From a bacterium (GTDB taxonomy: Bacteria; Babelota; Babeliae; Babelales; RVW-14), in NCBI GenBank assembly GCA_043822925.1, contig JBDRBF010000073.1, positions 1 through 14,402 on the forward strand: a DNA stretch of 14,402 nucleotides, read 5' to 3'. A program made the translations under genes and the position numbers. Positions 1 to 14,402 of the stretch are shown here, piece by piece. The notes under the pieces are model-generated. The model did no database searches. It was not told where the DNA came from and saw nothing but the letters and a program-made list of their open reading frames with translations. How positions within the stretch are numbered: the stretch's first letter is position 1; each line of letters begins with the position of its first letter.

Positions 1-1
1 C

Positions 2-586
2 AATGTAAAAGACGTAATAACAAAACTCCTTGAGAATACACATTTTATAAATAACGCAACCGAAAAACAAATTGCTGATCTTGATGAAAGCTCATCTAAA
101 TTAGAATTAAAAGACGAGTTTATTAAAATATTCCCGCAGAATTTCAGCACGCTTACAAACAATCTTATCAGCGGCATGGCAAAGCCAGAAACACCAGGAC
201 AAATCAAATATCTTGAAAGTAAAAACGTAAAGCTCGTAGTTACACTGACCAAAGACAAACTTGATGCAACGCTTTTCAAAAACACGTCAGTTAAAAACAT
301 ACACTTGCCAATTCAATCAGGTAATGCACCAACAGAAGACCAAATAAAAACATTCTTAACAGAAGCCAAACAAGTTACAAGCACGGGCGGTAAAATAGTC
401 GTGCACTGTGAACAAGGCCTACACAGAACCGGCACCATGTTGGCTCTCTGGCTAATCACAAACAACAACATGTCAGCCCAGCAGGCTATAAACTTTGTAC
501 GCGAACAGCGTCCAGGCTCAATCAGTCCAGGAATCCAGGAAAAATTTTTACACAAATTTGAAGAACAAATAGCAGAGTATAAATAA
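2..586 (+). CDS. Dual-specificity/protein-tyrosine phosphatase family protein (DUSP23-like CX5R domain), 5'-truncated by the window edge
   Basis: The frame of ORF 176..586 stays open back to base 2 (NVKDVITKLLEN...KIFPQNFSTLTNNLISGMAKP), so ATG176 is internal. PQNFS..ISGMAKP resembles the N-terminal strand of DUSP23-type domains. The P-loop VVHCEQGLHRTG is present (Cys codon 407-409, Arg codon 425-427), as is the C-terminal AINFVREQRPGSI..Q motif. Stop TAA at 584-586. Confidence 0.9.
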   Translation, partial: NVKDVITKLLENTHFINNATEKQIADLDESSSKLELKDEFIKIFPQNFSTLTNNLISGMAKPETPGQIKYLESKNVKLVVTLTKDKLDATLFKNTSVKNIHLPIQSGNAPTEDQIKTFLTEAKQVTSTGGKIVVHCEQGLHRTGTMLALWLITNNNMSAQQAINFVREQRPGSISPGIQEKFLHKFEEQIAEYK

Positions 587-623
587 TTAAGTTTTGTTTA
601 ATTAAATAACTGAGACGTTATTA

Positions 624-656
624 GGGTAGGCGTAAAAACCTGCCCCTCTGTTTTTT
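624..656 (+). terminator. Probable intrinsic terminator between convergent genes
   Basis: GGGTAGG (624-630) pairs with CCTGCCC (639-645) with one G:U pair and an 8-nt loop, followed by CTCTGTTTTTT. It lies in the 77-bp gap between the two stop codons. Confidence 0.65.
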
Positions 657-663
657 ACAAAGC

Positions 664-3600
664 TCACCAACCACTACTTTCATCAACGTTTGGTTTTATA
701 ACCACTTCTTCGCATACAACGTCTATACCATGAGCCAGCTGAGCAACCTGCCCGGCAAGCGCCACTTTGCCTTCACGCGTGAGCTCCTCGCTTTTTTCAA
801 GCAGTAGCATCTTTATATCTTTTGCCATTTGCGTCTGAAATCCAGGCTCCTCTGGCAAAAGATAGGCGTTTCCAGAATCAGGCCATCCCCAATCGTTTGC
901 CTCATTTTGCGCCCCAACATAAACACCGGTAGCCTTGCTCAACGCCTTTGCCAGATCAGCCGCAAAGGAATACACTCGCAAATCTTCTTTATGCGAATCT
1001 ATCGCGAACTTAGCAGCTGCAAACGCCCTAACATACGCAATCTTTTTATTAATTAAATCGAACACAATCTCTTTTGCCAAATCAAACTTTTTATGTTTTA
1101 TCAACTCTGATGCAAACTCAGAGAATATTTGATTAAAATCTTTTTTCGCATTAAACAAAGCTCGTTTTTTAACGTTTTCTTCATTTTGAGCAAATTTTTC
1201 TCCAAGAACTGGTTTGGCCTGGGCAACAAACGCATCCACATCTACAGCTCCCTGGGCCTGAACAGCCGCCTCATCTAGTTTTCCCAGAACCTCTTTAATC
1301 TTAGCTTCAGGATATTCGCGTACAATTATCGGAACAAAATCATTCAAAAACACGGGCAATTGCGCAAGAAATTTTTTCGGCAAAAGTTCATCCATAAATA
1401 CTTTAATTTCTCCCTCAGAAAATAGTTTTTTAGCGAGCGGCACAAAAACATCAAAAAAACCTGGATTTGCCGATACCAACAATGCCCAATCATGCATAAA
1501 TTCTGATAATTTACTTTTAACAAACGCTTGATAATCTCCATCTTTTTTAGCCAAAACATCAAGCCCCTTCATCACCAGGTCCGGCATAGCCCTGACAAGC
1601 TGTTTATTTTTAAATAATTCTTCTACCAGAACAAACGCTGCTGAACGCGATTCTTCAATCTCTAATAACAAACATAGTTTTGATAACAAATAACGTGATA
1701 AAAAAAGCGTGTCAGTCCCAATCTTCTTAGTTACCTCAAGGTCTTCATGCTTCATACCACTTTCGATATTTAATGGATAATTAAATTGAGCATCTTTTAA
1801 GAGACTTAATTTAATGCCATTAAGAGCCTCTTTATACTTAGTTGCTCCTATAAAAGCATCTACAAAAAAGGCGCTACAAAAAAGATCATTCAAGAAAAAC
1901 TGGTCCGGAACGGCCAATTTTTCAAATAAAGTAAAAACTTGATCGGCGCCAACCCACTTGTAATCATGGTCACGATATAGACCTAGGCCTTTCCCCCATT
2001 TTTTACCACTCATTTTATTAACAGTATCAAGCATCTTAATAGAGCGGACAAAAGCCCCCATTGTCATCTGTGCAAACGCTCTAAGATATTTCACCAAAAT
2101 ATCAAGATCACTTTTTTCGTCCAAAATCCACGAAAAAGTCGTAACCAAACCAGCTTGCCTGCCCTGAGCAACACCCGTAACTGCCGGTGGTTTTGCAAAC
2201 ACAAAGCCCGATGCAAGCGCCGCAAGATTCGCATACCCACCAAGCGCATACATTCTGTTATACTCGTTGTGCCCCATAAACACGGGTGACAAGACGGCCT
2301 GATGCTCTTTATTCGTATTATATAAAAGACTAAACGTTACACTATGTTGGCGCAGCACCAAATTGTAATTCAAGCGCATATACGGATAATTATAATCAAC
2401 CCCGACAAGCGTTGCATACGTCATTCGCCCCTCATGCTCATCATACGAACTCACTTCGCGCAATTTCGCAGATACTTTTTGAATAAAATCTGGCAACCCG
2501 GCCTCAGAAATACCAATCTGCTTATGTAACGTAGAAATAATAACTAAAATATTTTGGTGCATTAACGTAAACAAATCTTCAAGCGACACAGGCAAAGCAC
2601 GGGCAAAATCAACCTTGCTCCCAAGCGCAGCAGCCGCAACTGAAAATGTTGACGTCGCATTTAAATAAGATTCTTTTGGCTCCTGATAGCGTTTCATAAA
2701 AATTTCGCGTATTTTTTTGAGATATTGTTCAAACGGCCAATTCCAATCTTGGCGATTCAGCTCAACCAGCATCAGCTTCTTTTCCATTACTTTCTGGTCA
2801 TCATCGATCGCCGCAACCCACTGCTCCATAAGCATCAAGTACCCAACAAGTACCTGCGCAAAGCGTACAACCTGGTCCTGTTTCTTGTCTTTATACGCAG
2901 GACTACCAGTCAGGCCCTTAATTGATTTATCATACACGTCGACTATTTTTTTCAAAAAGCCCAAAAGAACCAACTTGCCCAGCTCGCCCGTATTTTTGAA
3001 TCTTGTTATAAGCGGTGCATATTTAGTTAAAACAAACGCTTTTAAATCTTTATAATCTAATGGCGGCACCTTTTTGCCTTGCCAATTCTGCCAAAACGCC
3101 TCGTTTGAAGCCACGAAAATAAACAAAAATTGTTTTGAAAACTCAGTATACAATTTCGTAAATTTCGCAGGATCACCCCATTGCTCAATCCTGTTTTGCC
3201 AGGTCTCAAGAATATGTCCATTTTCTTGAACCCACGAGATAACTTCTTTATTAGCATAATATTCTTCTACCAAATCAAAAGCACAAGCGTGAGACCGAAT
3301 TGATATCTCTTTATCTTTATTTTTTTCCCACGCTTTAATAAAAGACGAATTAATCCAGACTCCAAGAACACCAAATTCTTGCAAACGGGCAACAACCAAC
3401 GCAAGATGCTTAATCGCTTGAGACACGTTTCTGAAATTTTGCTCAAACTTCTGTCCCGGCAATCTTGTTTCAGATAAACCGTTTAAAAACGTTTGCCAAT
3501 TTTTTTTAATATCTTCACGCAATATGAGTTTATCGGCCTTCATGAGGTCACGGACATACTCCCGGGACTCAGCCCCAAATTTTCCCGTTATTTTTTCCCC

Positions 3601-5937
3601 GGCAATCTCGTCATCTTTTTGCTCTTTTAAGAGATCACCAAGCGAAAATCCTGAAACCATGTCTAACGTTGCCTGTTGATAAATTATCGCTTCTAAAAAC
3701 TTGATCGCATATAAGCGTAATAAACGTGCCTGCCCCGTGCTCATGTTCTTAGTTTCTTCAAATATGTGCAAAATTTCTACGGCGCTACACACAACCCCCA
3801 AATACACAAGAGCCGCTTGCCCCAATACATCTTTAGGCTGCAAAAGAGATGCTGCGCGATAAACTATGCACTTGAGCGCGCCAAGAACATCTTCTTTTTT
3901 TTCCCCCGCTTTAATACGTCTCAACAAAGCCCCAACCGAAACTTTTTTGTCATCTTGATCTTTCTTTTTATCCCAGGCAAGCTCGACAAAATTTGCTTCA
4001 AAAGTGTCTTTATTGCGTGTCTTAAATAATTCTAAAAAATCTGGAATAAGTGATATTTTGCGTGGTATTGGATGGGTGTACCAGCCTTCATAAATAAATT
4101 CTTTTCTTTTCACGCTATCTTTAAGTAATTCTTTATCCTGCGCACGTGCTTTGACGGCCAGTGCGCGCTGCATATCACATAACACGCACGCCTGCCCCTC
4201 ACTCAGCCACGCTTTTATTGTGTCACACTGGTCGCCAGAAAAGACAAGCACCGGAATACCATAACTACGGAACGTCGTTGCTTCATGTGATGTTGACGGA
4301 GCCATCTCTTTGACAATTACGGCTTTAATCTCACGTCTATTTGTTTCAGGGGCATCATGAATTCTGAGCGCCTGCGGCAACGTATCGGTCATAATAATCT
4401 GGCCTATTGTTTCTACCAGACGTACATACCCACCAGCTATACCAATACTTTCACCGCTCACAACATGCGCTGCTTGGTCAGGCAGGCCGTTAAGATACAT
4501 GTCTGTAATATAGTCTTGTATGCGTTCTTGTTTACGCTGCACAACGGGCCGCGCTTGGACAAAATAAATCTTATTTTCACGCTTATTAACCACAAATTCT
4601 ATGTCTTGTGGATAGTCATAAAATGTTTCTACTTCGTCGGCAATTAATTTAAGATCAAGCACCAAATCTGGCCCAATCGCAGGTTTTTCCCGAGTTTCTT
4701 TCTTATTATCAACAAATTCAAGCGCATATTTTTTTTGAGGCGCGTACTTAACACCAGGCTCAAATTTTTCCTGATTTTCTTTTGAAACCAAACGCTTTGT
4801 TTTCTTGCGAACTATGGGATGTATCAAACCTATCTTGCCTGAACCAGCGTGCGCCCAAATATAATACGTATCGACGGGCACAAGACTATTAACAACAGCC
4901 TCGTTATGTCCGTATGTTGCCTGTATTTGGGTTACGCCAGGCGTATTGCCCTCCGCTTCCCGGGTAAACATAACCCCAGAAACCGGGATATCTTTTTCTT
5001 CTGGTTGCGTGCCATCCCATATACGTTCGCCAATCATGCATTGAATAAGAACCGGCATAAATGGTTCTTTTTGCAGCTCTGTTTTTATCGCATCTATTAT
5101 TTCGTTTTCTTGTTTCTTCTCGTTTTGAGCAGCCGAGCGTGTAGAAAGAAGCCTTTGGGAAAAAGATTTCTCCCCAAAATATGACGCTACTACTTCACCG
5201 ATGGCACGCCATATTTCAACAAGTTCTGGACGCACTGCAGCTATTGTTTCATTGCCACCGGCATTGGCCAGCTCTTTTGTATCTTCTCTGCCCGTACTTC
5301 TAACCATTAATAACGCGCCTGTTTGTTTGATATCAAGAGAGGCTAAAAAAGCACCTAACTGCTCGACTAAATCTTGGGAGTCTTGGCCCAAATTTTCTTC
5401 TATTTTTTTTTCGCTGTGCACGTTAAAAGCATCTCTAATACTTATTTGTATCTCTTTAAGAACAAGCAGCGCATCAGGGGCCAAACCAGGTTCTTTTTTT
5501 TGTTTTATTTGTTCATCAATAAATGTAATTTGTTTTTTAACAAATTCTTGCCATTTTTCATCCAAACTCACGCCTATTTTTGAACCAATAGTACGCTCAA
5601 AATTTACTGCTATATATTTTTTAATTTTCGTATCACTTATAGCAAAAAATTCTGGCACGGCTAACTCAAAACCAGTTTTAGATGCTTTTGCTAATTTTTT
5701 ATTAACATCTTTTGCCAGCGTATGCAAAACAGACAAATGAGTTGTCTTGTTTCCATACTGCTTTGAAAAATCGTCAAAGCTCCCTTTTTTTTCCGTAACA
5801 AGATCCCCCTGCTCAAACGTTGGTAAAACAAAATTACCTAACTCTTTGTAAAAATCTCCCCCATACCCATTTGGCCCCAAGAGCATAAATACGAGACCTA
5901 AAAACAGAAAAATGCCCAAACGACGCGATATGCGCAT
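664..5937 (-). CDS. Large exported PEP-synthase/PPDK-family dikinase-like protein (ATP-grasp PEP/pyruvate-binding domain, phospho-His swivel domain, long unrecognised C-terminus)
   Basis: 1757-aa ORF with RBS GGAG (5947-5944). Signal-peptide-like N-terminus MRISRRLGIFLFLGLVFMLLGPNGYG. PPDK_N motifs: YGNK, VPEFFAI, LMVRSTGRED..ANAGGNET (~aa 210-230), PVLIQCMI, SGVMFT, ATYGHNEAVV, PQDIEFVV, IYFVQARP (~aa 461). Swivel motif STSHEATTFRSYGIPVLV with His551 (codon 4287-4285). Confidence 0.85.
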   Translation of the reverse strand: MRISRRLGIFLFLGLVFMLLGPNGYGGDFYKELGNFVLPTFEQGDLVTEKKGSFDDFSKQYGNKTTHLSVLHTLAKDVNKKLAKASKTGFELAVPEFFAISDTKIKKYIAVNFERTIGSKIGVSLDEKWQEFVKKQITFIDEQIKQKKEPGLAPDALLVLKEIQISIRDAFNVHSEKKIEENLGQDSQDLVEQLGAFLASLDIKQTGALLMVRSTGREDTKELANAGGNETIAAVRPELVEIWRAIGEVVASYFGEKSFSQRLLSTRSAAQNEKKQENEIIDAIKTELQKEPFMPVLIQCMIGERIWDGTQPEEKDIPVSGVMFTREAEGNTPGVTQIQATYGHNEAVVNSLVPVDTYYIWAHAGSGKIGLIHPIVRKKTKRLVSKENQEKFEPGVKYAPQKKYALEFVDNKKETREKPAIGPDLVLDLKLIADEVETFYDYPQDIEFVVNKRENKIYFVQARPVVQRKQERIQDYITDMYLNGLPDQAAHVVSGESIGIAGGYVRLVETIGQIIMTDTLPQALRIHDAPETNRREIKAVIVKEMAPSTSHEATTFRSYGIPVLVFSGDQCDTIKAWLSEGQACVLCDMQRALAVKARAQDKELLKDSVKRKEFIYEGWYTHPIPRKISLIPDFLELFKTRNKDTFEANFVELAWDKKKDQDDKKVSVGALLRRIKAGEKKEDVLGALKCIVYRAASLLQPKDVLGQAALVYLGVVCSAVEILHIFEETKNMSTGQARLLRLYAIKFLEAIIYQQATLDMVSGFSLGDLLKEQKDDEIAGEKITGKFGAESREYVRDLMKADKLILREDIKKNWQTFLNGLSETRLPGQKFEQNFRNVSQAIKHLALVVARLQEFGVLGVWINSSFIKAWEKNKDKEISIRSHACAFDLVEEYYANKEVISWVQENGHILETWQNRIEQWGDPAKFTKLYTEFSKQFLFIFVASNEAFWQNWQGKKVPPLDYKDLKAFVLTKYAPLITRFKNTGELGKLVLLGFLKKIVDVYDKSIKGLTGSPAYKDKKQDQVVRFAQVLVGYLMLMEQWVAAIDDDQKVMEKKLMLVELNRQDWNWPFEQYLKKIREIFMKRYQEPKESYLNATSTFSVAAAALGSKVDFARALPVSLEDLFTLMHQNILVIISTLHKQIGISEAGLPDFIQKVSAKLREVSSYDEHEGRMTYATLVGVDYNYPYMRLNYNLVLRQHSVTFSLLYNTNKEHQAVLSPVFMGHNEYNRMYALGGYANLAALASGFVFAKPPAVTGVAQGRQAGLVTTFSWILDEKSDLDILVKYLRAFAQMTMGAFVRSIKMLDTVNKMSGKKWGKGLGLYRDHDYKWVGADQVFTLFEKLAVPDQFFLNDLFCSAFFVDAFIGATKYKEALNGIKLSLLKDAQFNYPLNIESGMKHEDLEVTKKIGTDTLFLSRYLLSKLCLLLEIEESRSAAFVLVEELFKNKQLVRAMPDLVMKGLDVLAKKDGDYQAFVKSKLSEFMHDWALLVSANPGFFDVFVPLAKKLFSEGEIKVFMDELLPKKFLAQLPVFLNDFVPIIVREYPEAKIKEVLGKLDEAAVQAQGAVDVDAFVAQAKPVLGEKFAQNEENVKKRALFNAKKDFNQIFSEFASELIKHKKFDLAKEIVFDLINKKIAYVRAFAAAKFAIDSHKEDLRVYSFAADLAKALSKATGVYVGAQNEANDWGWPDSGNAYLLPEEPGFQTQMAKDIKMLLLEKSEELTREGKVALAGQVAQLAHGIDVVCEEVVIKPNVDESSGW

Positions 5938-5974
5938 ATTCTTCTCCGTTTGTTAAACAACAAAAGTAATAACG

Positions 5975-7234
5975 CTACAAAATAGAACACTGAGATGATT
6001 GCTTCATGCTCCGTGCAAAAAGCTCAAGCGCTTTAAAATAATTCTTCTCCATTTTTTTATCTTTTTGCTTTCGTACATGTCTAAAAATTTTAATCCCACT
6101 GGCCGGGTTATGAAAAACGTTTGGCGCCAAGTAAATTCTCACCTGCAAACGATCTAAAGCACACGCCAAAGAATAATAATTACACGGGGCATACAAAAAC
6201 GCCTTTTCTCTGTCTTTTTTATACAAATTTAAAAATTCAGCTACCGTTATTTCACTCTCTTTGTCATATAATTTATACGGGCATTCATGTCTCTTTTCAC
6301 AAAAAACATCATCACACGCAGTACAATCAGCATGAAGTCTTATTTTTTTTACCAATAAACTTTTACCACCACACCCACCGGGGTCAGCATTCCACACATA
6401 CTTATTAGTTTTGCTCACTGGAATAAAAACTTGAATCATCCAATTATCATCATAACTGAGATATTTTTTAATTGGATTACGAGAATCAGACCCTTCTATC
6501 ATTTTCAAAAGCTTTACCCCATGCGTAGGGAAATAATCACCCAAGCCAAAAAAATCAAATACTTCTTTTAAAACGCTACTCGTACTTAAACTCCCCATTA
6601 AACGTTGCGCCCCGCCACCTATATTTGGAACAAGAAAATAATTCATAGGACATTCAGATGGACAACTACAAGCACACGTAAACGGTGTTGGCCCGGCTGA
6701 AAGACATAATTTACGTGAAATGGCTCCTCCATCAAAATGTTTCCCCGCACTTATAAGCTCATCAACATTGGCATAATCCTTAAACTCTTTGTATGGAATC
6801 CGCAGTATGGCCAAGTCTTCCGGCAGATCAATCTCAAAAAAAACTTTCAAAAAAACACGCATAACATCTTGAATAAAAATATAAAATGCATGCGTACCAT
6901 GATAAAAAACATGATGCGTTTTTCCATAAAAATTTTCTAATTTTGCAAAACGTTTTACAACATCTTCAAAAAATTTATCTTGAGGCAACTTCACATCAAA
7001 TTTATGGTCATATTTTTTTTCAGCATAATAATCAGTTACTTTTCGAAAAAAAGCATCAAGAAACGCATGCGTCTCTTTTCCATTTCTTAAATAAGCCCCT
7101 GTTTGCGTATATGGCTCAAAATAGTCTGTCATTTCAGATGCATCGTTAAAAGCAAAACAAGTACAAAAATTAAAAACGATCACGCCCAATAAAGACCAGA
7201 ATATTTTCTTTAAAAATAAAATATTATTTACCAT
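5975..7234 (-). CDS. Exported Cys-rich hypothetical protein with FYHGT motif (possible ADP-ribosyltransferase-like fold)
   Basis: 419-aa ORF with a G-rich RBS (GGCGGGGG on the minus strand, ~7249-7242) and a hydrophobic N-terminus KKIFWSLLGVIVFNFCTCFA. VFYHGT at ~aa 109-114. Contains 15 Cys, including CACSCPSEC and CTACDDVFCEKRHEC. It ends 37 bp before the dikinase start, so the two are likely co-transcribed. The CDS is well supported; the function is speculative. Confidence 0.75.
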   Translation of the reverse strand: MVNNILFLKKIFWSLLGVIVFNFCTCFAFNDASEMTDYFEPYTQTGAYLRNGKETHAFLDAFFRKVTDYYAEKKYDHKFDVKLPQDKFFEDVVKRFAKLENFYGKTHHVFYHGTHAFYIFIQDVMRVFLKVFFEIDLPEDLAILRIPYKEFKDYANVDELISAGKHFDGGAISRKLCLSAGPTPFTCACSCPSECPMNYFLVPNIGGGAQRLMGSLSTSSVLKEVFDFFGLGDYFPTHGVKLLKMIEGSDSRNPIKKYLSYDDNWMIQVFIPVSKTNKYVWNADPGGCGGKSLLVKKIRLHADCTACDDVFCEKRHECPYKLYDKESEITVAEFLNLYKKDREKAFLYAPCNYYSLACALDRLQVRIYLAPNVFHNPASGIKIFRHVRKQKDKKMEKNYFKALELFARSMKQSSQCSIL

Positions 7235-7310
7235 AACATAGCCCCCGCCATAAATTGCCCCTAAAAAACGCTACTTATATTGCAGTCTAAAATCTTTATG
7301 CACGATATGT

Positions 7311-7340
7311 AGCATACGTAAAAAACATATGATCGCTCAA
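7311..7340 (-). promoter_or_regulatory. Candidate sigma70 promoter for the leftward operon
   Basis: On the minus strand, TTGAGC (7340-7335), an 18-nt spacer, then TATGCT (7316-7311), about 76 nt upstream of the ATG at 7234. Chance matches are likely in AT-rich DNA. Confidence 0.3.
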
Positions 7341-7423
7341 GGCTTTATAAGAAAACATATTTAGGCAAAACAATTATAAGCTTTTTAGCCTCACTTTTTT
7401 TCGTTCTTTATCAAACTATTGCA

Positions 7424-7493
7424 TTCCAAACCTCAGACTTATACGCTTATAATTGGTCCAAAGAGATCACAATAGTTAGTAATAATAGGGGAG
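7424..7493 (+). promoter_or_regulatory. Candidate promoter and ribosome-binding site of the small Cys-rich ORF
   Basis: Perfect TATAAT at 7448-7453 with a weak -35 TTCCAA at 7424-7429 (18-nt spacer). Strong Shine-Dalgarno AGGGGAG at 7487-7493, 7 nt before ATG7501. Confidence 0.55.
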
Positions 7494-7500
7494 CTAGACT

Positions 7501-7677
7501 ATGTGCGGAAATTCGAAAAAAAGTGGCTGTGAGAGCATAAAAAACACAGGTATAAAAAAATGCACCTGCGATAAATCTTGCAACTGCGCATGTAGCGGCT
7601 GCAAATGCAGCCCTACAAAAAAAACAAGCTCTAACTGTACATGCTGCGTCAAAACCGCTTGTAAATCATGCAAATAA
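7501..7677 (+). CDS. Metallothionein-like small Cys/Lys-rich protein (58 aa), absent from the supplied ORF track
   Basis: Manual translation: MCGNSKKSGCESIKNTGIKKCTCDKSCNCACSGCKCSPTKKTSSNCTCCVKTACKSCK*. 14 Cys (24%) in CxC, CxxC and CC arrangements, 12 Lys, no aromatic residues, no His. Strong SD upstream. Stop TAA at 7675-7677. Confidence 0.8.
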   Translation: MCGNSKKSGCESIKNTGIKKCTCDKSCNCACSGCKCSPTKKTSSNCTCCVKTACKSCK

Positions 7678-7686
7678 CTCTACTAC

Positions 7687-7708
7687 GCCCTACGTGGCTT
7701 CGAAGGGC
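7687..7708. repeat. Short GC-rich palindromic hairpin after the metallothionein-like gene
   Basis: GCCCT-a-CG (7687-7694) pairs with CG-a-AGGGC (7701-7708) around a 6-nt loop. There is no U-tract, so it is not a classical terminator. Confidence 0.45.
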
Positions 7709-7760
7709 AGGCAAGACATATGACAACAACAATAACCAACATATAAAGTAAGAAACGTAT

Positions 7761-8975
7761 ATGAAGATCAAAATACTCTTCGTGTACCTATCAGTACTTG
7801 CAAGTCTTACACTTGCAAGTACCATCACATATTATAAATTCTTCAAAAAAGCACCCCCAAAGCTTTTTACAACAACTATGCCCAAGCTCAAAGCAATCTC
7901 TCAAAACGTTTCAGCTTCCGGCATATTAAGTATTAAAAATCCAATCAAAATAGGTAGTTTGGTCTCAGGCACCGTAAAAGAACTATATGTAACTGAAAAC
8001 CAATTTGTCAAAAAAGGTGACGTACTAGCTATAATAGATCCCGGTACCAGCGACACAGAATTCCAAAAAGCCTTTTATGAACATGAAAAAACACGCAAAG
8101 AATTTGAATACACAAAAAACAATTTTGAACGTAAGAAAAAATTATATCAAGCAAACCAACTATCTAAAGATGAGTATGAACGGCTCAGTAAAGAGCTAGA
8201 TATTACTGAGTTAAATCTTAAAAAAGCAAAGATTAACTTAGAAAAAGAACAACTATACCTTAACAATAGAAAAATAGTTGCAATCCAAGACGGTTTTATA
8301 ACAGCCGTTAATACCACAAAAGGCGCCGGAGTTTCAGGTGTAGAGGTATCCAACAGTTGCTCAGAACTCTTTATTATTGCTCCTAATATTACCCAAATGG
8401 AAGCAAAACTCGATATTGATGCCAGCGATATTGGGTTAATTAAACCAGATCTTCCAGTAAGTTTTACCGTCAGCACATACCCAGACAAAGTTTCTTACAC
8501 CAAAATACGCGATATTGGCTTTTCACCTAAAATATCAAACGATTCAGCTTTCTATAAAGCAAGCGTCGACATAGACAACGAAACACAATTGTTTAGACCA
8601 GGCATGACAATACATGCAAAAATTAAAGTCGCTAAATCAAAAAGTACATTATGTATTAACGGCATAGCGTTCCAAATTAATGGCAAAATGTTAGAAAAAA
8701 TCGCCAAGCAATTAGAATACAACTACCAACCAATAAAAAAAAGATCAAAAAAAGAATATAGAAATTCCCGTGCAAACCAACGGGTTAAAACCGTCTGGAT
8801 AGAACAAGACAAAAACTTTATCGAAAAACAAGTAATCTTAGGCATTACTGATAATAATTATTTTGATTTTGAAATACTTGAAGGACTAACAGCTAACGAC
8901 AAAATTATTATTGATATTGTCGAAGACGACGTCATGCAGAATATATATAAGAAATGGTTCAAGGGCCCACTATAA
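7761..8975 (+). CDS. MacA-like membrane-fusion/periplasmic adaptor subunit (copy 1)
   Basis: N-terminal TM anchor; lipoyl half-motif IGSLVSGTVKELYVTENQFVKKGDVLAIID; coiled-coil hairpin; IVAIQDGFI; VSFTVSTYPD; FRPGMT; VILGITD...EILEGL. Confidence 0.92.
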   Translation: MKIKILFVYLSVLASLTLASTITYYKFFKKAPPKLFTTTMPKLKAISQNVSASGILSIKNPIKIGSLVSGTVKELYVTENQFVKKGDVLAIIDPGTSDTEFQKAFYEHEKTRKEFEYTKNNFERKKKLYQANQLSKDEYERLSKELDITELNLKKAKINLEKEQLYLNNRKIVAIQDGFITAVNTTKGAGVSGVEVSNSCSELFIIAPNITQMEAKLDIDASDIGLIKPDLPVSFTVSTYPDKVSYTKIRDIGFSPKISNDSAFYKASVDIDNETQLFRPGMTIHAKIKVAKSKSTLCINGIAFQINGKMLEKIAKQLEYNYQPIKKRSKKEYRNSRANQRVKTVWIEQDKNFIEKQVILGITDNNYFDFEILEGLTANDKIIIDIVEDDVMQNIYKKWFKGPL

Positions 8976-8987
8976 GAAAGAGCCCCG

Positions 8988-10217
8988 ATGAACACCAGAA
9001 TACTTATTCGTAACTCTCTACGTAACTTGAGCCACCATAAAGTTCGTTCTTTTTTAACAATTTTGGGAATAATAGTAGGAATAGCATCTGTTATCGCAAC
9101 GCTGGCAATCGGCTACGGGACCGAACAAAAATTACGCCAAAAAATAATGTCCATGGGATGTAATTATATAGAACTCTGGGCCGGCAATTCTTTTGCTGAA
9201 GGCGCATCAGCCGTCACTAAACGCACAAATTCTTCACGATTATCGCTCGATGACGTAAAACTTTTCAAAACACTTTTTCCCGCGATTAAGCACATTACGC
9301 CGTTTTTTCATAGTCGCACAAACACTGAATTTCAAACAAACTCAATTAAAGGCCAAGTTAAAGCAGGCAACCAAAATTTTTTTTCTGTTATCGGCAGATC
9401 AATAAAACACGGTCACTTCTTTAATTATTATCAGGTGCAAAAAGGCGCCCGCGTGGTCGTACTCGGGCACAAAGCAGCAAAAGAACTTTTCAGATCACTC
9501 GACCCTATCGGCCAAATCGTTATGATAAAAAAAATCCCATTCACCGTAATTGGAATAGCAAAAAAAATTGAAAATTTTTTTGGAATACATGACCCTAATC
9601 TTGAAATTTTCGTGCCGTTCACGACGTTTAATAGATATATATCCCCAGATGCAAGCAAATTTGTACACGGCATCATCATATCTTCTTACTCGACAGAATC
9701 TATGCCTCAAGTCGTCAAACAAATAAGAAAAAACTTGCGCATGCGCCATAACCTAAAATTACGCGAACCGGACGACTTCACGATTATCGACCAAGAATCA
9801 ATGCTCAAAGCAGCAAAAGACTCTTCTTCTGTCTTTAATTTGTTTTTATTTATCGTCGCATCTATATCACTTATTGTTGGCGGCATAGGCGTCATGAACA
9901 TCATGCTCGTCTCAGTATCTGAACGCTCACAAGAAATCGGCATCCGTATGGCTCTTGGCGCCTGTGAACGTCTTATTTTACGCCAATTTCTAATCGAATC
10001 AGTAACATTATGCTTTGTCGGTGGCATTATTGGGATTATTTTGGGAATAATCGCCCCTCTACTGGCCAATTACTTTGCCGGATTTCCGGTTGTCATTAAC
10101 ATACAAACTATTTTCGCTGCATTTGTGACGATCTTCCTAGTTGGGCTCTCGTTTGGCTTCTACCCAGCTTATAAAGCATCTCGGCTTAACCCGGTTGAAG
10201 CGATCAACAGCCATTAA
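8988..10217 (+). CDS. MacB/FtsX-family ABC transporter permease (copy 1)
   Basis: RSFLTILGIIVGIASVIA TM1, a large periplasmic domain, the signature SISLIVGGIGVMNIMLVSVSERSQEIGIRMALGA, and C-terminal FGFYPAYKASRLNPVEAI. Confidence 0.95.
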   Translation: MNTRILIRNSLRNLSHHKVRSFLTILGIIVGIASVIATLAIGYGTEQKLRQKIMSMGCNYIELWAGNSFAEGASAVTKRTNSSRLSLDDVKLFKTLFPAIKHITPFFHSRTNTEFQTNSIKGQVKAGNQNFFSVIGRSIKHGHFFNYYQVQKGARVVVLGHKAAKELFRSLDPIGQIVMIKKIPFTVIGIAKKIENFFGIHDPNLEIFVPFTTFNRYISPDASKFVHGIIISSYSTESMPQVVKQIRKNLRMRHNLKLREPDDFTIIDQESMLKAAKDSSSVFNLFLFIVASISLIVGGIGVMNIMLVSVSERSQEIGIRMALGACERLILRQFLIESVTLCFVGGIIGIILGIIAPLLANYFAGFPVVINIQTIFAAFVTIFLVGLSFGFYPAYKASRLNPVEAINSH

Positions 10218-10240
10218 ACCACGTTAAGACGCGTGAAAAT

Positions 10241-10270
10241 TTGCAAATCTCAAAAAAAAAGTGCTAAACT
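10241..10270 (+). promoter_or_regulatory. Internal sigma70 promoter for the second exporter module
   Basis: TTGCAA (10241-10246), an 18-nt spacer containing A9 (10252-10260), then extended -10 TGcTAAACT (10262-10270). RBS AGGGA at 10308-10312 before ATG10323. Confidence 0.6.
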
Positions 10271-10322
10271 TGGACAAGAGCGTTAAATCCTACACATTCT
10301 TGCAATTAGGGAAACAAAAACA

Positions 10323-11519
10323 ATGATAATAAGCAAAAAAATTCTTTTGGCCACTATTTTTCTCGGCGCAGTAGCCGGCATATTCTTAATCATGAAATCA
10401 AAAAAAAACAAAACCGTACAACCAGTATATTCAACTGAAAAACCAACACGACGAAATCTCGTTCAAAAAATAACTGCCTCAGGAACACTTAAAGCAGAAG
10501 AGCAAATTTCAGTCGGCAGCTTAATGGACGGAAAAATAGACAAGATTCTAGTCGAAGATAATGACACGGTAAAAAAAGACCAAGTACTCGCAATTATTGA
10601 TAACGGAATCGGCGACACAAGCATAAAAAAATTAAAAGCTACGCTCAAGAATATGCGTGCTCAACTTGAGTATCAAAAGAAATTTTATGAACGCCAGAAG
10701 TTTTTATTCGAATCTGGACAAATAGCTCAAGATACATACGATCGCTATACACGTGACTACATATCAGCCCAAGCAACGGTAGAACAAACACAAGCTGATC
10801 TAGAGCAAGAAGAAAAAAATTATAATAATTTGTTTATCAAAGCCCCCGTAGATGGCATTGTTATTGCAAAAAATATAGACTTGGGTCAAATGATCGCCGC
10901 TAAATTCCAAGCCACAACGCTCTTTCACCTGGCTAAAGACCTAAAAAAAATGGAAGCCAGACTCGATGTTGACGAAGCAGATGTAGGCATGGCAAAAGAT
11001 AATCAACCAGCAAGTTTTACCGTAGATGCATTCCCAAACAGAAAATTCAAATCAAAAATAAAAAGAATTCAGTACATGTCCAAAACAGCCGAAGGCGTCA
11101 TATCATACGCAACTTTTTTGGACATAGAAAATAAAGACATGTCACTCAGACCAGGCATGACGGTTAACGTTGAAATCAAAGTTTCAAAAAGCAAAAATGC
11201 GTTAAACGTTCCTAATAAAGCATTTCGTATAAACGGGCTCAAGCTAGAAGATTATGCAAACTCAGTCAGCATCCCGTTTGAAAAATTGCCAGAAAAAAAA
11301 CCAGGCGAAATTCGTCCTCACCATAAAATCTTTGTTCTTGATGGCAAAACAATCAAAGAGACAGCCGTCTCGCTTGGCACAAATAACGGCCAATATACTG
11401 AAATCTTAGAAGGCATCACCGAACAATCAAACGTGATAACAGAATTTCTTGAACCCAAAGGCGAAAATTTACTCTTAAAAGGTATGATGGGCGGCATGGG
11501 CGGCGGAGTTGGAAAATAA
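10323..11519 (+). CDS. MacA-like membrane-fusion/periplasmic adaptor subunit (copy 2)
   Basis: TM anchor; ITASGTL; VGSLMDGKIDKILVEDNDTVKKDQVLAIID; IKAPVDGIVI; VDEADVG; FTVDAFP; LRPGMTVNVEI; VPNKA. The stop overlaps the next start (TAATG at 11517-11521). Confidence 0.93.
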   Translation: MIISKKILLATIFLGAVAGIFLIMKSKKNKTVQPVYSTEKPTRRNLVQKITASGTLKAEEQISVGSLMDGKIDKILVEDNDTVKKDQVLAIIDNGIGDTSIKKLKATLKNMRAQLEYQKKFYERQKFLFESGQIAQDTYDRYTRDYISAQATVEQTQADLEQEEKNYNNLFIKAPVDGIVIAKNIDLGQMIAAKFQATTLFHLAKDLKKMEARLDVDEADVGMAKDNQPASFTVDAFPNRKFKSKIKRIQYMSKTAEGVISYATFLDIENKDMSLRPGMTVNVEIKVSKSKNALNVPNKAFRINGLKLEDYANSVSIPFEKLPEKKPGEIRPHHKIFVLDGKTIKETAVSLGTNNGQYTEILEGITEQSNVITEFLEPKGENLLLKGMMGGMGGGVGK

Positions 11520-12205
11520 TGAAAACACTAGTAGCTAAAAATCTTATCAAGACGTACAAAATGGGCGAAACAACCGTTAACGCCCTGCGTGGTATAAATC
11601 TTGAAATTGAAAAGGGCGAATTTGTTGCCATCACCGGAACATCTGGATCAGGTAAATCAACGTTCATGCACCTTCTTGGGTGCCTGGACGTGCCAACAGA
11701 AGGTGAGTACTTTATCGATGGCACTAATGTTGCACACGCAACACGAGATGAACTGGCTGGCATTAGAAACAAAAAAATTGGTTTTGTATTTCAAAAGTTT
11801 CACCTATTGCCAGACTTAACCATTCTTGACAACGTCGCACTACCAATGCTTTATGCTGGGCACTCAGAAGCAACCGCACGCAAACGAGCCGCTGAATTAT
11901 TAACGATGGTCGAACTGGGTAACCGTATGGACCACTATCCATACCAAATTTCCGGTGGCCAACAACAACGTGTCGCGATCGCCCGGTCACTTATTAATGA
12001 CCCAAGTATTTTACTTGCAGACGAACCAACCGGTAACTTAGACTCGGCAACAGGGCTGGTAATTCTTGCACTATTTAAGAAGCTTAATGAAGAAAACGGC
12101 GTAACTATTATTTTAGTTACACATGAACCATCAGTTGCAGCTAAAGCAAAACGAATCGTTGAACTTGTTGATGGTTCTATTAAATCAGACAGAAAGACCT
12201 CATGA
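11519..12205 (+). CDS. ABC transporter ATP-binding protein (MacB/LolD-type NBD)
   Basis: Walker A GTSGSGKST, Q-loop GFVFQKFHLL, signature ISGGQQQRVAIAR, Walker B/D-loop LLADEPTGNLD, H-loop VTHE. ATGA overlap with the next gene. Confidence 0.97.
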   Translation: MKTLVAKNLIKTYKMGETTVNALRGINLEIEKGEFVAITGTSGSGKSTFMHLLGCLDVPTEGEYFIDGTNVAHATRDELAGIRNKKIGFVFQKFHLLPDLTILDNVALPMLYAGHSEATARKRAAELLTMVELGNRMDHYPYQISGGQQQRVAIARSLINDPSILLADEPTGNLDSATGLVILALFKKLNEENGVTIILVTHEPSVAAKAKRIVELVDGSIKSDRKTS

Positions 12206-13422
12206 ATTTATACATGCTTATGGCCAGCGCAATGCGCTCGCTCAGAAACCACAAAGTTCGTTCATTACTGACAACGCTAGGTATTATTATCGGTATCGTA
12301 GCTATTATTTGCGTTATGTCGATCGGCGAAGGCGCCAAACAAAGAGTAAATAAAGAAATCGAAAAATTAGGTACAAATTTTATTATCGTTCTTTCTGCGT
12401 CTCAAAAACGCATGGCTTCACGCGGTCACCCTGGCGAAGCAATTTTTACGCCACAAGATCTCGCTACTATCCGAACAGAAGCAACCGACGTTGATATGGT
12501 ATCACCCGGTAACATTGCACCATTAAAAATTACTGCCGAAAATAAATCATGGGACACCAATATTGGCGGTGTCGAGGAAAACTACCTTGATATCCGTCAA
12601 TGGAAACTAATAATGGGCACTTTTCTCACCAACCAAGATGTAAAAGCACAAAGCAAAGTCGCAGTACTTGGCATCACCGTAGCCAACGAACTATTTGGAA
12701 AAGACAAAAATCCAATCGGACAAACAATTCGCATCAAAAAGATCCCATTTAAAATTATCGGTGTACTTGAAGAAAAAGGCAAATCGCCTGACGGCAGAGA
12801 TCAAGATGACACAGTCTTTATCCCTATAACAACACTCGCTCACCGCCTACAAGGAAAAAAACTAAAATACTTTGCACTTATTTGCCAGGCAAAAAGCAAA
12901 GAACGCATACGTAATGCTGAAGAACAAATTCGCTCAATTATTCGCCAAAAACATAATGTAAACGACAAACAAGAAGATAATTTTACCATTTTTACCCAGG
13001 ATGATATTTCTCAAGCAAGCGATGCTGCAACAAAGATTTTAAACATACTCTTAATGGTCGTCGCTTCTATATCGCTTCTTGTCGGTGGCATAGGAATCAT
13101 GAATATCATGCTTGTTACCGTTACTGAACGAACACGAGAGATTGGCATACGCATGGCACTGGGCGCAACCACAAGCAATATTTTGACGCAATTTCTTTTG
13201 GAATCGATAACCATCTGCCTGGCCGGAGGCTCACTGGGAGCTCTTGCTGGGGTGGCTATGTCAAAATTTGTTGGAATCGCTCTAGGCTGGTCGATTTTTA
13301 TATCAAAAACATCTGTAATTGTTTCACTATTCTCATCTATGTTAATTGGCCTATTTTTTGGCTTTTATCCTGCACACAAAGCATCAATGCTCAACCCCGT
13401 TGACGCACTGGCCGATAAATAG
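12202..13422 (+). CDS. MacB/FtsX-family ABC transporter permease (copy 2)
   Basis: RSLLTTLGIIIGIVAII; DQDDTVFIP; ASISLLVGGIGIMNIMLVTVTERTREIGIRMALGA; FFGFYPAHKASMLNPVDAL. Confidence 0.95.
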   Translation: MNLYMLMASAMRSLRNHKVRSLLTTLGIIIGIVAIICVMSIGEGAKQRVNKEIEKLGTNFIIVLSASQKRMASRGHPGEAIFTPQDLATIRTEATDVDMVSPGNIAPLKITAENKSWDTNIGGVEENYLDIRQWKLIMGTFLTNQDVKAQSKVAVLGITVANELFGKDKNPIGQTIRIKKIPFKIIGVLEEKGKSPDGRDQDDTVFIPITTLAHRLQGKKLKYFALICQAKSKERIRNAEEQIRSIIRQKHNVNDKQEDNFTIFTQDDISQASDAATKILNILLMVVASISLLVGGIGIMNIMLVTVTERTREIGIRMALGATTSNILTQFLLESITICLAGGSLGALAGVAMSKFVGIALGWSIFISKTSVIVSLFSSMLIGLFFGFYPAHKASMLNPVDALADK

Positions 13423-13449
13423 TTTAAAAATATTATAAATAGTCTCAAA

Positions 13450-13478
13450 TAGCCTGTGGAACAAAACCCCATAGGCTA
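13450..13478 (+). terminator. Hairpin downstream of the exporter operon, possible terminator
   Basis: TAGCCTGTGG (13450-13459) pairs with CCATAGGCTA (13469-13478): a 10-bp stem with one G:U, starting 28 nt after the stop. The U-tract is weak. Confidence 0.5.
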
Positions 13479-13596
13479 ACACATCTTTACTAATAGAAAA
13501 AATCATGGTAAGTTTAGGCTATGTTTAATACTTTAAATAAAAGGTTTTTTATGATTACGGTAACTCAAGGCTTGAACAATAAGCCCATACCGATAC

Positions 13597-13629
13597 TTTC
13601 TGAAGCATCGCCAAGCGCAGCTTCAGAAA
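13597..13629. repeat. Perfect 10-bp inverted repeat (intergenic stem-loop)
   Basis: TTTCTGAAGC (13597-13606) and GCTTCAGAAA (13620-13629) enclose an inner CGC-caa-GCG stem. Confidence 0.6.
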
Positions 13630-13860
13630 ATTATTTCATAACACATTCTCTCTTAAATACTGGCAACTTTTTAATTTCCAATTCATCTATTCTTTCTACA
13701 AAATCCCTTATCCGGCGCATTCGGCGCAGCTAATTCTCCTCTTACCCATTTTTAAATTATTTTTATTTACGTTTTATAAGCACCATAGAGTGCCTGTAAT
13801 TAATTTTTTGCGTATATAACACACGTTTTATGCGCATATTAATATACGAAAGATATTTTT

Positions 13861-14402
13861 ATGAAAACGTCTCACATGCTTTTTACAAGCTTACTTTTTA
13901 TTATACTCACACTCACGCTAGCAAGTATGCTCATACTATCCAGCTGCTCGACGCAACAAAATAACAGTAACGAATTAGTAGTCGGCACCTGCGCAGGCTT
14001 CCCTCCATACGAGATACTGGCCAATAATGGTGATATTATTGGCTTTGATATAGACGTCATGCAAAAAATAGCTGAGAAGCTTAACAAACAACTAATAATT
14101 AAAGACATGGCTTTTGACGCGCTGCTGGTCGCCCTCAAGCAAAATAAAATCGACGCGATTATTGCCGGCATCTCGATCACGCAATCAAGACTGGCTGAAA
14201 TATCAATGGTACACTATCACGGCAAACCAATAAAAACGCTCCCCATTTTGTTTTGGAAAGAAATTCCAGCAGGCGTAAAGACAATTGCAGACCTGGCAAC
14301 ACAGCCAAACAAAACCGTATGCGCGCAAGTGGGGACAATACAAGAAGAGATACTCTCTAAATATACCTACTTAGATATCAAGAACCTGGAAAACATCCCA
14401 GA
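13861..14402 (+). CDS. Polar amino-acid ABC transporter substrate-binding lipoprotein (SBP family 3, ArtJ-like), 3'-truncated
   Basis: Manual translation: MKTSHMLFTSLLFIILTLTLASMLILSSCSTQQNNSNELVVGTCAGFPPYEILANNGDIIGFDIDVMQKIAEKLNKQLIIKDMAFDALLVALKQNKIDAIIAGISITQSRLAEISMVHYHG...VCAQVGTIQE... Lipobox LSSC (Cys29) and motifs FPPYE, GFDID, FDALL, IDAIIAGISIT. The frame is open to the window end. Confidence 0.9.
   Translation, partial: MKTSHMLFTSLLFIILTLTLASMLILSSCSTQQNNSNELVVGTCAGFPPYEILANNGDIIGFDIDVMQKIAEKLNKQLIIKDMAFDALLVALKQNKIDAIIAGISITQSRLAEISMVHYHGKPIKTLPILFWKEIPAGVKTIADLATQPNKTVCAQVGTIQEEILSKYTYLDIKNLENIP

Follow-up and report, generated by a model that had tools for sequence, protein, structure and literature searches.

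A dikinase-like protein with a signal-like N-terminus from an uncultured member of the Dependentiae suggests an uncharacterised kind of host-directed phosphate transfer

Rifampin phosphotransferase (RPH) and the PigC/RedH enzymes couple an ATP-grasp domain with phosphohistidine chemistry to modify a non-pyruvate acceptor, and do so without a TIM barrel. The acceptors are small molecules for RPH and PigC, as well as for phenylphosphate synthase and the flavonoid/acetovanillone kinases, whereas glucan dikinases place their mark on a macromolecule, from which it is removed by dual-specificity glucan phosphatases (SEX4, LSF2, laforin). To our knowledge, the glucan dikinases are the only characterised non-pyruvate ATP-grasp/His enzymes which do not act on small molecules, and all characterised enzymes with an ATP-grasp domain and a phosphohistidine swivel either serve metabolism or resistance in the cytoplasm or are starch dikinases of plastids. 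PTS Enzyme I has a swivelling His domain belonging to this family, has no ATP-grasp domain and is charged by PEP via a TIM barrel; there, the phosphate is passed to HPr docked on a helical subdomain. In Legionella, a modifying enzyme and its reverser may be encoded side by side, as are SidM/SidD and AnkX/Lem3. We know of no effector pair with a dikinase-type writer.

The protein considered here is encoded by an uncultured member of the Dependentiae (TM6), for which the host type is protists, within a window (the whole stretch of DNA analysed, 14,402 nucleotides) whose features are collected in Table 1. The giant gene named in the original prediction exists as a single ORF of 1757 residues, read from the sequence; it lies on the minus strand, which that prediction had left unstated, and its open frame of 1762 residues extends only five codons upstream of the ATG at 5937. 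RNA-library contigs from two studies fall on the gene (3872-4344; 2765-2980; 3 and 5 of 30 bins), which does not by itself show transcription. The order of domains by Pfam and NCBIfam, in which a nucleotide-binding domain (NBD) is followed by a His domain and then by a new module, differs, as had been anticipated, from those of PEP synthase (PEPS)/PPDK, RPH/PigC and glucan water dikinase (GWD). Given its relatives in several unrelated intracellular bacterial groups, the protein may represent a type of host-directed phosphate-transfer enzyme that has yet to be characterised.

Table 1. Features of the dikinase-like gene and its surroundings, in window coordinates.
Feature	Position	Strand	Basis or remark
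Whole dikinase-like gene	664..5937	-	1757 aa + stop; stop codon 664-666
Signal-peptide-like N-terminus, aa 1-26	5860..5937	-	Sequence reading and hydrophobicity heuristic
ATP-grasp nucleotide-binding domain, aa ~60-473	4519..5760	-	Pfam PPDK_N, column counts, PEP synthase alignment
Swivelling His domain, aa ~480-590	4168..4500	-	PEP synthase alignment; His551 conservation
Putative catalytic His551 codon	4285-4287	-	Within motif PSTSHEA
Central all-helical region, aa 600-954	3076..4140	-	Family-conserved, without Pfam match; AF2 model
Conserved C-domain, aa 955-1300	2038..3075	-	Alignment, AF2 model; candidate acceptor/catalytic site
Variable C-terminal tail, aa 1301-1757	667..2037	-	Low occupancy/conservation, without Pfam match
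Dual-specificity (Cys-based) phosphatase, convergent neighbour, 5' end cut by contig end	2..586	+	Pfam, motif
Terminator-like hairpin between phosphatase gene and dikinase-like gene	624..645	+	Consensus scan only
Upstream ORF, 419 aa	5975..7234	-	Hydrophobic N-terminus, Cys-rich, without Pfam family

The predicted ATP-grasp domain was recovered by Pfam as PPDK_N (PF01326; residues 88-473, E 1.5e-31; 110 bits, where the cut-off is 27). The Pfam match to the PEP-utilizers mobile domain, at residues 536-571, is sub-threshold (E 0.26). Residues 319-576 align by phmmer to the solved PEP synthases 8a8e (E 6e-12) and 2ols (1.6e-11), and the alignment runs through the DIE, QxRP and TSH motifs, placing TSHEA over the TSHAA/TCHAA of these enzymes, His on His; His551, with the Thr two positions before it, had been singled out in just this role. 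Residues 212-596 are 26% identical to the PEP synthase of the same genome (E 2e-21). In a fast MAFFT alignment of 45 homologues, the source of the conservation counts given here, H551 and S550 are each present in 45/45, and T549, equivalent to the Thr used for regulation in PPDK, in 35/45. Within the ATP-grasp domain, G62, K64, R213, S214, E218, D219, N225, G227, G228, N229, D445, E447, Q461, R463 and P464 are family-invariant, and Q299 is found in 44/45 homologues; R213, E218, D219, D445, E447, Q461 and R463 are each retained in 45/45. Judged by its sequence, the N-terminal 600 residues constitute a complete ATP-grasp domain and a phosphohistidine carrier domain, with all family-conserved catalytic positions intact.

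Beyond residue 600, neither Pfam nor NCBIfam returned a match. The C-terminal PEP-utiliser part, whose motifs the original prediction had found missing, is indeed absent: Pfam detected no PEP-utilizers_C domain in the protein, and the control, the PEP synthase of the same genome, matched PF02896 at 1.2e-63. The modelling proposed as a check agrees. An AF2 model of residues 590-1300 (m5561fb30c295, central region; pLDDT 81.4, pTM 0.77) consists of helical bundles and then a small sheet/helix domain, and one of residues 955-1300 (m3acd8a08bb18, C-domain; pLDDT 81.5, pTM 0.82) of a helical bundle and an eight-strand sheet with helices; neither shows a TIM barrel. Fold searches with the C-domain model, Foldseek included, gave no convincing match, and newness of the fold is not claimed. 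The central helical region (residues 600-954) produced generic four-helix-bundle matches only, the ESM Atlas held no usable match for residues 600-1290 or 1300-1757, and a PDB-wide structure search with the C-domain model surfaced no RPH/PigC-type chain, a result which does not amount to an exclusion. We show that the second site of the dikinase-like protein is a family-specific module (residues 600-1300) and not a pyruvate/PEP TIM barrel.

Three motifs had been put forward as candidate acceptor sites in this module. FTLMHQN (residues 1123-1129; F in 43/45 homologues, H and Q in 45/45) and LRQHS (H1198 in 45/45, S1199 in 43/45) are conserved throughout the family, while MGHNEYNR is only partly conserved, with G1222 in 40/45, R1228 in 37/45 and a variable His (13/45). 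The invariant polar residues of the C-domain in the family alignment are D1003, K1007, E1120, H1127, Q1128 and H1198. A predicted complex of the His domain (residues 478-586) with residues 590-1300 scored 0.08 and 0.13, where the mark is 0.32, which weighs on neither side. At the position of the variable tail, residues 1301-1757, paralogues have HEAT, ankyrin, LRR or dual-specificity phosphatase (DSP) modules.

A profile search with the C-domain returned 957 representative clusters (50% identity), 651 of them at E<=1e-30. Among the 150 matches listed, the C-domain lies mostly at about residue 800-1300 of proteins 1100-2600 aa in length; PPDK_N is present in 12 of the 16 long C-domain proteins scanned, and in natural split forms the dikinase half and the C-domain half are adjacent genes. 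The C-domain is thus conserved as a unit in association with the dikinase module, which it nearly always follows, and defines a large unnamed family. Our literature search found no description of this family, and a 'giant genes' preprint mentions PPDK_N once, in a mere domain tally. The distribution of homologues, which the original prediction had wished to see mapped, takes in genomes of Dependentiae, Legionellales, Chlamydiae and Rickettsiales type. Of 261 Dependentiae genomes, at least 44 carry the family, often in two or more copies, and it is present in 11 of the 198 Legionellaceae genomes scored; the isolate Legionella dresdenensis is among the carriers, and further loci occur in genomes labelled Legionellaceae, Coxiellaceae, Parachlamydiaceae and Rickettsiales. 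Taxon labels of metagenome-assembled genomes are unreliable, several contigs labelled Pseudomonadota being Dependentiae by genome assignment. Among the loci returned, the family is restricted to intracellular bacterial lineages. The family tree, built with FastTree, has a long outgroup branch and therefore does not tell us which way any transfer went.

The convergent neighbour matches PTP-SAK (1.4e-22) and DSPc (8e-19) in Pfam, and the CX5R / HCx5R(S/T) loop is intact in its active-site motif, HCEQGLHRT. Among the best 60 of 86 PDB matches to this phosphatase, the closest solved proteins are DUSP23 (7.6e-16) and CDC14, and glucan phosphatases (laforin, SEX4) do not occur, which lends a glucan-specific reading of the phosphatase no support. 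It is the sole strong DSP match in its genome, and nine of ten strong PF22784 matches (E<=1e-21), spread over four genomes and four arrangements, lie within ~6 kb of a family gene. DSP domains are also fused to family members, N-terminally in P0067 and C-terminally in P0035 and P0136. This linkage is a subclade trait (3/20 loci in one survey, 3/79 in another): the linked or fused genes belong to one Dependentiae subclade, the window included, and no DSP stands beside the closest orthologue (G159). The window phosphatase most resembles protein phosphatases, but the DSP class also covers glycan, lipid and nucleotide phosphatases, and the resemblance therefore does not fix the acceptor. On the other side of the dikinase-like gene, the 419-aa ORF lies 37 nt upstream and may be co-transcribed with it; no homologue of this ORF was found near 20 other family loci.

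With somewhat better than even confidence, we read the dikinase-like protein as an exported, host-directed phosphotransferase which passes phosphate from ATP via phosphohistidine to a non-pyruvate acceptor, and which is paired with a phosphatase. By analogy with PEP synthase/PPDK, ATP would be bound in the grasp domain and its beta-phosphate transferred to His551, with release of AMP and Pi, whereupon the His domain would swing over to the second site. There, the module of residues 600-1300 would hold the acceptor and catalyse transfer of the phosphate onto it. Comparative genomics points to an exit from the bacterium by the Sec signal and then a secretin-type outer-membrane route, and to the protist host cell, where ATP is available, as the probable site of action. 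The adjacent phosphatase would erase this mark or regulate it. As acceptor we lean towards a hydroxyl on a host macromolecule, with protein considered first and glycan or phosphoinositide possible, because DSP fusions or neighbours are found in some relatives and HEAT, ankyrin or LRR tails in many.

The same chemistry could instead serve a small-molecule acceptor, such as a host metabolite or defence compound, phosphorylated so as to inactivate or trap it. This would follow the precedent of the characterised non-pyruvate relatives, glucan dikinases aside, and would agree with weak NCBIfam matches of the N-terminal domain to PigC, RedH and RPH (24.9-38.5 bits against cut-offs of 999-1350; RPH 24.9 against 999, PigC 38.5 against 1300). 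The C-terminal sheet/helix part likewise bears a weak, non-significant likeness to the ligand-binding helix-grip proteins PYR1/PYL and kirola (Foldseek prob 0.1-0.3). We nevertheless consider a small-molecule acceptor unlikely. The domain order is unlike that of RPH/PigC, where the His domain stands last; a module of ~700 residues is large for such a site; and repeat tails accompanied by linked or fused Cys-based phosphatases are more typical of effectors directed at macromolecules.

The signal peptide of the original prediction corresponds to a signal-peptide-like N-terminus. This sequence, MRISRRLGIFLFLGLVFMLLGPNGYGG, has three Arg, 14 residues of hydrophobic core, and G23 and G25 as small residues; it contains no Cys and therefore no lipobox, and scores 3.07 by a hydrophobicity heuristic. 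All such calls follow our own hydrophobicity rule, not SignalP; by this rule, similar N-termini occur in 24/26 Dependentiae members, 0/16 Legionellales/Gamma and 1/11 Chlamydiae, and on each half of two split Dependentiae forms (L124, L131). The window's genome (G000) encodes three secretins and three T2SSE ATPases, and VirB4, FHIPEP and DotI had no match in this assembly, which is 92% complete. DotI/IcmL was found in 5/5 Legionellales-type genomes carrying the family and FHIPEP in 5/5 chlamydial ones. Export signals therefore look lineage-appropriate, being Sec-type in the Dependentiae and absent, bar 1/11 chlamydial copies, from those of lineages with a T4SS or T3SS. As a discriminator the Sec signal is weak, because such signals are very common in the Dependentiae, occurring on 44% of CDS in one cultured member (PMC6561590).

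A Sec signal alone leads only to the periplasm, and the protein might thus be an envelope enzyme which uses inward-diffusing host ATP to phosphorylate an envelope component or imported nutrient, without being a host-targeted effector. The neighbouring genes include two MacAB/HlyD sets, which are envelope exporters, and the Dependentiae are described as energy parasites inside host cells (PMC6561590), both in keeping with such an enzyme. Against it, the near absence of signal-like N-termini from the legionellal and chlamydial copies is compatible with delivery by a T4SS/T3SS or with residence in the cytoplasm, but not in the periplasm, paralogues have eukaryote-type repeat tails, and all loci returned for the family come from intracellular lineages; we regard a periplasmic role as improbable. 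The secreted effector of the original prediction gains independent comparative support from the unrelated intracellular lineages, the lineage-appropriate export signals, the ankyrin/HEAT/LRR tails and the linked or fused phosphatases. As far as computation could address them, none of the refuting conditions set out in that prediction was borne out. A patchy spread over unrelated host-associated lineages and the presence of eukaryote-type interaction modules are both what an effector class would be expected to display.

It is also conceivable, though we give it little credence, that the phosphate is not handed on at all, and that autophosphorylation, or the conversion of ATP to AMP, acts as driver or switch for some unrelated activity or binding function of the C-terminal module; in DSP-linked forms, the net effect could then be plain ATP consumption. 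Fold searches recognised no acceptor-type fold, T549 is retained in most homologues, and a phosphatase linked to the gene would offer a means of resetting the switch. However, the invariant C-domain residues (two His, Lys, Asp, Glu, Gln) suit phosphate binding and acid-base chemistry, and in different phyla the two halves have stayed associated whether fused or split, as expected of two half-reactions of one enzyme. That we are dealing with a cytoplasmic, if divergent, PEP synthase or PPDK, its hydrophobic N-terminus an annotation artefact, is very improbable: public databases call relatives 'PEP/pyruvate-binding domain-containing protein' or 'phosphoenolpyruvate synthase' and the best NCBIfam matches are PEP synthase models, but these reach 86.6 bits against an equivalog cut-off of 598 (NF005057) and 80.1 against 739.75 (TIGR01418), PEP-utilizers_C and TIM barrel are both absent, a complete canonical PEP synthase with all three Pfam domains is encoded elsewhere in the genome (contig C9), and a stop within five codons upstream of the ATG at 5937 places the hydrophobic N-terminus in any long reading of the frame. 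Apart from these two names the family appears in the databases only as 'hypothetical', and the naming is wrong for the pyruvate-binding part.

If the protein is indeed an exported phosphotransferase with a host acceptor, it would represent new chemistry for host manipulation, drawn from a family of 957 clusters with a new conserved acceptor domain, and would offer the first functional handle on the effectors of an almost unstudied phylum, the Dependentiae. The linked or fused phosphatases provide a ready-made experimental control in the search for the acceptor. More speculatively, and with the balance of our judgement against so broad a claim, the family may constitute a new class of host-modifying writers, which by a phosphohistidine route from ATP to AMP and Pi mark hydroxyls of host proteins (or other macromolecules) using a catalytic fold not seen before, with secreted DSPs as erasers, the toolkit being exchanged horizontally among Dependentiae, Legionellales, Chlamydiae and Rickettsiales in protists.

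With PEP synthase (PpsA)/PPDK the dikinase-like protein shares an ATP-grasp PPDK_N domain followed directly by a swivelling His domain, as well as the motifs VRS(S/T)..ED, GVMFT, DIE, QxRP and T(S/C)H(A/E)A; where those enzymes have a TIM barrel (PEP-utilizers_C), it has ~1150 unrelated residues, and it bears a putative export signal. RPH/PigC have the grasp domain first, the substrate domain second and the His domain at the C-terminus, whereas here the His domain stands immediately after the grasp domain, with the new module beyond it. PTS Enzyme I offers a parallel in its use of a swivelling His domain as phosphate carrier, and neither Pfam nor the fold search matched our protein to EIN. GWD and phosphoglucan water dikinase differ in having carbohydrate-binding modules, of which Pfam detected no family (CBM) in our protein at E<=1, and in placing the His domain before the NBD rather than after it; their writer/eraser logic, on the other hand, is mirrored by the dikinase-DSP linkage of the family. 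The same logic is seen in the writer/eraser effector pairs of Legionella, and while the dikinase-DSP pairing is drawn from gene linkage and fusion only, it resembles those pairs both in its adjacent encoding and in its patchy spread among amoeba-associated bacteria.

The dikinase-like protein (the query), predicted to be exported, pairs an N module, consisting of an ATP-grasp domain and a swivelling His domain, with a C-domain (aa 955-1300) that defines its family of homologues. The original prediction of one ORF with a signal-like N-terminus, ATP-grasp and His domains and no PEP-utiliser C-terminus was upheld. Read directly, the N-terminus MRISRRLGIFLFLGLVFMLLGPNGYGG is laid out in n/h/c regions like a Sec signal, with no lipobox Cys. 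Of the Pfam families, PPDK_N matched aa 88-473 (E 1.5e-31), while the mobile (His) domain stayed below threshold; by phmmer, however, aa 319-576 aligned with PEP synthases of known structure, catalytic His on catalytic His. From aa 600 onward neither Pfam nor NCBIfam gave a match. The gene lies on a contig (C73, 14.4 kb, all of it the window) of a 1.52-Mb assembly of 86 contigs, 92% complete, and its nearest relatives are Candidatus Babeliales / candidate division TM6 proteins (n=45; top match 47% identity, full length).

Features of the window and of loci holding family members (L) or a chlamydial genome (G269)
Feature	Position	Strand	Remarks
Cys-based dual-specificity phosphatase (DSP)	2..586		convergent to dikinase-like gene; Pfam PTP-SAK 1.4e-22
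Dikinase-like gene	664..5937	(-)	one ORF, 1757 aa
Cys-rich ORF	5975-7234	(-)	419 aa; hydrophobic N-terminus; no Pfam family; 37 nt upstream of dikinase-like gene
RNA-library contig	6102-6291		190 nt, on the 419-aa ORF
Two tandem MacAB-type export sets	7761-13422	(+)	
Solute-binding protein gene start (SBP_bac_3)	13861-14400	(+)	lipoprotein-like N-terminus; cut at contig end
Split forms	L124 7473-11155; L131 7554-11227		two Dependentiae genomes, one complete
Tandem family paralogues	L104 7509-17431; L106 1770-13372		one gammaproteobacterial MAG
FHIPEP (SctV-type) gene	G269:C4:813453-815414		matched piecewise
Leucine-heptad segments	L041 5516-, 10058-, 17498-; L050 7566-, 14326-; L047 5878-, 7472-		directly after signal peptide

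In a 45-sequence alignment of family homologues, the conserved core spanned roughly aa 60-1250, with the final 450 residues variable. Within the ATP-grasp domain, G62 and K64 were conserved in 44/45 sequences, and R213, S214, E218, D219, N225, G227-G228-N229, D445, E447, Q461, R463 and P464 in all 45. S550 and H551 were likewise invariant; the Thr at -2, which had been noted together with His551, is not universal (35/45). At the sequence level the ATP-grasp domain and phospho-His carrier are intact in the query. C-terminal to the His domain, D1003, K1007, E1120, H1127, Q1128 and H1198 are family-specific invariant polar residues, followed by the near-invariant N1192 (44/45) and S1199 (43/45) and, lower, R1228 (37/45). 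Because they hold such invariant or near-invariant residues, FTLMHQN and LRQHS, two of the candidate acceptor-site motifs proposed earlier, are real family signatures, but the third, MGHNEYNR, is conserved only in part. Confident AlphaFold2 models from family alignments, of aa 590-1300 (pLDDT 81.4, pTM 0.77) and aa 955-1300 (pLDDT 81.5, pTM 0.82), both comprise helical bundles and then an eight-strand sheet with two or three packed helices; neither contains a beta/alpha barrel. Since the models are non-barrel and contig C9 of the genome encodes a separate, ordinary PEP synthase complete with its three Pfam domains, the refuting case of a PEP/pyruvate TIM barrel at the query's C-terminus does not hold, and the models favour the predicted replacement of the barrel by another candidate acceptor region.

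A C-domain profile built from 20 sequences cut out of genomic loci (alignment A2) retrieved 957 representatives at 50% clustering, 651 with E<=1e-30. In the best 150 of the 957 the domain mostly occupied roughly residues 800-1300, and the proteins were 1100-2600 aa long. A scan of the 16 longest of these 150 and of 16 short ones (32 in all) found PPDK_N in 12 of the long proteins and in none of the short ones, which look like fragments or split forms; several genomes encode the N module and C-domain as adjoining genes. Other tails in family proteins include HEAT/ARM, ankyrin and LRR repeats. Of 261 genomes of the phylum, at least 44 hold a true member (best E<1e-30, counted from the table), among them 20 of the 34 further genomes from the window's own bacterial family; many Dependentiae genomes have two or more copies, one (G144) as a tandem pair. 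Weaker matches (E 1e-10 to 1e-16), which cover query aa 315-577 in frames some 800 aa long, were rejected as ordinary PEP synthases.

With a single genome taken for each species, a locus scan confirmed 123 relatives, and 79 of these loci were kept. Beyond TM6/Babeliales they include Legionellaceae (including the isolate Legionella dresdenensis CCUG 59858), Tatlockia, Coxiellaceae, Parachlamydiaceae, other Chlamydiae and one Rickettsiales chromosome. MAG labels are imperfect, several 'Pseudomonadota' contigs being Dependentiae by genome handle; the main groups are nonetheless backed by genome content, with DotI/IcmL in 5/5 Legionellales-type and FHIPEP in 5/5 chlamydial genomes. Occurrence in Legionellaceae is patchy (11/198 scored genomes, three more unscored). 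By HMM scans, the N module and C-domain travel together across all these lineages. The family shares a non-barrel module, conserved and co-inherited with the N module, that carries the invariant polar cluster. FastTree placed the query in a Dependentiae-only clade with loci L053 and L054, and united two Alphaproteobacteria sequences with those of Legionellales type in a well-supported clade (99); given the long outgroup branch, we claim no direction of transfer. The three or more tandem paralogues of the gammaproteobacterial MAG (1814-2527 aa) share a distinct stretch of about 150 aa that extends their N-termini, and these paralogues lack a signal-like segment. The piecewise FHIPEP gene of G269 has 5 and 2 in-frame TGA codons; possible explanations are a pseudogene, an assembly error or a sense reading of TGA.

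Putative export signals match lineage. Scoring as signal-like any ORF in which an 11-residue stretch, begun within its first 45 residues, averaged >=2.0 on the Kyte-Doolittle scale, and leaving out 5'-open ORFs and incomplete N modules, we counted 13/15 Dependentiae-labelled members, 11/11 Dependentiae by genome handle, 0/16 Legionellales/Gammaproteobacteria, 1/11 Chlamydiae, 1/3 Alphaproteobacteria, 5/5 oddly labelled and 5/8 unlabelled; of the two misses among Dependentiae-labelled members, at least L053 results from a start codon wrongly set in ORF calling. By the same rule 30/45 database homologues scored, and a conserved signal-like N-terminus in Dependentiae members is borne out. In the two split Dependentiae forms L124 and L131, each half has its own signal-like segment, which argues for a functional signal and for an encounter of the two halves beyond the cytoplasm. 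Three secretins and three T2SSE-type ATPases are encoded in the window's genome; VirB4, FHIPEP and DotI had no match in this 92%-complete assembly. In the cultured Dependentiae Chromulinavorax, 44% of CDS and 78% of ankyrin proteins are reported to have signal peptides (PMC6561590); going by these figures, Sec signals are the normal label of presumed Dependentiae effectors, too common for a signal alone to be more than weak evidence of effector status. Several different secreted proteins of three genomes (G132, G144, G151), namely family paralogues, DSP proteins and other large neighbours, have in common a similar leucine-heptad segment (type ...L..LQGKLGQLKGK...), which may be a post-Sec sorting or oligomerisation module.

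Phosphatases are both linked and fused to the family. The window's DSP, closest among solved proteins to DUSP23 and CDC14, retains an intact active-site loop (HCEQGLHRT), is separated from the dikinase-like gene by a terminator-like hairpin, and is the sole strong match of its family in the genome. Across this genome (G000), G132, G151 and G144, there are 10 strong matches (E<=1e-21), 9 of them no more than about 6 kb away from a family gene. Four layouts occur: convergent, upstream and co-oriented, downstream, and divergent. Fusions occur at the N-terminus of one homologue (P0067), at the C-terminus of two (P0035, P0136) and in one ORF of locus L126. The link is limited to a subclade (3/20 and 3/79 sampled loci), and no DSP gene adjoins the query's closest orthologue.

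The 37-nt gap suggests that the 419-aa ORF and the dikinase-like gene may be co-transcribed; no homologue of that ORF occurred near 20 other family loci. The MacAB-type sets comprise an HlyD-like adaptor and MacB/FtsX permease, then an adaptor, ABC ATPase and MacB/FtsX permease. In another genome (G140, L044) the family gene has the same adaptor-permease pair beside it, a sign that synteny may be conserved in this bacterial family. In other studies, groundwater metagenomes yielded near-identical DNA contigs, and short RNA-library contigs from two studies match the dikinase-like gene, which is no proof of transcription.

Mechanistically, ATP would yield phospho-His551, AMP and Pi; the His domain would swing over to the C-domain and hand the phosphate to an acceptor held by the 700-residue module, presumably in the host cell, and the phosphatase would remove or regulate the mark. 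We lean towards a macromolecular acceptor, protein first; a small-molecule acceptor, a periplasmic role and a self-regulatory switch are possible alternatives. The observations behind the original prediction are confirmed, and its reading as a secreted effector is supported within the limits of sequence analysis. The literature searched, with most subscription journals and bioRxiv supplements outside its scope, holds no description of the family, whose members are publicly named 'PEP/pyruvate-binding domain-containing protein', 'phosphoenolpyruvate synthase' or 'hypothetical protein'. The query, which is 26% identical to the genome's own PEP synthase over aa 212-596 (BLASTP, E 2e-21), is probably a dikinase engine joined to a new acceptor module, with an extracytoplasmic, host-directed role.

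Follow-up and report, generated by a model that had tools for sequence, protein, structure and literature searches.

Does the intergenic DNA upstream of macA in a Babelales genome hide a real gene, and if it does, what would a product made up largely of cysteine and lysine do in the cell? The window, that is, the whole stretch of DNA analysed, is an entire 14.4-kb contig (14,402 nt) of a draft genome, labelled G000 (1.52 Mb, 37% G+C, 92% complete, 86 contigs). The open reading frame in question lies on the plus strand at 7501-7677, within the 526-nt gap between a divergent minus-strand gene (5975-7234; 419 aa, no family match) and macA (7761-8975, plus strand). An earlier note, made from the sequence alone, had read this frame as a metallothionein gene of eukaryote-like type, acquired from a eukaryotic host or evolved convergently. 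We compared the locus with all three genomes of the sister genus, g7 (G006, G020 and G041), and with G014, the sister genome of G000.

The coding sequence runs from an ATG at 7501 to a TAA at 7675-7677 and encodes a 58-aa peptide, MCGNSKKSGCESIKNTGIKKCTCDKSCNCACSGCKCSPTKKTSSNCTCCVKTACKSCK, with 14 Cys, 12 Lys (21% of residues), one Asp, one Glu and no His, Phe, Tyr or Trp, exactly as the earlier note had quoted it. The cysteines occupy positions 2, 10, 21, 23, 27, 29, 31, 34, 36, 46, 48, 49, 54 and 57. Most fall into C-x-C units (C21-x-C23, C27-x-C29-x-C31, C34-x-C36 and C46-x-C48), accompanied by a CC pair (48-49) and by C54-x-x-C57. Cys, Ser and Thr together make up 29 of the 58 residues, and the metal-free peptide should have a net charge of about +10.

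Such a composition is exceptional in G000. Cysteine accounts for 24% of the small gene's product and for 1.3% of codons in the 657 long ORFs of the genome. The six reading frames contain 5,890 open stretches of 50-80 codons; nine of these have at least 20% Cys, and the small gene is unique in combining at least 12% Cys with no F, Y, W or H. When the 12,506 start-to-stop ORFs of at least 30 aa are sorted by Cys fraction, it comes fifth; the four ORFs above it are rich in Phe, Trp and Arg and resemble off-frame products. TGC encodes ten of its 14 cysteines, compared with 40% genome-wide (P = 0.017), and is the majority Cys codon in each g7 relative as well (9 of 13-14), a preference that may reflect selection on translation. 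By inspection, the first 20 residues (MCGNSKKSGCESIKNTGIKK) are hydrophilic and include no N-terminal hydrophobic segment, and a cytosolic location therefore fits. AlphaFold, run on a four-row alignment, gave no confident model (mean pLDDT 40.6, no secondary structure); this outcome is compatible with a peptide that would fold only upon metal binding and does not discriminate between readings.

The earlier note had suggested that a genuine gene should recur upstream of macA orthologues in related genomes, with conserved Cys spacing and synonymous substitutions. We inspected 30 macA loci from 30 genomes, up to 1.5 kb upstream of each, and found frames of this kind on the macA strand in G020 (49 aa, 14 Cys) and G006 (48 aa, 13 Cys). 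With the homologue in G041, all three g7 genomes carry an ATG frame of 48-49 aa with 13-14 Cys. The four peptides share ten invariant Cys columns, five of which switch between TGC and TGT, and a common core, C-[KT]-C-[DNT]-K-[KS]-C-[KN]-C-x-C-[NS]; all terminate in C-K-stop. The G000 peptide lacks three N-terminal cysteines of the g7 peptides and has extra ones in a 12-residue insert and in its CC pair, so that the Cys total is kept at 13-14 despite shifted positions and Cys content across the family is 24-29%. Tyr 3 of G020 and G041 is the only His or aromatic residue in the g7 peptides.

The pattern of substitution is that of a protein-coding sequence. Between G020 and G041, 20 of 150 nt differ, distributed 3/3/14 over the codon positions, and dN/dS is 0.06 (13.8 synonymous and 6.2 replacement changes; dS 0.95). 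The ratio is 0.11-0.14 for G006 against G020 and G041 and 0.19-0.46 for G000 against g7, with synonymous distances across the family of 0.95-3.0. Since an antisense frame shares the wobble position and is stop-free in two of the genomes (G000 and G006), the frames were compared directly: the G020-G041 substitutions produce 11 silent and 5 replacement codons in the plus frame and 6 silent and 10 replacement codons in the best other frame, the antisense one. A profile HMM built from the four peptides returned its members with E-values of 9e-15 to 7e-20 among the 261 genomes of the order, where the next best row stood at 0.0196. Eight of the 15 weak rows beyond the members have in-frame stops, and the frames behind the weak rows in G014, G204 and G004 proved not to be Cys-rich. 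Judged by this pattern of change, 7501-7677 is a real protein-coding gene under purifying selection.

The signals around the gene were conserved to different degrees. The strong Shine-Dalgarno sequence that the earlier note had pointed out, AGGGGAG, is present at 7487-7493 (plus strand), 7 nt before the ATG, and the relatives have purine-rich GGAAGGAAG or AAAGGGAAAA at this position. The TATAAT that had also been pointed out is indeed there (7448-7453, plus strand), but it has no -35 element at 16-18 nt and is not conserved in the three relatives. The element that is conserved across the four genomes is instead a promoter-like box immediately upstream, TTGCAT-N17-TACGCT at 7419-7447 on the plus strand (TTGCAT at 7419-7424, TACGCT at 7442-7447). 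In the four-genome DNA alignment TTGCATTC and TAC(C/G)CT are invariant or near-invariant, and the flanks barely align between the genera; the arrangement TTGCAT-N17/18-TAC(C/G)CT stands upstream of all four family genes. The idea that TTGCATTC is simply a common genomic motif was rejected, as it was seen 38 times in G000 with about 60 expected, and the combined box motif occurs four times in that genome. A promoter consensus scan did not list the box at 7419-7447; from its conservation and position, we infer that it would function as a promoter. In G000, TTGCAT-N16-18-TAnnnT occurs 106 times and TTGACA-N16-18-TAnnnT 57 times, an excess that may indicate a preference of the lineage for TTGCAT-type -35 elements or may reflect only base composition. 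At two g7 loci (L007 420-490 and L008 1075-1145) a perfect hairpin of 12-13 bp followed by a T-run overlaps the -10-like TACCCT of the box. It could be the terminator of the upstream ankyrin gene or an operator palindrome, and it is absent in G000.

Downstream of the gene, a GC-rich hairpin with a T-run, seen by eye, follows the stop codon immediately in G020 and G041. The 84 nt between the stop of the small gene and the start of macA in G000 contain no terminator-like site. They do contain a hairpin-forming dispersed repeat of 36 nt (7680-7715, plus strand), outside the small gene and without a T-run after it, of which G000 has five copies at up to five mismatches; unrelated metagenome contigs match this repeat alone and then diverge from the window. 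A promoter consensus scan placed a promoter-like site at 7720-7749, macA's own. On the basis of the frame-specific substitutions, the SD-like sites, the conserved box and the hairpin with T-run after the stop, we conclude that the small gene is a real gene that appears to be separately transcribed, at least in g7.

The neighbouring operon is context for the gene. It is a MacAB-type efflux operon by Pfam and NCBIfam (7761-13422, plus strand), in the order adaptor (MacA-like, 7761-8975), permease, adaptor, ABC ATPase and permease. The link to macA that the earlier note had drawn holds in part: three of the four carriers (G000, G006 and G020) have the small gene no more than about 1 kb upstream of macA, but in the fourth, G041, it is 12 kb away, and at 26 of the 30 macA loci the upstream DNA, examined for up to 1.5 kb, contains no such ORF. 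In G020 another gene intervenes before macA, and within g7 the small gene precedes different genes. The operon's first adaptor has a match in 33 of the bacterial family's 35 genomes, the small gene in four. Its neighbours in g7 are ankyrin-repeat genes, not metal genes, and the 419-aa gene upstream in G000 is not related to these upstream ankyrin genes. Elsewhere in the window, a 1757-aa protein (664-5937, minus strand), in which nothing is recognised except a PEP-utilising (PPDK_N) ATP-binding domain spanning residues 88-473, and a dual-specificity phosphatase-like gene at the contig start (2-586, plus strand) are possible host-directed proteins.

Metal genes adjoin the family at one locus. 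In G041 the small gene and its ankyrin gene are separated from macA by an 11-kb block with six genes on the minus strand (L266, G041:C23, 3142-14205). Two of the products are a copper-type P1B ATPase (TIGR01525, 540 bits against a cut-off of 346) and a CusA/CzcA pump (1043 bits against a cut-off of 701); the other four are a LOG-family protein, a Ca-type P-ATPase, a CusB-like adaptor and a TolC-like protein. The block looks like an acquired metal-efflux island and is absent from G000, G006, G020 and G014. We take it as one weak pointer to metals, because it occurs in one carrier of four and also includes the Ca-type ATPase and the LOG-family gene, so that its adjacency may be due to chance. 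No metal-sensing regulator adjoins the small gene at any of the four loci. In the 92%-complete G000 we found no P1B ATPase above the family cut-off, no CusA and no ArsR/SmtB helix-turn-helix protein; its two P-type ATPases are of Mg and Ca types, and its two MerR-family proteins have no cysteine and are therefore not CueR/ZntR-like.

To follow the family further, we scanned the 261 genomes of the order with a degenerate DNA motif encoding C-x-C-x-K-x-C-x-C-x-C. Matches occurred in 16 genomes, compared with two for the reversed control. Four of these are the family members (G000, G006, G020 and G041) and six have no in-frame start; the rest are one 4-aa frame and five unlike ORFs. The family is thus found in four of 261 genomes. 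The same scan over one genome per species for 185,579 species, a set that may omit records near G000, yielded at least 119 loci and 25 motif-spanning ORFs, none of the family among the matches listed, and JGI metagenome contigs yielded 83 loci and 28 ORFs, again none of the family.

Several mini-ORFs came to light in this survey. Two Actinomadura genomes (L135 262-342; L123, at the end of the frame 1045-1542) carry a near-identical Gly/Cys-rich frame of 26 residues with seven Cys, beginning MT(Q/S)GGCSC and finishing GCSCGCNG, which is probably another small metallothionein-like gene. A cattle-gut Bacilli MAG has a Lys-rich 33-aa frame with nine Cys (L134 289-390). This locus, with L180 226-321 and L174 1180-1578, forms a set that also includes a 31-aa, 12-Cys frame in a seawater contig and a 132-aa, 29-Cys protein with C-x-C repeats and a signal-peptide-like N-terminus.

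Protein-level searches returned nothing beyond the family itself. A single-sequence phmmer search against 41 relatives gave the self match alone as significant. The 58-aa peptide in a word-indexed search of 5.8 billion clusters, and the four-sequence profile against protein clusters of near and longer lengths, produced nothing at E up to 1, and an exhaustive phmmer search of 1.84 billion representative proteins gave no match. None of the four peptides is present in a collection of 15 billion proteins, while the neighbouring MacA is found letter for letter in the ESM Atlas; gene callers therefore missed the small gene, in line with the earlier note's expectation that annotation pipelines would usually do so. 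Among the sequencing runs matching the stretch no RNA run is listed. Contigs of four DNA runs from four studies (groundwater, biofilm and subsurface) cover parts of it; as this cover is thin and almost invariant, it offers nothing usable for population-level selection.

In a tree of 24 MacA sequences (FastTree, midpoint-rooted, single gene), G000 pairs with G014 and both adjoin g7 in one clade with a support of 0.998. G014 (93% complete) lacks the small gene, both in the 696 nt available upstream of macA and genome-wide by motif and profile. The simplest history would be a single origin at the base of the clade followed by one loss or assembly gap. As far as searched, all carriers belong to one small clade within a bacterial family with small genomes and many ankyrin genes. 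The small genomes of the relatives and the ankyrin-repeat genes beside the homologues would fit Dependentiae, a phylum whose members parasitise protists from within.

How does the peptide relate to known metallothioneins? Pfam returned no family at E up to 0.01 for the window peptide or up to 10 for any of the four peptides, and NCBIfam gave no match of any kind for the 58-aa peptide; because HMMER's composition correction works against such sequences, these non-matches mean that homology is not detectable, and they do not disprove it. Membership of the bacterial SmtA/BmtA family (PF02069, Metallothio_Pro) was rejected: there is no profile match, and a PDB search with the family profile at E up to 10 returned no chain, 1JJD included. 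The earlier note had set the peptide apart from this type for its want of His and aromatic residues, and we agree. What the two have in common is that both are bacterial, cytosolic, about 50-60 aa long, Cys-rich, with more Lys than Arg, and presumed to be metal-thiolate buffers; they differ in that the 58-aa peptide has no His and no aromatics, and for the same reason a zinc-finger-like fold with His ligands is not expected. In Table 1 of PMC13578184, canonical bacterial metallothioneins have about 16% Cys, compared with 24-29% in the family described here.

The resemblance to eukaryotic metallothioneins (vertebrate, fungal Cu-thionein, ciliate and insect) lies in small size, dominant C-x-C units, Lys beside Cys and the lack of His and aromatics. 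It is a likeness of composition and motif only: none of the eukaryotic metallothionein families (PF00131, PF02067, PF02068 and others) matched any of the four peptides at E up to 10, and the PDB searches are equally silent, the single-sequence one giving no metallothionein and two non-metallothionein chains at E 0.31 and 0.52. An insect metallothionein cluster (PF02067) ranked seventh in the ESM Atlas with a score of 0.81, which falls short of the 0.9 bar and makes it no more than a lead. With no homology to eukaryotic metallothioneins detected, 'eukaryote-like' describes the composition of the peptide and nothing more. The proposed acquisition from a eukaryote thus found no backing in the Pfam and PDB searches, and the ORF has a G+C content of 40% in a genome of 37%.

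The closest case, by analogy of circumstance, would be MymT of pathogenic mycobacteria, which PMC7558416, in its account of Gold et al. 2008, describes as the product of a non-annotated small ORF and a Cu(I) metallothionein required for copper resistance. Both are Cys-rich peptides of about 5 kDa from ORFs that annotation had missed, in bacteria living inside eukaryotic cells, with a proposed role in metal stress. MymT, however, is induced by copper and has been measured to bind metal, whereas the family here is known from sequence and is compared with MymT by description. In the accounts given in PMC7558416 and PMC13578184, experimentally accepted bacterial metallothioneins are few, chiefly SmtA/BmtA relatives and MymT. 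Our literature search found no paper joining 'Dependentiae' and 'metallothionein', and none describing the family. Judged by these comparisons, the family is undescribed and belongs to no known family.

We favour, with modest confidence, the reading that the small gene encodes a new, narrowly distributed metallothionein-like peptide, a metal-thiolate buffer of the cytosol. This reading rests on the composition, the C-x-C motifs, the lack of a signal peptide or of modification enzymes, and the Cu-ATPase/CusCBA block in G041. In size, Cys content, absence of aromatics and Cys motifs, and with its conservation in four genomes, the predicted product corresponds to the operational definition of a metallothionein. 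The peptide would be cytosolic, basic and intrinsically unfolded, and its 14 cysteine thiolates, mostly in C-x-C runs, would wrap several soft metal ions, with Cu(I), Zn(II) or Cd(II) as candidates, into metal-thiolate clusters whose charge the lysines beside the cysteines would offset. At the Cys-to-metal ratio of classical metallothioneins, 14 cysteines would hold about 4-5 divalent ions, or more of Cu(I). In this role the peptide would buffer surplus metal within the bacterium, or serve as its sink, and might protect against metal stress from the host or the environment. Selection on cluster-forming capacity would produce just the pattern seen in the family, a constant Cys total with shifted positions.

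Cys-rich basic peptides may have roles other than metal storage. The peptide might chiefly supply thiols that buffer the redox state during oxidative bursts, or store cysteine or sulfur for an auxotrophic parasite, or bind DNA or RNA through its lysines, with disulfides or zinc as cross-links in a resting stage. The charge of the peptide (12 Lys against one Asp and one Glu) and the want of a conserved metal regulator or metal gene beside it would suit such roles, and PMC7558416 credits accepted metallothioneins with oxidative-stress defence as well. We nevertheless consider these roles unlikely, as conserved C-x-C spacing and a conserved Cys total are needed by metal-thiolate clusters, not by a redox buffer or a sulfur store, and nothing in our analysis points to nucleoid binding. 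Somewhat more doubtful is an exported peptide, which would either be transported by the MacAB-type pump or act on the host as an effector released along with the ankyrin-repeat proteins encoded nearby. It would account for the position of the gene 84 nt upstream of the MacA/MacB-type operon in G000, where no terminator-like site was found in between, and within about 1 kb of macA in G006 and G020, and for the ankyrin-repeat genes on its flanks in g7. It sits poorly, however, with an N-terminus in which inspection shows neither a signal peptide nor a recognisable leader, with macA's own promoter-like site, with the hairpin and T-run after the small gene in G020 and G041, where an extra gene (G020) or 12 kb (G041) follows before macA, and with the presence of macA in 33 of 35 family genomes against four for the peptide gene.

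Two further explanations fare worse. We regard it as very improbable that the frame is no protein gene at all, whether because low-complexity DNA left it open by chance, because it mirrors a gene on the other strand, or because it encodes no more than a Cys-rich leader peptide that regulates downstream transcription. The wobble-sharing antisense frame is open throughout in G000 and G006, the peptide is absent from the protein databases and no RNA run is listed; against this stand the plus-frame excess of silent changes (11/5 against 6/10) and the conservation of ATG, SD and stop in four genomes of two genera at the synonymous distances given above. The antisense frame has no conserved start and is interrupted by a stop in G020 and G041, and 48-58 codons with fixed Cys spacing, ahead of different downstream genes in g7, are unlike amino-acid-sensing leaders. 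A RiPP precursor of the lanthipeptide, thiazole/oxazole or radical-SAM type would make sense of the high share of Cys, Ser and Thr (half of the residues) and of an ABC exporter with adaptor nearby, and yet it is extremely improbable: no modification enzyme is conserved beside the gene at the four loci, LanC-like, YcaO and SPASM domains were not found anywhere in the 92%-complete G000, and, as Cys spans residues 2 to 57, the peptide has no leader-core organisation. The metallothionein-like buffer therefore remains the reading that we prefer.

Amoebae poison ingested bacteria with zinc and copper, as PMC5770829 and bioRxiv 10.1101/356949 set out, so that an intracellular parasite would plausibly need a metal buffer. 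A bolder version, speculative and in our view rather unlikely, is that a clade of obligate intracellular protist parasites evolved, or captured beyond recognition, a His-free metallothionein of eukaryotic style. G000, in which we found no P1B ATPase, no HME-RND pump, no ArsR and no MerR sensor with cysteines, would then rely on it as its chief protection from soft metals; alternatively, it would be released with ankyrin-repeat effectors to tamper with the zinc and copper pools of the host.

Four conserved genes that are absent from a collection of 15 billion proteins mark a blind spot, and the way in which they came to light matters too: standard single-sequence HMMER searches found none of the relatives, whereas the DNA motif and the family profile did. 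If the metallothionein-like reading is true, a His-free, aromatic-free family with 24-29% Cys in a host-dependent lineage would widen the picture of bacterial metallothioneins, and it would offer a testable handle on how reduced intracellular bacteria withstand metal poisoning by amoebae.
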